Both the position numbers and the translations under genes were made by a program. The notes under the pieces were generated by a model that made no database searches, was not told the DNA's origin, and was given only the letters and a program-made list of their open reading frames with translations. 64,000 nucleotides of DNA from Vicugna vicugna (Eukaryota). Positions 1 through 64,000 of the stretch are shown piece by piece. The stretch spans positions 175,852-239,851 of the forward strand of contig MU057822.1 of the NCBI GenBank assembly GCA_013265495.1. Direction: 5' to 3'. Each line of letters starts with the position of its first letter. Within the stretch, counting starts at the first letter, position 1.

Positions 1-1585
1 GTTGGGGGGGGGTATGATCTGTTCCATCAGCCCTAGGACACTAACACAAACAGCCACGTCCATTTCTCATCCAGATTCTGTGAAGGAGCTGAGTTAGAGG
101 AGGAAGGTGAGCCGAGAAAGGGGAGGTGACTCGCCCAGGAACACACAGCCAGTTAAGGCCTGAAGTGGGATGGAGTCCTGTTTTTTCTCCACTTTTTCAA
201 GCTGCTGTGGGACTTCTAGGACTCAGTCTTTGCCTCCAGGGAGATAAGAATCTAACTGTAGAGCCAAGACAAATATAGGTATCCTTTGATGCATTCATTC
301 ATTCACTCGCTGGAGGCTTCCTGAGCACCCACTGTGTGCCAGCTGGCGGGAGAGATGTTCAAGTCCATTAACAGTACCAGGCAGTCTCCAGGGGCAACAG
401 GAAACAGAGCTGAAGAGCACCAGCTTTGAAGTCTGAATCCTGGCTCTGCTACTCGTTAGCTGTGTGACCTTGGACAAGTTATTTACCCACTCTGATCTTC
501 CATCTCCTCATTTGAAGGACAGGAATACTAGGGTTTATTATCATAAAACCTCAGACGGTTTGTCACATAAGATGCTTAGCTCAGGGACCAAACTAAAGTT
601 ACAGCTTAAGAAGCAACAATGAGAAAAGGGAAGGCAGCCATGGGCAGAGGGCCCAGCTTGGGCAAAGGCAGACAAGGGAAAGGGGCAGAGGACATTCTGG
701 AACTTACGCAAAGTTCTCTCTGGGCATCAGGGAGGGAGGGAGAGGCAAGAGAAGAGGCTAGGGAGAGGGGGTAGTGTCCCTGAGGCCTCAGGGCAGAACA
801 CAGAGCCCTGAGGAACTCGGAGGAGCACATCGAGGCAGGATCAGGGAGGAGGAGGGGTCTGTAAGGAGTCTGAAACGCATCAGACAGAGGAGGAAACTGG
901 GCTAGAGGGCTTTAAAGAGGAGGCGGGAGCAAGTAAGAGGACTGAGATGTTCGCTCTCCATCAGGGGGTCATGAGGCCCTGGAGAACGGGGTCAGGTGGT
1001 GGAACAGGAGCACAGCAGGGTGAGGGGGACAGGGAGTGGGCGGGCAGTCCCAGGGCTGAGTGCCTGCCCTCCATGTGGCTTCTGCTCTCCCCCCAGCCCA
1101 CTCTGCCAGCAGCTTTCCCAGGGCTGTCAGTGCCTTAAAAGAGGCAGAGAACACACGAACGCCTGTGAAATCCCTAAACCCGGTTAAGTGATGAATCATC
1201 CCAGTGCCTCAGTCTGCCCTCTGTAAAATGGGATGACCCACACTACGGGTCCCTCCAAAGGAAGGTTGCTAAGAATCCCAACGTCTCACAGGCCCCACAG
1301 AAGCCTCACTCACCCCAAGTGCCTTCTGGATCCCCAGTGTAGGCCAAGAGTTGGAAGACAGGGACTGGGGCCCAGAGAGGACAAGGGAGCTGCCTGTGGC
1401 CATTCAGTGCAGCACAGCTCAGCCCGAGCTAGAACCAGGCCAGCCACCTGCCAGAGGAGCCCCAAGCCCTGGTGTCTTCACAGAGCTCTGTAAGCCCACA
1501 CAAACTGAGTCTGGGGGCTCAGAACTTCCCGAGAACTTCCCCACCAAGAGCCCCCCACCCAGCCTGGGTGCCAGAGGCCCCTCAC

Positions 1586-1738
1586 CTGTCCAAGCTGTTG
1601 CACGGCCCCAGAAAGCAGGGAAACTGCAGCCCGTGCACCATACGGGCCTCGAATAAAAACTTGGGGGCCCAGAAGCCCAGGGCTCCAGTCACAAAGGCCA
1701 CGGCTGTCAGTCCAAAGTTCGAACACACAAAACTCCAA
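1586..1738 (-). pseudogene. SPNS3: SPNS3 exon 7 (153 nt, frame intact)
   Basis: ttgcag/TTGGAG...GGACAG/gtgagg; encodes (N)WSFVCSNFGLTAVAFVTGALGFWAPKFLFEARMVHGLQFPCFLGPCNSLD. Confidence 0.92.
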
Positions 1739-2557
1739 CTGCAAGAGAAAGTGCTCTGGCTGGAGCTGGCAGAGGGCTGGGGCTGGGGCTGGGGGGGTCC
1801 TGTCTGCTTCTGCTCGCTCCCCTCCCCTCTCTCCTGGGTACTCGGTCACCCTGGCACTCGGGTGGCTCCAGGCTCCACATCCTCCCCGACACTCATTAAG
1901 AAGCCCTCCTCCCTCCTCTCTGCAGGAGCAACTCTCCCCAGCCTGAAAGGCTCAAATCCAACATAATATTGTCCATCCAGCAAGATGTCCCTGTTGCCTC
2001 ACTTTCCTCTAAGTACCCTCCACTCGGCTCATGGCTCTGTAACCAAGAGAGTGGGGGTCCTCTCCATGCCCCACATTTTGGTAAATCATGAGACCTGGGC
2101 ATGCAAGTGACTCCTGCCTGCCTCCCCAACCATGCCTAGAATAGAGAGGGATGCACTCCCATGAGGCTTGGAGAGGTAAGTGATTCACCCCGGCATCTTC
2201 CCAGCCACCCTGAGAAGCTGGCAAGGCTAGAGAATTATGTCCATTGAATCAATGAGGGAAGTGAGGTTCCAAGTCTCAGGTCACTCAGGGATAAGGCAGA
2301 GGCAGAGCCAAGGTTGGAGCTCACGCCGCCTTCCTCCCTCCCTCCCTCCCAGCCCACATTCTGTCACATGGCGAGGTGAAGGGGGCCTCCAAGTCGGGGA
2401 GGGACATCTCAGTTGGTGAATGGGAGCTCAGAGGAGGAAGAAGGTTGTGAATGTTGGGACAGTCAGGGAGGGCTCCCTGGAGGCAGAGGGAGGTCAGTGA
2501 TTCTAGGTCAGACATAGGGGTTTTCAGTGACATGAAGGGAGAAGCAGGGACACTCAC

Positions 2558-2706
2558 TTTCTCCCCAGGTATCTGACATCTTCATACCAGCTGCTCTTTG
2601 GGCCCCCCACGGCCATTACCCCCTGCTTCTCAGCAGCTCCCCGGGGTGGGTTTGGAACCAGCACGATAAGAAGGATCAAGGCCAAGACTTCCAGGGGAGA
2701 CATGAC
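2558..2706 (-). pseudogene. SPNS3: SPNS3 exon 6 (149 nt, frame intact)
   Basis: ccccag/GTCATG...AGAAA/gtgagt; encodes VMSPLEVLALILLIVLVPNPPRGAAEKQGVMAVGGPKSSWYEDVRYLGR. Confidence 0.92.
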
Positions 2707-3455
2707 CTGGGGATAGGAAGGTCCAGGAAGCTCAGGGTCACACACTCCTGCAACCCAGGAGATCCCTTGGGTGGCTGAACTCTGTGGTCCAGGCTCTTGG
2801 GATGCTCTGTGCCCTGGAGGCGGGGGGTGGGCAAGGGGGGAGAGGGACTCATTTCCCCGGGGTTGGTTATGCACAGAGCTTAACATACCACTGCTCCCAA
2901 CCCCTCACTCTGAGTACAGCCTCTCTGGGGAGTGGGGTGCCCTTGGTACTTGACTTAATACCCGTTTGTCCTGTACAGACGCTACTATTGGGAGCAGTGA
3001 GCCTGACATGGTGAAGAGCTAGAGGCCTGACTACCCTGGCCCTGACTGCTGAGGACTTGCTGCTCCAATAACTGTCCCTTTTCCCGGTCCACGCCTCCAC
3101 CTGCCAGGCCAGCCCTGCCCTAGTGTCCTTCCATCCCTGTCTCACAAATCCTCAAGATTCCATAAGGCAGCCTTTACTCCCCCCCACTCTACAGATAGGC
3201 AAAGTGAGGCCCCGAAGAGGGAGGGGACTAGCCTGAGGTCACACAGCTAGCCAACTGAGCAGCTGGGATTTGATCCCAGGGGCACGACTTCCAGAGGCCA
3301 CGTTCCATACGAGGCCCCCAGTGTCTGAAGCTGCTGACATCTGAGCACCCCCCACGGCGCCAGGTACTGTGCCAAGGGGCTAAGGCCACTAGAGGCTGGA
3401 AAGTCCCTGCTGGCCCAGTGGGAAAACAGAGGGAAGAAAAGGAAACTGGACTCAC

Positions 3456-3523
3456 TCGGAGGGCCCAACGCCAGTTCCCGGTCAGCTCCGTCACAAGCCG
3501 ACCCCAGCACATAGCCCAGACCA
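3456..3523 (-). pseudogene. SPNS3: SPNS3 exon 5 (68 nt; +1 frameshift)
   Basis: ctgcag/TGGTCTG...CTCCGA/gtgagt; SGLGYVLGSA and VTELTGNWRWALR lie in different frames, joined by GCT-t-GTG. Confidence 0.92.
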
Positions 3524-4240
3524 CTGCAGCAGAGGGGCGGGGAAACAGCAGTGAGGGGAAGGAGGCAGGCCCGGGGCCCCAAGACCAACCTAAGCGAGGG
3601 TGCGCCCACCCTAGGGAGCCAGCTCTCTGCAGCTCATGGCCATTTCACTGGGAAGAGTGAGCCATGTGAGACCCAGATGGCCACTGCCCTTGGTCAAGTC
3701 ACTGGTGACCTCTGGCTCCAGGCCCAGCCCCAGCACCACTGTGCACTGTCTCCCAATATGAGGACCATGCACCTCCCCAAGGCTCAGCCCTGCCCCAGTG
3801 AGGCGATTTCAGGAAACCTGAGTCAGAGCTCAGGGTCCTGACTGCAAATCCCATTCTGCCCCACCCCACTGTGGGGTACACGCCCGACCCCAACACACTT
3901 CCCTGCCTCCCCTCCCAGAGCCGGCCCCTCCCTGAGCAGGCCGTACGGCCAGGCTGCACTATCTCACCCCTTCCTGGGGTGGACTAGCAGGTAGGGAGCA
4001 TCCTCATTATGTATCTCTAACTCCCACCATAGCCCATCGGTCAATGTTACTGGCGCCATTTTTACAGATGAGGAAACTGAGGCTCAGAGAGCTAAAGGGA
4101 CACAGGGAGGAAGGGGTAGAGTTGAGATTCCAAACCTAGCCCTCCTGCTCTGACGTCTCCTCCACCCAGCCCAGCCCCTGTTCTGACTCCTCTGGGCCTC
4201 AGTGTACCACCCAGGGAAGTGGATCCAGAGTAATACCAAC

Positions 4241-4392
4241 CTTCCAACAGCAATAAAGATATAGAAGATGGTCAGCACTTGGGTCCGCTGGTCCCTCACG
4301 AAGAGGTCACACAGGATGGTGGGCGCAATGATGGAGGAGCTGGCCGTGCCGATGCCCACCAGTCCCCGGGACAGGAAGAAGAGCCAGGAGTA
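4241..4392 (-). pseudogene. SPNS3: SPNS3 exon 4 (152 nt, frame intact)
   Basis: gcccag/TACTCC...GGAAG/gttggt; encodes [50 protein letters not shown]. Confidence 0.92.
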
Positions 4393-4863
4393 CTGGGCAG
4401 ATGGGGACAATACCACAGTGAGTTCCAGAAATCACACCAGGAGGATTGTTCTCAGAGGGACAGAGGGCATCTGGTAGCACGAGCCCCAGGAGAGGAGGAG
4501 GTGTCAGGGCTCCAGACACCTCACCATCCTCCCAGTCCAGGTTCCCCAAATCACACGGGTGCCCCCTGCTGGAGCCCACAGCTGCTACCTGCCCCCCACC
4601 GCCCAAAGGAGCTCTCTTCCTGGGCATCGTCTTGGCTAACCAGGCCAGTTCCCGCAGACGGGAGCGATTACCCTCACCTCTAGCCCCAGCACAGCCAGGC
4701 AGAAATAAAGCCACGGTGCCAGAGAGGAAGGCCTCTGTTAAGAAAGTCCAACGGGCTTCTCTCAGCCCTGGAATGCCCCGCCTGGCTCAGCAGGGGCTGG
4801 ATCAGGGAGGAAGCAGTTTGGGGAGGGTCCCCCAGGGGCTTGGGCAGGGGTGAGAGCACCTAC

Positions 4864-5002
4864 CTGGGGGGGGGGATGAAGGAACTGGAGAGGCCTGCTC
4901 CTGACCAGAACAGGATACCGAAGCTCAGCACGGCCTTGCGGTTGTGCCGGTCGCCCAGGTAGCCAAACAGGGGCGCAGACAGCGTCAGGCAGCTGATGAA
5001 GA
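4864..5002 (-). pseudogene. SPNS3: SPNS3 exon 3 (139 nt; +2 frameshift in a C10 run)
   Basis: ctccag/TCTTCATC...CCCCAG/gtaggt; encodes [43 protein letters not shown], including MFS motif A. Ends in phase 2, while exon 4 needs phase 0. Confidence 0.92.
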
Positions 5003-6436
5003 CTGGAGGAGACATGCAAGGGACAGCCTGCAGCCCCCCAATAAAGGCGGGGAGCAGATGGGCCCAGCAGGCTCAGAGAAGGGAACTGGCTCAGATACTT
5101 AAGCTTGGCAGTGAGTGGAGGCCAGAAGGAAGAAAAATAAGGTGAATCCCCAATCTCCATCATTGCCCAGTCAGGAGGACTGGGAGGGAAGTGTACGGGC
5201 TGGGCCTAGGCTCAAAACCCAGGCTGCTCGCTCACTGTGCAACCTTGAGTTACTAATTCCACCTCTCTGAGCATCAGCCCAACACTGGAGAAGTCAACAT
5301 CCCCCTATGAGGCTCTGCAAAGGTGAGACTACAGTGACACAGAACATCATCCCCCAAGGCATGGAGCTGCTAGTGCGGGGTCTTTAGGAGAATTTCAGCC
5401 CGCTGTGAGCAGGATGTTGGGACTAGTCTGATTTTGCTCTCAAGCCTCTGCTGGAGGTTGGGGGGGGGGTGGAAGGCAAGGGGAGGGGGAGGCTGCAGGT
5501 GCCACCTTTGAGCAGACAAGTACAGTTTAGAATGAGCGCAGTGTTTATAAACCTGTGGTCCCTGGAGGCTGGAAAAGAGTTGGTTTTCCTAAAGCTGGTA
5601 AAATATTCCCCTGATGCTGCTGTTGTACTTATACATGTTTTTTTTTTTTAAGTAAAGGCTTACGAATTGGCCTCCGGACTAATGAGTGCGTTTGCTATTC
5701 TGCGAAGACGAAGAAACTGCCACGTTTTTTCTTGACTGTACCACGTGGATAATTACCCTCACTGCTTCGGTTCAAATAAAAAACGCCTCCACCCTCCTCG
5801 GTGTGTCCTTGGCCTCCGAGAGCCGGCAGGTGGCGAGGGGCAGTCTGACCCCTCCTCCACCCGGTCGCACCAACCGAGGCCCTTAGGCTGTGAAGGCCCC
5901 GCCCAGCTCCAGGGTCTCCATTCATTGAACACTGATGATTGACACTTCCTGAGCCCAATGAGTGTTCAGACTCTTCCCAGCTCATCCCACTCCGCCCTGA
6001 CCCGCTCCGTTATTGGGTTGAGCCCCGCGCAATTGCGGAAATTAGGCCAGTTTTGACCTACAAAAACGACAACTTAATATGGCTTGGCCTAATACTCCAC
6101 AGAGAATGGTCTTTGGTGTCAACGGCATTTAAAAATTTAACAGCTACTGCCAAAACAGGCCTCCAAAAAGGCTGTATCAATTTACACTTGCGTAGAAATG
6201 GAGTACATATATGCCAGCACCCTTGCTGAAATTTGATAGGATCAATCGATTTGTGTTCATTTAATGGTTGAATAACAAATAGCGTCTCGCTGACGTTTTG
6301 ATCTGCATTGTCCTTATTCACAGTAAGGCTGAGCAGCAGTTCCTGGGTTCACATCTGCCCATTTTTCAATTGGGCTGTTTGTTAATAATTTCTCCCAGTC
6401 CTTTATATTTGTTTTAAGGATTTAAAATGCAAATTC

Positions 6437-6581
6437 GGAGGTGGGAGGGTATAGCTCAGTGACAGAGCGCATGCTCAGCATGCACAAGACCCTAGGTTCA
6501 ATCCCCAGTACCTCCTTTTAAAAAATATTATAAATAAATAAACCAAATTACCTCCCCCCCAAAAAAAGTTTTAAAATAAAA
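6437..6581 (+). mobile_element. tRNA-Ala-derived SINE (Vic-1-like)
   Basis: A/B-box head, A-rich tail; TSD taaaa(t/c)gcaaattc at 6423-6436 and 6582-6595. Confidence 0.9.
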
Positions 6582-7104
6582 TAAAACGCAAATTCTGCGA
6601 CTAAATACCTAGGCTCACATCCTGACCCCACCACTTCCTAGCTGTGTGACCTTGGGCAAATTCCTTAACTCTCCCGTTCCCCTTTTATCAACTGCACAGT
6701 AAGATATTAATAGTCCTAAAATAAAGCATCTAAAAGGCAGTGATACGCTTTATGTAAATACTCAACAAAGTTACCTGTTACTATTGCTAATTGCTTTTAT
6801 AATTTCAATCACCATCATACAGAAGAATTTAGCTTTGAGGTAGTCAAATTTATCAGTCTTCTTCAGGGGAGGTTATTTCGTGTCTTGTTAATGCATATCT
6901 ACTTTACCTAAAGATTATAAAATATTTCCCCAAATCTTCTAATGCTTTTATGAGACTTGGGGCAAGAATCCTTTATAGGTTATAAACACCTTAAACCTGC
7001 AGATCTCCTGGGGTGGAGAAGCCTACACCCAGGGGGAAGGCAGGCACCCCTTCACTCCCAGCATCTCCAGATTCACATTTCTGTCACAAGGTGGGAGTAA
7101 TTAA

Positions 7105-7355
7105 GGAGCACAGGGCTAAGGGAAGGACGCTATAGGCAGCTACCTGGATTTGAATCCCAACTCTGTGACTTACTAGCTGTATGACCTTCAGCAAGCCCCA
7201 CAGCCTCTCTGTGCCTCAGGTACGTCATCCGTAAAATGGGCATAATAATAATCCCTGGCTCGAGGGCTTGTTGTGAAGATTAAATGAGTTAATGTTACAA
7301 AGCACTTAGAATAGTGGCACATGGTCAGGGTCACATCAGTGTTTGTTAAATACTG
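7105..7355. mobile_element. MIR SINE (one of several; others near 410-600, 3170-3290, 4050-4130, 6600-6780, 14120-14325)
   Basis: MIR core tactagctgtatgaccttcagcaag...ctctgtgcctcag...gtaaaatgggcataataat...ttgtgaagattaaatgag. Confidence 0.8.
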
Positions 7356-8627
7356 TAAATCAATTAACGGAGTCTAGTAGCTTCTCGGTCCCGTGGTGGT
7401 GGCGGGGGAGGGTTGTCTGACCACTGCTTCCACCCACCTTCCACCCCACTCTTATAGCTTGATGAGCCCTCTGAGTCATCAGTTTCCTCTATTCTGCAGC
7501 CCTGCGGACAGACAGCAGAGTGGGTCTCAGGGCCTTTGCACAGTGACCCAGAAAGGTGAAAAGACTGACCTGAGGTCACCCAGGACAAGCCTGGTCATCT
7601 GGCCTCCAAGCCCACTGTCCTTTCCACACGCCTTTTTGGGCTGCCTCTGCAGAGAAGACCCTTCCCTTCATCCAGTCTCAAACACACACACTCACACACA
7701 CACCTCCCCACCACACACTCATAAACACATCCTTGCATTCACATGCTCGCTCACTCTCATACACACAAACTTCTCCCTCCCTGCAGCTCACTTATCAGGG
7801 GCCTTGTAGTAGTAATCCTGCTCACCACGGTAAGAAGCAGGGCATGGAAATGTTGACTCAGCTACCATTATCTGTTCAGTCTAGAAGGTTGTGGGTATTG
7901 AGCCGAGAGACTCTCTTTGGCTACAAATATGACTGGGAGAGCAGCACCAGCTGCCGGCCTCAGCTCGGAGATAGGAGTAATTGGAAAAAAACCATGATCT
8001 ATCATGATCTACTAACTCTTTTGCTCGGTGCCTATTAAAGAAGTTTGTAGAACTGTGTACCCCTTCACACATTTTTGGCTGACATCTAAAATGTTTTTAT
8101 CGTCAGTTTAAATAGGGGCAAAGGATGTGATTTCTAGCATTCTTGTATTTTTTTTTAACTATATTGTCATCCAAATCCTTAGGGCTGCAGATTGAGTTCA
8201 TTCAGTTTATGGGAAATGTCCATGCTAGAGGCTAAGGGGCAAAGCCAGTCCTCATTTGCCAAATCAATCAAACAAATCAGACTGGTTGTCTGTAAGAGAG
8301 ATATTAAACTGTTGGCTCCATTTTTTTTATTGAAATAAATGTGTTGATACCCATCCCTGAGACAACCATCTCATTTATGAATTCTCAGTTATAGATTAAT
8401 AGTAGACTGTCACACTCCAGCGGGACAGCTAGATAAGGCTTGGCGCCTCACCATCCTGGGTTTGTGTGGCCTGGAGGAAACATCTCCAGTCAGTGTCTAC
8501 CGATGCTCTCTCTGTCCTGCTCCCGGGGCCTTGTCAGCAGAGGCCTAGCCGCCATGATGGGCCCCTCTGTCCAGCACCCGGGAGATTTTTACATCCCAGG
8601 GCAGTGTACCATATTAAAACTCAGAAA

Positions 8628-8760
8628 GGAGGGAGGGTACAGCTCAGTGGTAGAGCACGTGCTTAGCAAGCACGAGGTTCTGGGTTCAATCTCCAGTACC
8701 TCCACTATAATAAATAAGTAAATAAATAAACCTAATTACCTCCCCCCCCCGCAAACAAAC
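8628..8760 (+). mobile_element. tRNA-Ala-derived SINE (Vic-1-like)
   Basis: Same head and tail; TSD aaaactcagaaa at 8616-8627 and 8761-8772. Confidence 0.9.
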
Positions 8761-8828
8761 AAAACTCAGAAAAGGGGAGAGATGTTTGGCACTTTTTCCT
8801 GCCAAAAGTGGTGGGCAGGGGATTATTA

Positions 8829-8984
8829 TTTTTCTGTCTGGGTTTTTTGTTGTTGTTGTTGTTGTTTTTGGTAGGGGAAGGTAATTAGGTATATTTCTTT
8901 ATTTTTAGAGGAGGTACTGGGGATTGAACCCAGGACCTCATGCATGCTAAGCATGCTCTCTACCATTTGAGCTGTAGCTTCCTC
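8829..8984 (-). mobile_element. tRNA-Ala-derived SINE (Vic-1-like)
   Basis: Reverse complement of the same consensus, with a (GTT)n tail. Confidence 0.88.
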
Positions 8985-9758
8985 AAGTGGACAGGTGATT
9001 ATTAAAGGGGAGGTGGGAAAGAAGAACCAGAGGCTTGTTCTCTGACAGATATATTTTAAGAAAATAGAAGATCTGGACATGGATTCTCTCAAAACTGGAG
9101 CGAGCATACGTGAATCCTGTGTTGTGACAGTGCGTGCACACATGTGGGCACGTGCGTGTGCATGTGTGTGTCCCCCATCCGGGCACCCACAGGGGAAAGG
9201 TTAGTGCCTCATGCCCCAACCACCACCCACCTTGAAGGGGAAGGTCTGATTGCTCCCCACTGCTGGACAGTAGGCCCCAGTGGGCCCAGACCTCATCTGA
9301 GCCCGTGCAGAGTGCACGTGTCTCTGTCCGTCTCCTGGTCATCAGGTTTTTCAGGTCCGTGAGAAGAAAGCACACACGAGGATTTGTCAACCCCCAGCTA
9401 GTCTCCAGGACAAAGCCCAAACAAACATGAAGAATGAGTGACAAGTCCACAGTCAGGATCTGAAGCTCCGGAGACTTCTCCGGCCCCTCCGCGTCTCCCC
9501 TTGCCGCAGCACTTACCCTCAAACAGTGAGAGGCTGTTCAGGCACCAGATCTCAATCTGTACTACCTCCTTCTCCAACCCAGACTGTCCCTCCCACCCAG
9601 ACACCATGCATCCTCAGTGCCCCCTCCTCTGTGCTGAGGGACTCAGGGAGGCTCAGCCTGGCCCCCTTTTCCCAGCAGCTGGAGCTAGACACTGCAGAAA
9701 AACCCCATCCAGCCCAAGCCCAGGGCCCCGGCTCCAGGGCAGGGGCCTCCCTCCTTAC

Positions 9759-9824
9759 CTGTATGAAGCAAACCAGCAAGGTTCTCACTGAGCTGGAAAT
9801 ACTTCTGTACATCCAGCAGTATTC
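9759..9824 (-). pseudogene. SPNS3: SPNS3 exon 2 (66 nt, frame intact)
   Basis: ccacag/GAATACTG...CATACAG/gtaagg; encodes (G)ILLDVQKYFQLSENLAGLLHT, similar to recalled human GVLLDIQEVFQISDNHAGLLQT. Confidence 0.92.
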
Positions 9825-9974
9825 CTGTGGACAGACAGACAGTGCTCGGGAAGTGGGAATAGCCTGCCAGGCCTCTAACAGCAGCTGCCCCCGCGTTTGG
9901 AACAGGCCCACAGCTGACCAGCACAGCACAGGTGTGACCCCTGGGCCCACCTGTTCTCCCCATTCCCGCCCCCT

Positions 9975-10455
9975 ACATGCATGCGCACAACCACACACAT
10001 GCGCAGACCCAGCTACAGGAGCCGGCACGCAGAGACGTGCGCACATCAAACACACCTGGAAACACACATCCATGCACAAGCATGCATGCCCAGACACAGA
10101 CACACAGTCATGCAGATCCACATAGGTACCTACAAACAGGCATGCCCAGAACCACACACTCACAGAGGCAGAGATACTGATACACACACAGGAGCCTGCA
10201 CGCACCGACATGTAAACCCAGTCTCAACACCCAGACACACATACAGCTAGATGTACACATAGAGACGCCCCACATCAGAGCGACTGGCAACCATCACTTA
10301 GATTACACGGTAAACGGAAGTCCCTGGGATCATGCAACACAGTGGCCCTGCTGGTGTCCAAACTCCAGACAGCCACAGACCTACGTACACACACATGAGC
10401 GTGTACACATAGTCATACGTGCTCTGGCCTGCATGTGTACACACACAAGCACGCT
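9975..10455. repeat. Degenerate CA-rich low-complexity tract in SPNS3 intron 1
   Basis: Dense cacaca/catgca motifs. Confidence 0.7.
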
Positions 10456-12984
10456 TTTCCAGAGGCATGAGCACCCAGACATGAGAGTGCCCGTGAGTGC
10501 CTCAGAGACAGGTCCCACTTAGTCCCATCTTAGCCCCACCTCCCTGAGGGTGGCAGGCTCTGGCTCTGTGCTAGGAGTCTCTGAAGCTAGGCCATGGGGT
10601 GCTGGAGTGGGGGGCGCTCAGCCTAATGCAGAGAGAGGAAGCGGGCCACTGGGCACCAGGCTCTATTGCCTGAAATCCCCTCAGCCCCTTGGTGGTATTT
10701 CAAAGTTAGTCAGGATGCGAGGCACCTGCTTCTCTGAGCTGTGAGGCTCTGGCCCTGTCATTACTCTGATTGAGTTATAGGATGGTTGAGGGCCGGGTCC
10801 TGAGCTGGACACAGAGTTGCTTCCCTAAGAGGAAACTATCACTGTCCCCATTATACAGATGTAGAAACAAAGGTCTGGCCACCCACGGTGGTGCAGCTGG
10901 AACTGGGGGAGCCAGGACTAGCATCCTAGGCAGAGGCAGCCCGCCCTCCACCCAGCGTCACAAGTGGGGCCCTGCAGAAACACCCCACAGCAGGAATAAA
11001 GGCCTACAATCCACGCCCCAGAGACCTGCCAGTCAGTGAAGAAAAACCAAAGAATCAGCGAATCAAAGTAAAAGTAAAAGATTTTTGTTCTGACATTCAC
11101 TTTGGACCCAATTGCCACAGAACCCAAATGCCCACTTGTACGTCTTCCCTTTCAGTATTTTTCATTACACAGATGAGACATAGTCATTGGAAAGAAACAG
11201 AAACACAGATAAGCAAGTTAAGTGGCTAAGTAAAAATGATCTCTAATTGCACTCACGTTGGGGAACGGGACTCTGCCCCTAGTTTTGGCTCCTCCCAGCC
11301 CGGTGCTGCTCTGTGGGCAGCCTGGGGCCAAGTGTGGGTCTGGCCTCCCAAAGACCTGCTTCCCACAAGAGAATTCTCCTTGCATGAGAATCACCTGCCC
11401 CCAGCAGTCCCCAGGCACTCCTGCCCCCAGGAGTCCCAGGGCCTCCCTCAACCCAATCACCTGGGCCGCTTCTCACACAGCCAGAGGAAGGGCCTCAGGC
11501 CGGCAGGACTCAGGGGCTGCGAGTCCAGCCAGGGCCTCTCAAGGCGGGTGACAGCGAGAGCAGGGCCCCCAGCCTGCGCAGCTGTGAGAGCACCACACCC
11601 CTGGTTGCCCCACTCTTGCCCTCTCCCCTCCTCTTCACGCCCCCTGCCTCCCCCGAGTCTGGGACCCTCAGCTTCAGCCTGATCCACCGCAGTAGCCTCT
11701 GATACACCTCCCTGTCTCCTTTAGCCTCCGATCTCCCCACTTGAAAAATGTTCCACGGCTCCCCATTTCCTCAGGAGAAACAGCAAGCTCCCAGCCTGGC
11801 ACCCAAGAAGACTATGATCAGGCCCCAAACCCCCTTTTAGAATAATTTCCTGCTTTCTTCCCCTCCCTCCAGCCCAGATCAGAGGTGCACTTTCGCCCCA
11901 TGTGCCTTGGCTCAGGCTGACCCCTCTCTCTGAATGCCCTGGCCTCACCCCATTCCTTCCCTGCCTTACTGGTTTTCTCAGCCTTCAAGACCCAAACCAT
12001 ATGCCCCTCCTCTGTGAATTCTGCCGGAAGCCTCAGTTTTTCATCCTGGGACTGCCCAGCTGATGCCCTCCCAGCTGTCCTGGATTAGAGTTACTCATGC
12101 ATGCGTTCTGTGTTGCCCTGAGCTTGTCCAAGACAGACACCCACCGGGTCTGGTGCTGTCTGTCTGCAACCTCTGAGTCCCAGTCAATCCATAGCTGCGA
12201 GCTGCTAACTGATGAATCAATATTCTGGCCTCAGGGATGCCCAGCTGCCACAGGAGCCCCCTCTGAGCTCCACGGCAGGTCTGTGCCTCCATCATCACGC
12301 ATCTCTCTGCCTTATGGGAGTCTTGTTAATGCGTTCCTCCCTCTGCCCCTTGAGATGGTCGTTCCTGAGTTCAGGAGCTACGAGGCTGACTTCCCCTCCC
12401 CTGGGTCCCCAAGGCCCACCAGAGGGTCCCTCCCACAGTGCTCAGTCCATCTTGAGTGAATCCGTGATCAAGAGAGAAGAGGTTGAATCTTGAATGAATG
12501 AATGAATGAGTGAATGAGTCAGTCAATGAGTGAGTGACATGAAGACAGTGCAAGCTGAGCCCTGGGGCCTAAAGGAAGGCGGAGTGTGCAAGGTTTGCAC
12601 ACAGCCTGCTGCCCCAGGAACACCCAGCCACCTAGTTCTTGCTTAGGAGCAGGGTCAGGCTCCTCTGTCCGCCATGAGCTCACCCCGACGTTGCACCCAG
12701 AACCACCAGAACTTTGCCCGATGCCCAGTCCTCCCTGCTGTCCTCACCCACCCATCCTCTGTCATGCAGCCACGCCTGTGTGCATGCTCTTAATTTGGGG
12801 CTGGATTGGGAACTCAGTTGGCCCTCCCCCCATTCAGGCAGAGCTTAAACCACCCCTTGGGGTGAGAACAGCATGGATGTGCTCCCCAAGAAGAAAGTTT
12901 TTTGGACAGAAGGCCGCTGTGGATACAGGACAGCCAGCAGGTAGATGGGCAGGTACCACCCAGGATGCCCGTCCCCTTCCTCAC

Positions 12985-13157
12985 CTGCGATACTGATGTG
13001 TCTTTGCCCCGGCTGGGGAGGCTAGGGGCATGCCCATGAAGTGCGGGGAGCCTGAGCTGGAGGGACCTCAGGGCCAGTCCCCAGGGCTGGGCTCAGGTCA
13101 GTGTCCCTCTCCGACCACTCTCGCCCCCTGGAGCCTGCCTCGCAGCTTCATGGGCAT
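12985..13157 (-). pseudogene. SPNS3: SPNS3 exon 1, disrupted by inversion-duplication
   Basis: Minus strand keeps ATGCCCATGAAG (13157-13146) and the exon end TATCGCAG/gtgagg (12992-12985, donor GT at 12984-12983). The intervening N-terminal codons MPMKCGEPELEGPQGQSPGLGSGQCPSPTTLAPWSLP read on the plus strand from 13030. Confidence 0.85.
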
Positions 13158-13194
13158 GCTCCCAGCCTCCCCAGCCAGGGCAAAGACACATCAG
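12993..13194. repeat. Inverted repeat: 49-bp arms (12993-13041 and 13146-13194) with a 104-bp spacer
   Basis: Direct comparison gives 46/49 identity between the left arm and the reverse complement of the right arm. Confidence 0.95.
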
Positions 13195-15091
13195 CTCTGC
13201 ACTGAGTCACCTCCAGTGGGGTCCCAGACTCCCAACCTCAAAGCAGCTTCCCTAACCACTGAGTATATTATCGCAGGTCCCTGTTGAGCCCCCTGCAGCC
13301 TCGCCGGTGAGATTTCACCATCTCCAGCCTCTGAGGCCTGCGGGGGGGAGGAGAGCTCCTGGCCGCGCCACCCAGAGTAAATGGCCCTTTTGACCTAGGC
13401 TGCAGCTGCCATGGCCGCAGTGAGGAAAAGATGCTTTGCACGACAGGAAGTGAGATGAGTCTCCCAGAGTCCTGTGCACTGTGAGAGGGTCTGTGAAGGA
13501 GGGACTCGAAGCCGGGTCAGATCAGGAAGGCTGGATGTGGGCCAGGAGAGTGCGCTGAGCTGGACCGTCAGAGGAGGCCAACACCTGCTCCTAACATCCC
13601 ACCTAGAGAAACAAAGACAGTGAGTGGCTGCCGAATGGGAAGGCAGCCTGTGGGCAAAACTCATTCATGGATGCAAAATCTGGGGGGAGGTTTTTGATGA
13701 GGGGCATGATATTGGCATGGTCTTCAAGTGTCTCCTTATGGATTGTTTATTAGTAGCAGGTGGGAGGAGGGTAACAATGCAGGAGACGAATTAGGCAACA
13801 TTTTGACGGAAGGACTAAAATGGCATTACCAGATCTTTAAGGGTTGGGGAAGGAAGTGTTTGGCCTTGGTAACCCTGTCTCGATGTGGTTCAAGAATTCT
13901 CCTCTGGTTCACCGTCACGGCCACGTATTTGTTCATTCCTGGAGCAGCCACTGTGCACATCCACAGGCTCACTAACTGCATGGATGGTCTTGGGGAAACC
14001 CAGGGAAGTTCAAAATCAGGGCCTCCAGCACGAGCACATGGCTGGCAGGCCGGTGCTGGCTTTGAGTCCTCTCCGCAGGACCGCCTGAGTGTCCTCACAG
14101 TCTGGCATCACGGCCAAGACCCTACTCCAGAGCTGGACTCACCACTCACCGACCCTCTGATCTTAGGCAAATCAACCTCTCTGTGCCTCCATTTCCTCAT
14201 CTATAAAATGGGGCTGATAATAGTACGTAACTCACAGCGTTGTTGTGGTTTAAATGAGTTTGAAAAGAAGTACCTAGACCTTCACCTGGTAAGGAAGAAG
14301 TGCTATGTCACTGTTTGTTAAATAAAATAGGGTTTTCCCCGGCACACGTAGATGAGGCTTTGGTCTCAGCCCTGCCCTCAGGGCTGAGGAGTGACCAGCA
14401 GAGCTATGTCCTCAAGTAGGAGTGAGAACCCAAGCACACAAGTGCGCACCTGCATTGCAACTAGTCAACACCAGGACAGACCTGCCACCATCTGGACGCT
14501 ACTGCCCCAGGCAAGGCTGGTCACAGTCATCCCTTTCTAGAGTCCAGCCCTCACTGTGCCAGCCCAGAAGGCCACCCTGTCTTGGCTTTCAGAGCAAAGG
14601 AGCAGCTGAAGGAGTCAGAATCCCCAGCATTAGTCAAATCCAGGAGGCTGGGTGTCAGCCAGGAGCACAGCATCGGAATACGATCAACTGCCCTGGACTC
14701 CTGGGCTTCCAAAGTCGGGATCCCTCCAGGGACCCAGGATTTGACCCCCAAAAGGGTTCTGGAAGAAGAGACTTTGTCCCAGAGGCATTTTAGGAACAAA
14801 TTGGAAGAACATCATGTTCCAGGAGCAGGAGGCCAGCAGGGGGCAACACAGTGTCCTAGATGACCAAGAAAGAATCCTGGGTTCCCACACCATGAGGCGC
14901 AAACAGGATGCCTTCCCACGCTTAGCCTCAGCTTCCCTATTTGGTCATTGGTGGTCATGGTGGCGGAGGGACTGGATGGCCCTCAGCTTCACAGTTGGTG
15001 TGTATGTCTCTCACTTGAAGGGTCAGGAAGTAGAAGGTTTCAGGCTTGGTTAACTCAGTAGCACCATGATGTCATCAAAGACACCAGTGTT

Positions 15092-15232
15092 AGAGGGGAA
15101 GGTATAGCCCAAGTGGCAGAGCGCATGCTTAGCATGCATGAGGTCCTGGGTTCAATCCCCAGTACCTCCTCTAAAAATAAATAAATGAATAAACCTAACT
15201 ACCTTCCTCCTCAAAAAAAAAAAAAAAAAAAA
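15092..15232 (+). mobile_element. tRNA-Ala-derived SINE (Vic-1-like)
   Basis: Consensus head, poly-A tail, TSD acca(g/a)tgtt. Confidence 0.9.
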
Positions 15233-15279
15233 ACCAATGTTTTCCATTTTTCCTCCCGGAAATCTTTATAGAGTTCACC

Positions 15280-15825
15280 TTTGAGTACATATCCATTGCT
15301 GCATAACAAACTTCCCCCAGTACGTGTGGCTTTAAGCAACAAGAGTTTTTTATTATCCCTCATGGCTCCGGTGGGTCAGCAATTTGGAAGCAGCCTATTG
15401 GCCATTCTGGCTCGGTCCCTCAGGTGGGTGCAGCGAGATGTCCACTGAGACAACACTCATCCGAAGGCTTGACTGGGGCTGGAGGGCCCCTTTCCTAGGT
15501 GGCTCACCCACGTGGCTGGCACACTGGTGCTGGCTGTTTGGTCCTCTCTGCAGGACTGCCTGAGTGTCCTCACAGTAGGGCAGGTGTCCTTGAGTGTCCT
15601 TACAGTGTGGTGGCTCGGTCCACCAGATGGAGCAATCCAATAGGGGCCAAGGCAGAGACGCCAATACCTTTCACAACCTAGACTTCTAGGTCTGTATTCT
15701 GCTGTGTTCTAGTCGGTCACACAGGCCAGTCCTGATTCACTGTGGGAGAGGACCACACGAAGGCATGAACACCAGGAGGCACAGCTCACTGAAGAGCCTC
15801 TTGGAGGCTGGGGACCACAGCCTTC
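15280..15825. mobile_element. MaLR LTR (MLT1-like)
   Basis: Recalled MLT1 motifs: ttgctgcataacaaac..., tgagtgtcctcaca, caggccagtcctgattcactgtgggag...catgaacaccaggagg. Confidence 0.65.
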
Positions 15826-15864
15826 ACCCACTTGTCATCTCACATACAAGAAGGAAAGAATGTG

Positions 15865-16327
15865 CAGCAACATGGATGGACCTAGAGATCATCTTTCCAA
15901 GTGAAGTAAGTCAGACACAGATAAATCTCATATGATATCACTTATATGTGGAATCTTAAAAAATGACAGAAATGAACTTATTTACAAAACAAAAGTAGAG
16001 TCACACAGAAAACAAACATAGTTACCAAAGGGGAGGGAGGGATAAATTAGGAGTTTGGGATTAACAGATACACACTACTATATATAAAATAAACAACAAG
16101 GTCCTACTGTTTAGCCCCGGGGAACTATATTCAACATCTTGTAACAACCTATAATAGAAAAGAATCTGAAAAAATAGATATATATTCTATTATTTTATAT
16201 ATATATATACACACACACAGACACACACACACACACACACACATACACATATACAACTGAAGCACTTTGTTGTACACCTGAAACTAACACAACATGCAAA
16301 CCAACTACACTTCAATTTAAAAAAAAA
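15865..16327 (+). mobile_element. LINE-1 3' end with internal (TA)n(CA)n microsatellite
   Basis: gcagcaacatggatggacctagag... through ctacacttcaatttaaaa poly-A. Confidence 0.85.
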
Positions 16328-17077
16328 GAAGGAAGGAGATTTCTCCTGAAATATGTTCATGTATATTTATCTGGGAGGAAAACCTTTCCCAGAAATCCCC
16401 CAGCTGGCATTCCTTCAGGACCCTCCAACCAGGTTTCAGCCACACGTCCATGCCCCCGGTGCAAAAGAAGCTGGGGAGGAGGTCACCATGGGAGGCTGCC
16501 TCCGTCAGTGAAGAAGAGGAAGGAAAGTAGCCGTTGGATGAGCAAATAAAGCCTTTCACAGATAGCTAACCACCTCGGTGCCTGAAAGGGTCGCCTGCCC
16601 CACAAGAGGAAGGGAGCAACCTCACTCCCAGGAAAAGGGGTGTCATGTGACCCCTTATGTTTGGAGAGTTTAAACAAGTCCTTGGTGTGGGTTCCCAAGG
16701 AGAAAAGGAAAACAAGTTCTGGATCTAGACAGCAGCAGATGCCAAAAACTGTCCAAACCCAGGGCTCCTGAAACTAGCAGTCACCCTAGCTGGTGGGAAG
16801 TATACAGGAAAGAGAGTTCATGAAATTGAGAGCCACAAGCTTGGAATTTCAAGCCTGGGAGCCTCCAGCTGACTTTAGCCCACATTCTCAGAGACACACC
16901 AGCATCATTCGCCAAGTCCTGCAGACAGGTTGGGACCAGGCTCCAATAGCGGCACCATGTGGCCATAAGGAGCAACAGCAGTCATGAACTACTCCAGGCA
17001 GTGTTAAGTTCCTGAAGTTCACAGATAATTCAGAGTGGGTCTCAAGATCCTGGATTTCTTGCTAATAAGACATGTGC

Positions 17078-18387
17078 ATCATGAAAAGATGCTCAGTGTT
17101 GCTAATTATTAGAGAAATGCAAATCAAAACTGCAATGAGGTACCACTTCACACACGTCAGAATGGCCATCATTAAAAAGTCTACAAGTAACAAATGCTGG
17201 AAAGGGTGTGGAGAAAAGGGAATCCTCCTGTACTGATGGTGGGAATGTAAACTGGTGCAGCCATTATGGAAAACAGTATGGAGGTTCCTAAAAAACTAAA
17301 AATTTGAGTTGCCATATGTCCAGCAATCCCACTCCTGGGCATGTATCCAGAGAAAACTCTATTTGAAAAGAAACATGTGCCCAATGTTCATAGCAGTACT
17401 ATTTACAATAGCAAAGACATGGAAGCAACCTAAATGTCCATCGACAGATGAATGGATAAAGAAGAAAAGAAGATGTGGTATACATACATAAAATGGAATA
17501 CTATTAAGCTATAAAAAAGAATGAAATAATGCCATTTACAGCAACATGGATGGACCTAGAGATTATCATACTATGTGAAGTAAATCAGACAGGGAAAGAC
17601 AAATACTATATGATATCACTTAAAAAGGGTGTGGAGAAAAGGGAATCCTCCTGTACTGATGGTGGGAATGTAAACTGGTGCAGCCATTATGGAAAACAGT
17701 ATGGAGGTTCCTAAAAAACTAAAAATTTGAGTTGCCATATGTCCAGCAATCCCACTCCTGGGCATGTATCCAGAGAAAACTCTATTTGAAAAGAAACATG
17801 TGCCCAATGTTCATAGCAGTACTATTTACAATAGCAAAGACATGGAAGCAACCTAAATGTCCTTCGACAGATGAATGGATAAAGAAGAAAAGAAGATGTG
17901 GTATACATACATAAAATGGAATACTATTAAGCTATAAAAAAGAATGAAATAATGCCATTTACAGCAACATGGATGGACCTAGAGATTATCATACTATGTG
18001 AAGTAAATCAGACAGGGAAAGACAAATACTATATGATATCACTTATATGTGAAATCTAAAATATGACACAAATGAACATATTAACAAATCAGAACAGACT
18101 CACAGACATAGAAAACAAACTTATAGTCACCAAAGGGGAATGGAGTTGGGGGAGGGATAAATTAGGAGTTTGGGATTAGCAGATATATGCTACCATATAT
18201 AAAGTAGATAAACAACAAGGACCTAGCATATAGCACAGGGAACTATATTCAATATCCTAGAATAAACCATAATGGAAAAGAATATGAAAAAGAATATATA
18301 TATGTATAACTGAATCACTTTGCTGTACACCAGAAACTAACATAACATTGTAAATCAACTATACTTCAATAAAAAATAAAATAAAAA
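17078..18387 (+). mobile_element. 5'-truncated LINE-1 (ORF2 C-terminus and 3' UTR) containing a 423-bp tandem duplication
   Basis: The peptide MFIAVLFTIAKTWKQPKCPSTDEWIKK (L1 ORF2 C-terminus) occurs twice, 423 nt apart; poly-A tail at about 18368-18387. Confidence 0.92.
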
Positions 18388-19446
18388 AGGGAAGACGGGA
18401 AAAGAGAAGGAAAGGAAGAGAGGGAAAGAGGAAGTGGGCAGAGTCTGATGGAAATGAGGAAGAGAATTTTCTAAACTCCTCCCTTCCCTCGTTCTCACTG
18501 TTCCCTGAGGGTTTGATATCCATTCATTGGCTTCATGATGCCTTCTCCTACTGGTGTTTCCAAACCCCTACTCAGAAGTCACCTCCTCTGGGAAGTCAGC
18601 AGGCTTGACTGAGTGCTTATCTTCTTTATTGGGATTTTCTGTCTTCCCCATGGGTCAGCGAGCCCCTAAAAGGAAAGGCACCCTTTCTGCCTCCTGCAGA
18701 GTCTGGCTCAGGCCTTGACCAGAGCAGGTAGACAGAAAGGGTGTTCTGAATGGATGAATGAAATAGGCTTCTCAGGGACCTCGGGGAGCCACTCCTGTAG
18801 TGGTGTTCACAGATCCCACCCTCTTTGGTATGGCCTGGGGTCTGAGGAGCAGGACACAGCCTAAGTGGTGGGCTGGAGCTGTTCACAGCATCACTCTGCC
18901 CTCCAGCACTGGAGGTCTGCTCCCACCAAGCAGAACCCCGACTCTCTCGATACGTATGTAGGGTGAACTGTTTTCCAGGGGACAACCTAGACCCTCATGC
19001 AAATAGACAACACCTGTCTTCCTCATGTACACGGGAAACACTGAAAGCTTCAGGAGGACATATTGAAACTCAAGCTGAGTCATCACTCCCAATGAAAGAA
19101 TTTGGAGACCCCAGCACTTGGGGCTCAAGTTCCAGTTCCAGCTCTGTGTCCAGGTGACTCATGTCAGCTGTAAGAAGAGGGAGTTTCTGGCTCCTGGCTC
19201 CTGTGAGATCATCCCACCACCAAGTCACTGGAGAGAAGAGGTCCTCACAGCTGCCCAAGAGAGCAGACACTGGAGACGGTAACTGCCCTACTCTTGGCCA
19301 CTTTCTCCTAGGAGTTAAAGTGGCAAAGAGGAGCCCATGGCCCTATACCAGGCAGCCTGAACTAATTAGCTATTGCTGCTTAGCAAATTGCCCCTAAATT
19401 TCATGGCTTAAAACAATAATAATATTTTTTATTATAAGAATGATAT

Positions 19447-19600
19447 GAGGGGAGGGTACAGCTCAGTGGTAGAGTGTGCACTTAGCATGCATGCACAGGG
19501 TCCTGGGTTCAATCCCCAGAACTTCCATAAAAATCAATAAATAAATAAAAACCTAATTACCTCCCTTCACACACACAAAAAAAATTAGGAAAAAAAAAGA
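19447..19600 (+). mobile_element. tRNA-Ala-derived SINE (Vic-1-like)
   Basis: Consensus head and A-rich tail. Confidence 0.85.
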
Positions 19601-20431
19601 AAATATGTGCAAGTCATATATCTGATAAAGAACTTGTCTCTAGAATCTATAAAAAACTCTTGCAATTTAATAATAAAAAGACAATCCAGTTTAAAAATGG
19701 GCAAAGAATCTGAATAGACAGTTTTTCAGAAAAGATATGCAAATGGCCAATAAACACATGAAGAGATGACATCATCATTTGTCAGGGAAATGCCAAGCGA
19801 AACCACAATGAGATACCACTTCATACCCCAGATGGAGTAGATAGTAATAGGCACTGGTAAGGATGAGGAGGAACTGGAACCCTTGGGCACCACTGGTGGG
19901 AATATGAAATGATGCAACTGTTTAAGAAAACAGTCTAGCAGTTCCTCGAACAATTAAACACAGTTACCAAAAGACCCAGCAATTTCACTCCTGGGTAGAT
20001 ATCCAAGGAAACTGAAAACATATATCCACACAAAAACTTGTACATGAATTTTCATAGCAGCGTTTTTTTGTAATAGCCAAAAGGTGGAAACAACCCAAAT
20101 GTCCATCAACAGACAAATGGATAAATGAAATGTGGTATATGCGTGCCATGGAGTATTATTCAGCGATAAAAAAGGAATGAATTCTTGATACATGCTACAA
20201 TGGGGGTGAATCATGAAAATATTATTAAGTGAGAGAAGACAGTGAAAGACCAAATATCATATGATTCCGTTTAGATGAAATGTCCAGAATAGAGAAATCT
20301 ATAGACAGAAAGTAAGTTAGTGACCACTTAGGGCTGGTGGGGGGTTAGGGGGATGGGGAGATAGGGGGTATAGCTAAAGGGCATAGGGCTTCTTTTTGAG
20401 GTGATGAAAATGTTCTAAAATTGACTATGGT

Positions 20432-20592
20432 TAGGGAGGGTATAGCTCAGTGGTAGAGCACATGCTTCGCATGCATGAGGTCCTGGGTTCAATCCACAGC
20501 ACCTCCATTTAAATAAATAAATACATACATAAATAAACTTAATCACCTCCCTCCCCTCAAAATTGAAATTATTATTTTAAAAATAATAATAA
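20432..20592 (+). mobile_element. tRNA-Ala-derived SINE (Vic-1-like) inserted in an L1 3' UTR
   Basis: Perfect 16-bp TSD taaaattgactatggt at 20416-20431 and 20593-20608. Confidence 0.93.
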
Positions 20593-22069
20593 TAAAATTG
20601 ACTATGGTGATGGTTGCACATGTCTGAATAGACTGAAAAAAACAAAAACAAAAAACTGCAGTTTATGCTTCAATTGGATGAATTGTATGGTATATGAATT
20701 ATATCCCAATAAGGTTGTTAAAATATTAGTAATTTATTATTTCATGGTTTCTAGGGGCCAGGAATTCAGAAGCAGCTTGGCTAAGCAGCTCTGGCTCAGA
20801 GTCTGAAGGTTTGGCTCAGGCTGGAGATGTTTCACTCACACAGTTAGCAAGATAGCGCTGGCTGTCTGATGGGAGGCCTCAGTTCCCCTCCAGGCAGCCC
20901 CTTCTACGGGGCTGATTGAGGGTCCTCATGGCATAGCAACTAGCTCCCCCTAGAATGAGCAACCCAAGAGACCAAGACGAAATCCGCAATGCCTTTTATG
21001 ACCGTGCCTTGTAAATCACTCTCCATCATCTTCACCATGTTCCACTGGTCCCATAGACCAGCCCCGATTCACTGGGGGAGGGGACTCCACAAAGTCATGA
21101 ATACAAGGAGGCACGGCTCCTGGGCAGCCACCCTGGAGCCTGGCTATCGTAACTAATTTCCCACTTTTCTGCAGACCACTGAGCCCCTCCCCACCTTCGT
21201 CATACCCCTCATCCCGGACCAGTTACCATCACCCCCTGAGCCCTTCAGCCGCTTCTCCTATTCTCTCTCCTCTATTTTGATCCAATTTCCTGTCCTTCAT
21301 CCCTCTGAGACCCGTGGTCCACCAGCACCAAATTCCCCTCCACTCTTCACTTCTATTTACAATCCCTTGACACCGTTTAGCCCCAAATGAACATAATCAT
21401 CACTTGACGACATGGCTTTCCCTGCGAACTCTCAGGAGGAAGGTGCTTGCTTTTATCCCCTCCTCCTCCTCCTTTCACAGAACCTTGGAGCCTGGTGGAT
21501 GTCTCTCCTGCTCTGCACGCCACTTCCACACCATCTTCCTTCCTTGTCTTTCAAAACCCCAGCTCCTGTGATGCTCACAGCGTCAGACTCAGCCCTGCAA
21601 AATCACTGTCCGTCCTCAGGCCTCCGTTTCCTTGTCTTGTACTCTTGCTCCTCTGTCCTTGGTTTTGTCGTCACCTCTCAGCCAAGACTGCTCAGGGTCT
21701 CAGCAGATCGAGGTCACCACATGGCCTCCTGATAGTCAGGCCAAATGACCTTATTGCTCCTGGCTTCTCAGCAGCAGAGGACCCAGCGGACCTCACCCTC
21801 TTTAAATACCTTCTTCTTCCAGCCTCTGTGACCCACGTGCTCCTCTGGTTTTCCTCCTGCCTCGGGGTCTCTGCTGTTTCTGTAGTTGAATTCCACCCTC
21901 TGCTGTCTGGATGTCCTGGGTCACCTGGACACCCAACAAGCATCGCAAACTCACCACAAAACAGAATTCTTGGTTCCTCCTCCCAAATTCCTCCTCCCTC
22001 AGTCTTTTCACACTACAAAGGCACCATCATCCACCCAGACACTCAAGTGAAAAACTGGATGAGCTTTTG

Positions 22070-22665
22070 CACACAGCCCAGGTGAGGTGTGCGCGTGCGT
22101 GGACATCCCTCACCAGGAGCTCTGGTCTGAAGAGCCAAGTGTGTGGCCTCTGGACGTGGAGTTCTGTGAGTGAGTGGAGCTGGGCTCAGCACAGAAAAGA
22201 AAAGGAACCCATGACCATTGAAGTGCTGAAGATTCCCGGTATGCAGAGAAAAGAAATAGGTGAAAATCAGCCAAGGGCAGGGACCTCTGGGGCAGAGCCC
22301 AGGAGCGTCCAAACAAGAGCCTAGGTCTGGTCATCCGTGTCCCAGTCACGATGTGACGTCAATGCCAACCAGGGAAGCTGACCAGGGCCTTTAGCATCAC
22401 TGTTGTTACCATGCGCTGCCCTCGTGGCCAGCCTTCAGTCTCTAGCCCCTCCTGGAGGCTGGGCTGATACCTGCTGTCTCCAGCCCCTTCCAGAGGCAGA
22501 ATGATACCATGAAGCCCAAAGTCCCCATCATAAATCACATTGCAAGACTGTCTAGCTGTCAATGCTCCCAGGAAAACAAAGACACTCCCATCACGCAGGA
22601 CATTCCAGAGCCAGGAGACCACCTCCCAGTAGCCAAGGGCAAAGGCTAGACCTCTCTTTGGATTC
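22070..22665. mobile_element. LTR remnant, MER21-like
   Basis: Recalled motifs cataaatcacattg, caaagacactc...caggacattccagag, agggcaaaggctagacctctctttgg. Confidence 0.5.
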
Positions 22666-23077
22666 CACCCATATGAGATCATGCAGTATTTGTCTTTCTC
22701 TGTCTGACTTGTTTCACTTCACATGATGCCCTCAGAGTCCATCCATGTGGTCACAAGTGACATCTATCACGTTTCCTTGATCCGTTCATCCCTCAACAAA
22801 CGCAGAGAGCCAATAACAATAACATCTTGAATAACAAAGCTTCATCTGGGTCTGTTGCCAGGCGACCTGATTGAAGGCAACAATTAATCACTTGTTTCTC
22901 CTTAACCTGTGACAGTATTTCCCAGTCTTTTTCTTCTATTTTTCTCCTTTTTTTTTTTTTTGTTATTTGCAGATGCTAAATTTCAAAATGTCGTACTTTA
23001 AAATAAATAAATAAACCCAAATTAGTCTTTTCCTCCCTTCAGCAAATCCTGCTGACTCTTCCTCTAAAATACATTTT

Positions 23078-23205
23078 TTGAGGGGGAGAGGAAGGTAATT
23101 AGGTTTATTGATTTATTTATTTTTAGAGGAAGTACTGGAGATTAAACCCAGGACCTCCTGCATGCTAAGCATGTGTGTACCACTTGAGCTGTACCCATCC
23201 CCTCT
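23078..23205 (-). mobile_element. tRNA-Ala-derived SINE (Vic-1-like)
   Basis: TSD taaaatacatttt at 23065-23077 and 23206-23218. Confidence 0.9.
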
Positions 23206-25303
23206 TAAAATACATTTTGAATCCATTCTTTTCTCCCTACCTCCAGCACTTCTGGCCGAACCCAAGCCACCATCATCCCTCACCTGGACCACTGCAATGG
23301 GATGTTAACTGTCCCCTCTGTTCCCACCACCATCAGTCCATGAGCTACATAGCAACCAAATGATCTTTGTAACATGGAAATCAAGTAAAGTCACTCCCCT
23401 GCTGAAAATACTCCAGGGGCAGAGTGGAGTGGAGGAACACTTCCCAAATGCTTTCTACCACAAGTGGAGTAAAATCAAATCACTTTCCTTGCATTCAGTT
23501 CCCAGTGATCTGACTTTGTTGTCTTGACCACACATTTCTTATCAGCCTCCACCTTGCTCACTCTGATAAAGTCACCGTTTCTGTCCCTCAAACACAAAAG
23601 CTCATCCCCATTTCAGGAGCTTAAACAATCCCCTCTGCCTGAAATGCTGCTCCTTGAGATCTTTGCACAACCAGCTTATTCTTATTCAAATATTAGCTTA
23701 AATGTAACCTCTTCCAAGAAGCCCTCCATGACCACTCAATTTAAAGAAGTCACATAGTCACTCTGTCCTTGCTCCACAGTTTAATGCTTTTCATAGTTCC
23801 TATTAATATCTGATCATTTCCTGATTTATTTCTTTTCCTTCTCCCCAGTTTTAACAGCTGCTGTCATCACCAGTGCCTGGCACTCAGGCCATGATCATTC
23901 ACATTTTAATAAAGGAATGAATTGTTGTGTGTTTTCTGGCAGGTCAGTGCTATTCTTTGAACTTTCTCTGGGAAATGAAGTTATGTGACTGAATAAACTT
24001 TGTTTCTGAGGATGGATCAGCCTTTAAGGCAAATCATAGTTATGATGGTCAGTGACCACCAGGTGTCGCTAAAGACAGCTTCTCTAAGAGGCGGGATGGG
24101 TGGACTAAAAGGGTCTCTAAGAACACTTGAAGTCAGCACAGGTCTACTAGGGGCGACCCTGCAGTGGGGGTCTCCAGTGATTCAGCCAGCCAGGCAAAGC
24201 TCCTGGGGCTGGGGCCTCAGTCTTACCATCTGTCCATTGGCTGTAGACTCATTGTCCAGGTTCTAGGTCAGACCCTTCTTCTGTGGCAGAATCAGGGTGG
24301 GAGGAAGGGGGATGGAAAAGGAGAAGAGGGTCCCCTTTCCCTCCCTCTTCTGCTCTCAGGGGCCCTTCCCTTGGGGCAGGGACATGTCTTTCCCTGGGTG
24401 TGCTCCGGGTGCCCACACACTCAATGAGAAGCCACCTCTAACAGGGTGACTTCATTACCCCAATGCCTGTGGTGAGGCAGAAGTAATCATACTCCGCAGA
24501 ATTCCTTTTGTGGGAGTTGGGGAGTCCCTGAAGGAGGAGGGAAAACATAGTTTTCTAAACAAACAAATGTTAAAACCATTAGTAGCTCTGGGTTCAACAA
24601 AAACAGGCTACCAGCCAGACTCGCTAACAGACCAGAGTCTGCAGACCCCTGCTTTAGACGAAACCCCAAGATGAAGCATTTGGGGTCCCAGGCGTCCCTG
24701 AAACAGAAGAGCCTTGGGGAGATGCACTGACTTGTGCAAGGTCTTCAGTTCCTTCAGATAAAACACACAAAAGAGAACAGACGCAACTATGCATGAGTCC
24801 AGAGAAAGATCAGTTTGGGCTCTGGGAGAGGAAGGGGAGACAGGGAGCCAGAGACAAGGGGCTTCGGGGTGACTCTTCCCAAGACCCCAAGTCTGCAGGA
24901 AGAATGAATTTTCCTACACACATCCAAGTGGTCAAAAAGGTTAAAGTGAGGGGGGTTATGCCTATTGCCAGAACCCTCATCCTCATCCTGGTTCCATCAA
25001 GTCCCCAGAGAAAAGGGGGCATCCTTTTAGGGACACATTCGGACCCCAGACCAACGAAAGGCCTGGGAACACAGTCTCTCTCCTCATCAAATACCCCAGG
25101 GTGAGCAGGGGAGGAGTTTTCTTCCAGCACAGGGACGACAGGCCAGGCCGGGCCTTCTCTGGGGAGTAGACCCCAAGTCAAAAGGCAGAATAAACTGAAT
25201 TTACATATCTATCTATATATCAGTATCTATATCTGCATATAATCAGCCTTACTGATGTATAATTCACATATGATGTTTTTACCCATTGAAATTGTCCAGT
25301 TCA

Positions 25304-25435
25304 GGGTGGCAAGGTATAGCTCAAGTGGTAAAGCACATGCTTAGCATGCATGAGGTCCTGGGTTCAATCCCCAGTGCCTCCTCTAAAAATAAACTAAATA
25401 CGTTCCCCCATTTAAAAAAAAAAAAAGGAAAGAAA
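25304..25435 (+). mobile_element. tRNA-Ala-derived SINE (Vic-1-like)
   Basis: TSD gaaattgtccagttca (25288-25303) and gaaatcggccagttca (25436-25451). Confidence 0.88.
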
Positions 25436-25723
25436 GAAATCGGCCAGTTCAATGGTTTTTGTTAGTCTATCCACAATTAAGAATCATCACCACGATCAAC
25501 TTAAAAACGTTTCATCAACATAAAAAAAAAAACCCTGTACCCAGTCACTCCTCATTGCCCCACAACTTCTACCCTTTAACCCCCCCAACCCCAGCCCTGG
25601 CAACCACCAGCCTATTTTTTGTCTCTATGGATTGGACATTTCTGGACATTTCACATAAAAGGAGTCATACATGCGGCCTTTTGTGTCTGGCTTTGTTCAC
25701 TTGGCATGTTTTCAAGGTTCATC

Positions 25724-26276
25724 TGAAATAGAGCCGGACACTGTGGGGGTCCTCCCTGGTACAAATCCTCTCCATGTCCCCCTTTTCTTGCTAGTAGGAC
25801 ATAGGTTTCCTTCAGCCTCCTTGACCTTCCCTGAGTTCCAAAGCGCAGGTTCAAACAGTTGCCAATCAGGGAAGGGAGGAAATGCAGAGACAAGGGAGGA
25901 ACAGTCAAGAAACAACAGCGCGGCCTTGCGGCACAGGGTCCTGGTTCCTCCTCAAGGAATATACACAATATCTTTGAGTTCTTCTGCAAGAACTAAGGCC
26001 TCCACCCAGGTGGAGGATGATAACTTCAGGCTGAACACAAGGTTGATGAACACCACCCCATCCCTCACCACCAACCAATCAGAAGAAAGTCACACACCTG
26101 CAGCCTCCATCCCAAACTTTGCTTAAAAACGCTCCTCCTCCCAAACCATCAGAGTTCTGGTTTTTCAAGCCGGAGCCACCCGTCTTCCTTGCTTGGCCCT
26201 GCAAAATACCTTTCTCTGCTCCAGACTCCGATGTTTAGGTTTGTTTGAACTCACTGTGCGTCCGGCACACGAACTT
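25724..26276 (+). mobile_element. Endogenous retrovirus solo LTR, 3'-clipped
   Basis: Begins TG exactly where the host L1 breaks; CCAAT boxes, a TATA-like cttaaaaac and a U5-like end (ctcactgtgcgtccggcacacgaactt); no terminal CA. Confidence 0.65.
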
Positions 26277-29200
26277 AGAAGTAGAGTTTGCTGGGTCAAA
26301 TGGCAGCTCGGTATTTAACAGTTTGAGGAACTGGCAGACTGCCTTCCACGGTGGCTGCACCGCTCCACACCCCCACCAGCGATGCGCAAGGGCCAATTTC
26401 CCTACGTCCTGCAAACATTTGTTATCTGCCTTTTTGATTCTAGCCACCCTCGTGGATAAGCAGTGCTATCTTACTGTGGTTTTGATTGGAACTTCCTTCA
26501 TGACCAATGATGCTGAGCATCTTTTTCATGTGTTTATTGGTCATTTGCATATCTCCTTCAGAGAACTGTCTATCCAAATCTTTCGTCCGTTTTTAAAATA
26601 TCTTTTATTCATATTTATCGTTTTATTGTTCGGTTGTAAGAATTCTTTATGTATTCTAGCTAAAAATCCCTTCTCAGCTGCACGATTTGCAAAACTTCTC
26701 ATTCTCCCACAAGTTCTCTTTTGACTTTCTCTGATATCTGCTTCATACATTTTAAAGATACGTTATTAGGTAACACAACTTGAGAACTGTTTTATCTTCG
26801 TAGATTGTTCCTGTAATCATGATGTAGGCACTCCTGTTTTCCCTCATAAATATTCTTTGTCTTAAATAATATTTGGTTTGATGTTTATGAAGATACACCA
26901 GCTTTCTCGTGGCTGGTATCATCTAATTACTTTCAACCTTCCACATCCTTGTTTTAGATGATCCTCTTGTAAACAGCGTGAGTCTGGACTCTTTTTATAA
27001 TCCAATCTGACAGCCAATCTGGCCAAGTTGGTGCATTCACAGTTATCGTGACTCAGGCTAATGCGAGGTGTCTGCAGTCCGCCAGGGGCTGGACGGGAGG
27101 AGGGAAAGGAACTGCCATTATCACTTGTGAGTTTTGTGCCAGCCCTGTGTCAGGTGTGTCCCACAGGTGGCCCTGCTCAATGCTCACACCATGTTGGCAT
27201 AAATGTCATTACTCCTATTTTATAAAGGGATGAAGGCTGTGAAAGGTTAGGTCACCCAAAGCCACACCGCTAGTAAGTGGCAGAGTCAGGGCCCAAGCTG
27301 GGCTCCAGACCCCATCCCCACTACCTGCAGGGCATCCAGGAACCCTCCCATAGTGGGCAGGAATGCAGCTGCCCCTCCAGGGTCAGACTGCAATAGAGAA
27401 GGAAAAGGGTTTCTAGGCAAAGGGAACAGTCACAACTGGGTGCCGGTGCCCAGGTGCAGCCTGGGCAGGAGGGTGGGGCCCCTGTTCCCCACAGGTCTGC
27501 TCCCCACACTGCCTCCCACCTCCCACCCCATTCCCCCGCATTTCTCCTGCCTGAGATGCGCCCAGTAGGTCAGGCAGAGAGCTTCCACAGGAACCTGAGA
27601 AGCAAAACAATTCTGTTCTGTTCCAGTTGTGTTCTAGGGAGATGTTTAACAAGCCACTGAGTGGGGAAGAGGACTCGTAGTATATGCCAACTACCTTGGT
27701 GCAAATACTCTCACCGAGGCCAAACTAGCAGCATCACTAAACACACAGGGTACCTAATCTGCTCCCGCAAACCCAGAAGAGCCCACTCCAGCTGGCTGCC
27801 CTCCCTGCTCCCTCCCAGAAGAGTCTGCCAAACGGAGGGTGGGAGCATGTACCAGAGGCTCTGCCTTCCCAGTGGGGTACTTCGTGCCCCGCCCCCCCCT
27901 CCAGCTGGGCTTAGCATTCTCTGCCCTTCAGGTCGGGGTACAGAGACACAGCCTGTCAGCGGGGCTGGAGAAACTGAGGCTGAAAGGTAGCGCTTGCCCT
28001 GGCGAGAGGGGCCGGGTGTTGTGGAGACAACAGATGCACCTACGAGTGTTCATGTGTACGCTGAGCACACGCACAACTCCTTGGTGTCCATGCGTGCCTG
28101 TGCACACTCACGTGTGTATGTGCGTGAACACACCTGTGAGCTTAGGGGCTGTTCTTGAGGTTGAACCACAGCATGAACCTGTAAGTCATGATTTTTTTTT
28201 TAATGTGATGCTTTATGAAAGTACCCCCGTGCTAATTATGCCCACAATTGTGTCCTAAGCTATTAACTGCAAGCGGCTTCTCTCTGCCTTGCTCTTCTGA
28301 ACCTCTTCCCACCTCAGTCCCCATGGATACAGGAAGTTCATTCAGCCTGGGTCTCACATAGGAGACAAACCTAGAAACCGGCTCCTGGTGATAGGGTTGG
28401 GCCAGGTAGATGTTCATGAGACACAGCTGAATCCGCAAATCCGTAGGTGAGTGGGAACCAAGGTCAAGGAGGACAGGGAGTGGGAGGAAGCTGGGGGCTG
28501 GGGGGCAGGCTGTCGGCAGGAGGTAGTCACGGAGGGGAAGGAGCACAAGTGGCAGAGCCAGTGATTCAGGAAAGGGATGCTCAGGACCCCTCCACCTGTG
28601 CAGGGGAAGAGCCTTCACTCCTCTGTCTGCAGGCACCCTTGGCCCCACTGCACAGAGGTTGTGGGAGGCAGGGGATGGACATGTGTCTCTATCAACTCAA
28701 GGGACCAGTGCCGGCCAACTACCAGCTGACTCCATCACTTAAAATGAATGGCATTTTCTTGGCTCCAAATTTTGCTGGTGGGCAGAGCCCCAGGGAGAGA
28801 CTGAATTCCCAGAAAAGGAGCTGGGAGTGCTATGCCACCTGAGGTCCCCAAATGCTGCTCAGCCTCTCCAGAGGCACCATTCCCAGGACTCCCCCCTCCC
28901 CTCCCCTCCTTGTGCCTCCCTTCCCCCCTCCCCCCCAGCTCACTGCACCCATCATCACAGGGCTGGTCAAAGTTCTCCCAGAGGACTGTCTGCAACACAT
29001 GTGCATGTGTGAATGTGAGTGTGCACTGACAGTGCACGCACAAATCTGTGTGCGTGTCCATGCCTGTGCATGCTCAGGTGTGTCTGTGTGTGCATAACAC
29101 ACCCAAGACATACACACACACAGACCATATGTGCCTAGACCTTGAATCCTCCTGGGGGGTGGTTATTTTGCCAGTATTCCATAGATCACCTACAATGGAT

Positions 29201-30824
29201 GTCACAATGACAGTCACTTATATTTAAAGTCCCTCAGAAGCACCCAGTTCAACCCTAGCAGTGCTCCTCAGGGGAGGTCACCATTGCTATTTGAGTAGAG
29301 ATAATTCTCCTGTGATGGGACCAAGTCCCAACCCGCGGCATCAGTTTTATATCCCTGGTCCCAAAATTCTAGGCACAAAATGTTAGTAGTGCCCCAGAAA
29401 TGCCCTCACAAGTTTCCAACCTCTCGTGGAGGTGGGACAGCAGAGTCCCAGGTGAGGGCACCACAAGCTTTGTCCAGTAGCTGGATATTCTCCACAGAAT
29501 CTCTGGAAAGGTTCTGACCCCTGCCCTTCAACTCCCAGGGATTGCTCCTGCCTACCTCCTGAAGCCCCACCCACAGACAGCGCCACCTGGAAGAAAAGTC
29601 CACATCACTCATCCCACTTCCTTCCTCAGGGGCCACCCAAGGGCTGACCCCACTCACCGGGGCCTCACAGTGCTCCGAGGAGGAGGCCAGGCTGGGAGGC
29701 AAGAACTGCTGTGCGGTGGGCCTCACACACCAAACAGGTGGGCTGGGGTGGGAGGGCGTCCTGCAGACTCATCCAAGAAGAGAAGCCCCATCTGACCAGC
29801 AGAAAGCTGCAGAAACCAAGAGGAGTGCTGAGCTAGGCCAGGTGGCAGCTCTCAGGCCTGAAGCTTCTAGAAGCAAGAGATGCCCACAGACATTGAAAGT
29901 GCTGCCTTCCCTCCTGCCTTCCTGTTACCACTCCTTCAGGTGGGTGAGTATGGTAGGTGGAGACGAGGGTTCGCTAGGAACTGAAACTAGAGAAAAACTG
30001 CCCCCCACTCAGACCCAGAGGGGCCCTGCCAGGCTAGTGTGCGGTGTAGCATGTGGTGATGAGGGCGTGGGAGGGGTGGGGGTGCTGGGAGGGTTGGTGG
30101 TGTACCCTGCCCACGTCTTTTGATGGGTCTACAAACTCCATTCCCTTGGGTGCATGCTGAGGAGCCCAGTTACTGAGGTTCAGAGTGAGCTACGTGGAGC
30201 TTGGCAAAACTCCCCAAATGCTTCCCAATGCAGTGTCCCAGCGTCCAGTCCACTCCCCAGTGCACTGCACCCGCCGTCCAGTCACTCCCGTCCTCCAGGG
30301 CACCTTTTACAGGTGAGACCCAGAGGGCTGGGACCTGGCTGGATTGGGACTTCACTGTGCCAACTGTCCCACATCCACCTGGGGCAGAACTTTTTTGCCT
30401 GATGTAATTCCTGGACCCTTGAGTTCCTAGCATCTGATTTAAAATATTGGAGTAACTTTAAGTAGATTTTATTGAGAGGAAGACCTCTGGAAGCCAGATC
30501 TGTGCACACAAACATCTTCCATCTGGCAAACAGGCTAATGATGCTTACCCAGATTTTTAAAAATCTACTTTGATGATGATTATCTAATAATTTTTTTTCC
30601 ATATGCAATCTTTCCATTGGTTTTTCCCGAACTATCTTCCCTTGCAGCAGATTTGAAAGAAAAATTTTAACTTGGGGTCACATCAGCCCGTCTTCTGCCC
30701 TCTCTTCTCATCAGCTTAACAGACTACACTTTGGACAGAGCTGCTTAGGGGAGAAAACTGATTAAGAAAAAAACTATAGACTTATCAAAACAGAAATTGT
30801 GGGCGGAGAGTATCCATATTTACA

Positions 30825-30968
30825 TCTTCTTTTTCTCTTTCTTTCTCTCCTCCTCCCTTCCTTCCTTCCTCTCTCACTCTTTCCTTCTTTCTCTCTCTCT
30901 CCTGTCTTTGTCTTCTTTCTCTTCCCTCTCTCCTCTCTCTTTCCCTTCTTTCCTTCTTTCTAGTTTTT
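30825..30968. repeat. Polypyrimidine (CT-rich) tract
   Basis: About 140 nt that is almost entirely C/T. Confidence 0.85.
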
Positions 30969-31339
30969 CAGGAAGATTCTCTAAGGTTTCTCGCACTCCT
31001 TAAGCCCCTGGTGGCCTAAAGCGCACCTTCCACCTCTATCCCTCCCCCCACCAGCAGCACGTGGCACGTAAAAGAGAAGAAAAACCCAAAACTCAGGTAC
31101 TGTGCAGTCTCTGCCCACTGCAGGTGAGAACCTGAGGTCAAGGATCCGAAAGGATCCTGTGAGTCAAGGGGAAAATAAGGGTTAATTTACATAAGTCTCC
31201 TTTTGACCAGATTTTCCCCAACGTCTTCCCATCCACCTCCACCAGAGCAGGGGTTTCCAGCCCCTCCCCACCCGCCGCCCCAGACCCACCTTCAGGCCGG
31301 GCTCCCAGTCCCCTCCCAACCAAGTCCGACCAGACCACC

Positions 31340-31665
31340 TAGGACCGTTGGCTGGGAGCACAAACGGCCACACGGCCCAGCAGGAAGTGTTCCGAACCGA
31401 TCTGCCCCACGCGGTCACACCCAGTGCGTCATCCACGCGGACGCGGGCTCTGAGCCCGCCCAGAGCCGCATCCCGAGCCCCGGGGGCCTGGAAGTCGGCG
31501 GAGAGGGTGCACCCGCTCCCCACTCTCTCCCCGGCCCCTCTCTCCCCTCTCCCCTCCGCCACACTCGCCCTGAGCTCCGGAAAAGTCCGGGGGCCGGCTG
31601 CGGGGTCCCCAGGCGTTCCCTCTCCCATCTGCTTTCTTTATTATTCTAATCGACCGCCGGGGACA
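31340..31665. promoter_or_regulatory. Small intergenic CpG-rich island (candidate enhancer or ncRNA promoter)
   Basis: Local CpG cluster in a CpG-poor background, with GGAAGT and CCGGAA motifs. Confidence 0.5.
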
Positions 31666-31789
31666 CCCTTTGTCAACTGCAGAGAGAATAGAATAGAATA
31701 GAAGCCCTGGTGCCTGAGCTGTAAAGGACCAGGGCCTGTGAGAGGCGGGTGGTCATCTCCACCGGCTGTGGGAGGACTGGCAGGGCTAC

Positions 31790-31955
31790 TGGCTTTAGCA
31801 AATTTTTAAAAAAAGGATGCCCAGTTAATTTCAGATAAGCAACCTTTTTTTTCTAAAAAATATCTAAATGTGTCCCATACAATATTTGGGATATAGTTAT
31901 GCTAAAAATGATTCTTATTCATGACCTGAATTTCAAATTTATTTGCAAACCCTAA
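31790..31955. mobile_element. hAT-type MITE, MER53-like
   Basis: Recalled motifs ggatgcccagttaa..tttcagataa and atgtgtcccatacaatatttggga. Confidence 0.55.
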
Positions 31956-33604
31956 AAGAGAGACTTATAATGGGTTCTCTCGCATCCACGTGAGAGTTTT
32001 CATTTGGAATTCGAAACTCTGGGAGAGACGGGGTGAGAGCCACTGGAAGAAACTTTGGCTGGATCTAGAACTTAGAGTCCTGGAAAGTGCACTGGCCTCC
32101 AGGCCTGGGTGACCTGCTCTCAGGCCAGAAGTAAACACACTCTTCAAGCCTGGATAGGGGCTGGGCTCAGTGCGCCCCAGTTTCTCCCTTCCCCACACCT
32201 CCAATTTACTGGCTCCTCCTCCAGCTCTGGCTGGTCTGACCATCAAGCCAACAGCCCACTCCCCAATTCACCATTCCCTACTCCAGAGGGGCAGCAGAAG
32301 GCATCACAGAAGAAGCTAGAAGGAGGTAGTAAGTCAGGAGCAAAGCTAGCTCTGTGTTCATTACCTTCCAGGAAACCAGGTTGTGTCACTACAGAAAGCC
32401 AGGAGCACAGGACACACTCCAGAATCGGTTTAACCTGCTGTGGCCAGACTGGCTGAATTAACCATCCCTCAGTTGGGCATGTGACCACTCCATTTCTATG
32501 GCCACTGGGAGGACATTCATCCTACAAACATTTTCTCATCTCCTTTGTCCATCCCACAGGCAAGCTTCAAGTCACACCTCTTCTTCCATCCTGACTCCGC
32601 CCCCTCACCTGTCTGCCTCTCTCCCTTCTCCACCGCACCTAGTAGGTCCCTCTGCGTCCATCCCCAGGCCCCACTGCTTGGCTCAGACTCAGCAGCGCTC
32701 AGCTGAACTACTGCAGCCTCTTCCCCACTCCCCAGCTCCCCCAGCTCTCGCCCTATAAAAGCAGGTCTCACCTTGCCACTGCAAATCCTCTGTTTTGCAT
32801 CAGAGGCCAAGACCCAGCCCTCAGGGATGGAAAAGCAGGACAAACCAGGGTGCCTGAATAAAACATGCCTCTTCCAGTCACCCAGGAGAAGCTGTTACTA
32901 TCCCAGGTGAGGGGGCAGGAAAGACAGCTCCTGGGAGGGCTCCAGCCCAGGCTGCCCAGCCAACTCTCATCAGCTGAGGTGAGGAAGTGGGGGCACAGCG
33001 GCTCAGCCTAGCGTAGGGGCCAGACCCCACTCCAGTTAAAAACTGTCCTCTGGGTTTCTATCTCAGATGATCAGCCTCATTCGTAATATAAGAAATGTAA
33101 ATGAAAACTGCGAGATACTATCTTTCACCTATCAGATGGGTAAAAACAAAACTAAAAAAACAACAAAAGGGGATTCATGTTGGTCAAGGTGTCTGAAAAC
33201 AGGCCCCCCACATACATTGTTGGTGGCAAAGCTAATTGGCACAACCTCCCTAAAGGGCCACCTGGTAATATTGATCAAAAAATGAAATATATAAATTCTT
33301 CAAGATCCCAGCAATTCCACTTTCAGAAATTTACCCTACAGGTCTACAGGTGCCTGGCGACATATATAATATGCACCAGGATATTCACTGAACCATAGTT
33401 AAAGTTTGGGACATAAACAGGAGTGTAGTTAATAAATTATGCTCCAGCCATACAATTAAATATTATGCCCTATTAAAACAAAACGAGGCAGCTAGGTATT
33501 AAAATTAAGTGATCTTAATTAAGATTCATTATGTGCAAAAACAAAGTGCTGAACAGTTAGTACAGCATATAAAGTCTGTGATTTTTCAAAAATGTGAATG
33601 TTTG

Positions 33605-33699
33605 AGGGGGAGGGTGTAGCTCAGGGTAGAGTGTGTGCCTAACATGTACAGGGTCCTGGGTTCAATCCCCAGTACCTCCATCAAAAAGAAAAAAAAAAA
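33605..33699 (+). mobile_element. Short SINE (Vic-1-like) within an old L1 remnant (about 33070-33860)
   Basis: Head plus poly-A; flanking gt(g/a)aatgtttg repeat. Confidence 0.85.
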
Positions 33700-35707
33700 G
33701 TAAATGTTTGGTAAGTATTGAATACCTCTGGCAGGAAACAGTTGACAACAGTGTCCTAGGGCAAATTGCTAAGGACCAAAAATGGCAATGGGAGGGAGAC
33801 TTACTTTTTTGTGTCTTTTGAATTTTGTGAAACATCAAATTGACCAAAATATTATAAAATAAACATATGTTATATACATATAATATATATGTGTGTATTA
33901 ACTAATTTTAAAAGTAGGTGACTTTTCTACCACAGTGGAAAGTCCAGGATCCTTCCAGACCTCAGTTTTCCATCTAGACAGTGGGAATTTGGGACCAGAG
34001 ACTGTTCCTGTAAGATTATTTCTAAGACTTAGAGCTAACCAACCAAACAAGTACTGGTGTGGTAGCCACAAGATGACATTTGATGGCCTGGGGAAGGGGA
34101 CAGTATGAAATGGCATTAATGAAATCAGGATGCAATGCCCATCACCTAATGGACAGGGTCACTCCTCTGAATCCAGAGAGGGTGGCCATGGGAAAAGCTG
34201 CATGCGCCTGCAAGGGGGGGACACCTGCCTCTCCTGCAGACTTCAGTTCCCCAGGGCTTGGCAGCTTCTTCTCTCCCATCACCTGTCTGCTTCTCCTCCT
34301 GTCACTTCTCTGCTCACCTGCCTCCACCCCTGAGGCCCTTGGTTGGCCCAGGGGAGGAGCTGAAGACAGCAGTGGAACAGGTTCTGTAGGGCAGAGGGAA
34401 GGTGCCTGCCTCTTCTCTGACTGAGGTCCTGGCCTCACTCTGGCCCCTTCCTAGGGGACCAGGCTCTGCCTAGCTTACCCTCTGGCCTGCACTCAGCACT
34501 CTCCTCCCCACCTCCCTGTGCGCATTTCAAAAGAGGCAGCTCTCCTACTTCCGGAGCCCTACCCACCCAGCTCCTTCCCACAGCCAGGCCTCCTCCTTTA
34601 ACTGAGGATGTCTGTGCCTGAGGCTGGGAGACCTGAGATGCCCGCTACACTGAGCCTCCCTGGGAGGGGAGAGGCTGCAATCTGAGCCCTCAGAGCACAC
34701 TCAGAGGCCCCAGTAACAGAAAGCCACCTCCCTCCCAAGACTCCTACTGGGGTCCAGGTCCACTCTGGCCTTTTCTCTTAATGACTGGGAACCAAAGGGA
34801 TAATACAGGGGAGTCTGAGGAGCAGAGGGTGGATGGGTTTCTTGCCCCTCATTCTCTCTCCCTTCCTCCCTGGGTTTTCTGTCCTAGATCAATCCTGGCT
34901 CCCTCTCCTTCCTGGGGCCTCAGAGTCCACCTGCAAGAAGAGGGGTTTGGGCCCAGAAAGCTGCATGTGACCCGGTGCCCCTGGTGGTTCTGATGCAGGT
35001 GCTGGTGGACAGGCGTAAAGCAGCAGACTGCCTGTACACTGCAGAAAGGTTTTGTCTTCCTCCTGGTGTGCCCTCAGAAGCCAAGGGTCCAAAGTGAGCA
35101 AGCAAAGTGGGGCTCCTGGCAACGAGACAGATGATCCTCTGGGTGGGTCTTGACTCTGAAAACTGCTGCCATCATTGGGTCTTTACCTGAAGCTTGAGAA
35201 GGAAGCCAATGAAAAAAAAGAGAGCAGAGCCAAGCAGAGAGAGATGGAGACCTGCCAAGGCCTGGGGATGGCTCTTAAGCCCTGATTTAGTAGGCAAGCC
35301 ACCCTAACTCTGGGAGTCAGGGGACCCAATACATCCTTAGGCAGTAGGAAGATAATGGAGATTAACATAGCAGAGAGAATGACATGCAAATTTCTATCAA
35401 AACAACTTAAAGGAGAGGCCCTCAACTGGGTACTTATCCTCTCTGAGCCTCTGTTTCTTCATCTGTAAAATGGGCATGATAATATCTACTTCAAAGAATT
35501 GTCAGAACTAAATCAGACGACCCAAATAATAAATAATGTGTTTGGGAGGGGTGAAGGTCGTCAAAAGATACAAACTTCCAGTTTTAAAATAAATCAATTC
35601 TGGGGATTAATGGACAGCATAGTGACTATACCTAACAATACTGTATATTTAAAAGTGCCTAAGAGAGAAGAAAGTCTTAAAATTTCTCATCACAAGAAAA
35701 AAATTTG

Positions 35708-36910
35708 CTACAACCAAGAATACTCTATCCAGCAAGGCTCTCATTCAGATTTGATAGAGAAATCAAAAGCTTCACAGATAAACAAAAGCTAAAAGAATTC
35801 AGCACCACCAAACCAGCCTTGCAACAAATGTTAAAGGAACTTCTCTAGTCACCAAACCATAAGAAAAGAGAACAAAAAGAAGAAAGAGGGGGAAAAAAAA
35901 AAGACCTACAAAAGATGCTTTGGCAATTTGGGGTCCTTTACGGTCCCACATAAATTTTGGAATTGTTTGTTCTAGTTCTGTGAAGAATGTCGTGAGTATT
36001 TTGACAGGGGTTGCAGTGACTCTGTAGATTGCTTTGGGTAGTACAGCCATTTTGATCATGTTGATTCTTTCAATCCAAGAGCACAATATACCGTTCCATT
36101 TCTTTGTATCATCTTCAATTTCCTTCATCAATGTTTTACAGTTTTCAGAGTATGGGTAGCCTCCTTGTTTAAGTTTATGTCTAGGTCTTTTGTTGTTTTT
36201 GATGCAATGGAAATGTTTATGCCAGTTATAAAATTCTAGTTTTTGAAGTGAAAAAAAAAAAGTGAATGAAGGGCTACAGATGGCAAAAATCCTTCTTTCT
36301 TATCGGTGAGTTGTATTCCATTAGATAAATATGCTGTATCTTTTATAATCTGTTCATCTATTGATGTGCACTTAGGATGCTTCCATATCTTAGCAATTAT
36401 AAATAATGTTGCTGTCAATAGCAGGATATATGTATCTTTTTGAATTAATTCTTATTTTGTGGTTGACTTTATTCTTTGATAACTATGTAAGTTTAAAAAG
36501 CTAAAGCTCTAAACATTCTTAGAAACAATGAACAGTACATATATGTAAATTTTAAAAATATGTGCAGTATATTTTGTATATGTATTTACACGCAATATAT
36601 TGTATATGTGCAGTCAAACTGTAACAATTTTACCTAATAAAACTGAAAAATGAAAAAAAATTTTAATAGATAAAATAAAGAAGAAAGACACATGTTCCTA
36701 ATGGCAAACATTTATTGACTCTTTTCTACTTTACAGAATGTATTGAAGTTTTCTTTTCTGCCTTTGATCCATTTTTGTGAGGGTTCCATGATATTTGAAA
36801 GGTGTGTGTTCATTGTGTATAAAGTTCTGTACAACAAGTTGCAAACTGTCCACTATACATACAGTATGGTCAACAAATAATAAACAAAAACAAACCAAAA
36901 AAAAGAAAAA
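35708..36910 (+). mobile_element. Composite retroposed insert (L1 pieces in both orientations, a non-L1 AT-rich segment and poly-A) inside an older L1 3' UTR
   Basis: TSD aagaaaaaaatttg at 35694-35707 and 36911-36925 (one extra A); AATAAA at 36879-36884 before the A-rich tail. Confidence 0.75.
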
Positions 36911-37079
36911 AAGAAAAAAAATTTGTAACTATGTGACATTATAGACGTTAACAAAACTTATTATGTTAATCATTTTGCAGTATATAAAATCATTATGTTG
37001 TACACTTTAAACAATATGTCAATTATATCTTAATAAAACTAGGGGAAGTTTTAAAATAATGCATAATATTCGCTGTGAT

Positions 37080-38245
37080 AAATGAACCTTTCCTCACACC
37101 ATATACCAAAATTAACTAAAAAATGGACAATAGGCCTAAAAAATATAAGACTATATAAATATACTCCTATATAAATATAAATATAAAACTTCTAATGTAA
37201 ATCTTCTGTGAAAATACTAATGGTCTTGGGTTTAGCAAAGATATCTTAAATGTGACACAAAAAATACAAACTATAAAAAAAATAGATAAATTGGACTTCA
37301 TTAAAATAAATACTTTTGCTCTTCAAAAGACACTCTTAAAAAAATGAAACGGTGAACCAGATTGGGAGAAGGTATTGCAAAATATGTCTAAGAAAGGGCT
37401 TATAACTAGAATATATGAAGAATTTTTTACAACTCAGTAAGAAGACAACATAATTTTTTTTTAATGGGCAAAAAATTTGAAGAGATCCTTCATCAAAGAA
37501 GATACATGGATAGCAAATGAACATTTGAAAAAGATACTCAACATCATGAGTCGTTAGGAAAATGCAAAGTAAAATCACAACTATGTACCACTAGAATGGC
37601 TAAAAACTTTTTAAAAACTGACCTTACCGAGTGTTGGCAAGGATGCGAAAACTGGAACTTTCGTACACAGCTGGTTGGAATATAAAATGGCAAACACTTT
37701 GGAAAGCAGTCTGGCATTTTCTTTAGGGAGTGAAATAACTATCATACAAGGCAGCCATTCTCTCCTTAGATACTCACCCAAGAAAAATGAAAATATGCCC
37801 ACAAAAGCTTTACACAAATGTTCACAGGAGTTTTCCTAGTAACAACCCCAAACTGGGAACAACCCAAATACCCACCAACAGAATGGATAAACAAATTATG
37901 ATATATCCATACAGTGGAATGTTATCTGGCAATTAAAAGGAGCAAGCTATTGATTCACACAACATGGATGAACCTCAAAATAACTATGCTGAGCAAAAGG
38001 AGACCAAAAAGAGTGTATTTGATTTCACTTATGTCAAATTATAGAAAATGACAGAAAGGGTATCAGTGGTGCCTGGGGCTGGGGTGGAGGAAGAGAGAGA
38101 TTACAAAAGGGCACGAAGAACTTTTAGGTATGATTCACTGCCTTAATTAAGGTGATGGATTCATGGGTGTTTACATGTGTTGAAACTCAAATTATACACT
38201 TTGAATATGTATGGTCAATTGTCTGCCCATTATATTGTAATTTTT
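37080..38245 (+). mobile_element. Old LINE-1 ORF2 end and 3' UTR
   Basis: Degenerate L1 motifs (aaattggacttcattaaaat, ggaaatgcaaagtaaaatcaca, aacatggatgaacctcaaaa). Confidence 0.8.
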
Positions 38246-38941
38246 AAAAGGTGATTATGAATGAACATGTGTTGAGCATATCTAGGTACACCTAGGCACT
38301 GAAGGTGCACACAGAAGTCAATCCAGATACTTTTAAACACAAAGAACAGAAAACCCAACTTAAAGCGGCATAAACAATAATAAAATGCATTATGTCATCT
38401 ACCTGGAAGGCCAGAGGCTTCAGGTAGAGTTTGATCCTTTCCTTACGACTAGACACCCTATCTAGCTACATCATGGACTCCCCATAATTGTCAGGGAAAT
38501 CAGTTGCAAATAACAGAATATACTCTAACTAGTTTAAGCAGCCACATAAGTTGCAAAAGGTAAGTCACAATTCTGTTTGTTCCATCACAGTGTAAACATC
38601 TTAGTTTTTTTCCTAAATCAACACAGAAACTAGAACATAAATAAAAACCAGATGAATGTACCTCTTCTTAGAAGTCCCCAATACCATATATAAGGAGTCT
38701 TAGAACAAAATCAAACCCAAATCTGATCTGATCTCTAGATCTGATTACCACTTCACAGAAAATAGAGAAAGCAGGAGAACATGTTAAATGATGTGGTCAG
38801 TAAAACCATGATGATGTGGTCAGTAAAATACTGTAATATCAGGAAATTACACAAGAACAAATGACTAGATTTCTTCAGCAAATAAATTGCAAGAAAAGAC
38901 AAACAGAGATGGGGGGAATCTAGAGATTAAAAAAGACTTGA

Positions 38942-39072
38942 GGGGGGAGGGTATAGCTCAATGGTAGAGCGCATGCTTAGCATGCATGAGGTCCTGGGTT
39001 CAATCCCCAGTACCTCCATTAAAATAAATAAATAGACCTAATTACCACCGCACAAAAATTTAAAAAAAAAAA
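38942..39072 (+). mobile_element. tRNA-Ala-derived SINE (Vic-1-like), close to the apparent consensus
   Basis: ggggagggtatagctcaatggtagagcgcatgcttagcatgcatgaggtcctgggttcaatccccagtacctcc followed by the tail. Confidence 0.92.
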
Positions 39073-39528
39073 AGATGTGAGACATATAACCAATCAAAAT
39101 ATACAAACCTTTTTTAGATCATAATTCAAATAAACTATAAACTAGTAAGTAGTTTACAGTTTTAAATAGTAATAATGATAAACTATAAATAGTAATAGTA
39201 ACAATAATGATATAGCTGGGGATATTTGAATACTCAATATTTTATAATATTAAGGAATTGTTAATTTTTAGATGTGATAATGATATCCTTATGCTTATAA
39301 AAAAAGAGTCCTTATATTTTAGAGATATTGACTATTACAGGTGACATAATATGTCTGGATTTTACTTTAAAATAATTGGGAGTGGAGTAGGGAGATATTG
39401 GCTGTGACTTGATAGTTGCCCAATCTGATAATGGGTACACAGGGATAATTCATTATTCTGCTCTCTGGGCCTTTGTATATGTTTGAGATTTTCCATAGTA
39501 AAGAGCTCTAAACCAACAGTGAACTTCA

Positions 39529-39660
39529 GGTGGGAGAGTATAGCTCAAGTGGTAGAGTACATGCTTGGCATGGACGAGGTCCTGGGTTCAATCCCCAGTA
39601 CCTCCTCTAAAAGTAAATAATAAACCTAATTACCTCCTCCTCCAAAAAATTAAAAAAAAA
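39529..39660 (+). mobile_element. tRNA-Ala-derived SINE (Vic-1-like)
   Basis: Consensus head; flanking tgaacttcagg repeat. Confidence 0.9.
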
Positions 39661-40707
39661 AAACCAATGAACTTCAGGGTGTGAGAAATGACACCACTAT
39701 CCCACTGGGATGTACCCAATACTTACTCCAACCTTAGATGGCACACTCTGTCTCTGCCCCAAAGAGTTCAAATTAAAAGTAATTGGGAGAAGTAATACAG
39801 CGTGCAGTCTCCTTTCCTCCCACAAGGCACATGATGAGTGAGTAAAATGATCTTATGGGATAAGAGAGAGACTCTGTAATAATGAGTATCAGCTGGGTTT
39901 CCAAGGGCTTTTGTTGCTACTTGGCAACGTGCCCCTCCCTTGGTTTGGATTCCCCCAGAAGCAGGTCCCAAGACAAAGATTTGAATGCAAGAGGTTTATT
40001 TGGAAGATGATCTCAGGAAAACCTGTAGAGGAGTGGGGACGCCAGTAAAAAGCATTATCAGGTAGGTGACCTCTGTGGGCAGCAGCGCTCCAGTTTGCAG
40101 GGGGACCTCCGAGGACCAGCGCAGAACATGCCTCTCAGAACCTCCCCACCTGCGGGGTCATGAGCTGGAGCAAACACCGACTCAGATCAGTTGCCGACTG
40201 AGGACTGCTATGGGTAGGAAGGACGGGTTTGTTCTCCCTCACTTTGGGCCATGATGCTGGTAGAGCCGAGCGCAGCCAGAGAGAGAAAAATCCTCCCACA
40301 GACAGACGCAGAGTGTGTTGTCCAAGGTGCCCGACCTTGAGAAACCCAGCGGGGCCTGGTAGCAGCAGCTATAGTTCCTCTAAAAGAATGACTGTTAGCA
40401 TTTTGATCACCTAATCATATCAATATACCCATTGCTTAAGTCAAGCTAAACAAGGTGCCCAGGTGCAGTAGTGCTTTTTTAGGGGGAGGGGTGGTGATGC
40501 TTGTGGGACTTTGTCAAAGATAAATGGCTGTGAGCTTGCTTTTATGCAAATCAGCACGCTCTGTCCAGAGCCAACCACTGTGGTGGGGGACATAGCCATT
40601 CAAGTGCCTCCCTGTTGAAGAACCAGACACAGTTCTATCTCAGAATGGGAGCAGAATCTTTAAGGCCATCGGGTTAAGAGCCCTTTATTTTCTGTGGAAA
40701 GATAAGC

Positions 40708-40798
40708 TTTTTTTTTTTTTAATGGAGGTATGTGGGATTGAATCCAGGACCTCATGCATGCTAAGCATGCGCTCTACCACTGAGCTATACTCTCCTTC
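40708..40798 (-). mobile_element. Short SINE (Vic-1-like)
   Basis: Poly-T followed by the reverse-complement head. Confidence 0.88.
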
Positions 40799-41846
40799 CA
40801 AGGAATGATTACCTCTTAAGGATGAGATTTATGTCTGCATGGAGGGTAGGAATTAGGTCCTGAATGATGCAAGATCCCCTTTCACCTCCAGACTTTTCTC
40901 CTAGGCACACACCTGCCAAATGGATGTGTGAAAAACAAGTGAACAAATGACTGTCTGAAGGAGTGAATAAAGTGCATTTTTAACGGTCAGGACTATAACC
41001 AGGTCATCGTCTCATCTATCAGCCTCCTTTGGGCCCCCTGAAGTAAACAACTTTTTAAAAAATAGACCTTGTTGTTTAGAAATGTTAACCTCAATAGCCA
41101 CAGCCCTCAGAATTTGAACCACTAGGAAATCAACTCACAGGCTCTTCCTAGTCATTAAACTGTGTGTTTCCTTTATTTGCGCGCGTGTGTGTGTATGTAC
41201 GAGCCCCTTTTAAGAATGGACAAACAGCCTTGGGATTCCAGAGAAGGGTGGATTTTTGTGTCTGGGTGGGGGTGATGTTTTAGAGAAAGTTAATGTAGCA
41301 GGTAACCTGAGTGTTAGGCTTTAAAGGACAAAGAAGGGAATTTCTGAGCATCTACAGCGTGCCAAGCACTGTGCTGAGCCTTGACCTCGGTTTTTCATTT
41401 AATCTTCGCAGTAATCTGATGAGGTTTTATTCCCCTTTTATTAGATGAGAAAAGGGAGTTGGCAAGTTGGGGATTAAGGGTGTCAACATTTCAGAGCCAG
41501 CTTATTGGTCTCCGTGCGGCTGTTTGCGGGAAGAGAGACAAGTAAATGGGTGGTTTCAGTACAAACACTGCTTCTCACCAACCAGTGCTCAGCAAATCAC
41601 TAAAAAGCCAGAAACCTGGGAGCCCCAAGAAGGGACCTCCTCTGCCAGGAGGGTGAGGAAGCCTTGCCTGTCATCCCAGCAGCCGGGAAGCACCACTGCT
41701 TCTCGGGCTTCTGCAGAAGACCCTTGGAGAAGAGTGTCAGGTCATTTTCTGAGTTGAAACAGCTATAGAATTTTCTGTGCACAGCACATTTATGGACCTG
41801 GAGAAGTGGCATCAACACCAGTGCCCTGAGCCTTGGACCCTGGAAA

Positions 41847-42215
41847 GTGTTAAATACACATTGAATTTCAAAGACTTAGTATAAAAAAGAATATCAGTTT
41901 CCTCATGCATACTTTTTTATATTGAATACATGTTAAAATGATAAGATTTTTGGATATATTGGGTTAAAGTATATTATTGAAATGATCTCACCTTTAAAAT
42001 TTGGGTGGGGTTTGGGGGAGGTAATTAGGTTTATTTACTTTGTTTTATTTATTTATTTTTAATGGAGGTACCAGGGATTGAACCCAGTACTTTATGCATG
42101 CTAAGCACGTGCTCTACCACTGAGCTATACTCTCCCCTCTAAAATTCTTTTTAAATGTGGCTGTTAGACAATTTAAAGTTACTTATGTGGCTTACTCTAA
42201 ATTTCTATTGGACAG
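41847..42215. mobile_element. hAT-Charlie MITE (MER3-like) interrupted by a minus-strand SINE at about 42000-42139
   Basis: Recalled motifs atttcaaagacttagta, ttggatatattgggttaa, aatgtggct...atttctattggacag. Confidence 0.7.
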
Positions 42216-43079
42216 TACTTCTCTAGAGCTAGGAATAATATGCCAATCTCACAGCTAGGCTGCTCTAGGCAGGAGGCAGGGCTACCACCACTGGGCACTG
42301 GCACATTAACTCGGTTTCTGAGCATCATCTCTGATGCTTGGACCCCTACCACCTTGGAGAGCCTTGCCAGTCTTGCCAGCCTTGCCAACAAAAGGGATTC
42401 TGCAAGGCCAATGTCGCCTTTCTCATGACACTGTGTTCTGAGTTCAAGTTTATATGGGTGCATCTGATTGGTAATCAGGTCACACTTTTGAGTCCTGGCT
42501 ACAAAGGAGGTAGGACAGGCAAGTCCTGGCATCTACCTTTGGGAGATGGGAAATGACCAACGTATAAGAAATGGGTTCAAAAGATGCTAGGTAGCTACAC
42601 ATATAACAAATTCTATTACAGGCACCAATCACTGTTCTGCAACATTTTTTGCAGCATGTGGATGACCAGGTCATGAAGTTCCTCTTCACTGGATAGGCAC
42701 ACACATTGAAAGAATCTTGTCTGAGATTTCCTATCAACCTGGAAGAACGGTGCCAACAAACAGATTCTTCTGAGTATAGTTGTATCTTCAATAGCAGGGG
42801 TCTCTGGTGAAGCAATATCCTCAATACTCTTGCCCAGTTGTCTTTCTGCCTTACCAGCCCTAAATCATCCAGACGCCCCATCTTCTCTGTGCATCTGGTC
42901 AAATGAGCACTGCTGAAAAAGATCCCCTATCTGGGCAGGTTGGTGCTGCCATAAATAATATTCCAACATCAAATGGAAGGGGGTGACTATAGCTCAGTGG
43001 TAGAGCGCATACTGTTTATTGTTTCTATTCTCAATCTTATGCTCTTGTTTTCATTATTTTCTTATTTCTTTGGATATAT

Positions 43080-44310
43080 TTATTCTTTTTACAATAAATG
43101 TATTAAGGTATAATTTATATAATGTAGTTCACCCATATAAAGTGTACACATTTCCATGGTTGTTAGTGTGTTCAGAGTTGTACAACCTCTGCAATTAATT
43201 TTAGAATGTTTTCATCACTCTACAAAGAATTCTCTATCCATTAACAGTTCCTCACCATTCCCCTCCCTCCAACCCTTTCCCTAGACAATTAATTTACTTT
43301 CTGTCTCTACAGATTTGCCTATTCTGGTTATTGCATATAAATAAAAGGATATATGATCTTTAGTGTCTGGCTTCCTTCAGTTAGAATAAGGTTTTCATCC
43401 ATGTCATAGCATGCAACAGTATATCATTTCTTTTTATAGCTGAGTAATATTCCACTGTATGGATAGATCAGATTTGACTATCTCTTCATCGGTTGATGGA
43501 CATTTGAGTTGTTTCCACTTTTTGCTTTAATGAATAATGATGCTACAAACATTTGTGTACAAGTTTTTGTGTGAACATGTTTTCAATTCTATTGAGTATA
43601 TACCTGGGAGTAGAATTGGTGAATCCTATAGTATTCTATATTTAACTTTTTGAAAAACTTCCAGATTGTTTTCCACAGTGACTATACCATTTTATACTTC
43701 TACCAAACATGTACGAAGGTCCCAATTTCCTTATATCCTTCCCAACACTTTTATTATTGGTCTCTTTTTATTTTATCAGTCTTAGTGGGTGTGAAATAAT
43801 ACCTCATTGTGGTTTTGATTGCATTTCCCTGATGCCTAATGATATTGATATCTTTTCATGTGCTTACTGGCCATTAGTATATCTTTAGAGAAATGTCCAT
43901 TTAGATCCTTTGCCCACTTTAAAATTGGGTTTGTCTTATTAATGAGTTGAAGGAATTCTTCATGTATTCTAAATATATCTCCTTTAACAGATACATGATT
44001 TATAAACTTTTCTCCCATTTTGGGGGTTTTCTTGATGGTATCATTTAAAGCACAGAAGTTTTTAATTTTGATGGTGTCCAACTTATCTATTTTTCCTTTT
44101 GTTGCATGTGCTTTTGGTGTCTTATCTAAGAAACTACTGCCTAATCCAAAGTCGCAAAGATTTATGCTTATGCTTTCTTCTAAGGGTTTTATAGTTTTAG
44201 CTTTTATATTTAGAATTTGATCCATTTTGAGTTAATTTTTGTGTATGGTGCAAGGTAGGGATCCAACATCATTCTCTGGTATGTGGATATCCATTTGCCC
44301 CACTACCATT
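43080..44310 (-). mobile_element. LINE-1 ORF2 end and 3' UTR
   Basis: ORF 43836-44225 (LNIKAKTIKPLEE...KIDKLDTIKIKNFC...PILKWAKDLNGHFSK) is an L1 ORF2 remnant. Confidence 0.9.
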
Positions 44311-46439
44311 CTGTGGGTTTATTTTGCTATTCTCATTCTAAATTTTTTACGATAAATGCTTAGGTCTTTAAATTCTCAGTATTTCTTCTTTTCTAATATA
44401 AACATTTTGAAGTTGCACATTATTTCTTACTTTTTAATCTCAAAAAGATTAGTAAAATTAACAATCCAAGAGAGGCTTATTCTGTGGCTTCAAGAACATC
44501 TCAGCACACCACTCTGTACCACCCTCTGCCAGGTACACAAACTCAAATTTAATAATCATAGACCTATACTGATCTTGAATGATTATCCTACTATTAATTT
44601 AATAGGATTGACTCATTCATTCAACAGATATTTGTTGAGGGTCTACCACATAGTATCATTATATTAAGTTCTGAGAACAGAGAAGTAAAATAGAGTCCTG
44701 TTATCACAAAGCTTACTGACAACTGAAAAGAAAAAAATTGAAATACTGCATGATAAATGTTAGGATAGGATATGTAATATACGCTGGAAACAGGAAACCT
44801 AGGAATATGATTAATTTTGAGATTGAGAAAGGTTTTCTGGAGGAAACTGCTTCCTCCAAGGGCAAGAAAGATGAATTAGTAGAAGTTTGCCTAGTACGTA
44901 GCAGAAAAGAGTGTGCTGGGCCATTGGAACAGCAAGTGGAAAGACCCAGGGGTGTTAATAAAAAACCTTGACCTTTTGGAGGAAGGAAAAGAGGTGCACT
45001 GTGCCAGGAGGGCAGAGTGTCAGGAAGAGGCACAGGATGAGGGAGTCAGGATAAAGCCAGAGAGGCCCAAACACTAGACTGTGAAGGGCAATTAAACCAT
45101 ATCAGGGGGCTTGGACTTCATCCTAAAACAGTTGGGAGGCCACCGAAGAGTTCTGAGTACGAGTCGGACAATAGCAGATTTGCATCTTGAATGTTTTGCT
45201 GTGGCTGCAGAAAACAGATGAAGGGAGAGAGGGTCAAGACCAGTGGCCAGGAGACCCTTACAGAGGTTGTGGCTGTCATCAAGGCCTGGATCAAGGAGTG
45301 CCCATGCGAATGGAAAGGGGGGAACACTTAGGCTGTGGGGATCAATCAGATGTAGGGGTGAAAAAGGGGGAGCACTGAGGCTGATTCTCTCATTTCTGAC
45401 CCTGGTGACTGGGTGGGTTATGGTTGGCTGTGACAGAGCAGGTCTGGGGAGAAGACAGTGAGTTTTTTTGCTTTTTTTGTTTTGATTGAAGTACAGTCAG
45501 TTTACAGTGTTGTGTCAGTTACTGGTATACAACAGTTAGTTCTGATCAGGGTAATTTGAGGTGCTCATGGGACACTTCTCCACCCTCTGGCCTTATCTGA
45601 ACCTGGCCCTCTTCTGAGGACTCAGTTTCCTCAGTGCTCTCAAGGGAAGGCTGTCTCCTCTCACATTTCCTGGATCTCAGGGCCAGTAGGCTTAGCATGT
45701 TCTCCAGGTTCCTCCTTGCTGCTTCCCAACCTTTCTTCCCCCTTACTGTCCCAGACCCTGGCTCTTTTGAGGTTAATGCCATCTGCTGTACCACTTACTA
45801 CTCTCTTTGTTGCTATTACCTGTGGACCCATTCATCAATGACTTTGGCTCCTGGTTCACAGCCTTTCCTTTCATCCTATTCCAGCTTTTGTCCTTGAGGA
45901 CTTAATTACCCACATGGATGGCTGATCCAGTACTCCTGCCTGTCACCTCCCCACCCTGCCAACAGCCAGCCTCTCCCATATTCTCAGAAGCCCCCCTCAC
46001 CACCCATAAACAAACTTTAACCGAAGGCTGGATTTCAAGCCACCCACCCTTACCACCATTTCCTATCCTCCCAGCCCATTTGCTTTAGTGTCTACACCAC
46101 ATGATTCTTCACCTCATCAAGACCCATTATTTGTATCACTTTTTCACTGCCCATCCGCTCCCTCATTTTCACTTCCTTCTCTACTCAGCTTAGAGAAGAG
46201 TCCGTTACTACAGTTACTCTCTTCATACACCCTCGACAAACTAGCCTGTCTGTCTCCATCTCAACCTCTATGTACTTGATTGGCCAGCCCCCAACCCTGA
46301 AGGTACCCCGACTATCAGACTTTTTCATGCCTGTGCCTGAACAAAAAAAAAAAAATTATTGAGTTGGACCTACTGGTTCCACTTTCAGTTCATGACCACA
46401 AACCTCAAATAAGCACTTAACCCTGAGATCGCCATTTTT

Positions 46440-47985
46440 CCATCTTGCATTCAGCCTTCAACCTACTTTGCTCTGCCTGCTGTCAACATTGCTCCATCAG
46501 AACCCTTCTATCAAGGTCAAAAACAGCTTCCCAGTTTCAAAATTCAGTGCATACTTCCCAGTCCTCATCTCTCTCTACCTCTTAGGATCATGGGACAGCT
46601 GACCATCCCTTCCTCCTGGGAACCTTTTCTCCCGTCTTGGCTTTTGTAACACACCACTTTGGTTTTTCTCCTTTTTGTCTGCTTTTTCTCAGCCTCCATT
46701 GCTGGCTCCTCTTCTACAGGCCTCTAGTCTGGGTACTTCTGGGCTCATTTTTAAACTAAAAAAAGTCTCATATTGTACAGCAACTATATATTTATTAAAA
46801 AAAAAAAAAGCCTTGAGGGAGGGTATAGCTCAGTGGTAGAGTTCCTGCTTAGCATGTCGAGGTCCTGGGTTCAATCCCCAGTACCTTTATTAAGAAACAA
46901 ATAAACAAATCTAATTATCTCCCATCCTCCCCCCTAAAATCTTGGTTCACCCTCTCCCTAGGAGATCTGATCTCTCCAAATTTGTATCTATTGCCTCAGC
47001 CTCTCTTCTGTGCTCCAGTCTTATGTATGCATTGCTAATTTTTCATCTTTGCTTGGATGCCGAATAGAGAGCTAAAATATAACTCATTCAAAATGGATCT
47101 CTTGGTATCCCCCAGCAACCCTGTTATTCCCTTCCCCCTTTTTGAAACCAGGCCAGTTATTCCAGGAATCATAAACCTAGGAGTTGTCTTTCCCCTTGAC
47201 CAACATTCAATCCATCAGCGAGCCCTTTCTATTCTGCTTCCAAAATTTATCTCAGATCCATTCCCAATCTCCCCTCCCCATACCTGCTTTACCATCCCTG
47301 CCCCCATTCTGGTTCAAGCCACCTATCTTTTGCCTCATCTTCTGCAATAGCCTTCTGACTAGCCTTCCAGCAAAGCCTTTTCTTTTCTATAAGCACCAAA
47401 GGGAGCTTTAAACAATGTAAATCAGATATCATACCCCTTTCAAGGCTTCTGCTATAACCAAACTAAAATCCATCCTCTTTTCTGTGGTCAACAAGGCTCC
47501 TGTAAGATGACCTCTGCCTGCCTCTCTAACCCCCTTGGCCCTTATTTTGTCAGGCTCCAGTAGAGCTGCCGCACCCATGCTCACCCGCGTTCTAGTCTTC
47601 AAACAAGCCAGGCTCTTTCTTACCATAGGGTCTTAGCAGTACCCGTTTCCTTGGCCCGGAATGCTCTTCCCCAGAATCCTCAAATGGCATCTCCTACTTG
47701 TAATTCAGATCTCAGCCTAAAAGTAATTATCTTGAGAGAGGACTTCCCTGACTACCTTATCTAAAATATATTTATTCACTTACCCTATTTATTTCCATCA
47801 TATCACTTATCATAATCCAGTGATGACTTTCATTTACTTTTTTAACTGACTGTCCTCTCCCACTGGATGTCAGTGCCATGTGAGCAGGGACTTGGTCTGC
47901 CTAGTTTACAACTAGACCCTAGGTTTTAGAATCACCTCTATCTCCCAGTAGGTGCTCAATGAAATTTGTTAAATCAATGAATACA
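46440..47985. mobile_element. L2 remnants with a Vic-1-like SINE at about 46815-46940 (+)
   Basis: L2-type 3' end (ccatgtgagcagggacttggtctg...gtaggtgctcaatgaaatttgttaaatcaatgaat). Confidence 0.6.
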
Positions 47986-48074
47986 GAGTTAGGCAGTTGA
48001 ATGTGCAGATATGAACTAGTGAAAGATTTGGGCTGGAGACAAAGATTTGGGAATTATAAAAAATAAATCTTATA

Positions 48075-48244
48075 CACAACAAGGTTCCACTGTATAGCAC
48101 AGGGAACTATATTCAATATCTTGTAATAACCTATAATGAGAAAGAATATGAAAAGGAATATACGTATGTATAATTAAAACACTATGCTGTACACCAGATA
48201 CTAACACAACCTTGTAAACCAACCATACTTCAATTAAAAAAAAA
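48075..48244 (+). mobile_element. Severely 5'-truncated L1 3' tail
   Basis: Same 3' UTR terminus as 18210-18387 (tagcacagggaactatattcaatatc...tacttcaat-polyA); flanking aaatctta repeat. Confidence 0.8.
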
Positions 48245-49308
48245 TCTTAATAAGCCAGGAGTACAAGGGAACTTCCTTGACCTGCTACAAGGATCTACAA
48301 AAAAAATCTACAGCATGAAAAAAACAATGAAACATCAAAATAGTCCCTTTAAGAATGGAACAAGACAAAAGTGTCCACTAACACCTTTTCTACACAACTG
48401 TGCTGGAGAGCCTAGCCAGCACTGTGAGGGAAAAAAGAGAAACAATGTTTCAAAAGAAAGAAATAGAAATGTCAGTATCTGGACATATATTATTTATGTA
48501 AAAGAGCAAAATAATCTATAGATTGGTTGTTAGAATTCAGTGAGGTTGCTGTATAAACACACACAAATCAATTGCTTTTTAAAATAATTTTTTATATACC
48601 AGAAAAATGCAGACTACTTCAGTATTCTAAGCTTATCTCTGTATGTAAATGAAAACAACCATTCTATCATCACAAACATCTACATCACTGTGAACACAAT
48701 GAATTAAAAAAAGAAAACAGCCTATAGACATACCAAAGCATGTTATCATGATACTTTAAAATACCAAAAATAACCAAAAAAGCATAGGATTACCCCGGAG
48801 AAGAAAAAAAAATAGGTCACTGACAATGGAACAAGAATTAACAGCAACATTGGATGCTAAAAGAAAATGGACCAATGCTTTCACATATCTGAGGAAAAAT
48901 TATTTGATTTTTAAACATAAAATTCTATACCCAGCAAAACTGGCAATAAATTATAGATGTTGAAAATAAAGGCATTTTCAAATGTATAAGGACTTGGAAA
49001 ATTTGCCTCATGTATACTCATCAGAAGTTATCTGATAATAGGCTCCAGGACAAGAAGGGAATAAACAAAAAAGAATTGGACTTGATTCAGGACATAGTAG
49101 ACTTAGTCCAGGAGAGCAGCCAAGGGGAATGCTAGGAAGACTTCTATGCAGCAAACAGAGCCCAAAGCAACCAGCCCAAGTTAGAGGGTAATATGGAGAT
49201 TTCTAAGAGGGAAATTCCCAAGAAAAAGGGTTTGAAAGAGTAACTGATACAATAGCACTGACAAGGGATTGGGAAGGGAAGGATATTAATTATAATCAAG
49301 ACAGCGCA

Positions 49309-49432
49309 GGGGGTGGGTATAGCTTAAGTGAAAAAGTGCAAGCTTAGCACGCAGGAGGTCCTGGGTTCAAGCCCCAGTACTTCCTCTAAAAATAAATAAA
49401 CCTAATTATGCCCCCCTCAAAAAACCCAAAAA
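49309..49432 (+). mobile_element. tRNA-Ala-derived SINE (Vic-1-like)
   Basis: Diverged head and consensus tail. Confidence 0.85.
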
Positions 49433-50779
49433 ACGTGCAAGAAAAAAGAAGTATAATTAGAAAGCCTAGGACTCCAAAGAATTTGTGTAAGGAATAAATA
49501 TAATCCATTATAATACCTGGTTTCCTATTCAACTTGTATAAAGTCACAATAGTGTAAAAACTACTGATGTAAATATAAATATGATAATTTAATGAAACTA
49601 AAAGAATAAAAGATGGAAGCTGGCATGACAGTTAAATCCTTATCAGTTATAATAAGAATAAAGATATAAGGCCTGGAATTTGTTCTAAGTGAAAGAGGAA
49701 ACCACGTTGTAACAAGGCAGAATTTCTGATAACCTGCCTAAAGAGATCTCAGAGAAAGGCACCAATTCTCCAAGCCTATAGTTATTTGTCATTATTTCCT
49801 CATTCTAAATAGACAGTCATATCCAAATCTTACTTAAATTTTTTATTCCTTCAAGAGAATCCTTCAAATGGGGTAAATTTTAGGCTTCATAAAACCTGGG
49901 TTAGACCCCTGGGGTTTGTTTTTCCAAAGGTGTGGGGACTCACTCTTAATGTTTATCTGTTCCTTTTAATTCTTGTTCTAGAAGGGAGAGTGCAGCCAGT
50001 TTTTTCAGTAATGTTTATTTACTTACTTGTTTTTTATTGAAGTATAGTCGGTTTACAAAGTTGTATTAATTTCTGGCGTACAGCATAGTGATTCATCAGT
50101 AATTTTTAGAACCAAGAAACTGTATTAGAAACTGCTTCTCCTCTGGCTCCCTTATCTGGAGCTCACAGAGACCGTAAACCCTTTGAGGATAGGAACAGAG
50201 CTGTATTCTCTGTGTCTTCTACAGTCCAGGTACAAAGTTAACACAGGTTTAATAAATACTTGCTGAAAGAACAGATACATTTTAGTGCCATTAGGTATCA
50301 CTTTTCCTTGTGCTCCCTCTATTGAGACTTTGTGTACGCAAGGCAAAAGGCTATGGGAATGAAGAGAGGAACTAGAGCTGGGTAAGCTTGCTTTTTCCAA
50401 ACCCTATAACCCACATTTTGGTTGTACACATTTAGATACCTTTCTGGACATTTTGTACTGTGTATATTAGATTTTCCTAACCTCAGCTCACCTTACACCT
50501 AGAGATTATTACTAATGATGTTTAAACACTTCATACTATGAGATGCAGAAAAATTTATTTCAAGAATCTTTTTGTGCGTTCTTTCGGTAAAGTGAATTGC
50601 CAGCATATGTTAGGCCTATTTTGGGAGTGTACTTAAAACGGGGCTCCCCAATAGTAAGTTCGTCTTTAACAATGACTAATTCGCATACCACGTGTGGAGT
50701 GCTAGATGCCTGTTGGGCACTCATCAACATCTAGGCACCTACCACTTCTTTTGGTCCCTTCACACCCAGATCACCTGCT

Positions 50780-52480
50780 TCAATCCGGAGGCGGTGTCTT
50801 GACCCTCCGTGACCTCTTTGTCATGGCGTCTGCGGGGCGTCTGCCGCCGAGGCCTTGGCACTGGGCCGGGAGATGACCTTCCCAAGATGGCGGCGACAGG
50901 CGCAACTCCGCGTAGGGGGCAGGGTTCCGCCTCCGGAGGCGGGGCGGGGAGGCAGAGGGGTCGGACTAGCAGGCTGGCCGCTTCCGAAGTAGACAGCCCA
51001 GCGCGCCTGCGCGGAGCGGCCCTGAGCGCAGTGAGGCAGTGGCGGGGGAAGGCACCGGTGGGGCCGACGGGCGGGTTGAAGGAGGGAAGCGGGCGAGCGA
51101 GGTCCCAGTGCGCGCCGCGGCCGCACGGGTACCCTCCCCTTCCGGGCGTGAGGCGCTGTGAGGAAAGCTGAAGCGAGCGGACTCGCACCGGCAGCGAGGC
51201 GCCGCCACAGCAGCCTCAGCCCGGCCTCCCTCGGCTTCGGCGCTCCCGTCGTGGGGGCCCGGGTTCCTCAGCACACCCAGCTCCAGCAGCCTCAGAGTCT
51301 GTCCCCCGTCCTTCGAAAGCCCCGGCGCCAGCCTGGGCCCTTGGCGGGGAGGATGACGGAGCTGCAGTCGGCACTGCTACTGCGAAGACAGCTGGCAGGT
51401 GAGCGAGCGGGCGGCGGGGCGCCGGGCCGGGCCGCGAGCGCGCCAGCAGCTGCCTGCTCCTCCTCCCTTGCTCCCGGCGCTCCTGGGCCGGCCGCCGGAC
51501 AGCCGAGGGAGCGCGGGCCTGCGAGGGTGGGGAGCCCGGGCGCTCGTCCCGGCCGGGCCCAGCACTTCTTCCTCGGCTTTCTGAGAGTGTTGGGGGCGGG
51601 GACGCGCCCCAGCCTCGGCCCCACGACTGGGCCTGGGCCCCGGGGGAAGGAGGAGGGGTTGCCCCTCCCCCACTTCTCGGTGGGACGTTGCGGGGGAGGG
51701 GCTGTGGGTCCCCAGCCCGGGCCGACCCTCCCAGGAGGGGCGGGTCCAGGCTCAGGTGCGGCCGAGACCGCCGGACCCGGGGGGCAGGAAGGACCGTCCG
51801 GGCCCGGCCGGCTGCGAGTTCCCGGCTCGGGTGTCGCAGCCGCGGGCGGGCAGCGGGGGCGAGGGTGGGCGAGAGGAACTGGCCCCCGGGCGGATAGGTG
51901 AGGCGCGCCAAACTTCTGCTGGGGCAGCGCCGGGTCCGCGGAGTTGTGGCGGACAACAAAAGCGCCGGCCTCCGCGGCCTGCTCGCGGGCGCGCGGGGGT
52001 CTGAGAACCCGGCAGGGCGCGGGACGCCGCCTCGCCTGCCTCCGCCTGTCACTGGCTCCGGCTGCGCCGCCCGGCTGGGGGAGGGTAGGAGCGGGCCGAG
52101 CCGAGAGCCGCTCGCTGGCCGGCTCGGGGCTTTGTGCTCCGAGCGATTCCGGCTCCTGCGCAGGCCTGCAGGTTCCCGGGGCTGCGGCCCGCGGGCTCAG
52201 GCTTGGGGCGGCGCCCGGGTCAGCCTCCCCAGAGGTGCCTGCGTCCCCCCTCCCCCATTGTCCCGGCCTCCGGCCGTTTGCGGCTTCCAGGTTGACTTTT
52301 TAGGGGGTTGGCTCCGACTCTGCTAGGACTGTGTGAACGGAGCATGCGCACTGGAGACGTACGTGTGCGAAGTGTAAGGGGGAGGCGGGTTGGTGGCTTT
52401 ACAATGCCGCCCCACGTGCTGCCAGATTTAAAGAGAAATGAACCAGCGGTTACCCCTGCTGCCCTACGCCCGGCGGGTGT
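50780..52480 (+). promoter_or_regulatory. UBE2G1: UBE2G1 CpG-island promoter and 5' region
   Basis: Very GC- and CpG-rich. YY1-type AAGATGGCGGC at 50884-50894, GC box GGGGCGGGG at 50941, NRF1-like GCGCCTGCGC at 51003-51012, ETS-type CTTCCG at 50981 and about 51139. No TATA box seen. Confidence 0.9.
51353..51398 (+). CDS. UBE2G1: Ubiquitin-conjugating enzyme E2 G1, coding part of exon 1 (46 nt, phase-1 intron follows)
   Basis: aggATGACGGAG...CTGGCAG/gtgagc encodes MTELQSALLLRRQLA, the recalled UBE2G1 N-terminus, inside a CpG island. No further exon was recognised before the window end. Confidence 0.95.
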
Positions 52481-53901
52481 CCTTCTGGGTCCTGGAGGAT
52501 CTTCACCTCCCCACACTACAGCCAGCGGCCCTGAGCCCTCGGTAGAAGCCATAGGCAGGAATGGAGACATCTATGTTTGAAACAGGTTTACTAACAGTTT
52601 GAGGTGTTAGTTAAATCACCTTTATGGCTTCTTAAGGAAAAGGTTGTTAGGGGCTGTTATAGATTGTATAACTAGGTTTATTATTAGACCATGAGCAAGC
52701 AGGTTTGGACAAGTATCAAAGTTCGGGATGCTCAGGGGGAGTGAGTTGGAGTGCATGGAGAAGTTCGAGTGATACCTGTGTCCACGAATAATGTATTGGA
52801 CAGGCAATGAAAGAATAACAACTTTATTGCATCTTACATTTGCAAACATACCTTACTTTTCTGTGTATTTTGTTTTTGTTTTGTTTTGGAGGGAGGAATT
52901 GAGATGTTCTTTTGTCTCCCTAAGAATTCTTTAATCAGGATAAGTTTTAATTATGAGGTGAACTATTAACCAGTATTAAAATACTAAATCGGTATTAAAA
53001 CAGAACTCAACTCTTAAAATAGTGGGAAAGATACACATTTCAAAAGTGTAAAAGAAGTTATGCAGTTACATAGAAAGTATGACTAATAACAGTGTTAGTA
53101 GCAATATTTCAGAACTTTTAACGACCCATTTGTGAACAGGCTCTAAATTTGACAGTCACTTGGTTCACTTTTGCACTTTTAGAAGGTGAAACCCAATATT
53201 GATAAAACATTTCCCAAAGTTCTTTATTAATGGTTGACTTTTTGATAAGGCACACTAAGGTATGCTTTAAGGTTGGAGGACAGAATGATTTAGTTTGTAA
53301 TTTTCCAAGCCTCATTATAAAATTATTTAGCTGCTGGTTAATTTTTCTTGTCTTTTTGATCAGAAACAATGGACTGTTCTTAATATTTTCTTAAACTTTT
53401 GAAGGGTTTTAATGAGTATGCTCAAAATGCACAATATAGGCCAAGGCCAGTGCATTAAGTGAAATGTAAAAATATCAGATTTATTGGAAAGACTTGATAA
53501 CTGCTTACTGAAATAAAGGCCCTGTTGTGTTTTAGTAGTACATTGTTTGAGTGGTTCTTCAAATATCATTTGAAAACAGGAAAGAATGGTAAACTAATCT
53601 CTTGAAATCATTTAGAGCTAACTTTTGGAAGGCTTAATAATAAATGCTTTAAAAATCTTAAAATGTATTGAATTCAGTAGGCACATGAACCAGTCAGCCA
53701 TTCTAGCTGCTAGAATTTCAGAAACTTACAACAGTGACCAACAATGGTTACATTTATTGAGCCCTTAGCCTGCCAGTCCTTAAGGATTTTACTTCATTAT
53801 TTGAGGGGAGAATTTATTGTGTGTGTATTTTGTTTTGTTGTTAACTGTAATGAAGAACCTGGTTACTTTCAGAGTGAAGCAGAATAGTTCCTTGGGTTGC
53901 A

Positions 53902-54110
53902 TGCAGTTTCTCAGCCTCAGCATTGCTGACATTTTGGGCTGATGATTGTTGTGCGGACCTATACGATTCATAATAAAATGTCTAGCAGCATTCTTGGCCT
54001 CTGTCCACCAGATACCAGGAGTACACCTCCTCAGCTGTGACAGCCAAAAATGTCTCTTGTTGTCAGATGTCCCCTGAGGGACAAAATCATCCCAGGTTGA
54101 AAAATGACTG
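53902..54110. mobile_element. MER20-like hAT MITE
   Basis: cagtttctcagcctcagcattgctgacattttgggc...tgtcccctgagggacaaaatcatcccaggttgaaaaatgactg matches the recalled MER20 layout. Confidence 0.75.
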
Positions 54111-55254
54111 ATTTAAGATGTTTTAGTTAAGACCATAATGGCCATTGTGAAGCAAGTAGAACACCTAACCAATTCATGACATCAAATAGTTTGTGTATTT
54201 CTTTGTGGATATTATTAGACTATGACTTACTCCTTTGCGAATTCAGCAGTGACAGTTCAGCTTTTGCAGGGCATAGTGATAAGCGCTAAGAAACCCCACA
54301 GCACAAGAGATAATTTAAAATTATTAATTTTTTTGAAAAGGTATTATGAGCACTGGTTAAAAATACAAAGAGTACAAAAAGGTACAGTCTTTCCACACTG
54401 ACCCAGAGTTCTTTTCTTGGCAGCAACATTGATAATTTCTTTTATGTGTTGTCAGAGAGATTCCTGTACTGTGTATGTTTATATAGGCTAATGTTTACTG
54501 AGGACTAACATGTACTAGGCATTATGCTGAGAGGGTTACATGTATTATCTCATTTAATCCTCCCAATAAGGAAATAGAGGCTGAGAGAGGTTAACTTGTC
54601 CAAGGTCACACAGATAAAAGTGGTGCTGCTAGATTTACATTCAGGACCTTCCTGTTAGAGACTTTGTTGTTTTTAAGTGGCTTTATTACCTTCCAGGGAG
54701 CAACAATTTAGAGCAGACGTGAAATATGGTTTTAAATATTCAGTAAGTACCAAAATGATTGGGAAAATGTTCCCATTTTAGTAAAATTTGTTGTACAAAG
54801 TAATGCACGTTAAAGATATTTTAGCCATTGTCAACTTAAGACCAACGTTCTGCATAATTAAGGAAAATATCTTTGAATTTAATAGACAAAGGAGGGGTAA
54901 GCTTTTTGTTGTTGGCAATTAACTCTGAGGGAAAAAAATGGACTAATTGAGTTTATTCTCTACTCTAGTGATACTAAGTTTTACTTTATAACAAGCATTT
55001 ATAAGGAATATAGAGGTGTTTTTTTAAGATCACTTGAGGTTTTTTTTTCAACATTGACAACGCAGATTTTCAGTAGTTACGTCCTCATAGGCACCTGTCA
55101 TTCCAGAACTAAGAAGAATCTCTTTATGCAGTAACAATAAAATAACTGAACTTATTTTACTATAAAGATTTTGATTGTATTTTAAAGTAATCTGGAACGT
55201 GCCCAAATCTTTGTCTCCTTGGCTACCCATGTAAGCAGGTTGTAGTAAGCTAGT

Positions 55255-55440
55255 TATTTGTGTTCTCAGACTTATGTGCAATAAAATCACTTGGGAGTCT
55301 GTTAAAAATACAGATTCCAGGCCTCATCTCCACAGAATATTAGTCTACATGTCCAGATGGGGCCAAAAAAACCCAGTTTTTAAAATATTACTTTGAGTGT
55401 CTATGGAGCTGGTGTTCTGAGCCCCACACTTTTGGTAGGT
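55255..55440. mobile_element. MER5-like hAT MITE
   Basis: aatcacttgggagtctgttaaaaatacagattccaggcc motif. Confidence 0.6.
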
Positions 55441-55737
55441 GCCCTAAGCTTTTTTGTTGTCCGCTGGAGGACTGACTGCCTGCAGGTAGCCCAGTGCCTG
55501 GTTTTTGTGATGTTTTTAGCAGCTCTGGTGTTGGAGGGCATTGAAGAAATACTCTTTAAAAGGGGGAGTTAGATTTAATATTTCTTCATGGCCTTTCTAG
55601 AATATATTGGCACTCTTGACATACATTTCCATTGACAATATTAAACAAGCAGAAATAGAATAACTGATTATTGACAGGAATACCCTAGTGGTAGAAGATT
55701 CTGAGTGGTGAACATAATGCTAGTATTCCTTGTTGCC

Positions 55738-55880
55738 CTAGGGGGGAGATAATTAGGTTTATTTATTCATCATCATCATTATTAATTATTATTGTTTTTT
55801 ATAGGAAGTGCTGGGGATTGAACCCAGGACCTCATGCATGCTAAGCATGCACTCTGCCACTTTAGGTATATCCTCCCCCC
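55738..55880 (-). mobile_element. tRNA-Ala-derived SINE (Vic-1-like)
   Basis: Reverse-complement consensus; flanking agtattc repeat. Confidence 0.88.
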
Positions 55881-57409
55881 AGTATTCTTAATATTAATAG
55901 TTGTTAACACACACATTTAGAAATGGAAGAAAAGTCTAAAAGTAATTATGTTGCATCAAACTGCTAATTCTTTAATAGAGTTTGGGAATTTTTATATCTA
56001 AAAATCATTAAACTTAGAGAAATAAAGCAGCTATTATACACTGTCAGAAAAAAGGTATAAATGAAACAAACATTGTGGTTGAGGGAGGGTGTCAGATGAT
56101 TTGTAATCCCTATAGTTTAGGTAATATCAAGGAATTATGCATCTGATGTGTCATGTTACAGAATCTTATTTCAAAATACATATACATATCAAATCATATA
56201 TGTGTGCCTTAAATGTACACAATGTTATATGTCAATTTTATCTCAATAAAGCTAGAGGAAAATGTCTTTAATTTTTTAATAAATGAATTTTCTTAACATT
56301 AGTGGTAAATGATTTTTAAGTTATAGTTTGTTACTATGAATATTTTTGCTATATAATGACATTTAGTTATAAGTATCCATCAGTATTTAATTTTCTATAA
56401 ATTCAGAGTGAAGCATACTTTCTACATTAGTCTTTTGTAATGGATGACCTCATTTTTAAAAATACTAAATATATTAAATTGTTGACGTAAACTATAATTT
56501 GTAGGTATTAGTATATTAGTATAATCTATTTACTGTAAAGTAGTCCCAAAGTATATAGGTTTTTTATATAGTTATATATATAAGTTAATAACACTTTATA
56601 TTTGGTCATGTGTCCACATATAATTGTGAAATTAGATGCCTTGATTATTAAGAGACGTATCTAATGTGTAAAATTTGAAAACCCACTCACTACCACTGTA
56701 TTATTGCTGCTTTTTGAGAGTTTGCATTGTCAAGAAGCGTTGCAATCCTTGGATTATTTGATCTTGGGAACTTCATTGCAAAGTTTTTTTTGAAGGGGGT
56801 ATGTTAATTTATGATAAATCGTGGTGTGGATACACTCTTGAAAATGCTAAGCATTCTTTTGTTTTAATGGACTCAGCTCAATTTAGGATGAAGAATTTTG
56901 CATTTTGCTATTTATTAAGAACTATTTTTGTTAGAATTTAAAACACTAGAGAACCTCCAAAAATCTGTCTAATGCCATCTTTGGTTTGTAGGAAGTAACT
57001 TTTCAGAGAAGAAAGCACAGTATATGCTTATGCAAACAGTCTGGCCAGGTAAACGGAATGTAGTTATATCTGGTTGAGGGCATTTCAGGTACAGAAAAGT
57101 ATGAATAAGAAAATGCAAATATTTTGCAAATTTTTTAGTAAACATGAATTATTTTTATGAATAGATAAATGAAAGAACAGGAATAAAATGCATTTTTAAG
57201 AAATAAGATATATGTATTAAAATGCAGCATTTTAAACTTTCTCATAGTGCAAAATAGTATTAGGCTTATTCAGATAAATCAGAAATTTTTATCAGTGCTG
57301 TTCCAGTGAAAGATTCTGGCCTCAGAAACTGCTGGGAAAGATACTGTAATTTCCTGCTTTGTGCTTTTAATTATTTAATTTATTACTTTTAATTATCCCA
57401 TATGTCCTC

Positions 57410-59250
57410 CGTTTATACCATGGAATACACTACTCAGCAATAGTAAGAAACATACTATTGATACAGAAAACAATTTGAATGATGTCAAGGGAATCATGCT
57501 GAATGAAAAAAAGGTAATCTTAGAAGTTTGCATATTCCATGATTCTCTTTATATAAAATTCTTTTTTTTAATTGTGGTCAAAAGCACATAAAATTGACCA
57601 TCTTAATCATCTTTAAGTGTACAGTTCTGTAGTGTTAAGTATATTCACATTGTGAAACAGATCTGAACTTACTCATCTTGAAAAATTGAAACCCTCTACC
57701 CATTAAATGACTTCTCCTTGCCCCAGCCATTAGTAACCACCGTTTTACTGTTTCTGTGAATTTGATTTATATGAGTTGAATCATACAGTATGTGTCTTTC
57801 TTTGACTGGCTTATTTACTTAGTGTAATGTCTTTAAGTTTCATCCATGATGTAGCATGTGACAGGAATTTCTTCCTTTTTAAGGCTGAATAATAATCCAT
57901 TGGATGTATATACCACATTTTGTTCATTCATCCGTAAATGGTCATTTGGGTTGCTTCCACCTCCTGGCTGTTGTTGTTGTTGTTGTTGTGCAAATATCTC
58001 TTCAATACCCTGTTTTCAGTTCTTTTGGATATATACCCAGAAGTGGGGTTTGCTGGGTCATATGATACTTCTATTTATTTTTTTCTTAAGTAAACTTTAT
58101 TTTTAGGGCAGCTTTGGATTCACAGCAAAATTGAGTGAGAGATTTCCTGTGGTACGCCTGTCCTCATACAAGCATGGCCTCCTCCCCCATTATCAACATC
58201 CTCTACCAGAGTGATACATCAAATTGAGTGGTTTTATGTTTAATATTTTTGAGGAGTCTGCATACTGTTTTCCGTAGCATTAGCACCATTTTACAGTCCT
58301 ACCAACGGTACACAAGGATTCTAATTTTTCCACCTTTTGCCAACGCTTGTTTTTTTTGATAGTAGGCATCCTTACTGATGTGAGGTGCTCATAGTTTTGA
58401 TTTGTATTTCTCTGATGATTACTGACACTAAGCAACTTTTCACATTCTTGCTTGCCATTTGTAGATTATCTTTGGCAAAATGTCTCTTCGGGTCCTTTAC
58501 CCATTTTTAAACTCAGGTTATTTAACTTTCTGCTGTTAAGTTCTTTGTATAGTATAGATATTAACCTTTTATCAGGTATATAATTTCCAAATATTTTCTC
58601 CCATTCCATAGGTTGCCTTTTCACTTTATTATGTCATTTGCACAAAAGTTGTTTTTTTTTTTTAAGTTTGATGTCCCATTTGTTTATTTTTGCTTTGGTT
58701 GCCTGTGCTTTTGGTGTTACATCCAAGGAATTATTTCTAAGTCCCATATCATGAAGCTTCTCTAGTAGTTTTATAGTTTAGGTCTCATGTTTAAGTTTTA
58801 AGGTTGAAAAGACTGTCCTTTCCCCACTGAATGATCTTGACACCCTTATACAATTTTTGAAATGTCAAAATTGTAGAGATGGAGAATAGGTTACTGGTGT
58901 TTAGGGATTCAGGATAGTAATGGTGTATGGCTATAAGATGGCTGCATGATGAATCTTTGTGGTGATGGAACTGTTTGTATCTTAAACAGTGGTTACACAA
59001 ACAGTGGTTATACAAATTTTATCTGTAGATAAAATTGCATAGAACTAACTTCACACACACACACACACACACACACGAGTGATGCAGTCTGAATAAAATG
59101 TGCAAATTGTACCAGTGTCAGTTTCTTGGGTTTTTATACCATAGTGATACAGGATGTTAGCATTGAGGGAAACAGTAAAGGGTATAGATCTTTCTGTACT
59201 ATTTTTTCCATTGTTCCGTTAATCTGTGTATCAAAATAAAAGTTGAAAAA
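57410..59250. mobile_element. Nested LINE-1 fragments: a minus-strand L1 (about 57560-58845) inside a plus-strand L1 3' UTR, with (CA)n near 59053
   Basis: The plus-strand L1 3' UTR breaks at about 57560 and resumes at about 58845; antisense L1 motifs lie between. Confidence 0.75.
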
Positions 59251-60671
59251 AGTCACTTGTAACCAAAGCATTTTTATCAGTCTTTTTTCATATAGAGAAC
59301 TCCTTTTTTAAACTTACTCTTCATAGTTAGAAACATAGCAGCATAGTTGCCATATTAACACTTTCAAGAAATAAAAAGTTGCAATTGAGAAATGTGTAAT
59401 TTGAGATAGAAATTCCATCTTAATTTAAAATAACCCTCATTTAAACTTCTTGTGCTGTTGTTTGGCAATTGGAAGAAAGGATCAGTATAAAAATTCATTT
59501 GTTGAGCTCTTGTGTGCAGTTGTATTGAGAAATGCTAGGAGAATGCAAGGATATTGGTCAGGTATTCCTGCCTTGAGGTGCGACATTTAGTAGTAGGCAT
59601 TGATGGACATGTAAACAGTTATAATGCAGTATGGTAAATACATATGTATATGTGGAAGGAGCAGAAAGTAGCACTGAGGAAGGCGTGATTAATTATGGGG
59701 GAGTGCAGTGAGATCAGGGAAGGCTTCATAGGAAAAGGACTATATTTGGATACAGCAGAATCAAGATGTCAGTTCTTAAAAATCTTTGCATTTATCAGTG
59801 TAGAGAAAACAGTAATTAGAATTACTTAGCATTACAAATCTAAAGTTGACAGATTTAAAACAAATATGTGTTTTCGTGAGATAACTAACCCTGTTGAAGA
59901 TTTCCAAGAAAATAGTCTGGACACAACTTGCAAGGGATGGCAGTAATTTGTAATTTAAAAAATTGTAAAGCACCTAAGCCTGCTTACTTCATGAATATAT
60001 AAACTTATTTAAAAGAGGAAAGAGGGCAGAAGGGAAACTTAAATCATTGAATGCCTGTCACATACTCTTCATGATCCTAGGACTTTCCGTATGTGGTCAC
60101 ATTCAGTTCTTACATCAAATCTTTGGAGTAAATATTATCATCTTTTTGAGATAAGGAAATTGCGGTTTATATTATATCTGAAAATTTCCCCAACCTATTC
60201 CTGATGGAGCTGGCTGGCAGAAATACATCTGTCTGCTGATGAAACCCTATCCCTTTCCTTTAACATTTTGGGGGTTGTTAGACTCTTTGTAGAATCTAGT
60301 AAGCGTTAAAGACCTTCTCCTCAGAAGAGTGTACACCCACAACTTTGAGTATTGTTTCAGAGGGTTTTCTGATCTCTTGAGAGAAGCTCATTTATACATA
60401 ACATTCAGTGATGCTGTCTCTTACATCATTCATTTAGCAAATTTGATGTCTATTTTGTGTGCTGTATAGGGGTGCCAAATGAGTAAGTTATTCTTGTATT
60501 CCAGGAACTCACATTTTGTAGAAAATCCCATCAGTGGACTGTTTTAAAGTATTAAAGAAAAGTCAGGGAAACTTTGCTTCTACCTGTCTGGATCATGGAG
60601 GGCTTTGAGGAGTTGGTGGCGTTTGGCTTTTAAACAATATGTAAAATTTGATCACACGAAATAGGAAAGTA

Positions 60672-60955
60672 GGGGGAGGGTATAGCTCAGCCGTAAAGAG
60701 CATGCTTAGCATGCACAAGGTCCTGGGTTCAATCCCCAGTACCTCCCCTAAAAAACAAAAATTAAAAATTAATTAAAAAATGCATAAAGAAATCTAGTTA
60801 CCCCCCCTATAAAAAAAAAGGTTAGGGGGAGGATATAGCTCAAGTTGTGTAGAGTGCATGCCTGGCATTCATAAGGTCCTGGGTTCAATCCCCAGTACCT
60901 CCTTCAAAAAATAAGTAAGTAAACCTCATTACCTACTCAACCCCAAAAAATTAAA
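60672..60955 (+). mobile_element. Two tandem Vic-1-like SINEs (60672-60819 and 60824-60955)
   Basis: Two complete heads and tails; single outer repeat taggaaagta at 60662-60671 and 60957-60966. Confidence 0.9.
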
Positions 60956-62367
60956 GTAGGAAAGTATTTAAGGCTGAGGGAAAAGAACAAGCAAGACAGG
61001 CTTGTGCTGTAAACAATTCAGTGTGGTTGGAGTATGTGATAAACTGAACCAGTGGGAAAAGTGGAAAGATTGGTTGGTATTTGTGGAAGACCTTAGAAAT
61101 ACTGAGTATGGAATCTTATCTGAGAAGTTGGAAAGTGATGTGATCAAAATATGTTGGACCATTGCTTGTTATCTGTGGTCAAAGGCCAGTTTAAAATTTT
61201 TTCCAATTCATTATGTAATGAACTTAGAAAAACAATAAAGATGAATTATTAGAAAAATAAAATAAAAAAAGATAGAATTGAACCCATACTTTATAATATT
61301 AAGTTCATCATATAAAATGACCATCAAAGGGCTGAGTTTCTAAATGCTTGCTCTGGCTGACTGTCACGGACCAATGACATTTTGGTAGATTGGCACCAGG
61401 TAATGGACCACAATTTAGCACTGCTTTAGACAAGGTGGAGGAAGGACATTAGACTACAGTCTCTGCATGAGGACCGAGATTTTTGTTTTTATCTATTAAC
61501 TGACATGTCACAACTGCCTAGAAGCATGGTTGAAACAGCAAGCAACCAATAAATATTTATTGAATGGATTAAAATTACTGTACTAGATCCTCCCCCCTAG
61601 CCCCCCACCTCTGGGAGACTTAAGCACATGTGAATGGAATCTTTTTATATGCTACACCCTAGGGATTCAAAGATTCATAATACAATTCCTGGCTTCCCCT
61701 TCTAGTAGGGAAGGTAGACTTTTATAAACAAATATTGGTTGAAAATTAGAATATATGTACTTCACTACAGTAGTATGGACATTCTTGCCAACCCCCAACT
61801 TGTTTATAGCTTTGATCAAATGATAGTTGTTGGAACACCTTCAGTGTCTGAGCAAGGTCTTTATTTTCTCTCAAAGCAGTTTCTCTAATGGACAGCTCTA
61901 TTATGATCAGTTTTTCTGACTCTATAAATTTCCACACATGAAAAGTTTTTTCCCTCTGTCTTTTAAAGCTTTTTTTCTCTTTCTTTCTTTCTCTTTTTGG
62001 TTTAATATCTTCAAAGTTTCTTTCTGGTTCTCAACCTTAGCTACCAAGCTGGCTGACCACGTTTTCCAGAGGAGGAAACTAAGTTTGGTTTATTCACAAT
62101 AGTGGAACCAAGACAGCTAGATTTCATTAATTTCTAAGCCTGTCTTTAACAATATTTAAATTAAGTCTATATAGAGACTAAAAAAATGTATTGATCCAAT
62201 TATACCTTTCCTGCTTAGGTCTCAGGGTGTCTGGGGGGGCATACATTCCTTTGATTTTCTTACTTTTTGGAGCATGCGTGAGATATATTTAAAATAAGCA
62301 TAAGGTAACCTAAAACAATGTTTTCTAGAGGAAAATGGGATATATATATTTTAATATATATATTTTT

Positions 62368-62480
62368 GAGCAGAGGATATAGCTCAGGAGTACAGTTCAC
62401 ACTTAGCATGCATGAGGTCCTGGGTTCAATCTCCAGTACCTCCATTAAAAAAATAAACTTGACTACCCCCCCAAAGAATA
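62368..62480 (+). mobile_element. tRNA-Ala-derived SINE (Vic-1-like)
   Basis: Diverged head, B-box gggttcaatctcc, tail. Confidence 0.85.
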
Positions 62481-63349
62481 ATTTTTCTAGTTACAAATGA
62501 ACATATTTATTGTAGATTTGGAAAAGTTAAAACATATGATACAGACATTAGCTATCCCTTTGCAGCCTCTGTTAACATTTCATTATTTTTTTTCCTTGCA
62601 TTTTGGCTTTTTTGTAAATTGAAATTCTGAAAGGAAGACCTTTAATGTTAAGGATTTTAGTGAAAGTCATAACTCTTCGAAACTGAGTTTGTTAAAAGTT
62701 CCTTTTACATGCCGGTATAAATGACAAATAGATTTTAAACTCAGGTGACCTTATTACCAAGGCTACTGCTTTTCATACAGTAATACACTGTTTGTTAAAC
62801 TGAAAACTTTATGTAGTTTGCAAGGGGAACTACTGTTGTTCATGGCTTCATATGATATTTTGAGTTTGTCTATTTCTCATCTTCTATGGTATAGGATTCT
62901 AAAACTAAAATGTCTGTTTCACGGCTTATGTAGAGAGGAGGGTTATTCTGAGGCTTTCCTTGAGGATAGTATTTTTTTGTATTTAACAGTGCATAGGATG
63001 GTTTATATTGTCATCATTAGCAGTCTAGGACTTTCATCTGTGCTGGTTTCTTTTTTCAAACTGCTGTGAACATCTGTGGTGTGGTAGTACACCAGGGAGA
63101 CACTGTATTTTTACTGTCTTTTCTGGTTGTTTTTACATCTCTCCCTTAGGATTACACCTTTGCTGCTGCTTCTGCCATTAGCGCTTGCCTGGTGGAAAAG
63201 AACTAAACTGTCCCTATCCAATTGGTTTATCTTTAACTCTTACAAGTGCAGCAGCCGCACAGGTGAGGGTGCTATGCTTCTTGCTGCCCTCTTCAGAGTC
63301 TATGAATTATGGTATGGCTGTTGGGGAAGCAGTGCCACTGTGAAAGGCT

Positions 63350-64000
63350 TTTTTTTTTTTTTTCTTCAATTTTTAATTTTAGAACAGTTTTAGTTACAGA
63401 AAAATTCTAAAGATAGTAGAGAGAGTTCCTATATACCCTGGACACCCCCCACCAGTTTCCCCTGTTACTGACATCTTACATTAATGTGGTTCATTTGTCA
63501 CAATTAATGAAACATATTGATAGGTTAACTAAAGTTTATACTTAAACTAAAGTCTATACTTTATTCAAATTTTTTATGAATTCAAAATTTTAAAAAAGTT
63601 TTTACTTGATGCCTGTTCCAGGTGCCTATCCAGGTTATGACACTGCATTTAGTCATCATGTCTTCTTAGTCTCCTCTGTTCTATGAGAGTTTCTCAGAGT
63701 TTCCTTGTTTTTCATATCTGACACAATTTTGAGGAATACCAGTCAGGCATTTTGTAGAATGTCCCTCAAATTGGGGTTGTCTAATGTTTTCATGATTAGA
63801 CTGGGGCTTTCAGAAAGAGTACCACGGAGGTGAAATGCCCTTCTCACCACATGTCAGCCATAACCACATGACGACACTGTTGATGAGAACCTTGATCCTT
63901 TGGTTAAAGTTGGTCAGGTTTCTCCACTGTGAAGTTACTATTTTTCTCTTTTCCTACCCTTTTCTTTGTAAGCTGCTCACAAAGTCCAGTCCACACTCAT
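63350..64000 (-). mobile_element. Old LINE-1 3' UTR (L1MC-like), running off the window
   Basis: Poly-T followed by ttttagaacagttttagttacagaaaaatt...gagagttcctatataccc. Confidence 0.7.

Follow-up and report, generated by a model that had tools for sequence, protein, structure and literature searches.

Of the three spinster transporters of vertebrates, SPNS3 is the one about which least is known. The window (the whole stretch of 64,000 nucleotides that was analysed) contains an SPNS3 gene described in its initial annotation as a probable unitary pseudogene with lesions in exons 1, 3 and 5, and the question raised by the locus is whether the gene has been lost, and in which lineage, or is still in use in an altered form. 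Literature searches combining SPNS3 and the full gene names with camelid terms found no report of a camelid SPNS3 loss or pseudogene.

Identity and position of the locus

NCBI models of Vicugna pacos agree with the SPNS3 exons at 100%, and the host is an alpaca or a very close relative, a New World camelid, in keeping with the camelid origin suggested by the initial annotation. With exons numbered in the 12-exon scheme of that annotation, the parts of the gene downstream of exon 1 are:

9759..9824, minus strand, exon 2 (66 nt, open frame, canonical AG/GT)
4864..5002, minus strand, exon 3 (139 nt versus 137, i.e. +2; the 3' end is a run of ten C)
4241..4392, minus strand, exon 4 (intact, 100% identical to NCBI alpaca models)
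3456..3523, minus strand, exon 5 (68 nt versus 67, extra T)
2558..2706, minus strand, exon 6 (intact)
1586..1738, minus strand, exon 7 (intact)
C1283:5662-5853, outside the window, exon 8
between C885:154323 and 147087, outside the window, exons 9-12

Exon 4 aligns to the SPNS1/SPNS2 family (E 1e-13) and is 76-100% identical to the named SPNS3 of many mammals, which identifies the gene as an SPNS3 orthologue. Exon 2, 64% identical to its Camelus counterpart (14/22 residues; residues 64-85 match 9760-9825 on the minus strand), is found in no NCBI alpaca coding sequence. Every splice site in exons 2-12 is canonical, and a retrocopy is rejected because introns with AG/GT ends separate these exons.

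A protein search of the whole genome (assembly of 2.03 Gb) for an intact duplicate, as the initial annotation had proposed, identified one SPNS3 locus, on contig C885, and apart from it the loci of SPNS2 and SPNS1 with 40-59% identity: SPNS2 (59% alike) lies 35-70 kb from SPNS3 on C885, and SPNS1 on contig C1614. DNA searches of the assembly with exon 1 and with exon 3 found no second copy of SPNS3; the single-copy result applies to this assembly. The gene order on C885 is SPNS2 - SPNS3 - UBE2G1, a conserved position by comparison with what we take to be the human gene order around SPNS3/UBE2G1:

C885:106-116 kb, minus strand, SPNS2-like exons (genome search)
C885:147-189 kb, minus strand, SPNS3 (genome search)
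C885:227, 288.6 and 295 kb, plus strand, UBE2G1 exons
51353..51398 of the window, plus strand, coding part of UBE2G1 exon 1 (inside a CpG island; later exons on the same strand)

UBE2G1 stands head to head with SPNS3, its ATG (51353, plus strand) being 38.2 kb from that of SPNS3. The CpG island at its exon 1 (50800-51800) has a CpG o/e of 0.79 and a GC content of 0.75, and the N-terminal peptide encoded at 51353..51398 is presumably that of UBE2G1. A Pfam scan detected a UQ_con exon in 0/122 plus-strand frames between 51.3 and 64 kb; the confirmation of UBE2G1 came from exons outside the window: a downstream exon (C885:294955-295155) matches human UBE2G1 (PDB 6d68) at 62/64 aligned residues. 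Thus, the orthologue claimed by the initial annotation is borne out by its retained introns, single locus and gene order, and the minus-strand exons, the introns and the head-to-head UBE2G1 are as that annotation described them.

Camelus bactrianus and C. ferus possess an SPNS3 of the same family (XP_010968254, 509 amino acids; EPY90171), taken to be the same locus, which is intact and conserved in the models of these species and in a transcript-sized contig. Its residues 23-478 align to SPNS1 (E 3.8e-155) and SPNS2 (E 2.5e-132), and in exons 3-12 it aligns to the window's gene without gaps (84.7% identity, 359/424 residues); the Camelus gene keeps exon 1 with transmembrane helix 1 (TM1), whereas the window's gene does not. 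The Vicugna pacos models XP_072796461.1 and XP_031530758.1 ('protein spinster homolog 3') and XP_072814292-300 ('spinster homolog 3-like') represent the same broken gene, with 100% translation identity to this assembly in exons 4 and 6-12, but are annotated as coding; the chromosome-level model has three residue differences (L/V, T/M, T/M).

Rearrangement of exon 1

The canonical exon 1 of SPNS3 is destroyed. The rearrangement reported in the initial annotation is confirmed in the sequence: 104 nt of coding sequence have been turned round and are flanked by two inverted repeats of 49 nt with 94% similarity, and the TM1-coding part is gone.

13146..13194, minus strand, arm A (5' UTR and original start, in gene orientation)
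13042..13145, plus strand, 104-nt stretch of exon 1 in inverted orientation (codes for canonical N-terminal residues 5-38, but on the strand opposite to the gene)
12993..13041, plus strand, arm A' (49 nt, repeats arm A in inverted orientation; 94% complementarity, 3 mismatches)
12983..12992, minus strand, old 3' end of exon 1 (last 8 nt, TATCGCAG, and GT donor kept)

Residues 1-38 of the Camelus protein (P0024) match 13030-13143 on the plus strand with 89% identity, and arm A' stands where the deleted TM1-coding part was. Camelus residues 39-63 (TM1) were not found in the window by protein match or by Smith-Waterman alignment over 5100-16000, and no codons for residues 39-61 remain; a weakly TM1-like minus-strand frame at ~12900-12960 fell outside the 12 best Smith-Waterman windows and was dropped as a chance resemblance. 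In alignments, the lost segment corresponds to the conserved 'AVLCYINLLNYM' stretch of SPNS1 and SPNS2, solved MFS transporters of lysolipids and sphingosine-1-phosphate (e.g. PDB 7yub, 8ex4, 9boi) that have the helix-1 segment in all structures; the window's SPNS3 lacks the segment and has no continuous 12-helix frame with helix 1 in exon 1.

A complex rearrangement would account for this structure by inverting the first 104 coding bases, adding a second, inverted copy of the 49-nt 5' UTR/start segment and deleting ~68 nt that encoded TM1. As a result, the native start codon (13157-13155, followed by CCC ATG AAG) runs for 19 codons before a stop; the phase of the retained 3' end of the exon fits exon 2. 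The inverted repeats fold into a predicted hairpin (dG -155 kcal/mol, z -9.75; 0/200 shuffles fold as well), and a transcript from the old promoter would bear this 49-bp hairpin at its 5' end. The rearrangement was directly seen in one assembly only; its arms differ at 3/49 positions, which argues against a trivial palindromic assembly artefact. None of the 9 distinct alpaca models of NCBI, which come from two or more annotation releases, has the canonical N-terminus, and no alpaca or llama protein is among the best 120 of 327 matches to the Camelus N-terminus, of which two camel-type matches reach 100% and the next best 75%.

NCBI annotates alpaca SPNS3 as protein-coding from alternative first exons, in nine distinct coding models of which none is marked low quality:

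9231..9342, minus strand, alternative first coding exon of NCBI alpaca models P0098 and P0099 (GT donor, no membrane helix)
5695..6009, minus strand, open frame with the alternative first coding exon of P0096, P0097, P0009, P0007 and P0006

The protein-coding call and the many isoforms suggest transcription. The predicted new N-termini have no hydrophobic helix, and the predicted products, without TM1, probably do not transport. RNA runs X16-X20 contain 0.05-0.09 of the words sampled from window positions 3300-13299, a result uninformative on expression.

Protein change in an open frame

Exons 3-12 contain no stop codon in this assembly (0 in 424 codons) and equal the NCBI models except for two doubtful indels. 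Their protein sequence has changed ~30-45 times faster than in Camelus: alpaca has 45 unambiguous derived replacements at 419 sites versus 1 in camel, 47 private changes versus 1-19 in 14 other species, and an ML branch length of 0.24 versus 0.008. Camelus SPNS3 is conserved like that of other mammals (1-3 private changes), unlike the window's gene with its 45-56 derived replacements. Sites invariant in 14 outgroups received 24/45 of the alpaca replacements and make up 236/419 of all sites, so conserved sites were not avoided, and the replaced residues include conserved W, G, P and R of the helices. This excess of change, strong at the protein level and blind to conservation, is the signature of an unconstrained protein and may reflect relaxed selection. 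The substitution spectrum of the alpaca branch (S>W 21, W>S 12, transitions 26, transversions 16) is mutation-like, with S>W exceeding W>S, and biased gene conversion was accordingly rejected as the cause of the fast change; gene conversion from SPNS1/SPNS2 was rejected by eye, the derived residues being unlike either.

The alpaca branch spans 17-25 My. In simulations without selection, ~0.085 substitutions per site are needed for the observed 15% amino-acid divergence, and the frame remains stop-free in 13-14% of 400 runs (331 codons, with a negligible effect of one intronic codon included from the end of exon 10). When indel-to-substitution ratios and the splice sites are also taken into account, a frame this clean after a whole neutral branch is unlikely (roughly 1e-3 or less by estimate), which points to either recent inactivation or some persisting selection on the frame. 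A rate of 7e-9 per generation with 5-year generations corresponds to 1.4e-9 per site per year (PMC7331169); at that rate, the implied divergence is 2-3 times the expectation for the span of the branch, which leaves room for omega > 1.

It is conceivable, if unlikely, that SPNS3 is still in use as an N-terminally remodelled, fast-evolving derivative that starts from the alternative first exons (9231-9342 or within 5695-6009), lacks TM1 and has its frame kept open by selection, perhaps in a changed role. The open frame of exons 3-12, the canonical splice sites of exons 2-12, the small share of neutral simulations that stay stop-free, the divergence above the genome-wide neutral expectation (at the rate cited) and the nine coding models all favour such use, but outgroup-invariant sites have been replaced as often as variable ones, conserved helix residues among them, and an MFS fold without helix 1, for which the predicted new N-termini offer no hydrophobic helix, would not be expected to insert or transport in the normal way. 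Candidate frameshift alleles also exist, and the two alpaca haplotypes are 3 replacements apart in 424 codons. Slightly more doubtful is the specific proposal that an eleven-helix SPNS3 body is kept in South American camelids as an open, correctly spliced frame behind new first exons while changing at or above the neutral rate; with the same low probability, SPNS3 would on that reading be turning into something different, for example a non-transporting membrane protein or regulator, and would not be a corpse.

Frameshifts, assembly quality and probable gene loss

The favoured reading, loss of the canonical transporter in this lineage, was originally attributed to two frameshifts besides the exon 1 lesion. 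The +2 of exon 3 lies in a C10 homopolymer (4866-4875) that is present in the window, but by codon arithmetic 8/9 NCBI alpaca models need C8, two fewer C, and 1/9 (P0008) needs C10. Since the frame in which P0008 reads exon 3 continues into exon 4 only with C10, a second assembly may also contain C10. No alpaca genomic open reading frame with the 133-aa C-run frame was found in the protein collection, and two matches from unrelated species are uninformative on C8 versus C10. The +1 of exon 5, seen as AA at 3495-3496 on the plus strand, is one T too many in gene orientation; it is present in the window but absent from 8/8 NCBI alpaca models with exon 5 and from a second copy in the same assembly (near C885:168903), which belongs to a stretch that the assembly contains twice:

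1238..4250, no strand assigned, stretch with two copies in the assembly (second copy at C885:166700-169711, immediately left of a 6,140-N gap)

The two copies of this 3,013-bp stretch are 99.9% alike; apart from a single gap, which is the exon 5 T, there are only 2 mismatches, at the edge. With its redundant copy, its gap of 6,140 N and exon 8 stranded on contig C1283, the region is badly assembled. Fifteen DNA-type runs (8 studies, 4 organism labels) contain 0.90-0.95 of the words sampled from window positions 3300-13299 and are uninformative on individual lesions.

The exon 5 T is probably not fixed, and both indels may be assembly or single-animal variants; C10 and the extra T could be errors of assembly, or else recent variants that segregate in a neutral gene, and not old fixed lesions. 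Since the frameshifts are contradicted or ambiguous, the three independent lesions of the initial annotation are not established: the exon 1 lesion is solid and consistent with the absence of the canonical N-terminus from the alpaca models, that of exon 3 is doubtful, and that of exon 5 is the one probably not fixed. There is accordingly little chance that the locus is an old unitary pseudogene with three real, fixed lesions; both indels do occur in the window, and the frame of P0008 may place C10 in another assembly, but the other copy of those 3,013 bp and every model with exon 5 lack the extra T, nearly all models need C8, and the +2 lies in a 10-base homopolymer beside a badly assembled region.

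The poor assembly of the region elsewhere, and the sighting of the rearrangement in a single assembly, could also suggest that the animal has an undamaged exon 1 and that SPNS3 is an ordinary, merely fast-evolving gene. This is very improbable, for the repeat arms are 94% alike, not 100%, no NCBI alpaca model of other assemblies has the canonical N-terminus despite Camelus guide proteins, exon 2 is 36% diverged from Camelus, and such an extreme asymmetry of rates fits loss of function. Least credible is a decayed duplicate with an intact paralogue elsewhere in the genome: NCBI alpaca lists 'SPNS3' on a 63-Mb chromosome record, and isoform numbering suggests two 'SPNS3-like' genes on a 149-kb record, but every one of these models is near-identical to the others or groups with them at 90%, and none has exon 1, which suggests haplotigs or redundant copies of a single broken gene, and this reading was rejected on the single locus found by protein and DNA searches of this genome.

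On balance, the locus is rather likely to be the single orthologous SPNS3 of a New World camelid that no longer encodes the canonical 12-helix spinster transporter, probably a dying gene in a South American camelid. Selective constraint on the protein appears to have been lost on the Lamini stem, and the inactivation is probably specific to Lamini; the lineage-specific loss proposed in the initial annotation is therefore probable there, but it is not camelid-wide, Camelus being intact. Like mammalian unitary pseudogenes, the locus is a single syntenic copy with introns, a disabling lesion and a rate speed-up in one lineage; unlike typical ones, it has no splice-site loss or secure frameshift in exons 2-12 and no stop in exons 3-12. 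The clean exons 2-12 fit poorly with an old, freely decaying pseudogene.

SPNS3 has been linked to acute myeloid leukaemia prognosis (PMC8806827, PMC7255376), and a SPNS3-S1P-S1PR1 axis has been proposed (PMC13634760). The event would be an ordinary lineage-specific gene loss, and SPNS3 loss alone would be one more of many such losses in mammals; the unusual feature here is the clean open frame behind a destroyed first exon. Should the loss be confirmed, the llama, alpaca, vicuna and guanaco would represent healthy natural SPNS3 knockouts with camels as a close intact control, and comparison of Lamini with camels could reveal the tissues and lipids that depend on SPNS3.

Orthology and structure of the SPNS3 locus

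When translated, exon 4 (window 4240-4392, minus strand) has 91 protein matches, named SPNS3 and from dozens of mammals at 68-86% identity, and it also matches the solved structures of SPNS1 and SPNS2. The best matches (100%) are four Vicugna pacos models that NCBI names 'spinster homolog 3-like', and the SPNS3 of Camelus bactrianus (P0024, 509 residues) is just 80-89% identical exon by exon; the host is accordingly a New World camelid, either alpaca or one of its closest relatives. Searching the genome (2.03 Gb in 12,405 contigs) in six frames with P0024 found one SPNS3 locus, on the contig of the window (C885). SPNS2-like exons were found 35-70 kb beyond SPNS3 on its strand, and SPNS1-like exons on another contig (C1614). 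DNA searches of the genome with the regions of exons 1 and 3 found no second SPNS3 copy. Three mammalian models of 897-1049 residues (sheep, P0001; wild yak, P0002; finless porpoise, P0003) look like fusions of SPNS3 and its neighbour SPNS2, and are probably read-through annotation artefacts.

The 12-exon numbering is supported by the splice sites, with AG or GT at every acceptor and donor from the exon 2 acceptor through the exon 12 acceptor:

SPNS3 exons (window positions unless a contig is named)
9759-9824, minus strand: exon 2
4864-5002, minus strand: exon 3
4241-4392, minus strand: exon 4
3456-3523, minus strand: exon 5
2558-2706, minus strand: exon 6
1586-1738, minus strand: exon 7
C1283:5662-5853, on a separate 9.5-kb contig: exon 8
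C885:154323 down to 147087: exons 9-12

On the other side of SPNS3 lies a CpG island (window 50800-51800, observed/expected 0.79, GC 0.75), with plus-strand exons in and beyond it:

UBE2G1 exons
51353, plus strand: ATG of the first exon, inside the CpG island, with a GT donor following
C885:288636 and C885:294955 (to 295155), plus strand: two UQ_con exons, on the same strand as the ATG at 51353

The exon at C885:294955 agrees with human UBE2G1 (PDB 6d68, E = 1.6e-38) at all but two of 64 aligned residues, and matches UBE2G2 more weakly (E = 3e-20). The exon map and the UBE2G1 matches thus bear out the initial annotation in describing SPNS3 as the orthologue, introns retained, in head-to-head orientation to UBE2G1; the two ATGs are 38.2 kb apart. 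UBE2G1 has a CpG-island promoter, and its next recognisable exon is about 61 kb beyond the first, so that intron 1 extends past the end of the window. The 5' region of SPNS3 (window 12500-14000) is GC-rich (0.51-0.62) but CpG-poor (observed/expected 0.22-0.35) and, in contrast to the promoter of UBE2G1, does not form a CpG island. SPNS3 intron 1 carries, just before exon 2, a long CA/TG-rich low-complexity stretch (window approximately 9900-10500) whose reading frames translate into strings of H, T, C, V and M.

Rearrangement of exon 1

Residues 1-38 of camel SPNS3 match the plus strand at 13030-13143 (89% identity), the wrong strand for SPNS3, and residues 64-85 match exon 2 on the minus strand; residues 39-63 have no match in the window, and a Smith-Waterman scan of 5100-16000 was also blank. 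A repeat search found a single inverted repeat here (arms 12993-13041 and 13146-13194, 49 nt each, 94% complementary, with 104 nt between). In gene orientation, the first arm holds the 5' UTR and ATG CCC ATG AAG (ATG at 13157); after it come the 104 coding bases that should follow and then a second version of the arm, both reverse-complemented, and finally TATCGCAG and GTGAGG, which are the old exon 1 end and donor in the right phase for exon 2. From this order, an inverted copy of the arm plus 104 nt replaced the 104 nt plus approximately 68 nt. The deleted part of exon 1 encodes the segment that lines up with the conserved 'AVLCYINLLNYM' sequence (helix 1) with which the SPNS1 and SPNS2 structures begin, and the frame of the native ATG reaches a stop after 19 codons.

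The remnant of exon 1 looks like the product of a replication template switch (fold-back), and in a transcript the arms are predicted to form a hairpin (window 12980-13200, minus strand, dG -155 kcal/mol, z -9.75) with a 49-bp near-perfect stem and a 104-nt loop. Mismatches between the arms number 3 in 49, including a CpG to TpG change, and they are therefore not a fresh palindromic artefact; the structure is probably some millions of years old, three differences being a poor basis for a date.

Indirect support for the exon 1 lesion comes from other assemblies: none of nine distinct NCBI alpaca protein models (XP_031530758.1; XP_072796461.1, on a 63-Mb record; XP_072814292-300, on a 149-kb record) has the canonical N-terminus. 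Their starts are in alternative exons (window 9231-9342 in some, inside 5695-6009 in others) or at an ATG in the intron, shortly ahead of exon 3. A search with camel residues 1-90 found two camel-type proteins at 100% identity and the next best at 75%, with no alpaca or llama entry among the best 120 of 327 matches.

Insecure frameshifts in exons 3 and 5 and assembly of the locus

Exon 3 ends in ATC, nine more C and AG before GTAGGT, a run of ten C (4866-4875). By codon arithmetic on this flanking sequence, eight of the nine alpaca models, reading SSSFIPPQ/YSW, need eight C, and one (P0008 = XP_072814293.1), reading exon 3 in another frame as FLHPPPQ/YSW, needs ten; thus, both run lengths seem to occur in alpaca data. 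Homopolymers are prone to germ-line slippage and to assembly length errors. Models within one alpaca gene also appear to need different lengths, eight versus ten.

In exon 5 the window has GCTTGTG where the frame requires GCTGTG, and all eight alpaca models that contain exon 5 read it in frame. Window 1238-4250 has a second copy at C885:166700-169711 (3,013 bp, 99.9% identical, two mismatches in the first 63 bp), and the sole gap between the copies is the extra T, which is therefore a heterozygous variant or an error and not a fixed lesion. Thus, of the three lesions in the initial annotation, the exon 1 rearrangement is confirmed, and both indels are present in the window, but the +1 in exon 5 is missing from the second copy and the models, and the +2 in exon 3 suits only one model.

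The second copy stands directly left of a gap of 6,140 N (C885:169712-175851), so that the stretch with exons 5-7 is present on both sides, and exon 8 is on a contig without a placement, the final 705 bp of which equal window 1-705. Where the redundant copy ends on the left, two unique sequences meet abruptly; this may reflect a mis-join, haplotypes left uncollapsed, one of them a deletion allele without exon 8, or a duplication of very recent date. In the reference, too, the locus seems to resist assembly or to vary in structure. Going by the isoform numbering, alpaca would have two 'SPNS3-like' genes, both on a 149,181-bp record, plus 'SPNS3' on the 63-Mb record, all of whose models (P0006-P0009, P0096-P0100) are near-identical and without exon 1.

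Protein divergence and probable inactivation in Lamini

SPNS3 is intact and conserved in Camelus bactrianus, C. ferus and a 1,992-nt contig encoding a 507-residue camel-type protein. An alignment of alpaca, camel and 14 other mammals gave 419 comparable sites in exons 3-12, at which 45 replacements can be assigned unambiguously to alpaca and one to camel; a further 19 are ambiguous, camel holding the majority state in most. Invariance in all 14 outgroups holds for 24 of the 45 replaced sites and 236 of the 419 overall, so that change took no account of conservation. Leave-one-out counting gave alpaca 47 private states, 24 of them at sites invariant in the rest, and 14 other species have 1-19 each (0-5 at invariant sites). 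The hedgehog model has 51, with its C-terminus out of frame, for which it was excluded from the maximum-likelihood tree (17 rows; alpaca stem 0.24 changes per site, Camelus 0.008, median tip 0.059). The horse (P0025) and hedgehog (P0064) models have the C-terminal third out of register with all other mammals, which could be a model frameshift or a real lesion. Two alpaca haplotypes are three replacements apart.

Mapping of 56 majority-polarised replacements onto the codons of this genome gave 49 single base changes and 7 of two or more; the single steps (S>W 21, W>S 12, S>S 7, W>W 2, 7 ambiguous; 26 transitions, 16 transversions) have a mutation-like spectrum, not that of biased gene conversion.

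Plain inactivation of SPNS3 is the likely reading, and the initial annotation of a pseudogene was right in substance, narrowed to Lamini (the South American camelids) and to one secure lesion. Nevertheless, exons 3-12 are without stops, exons 2-12 have kept all their splice sites, and none of the frameshifts is secure. In simulation, 15% amino-acid divergence without selection needs approximately 0.085 substitutions per site, and just 13-14% of 400 neutral runs kept a stop-free frame over 331 codons; approximately 44 essential splice bases, and indels at 0.04-0.14 per substitution, would add several expected hits under neutrality. Alpaca and camel split 17-25 My ago, over which the implied divergence is 2-3 times that expected at 1.4e-9 per site per year. 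This rate, and a Lama-Vicugna split of 2-3 Mya, come from PMC7331169. Possibly, constraint on residues had disappeared well ahead of any dispensability of the frame, and exon 1 was rearranged rather recently, as the wide error on the 3/49 arm differences allows; a high local mutation rate (CpG-rich, 59% GC) or some selection still holding the frame open are also possible. A remodelled SPNS3 still in use, which the open frame would suit and replacement at invariant sites would not, is improbable.

NCBI annotates the alpaca locus as protein-coding. Within the literature collection searched, SPNS3 with alpaca or 'gene loss' returned no report, with camel only an unrelated one, and with 'pseudogene' none on camelids; orthologue-projection tables may already flag the locus. 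Inactivation of SPNS3 in Lamini would be a lineage-specific unitary gene inactivation, a well-known kind of event.
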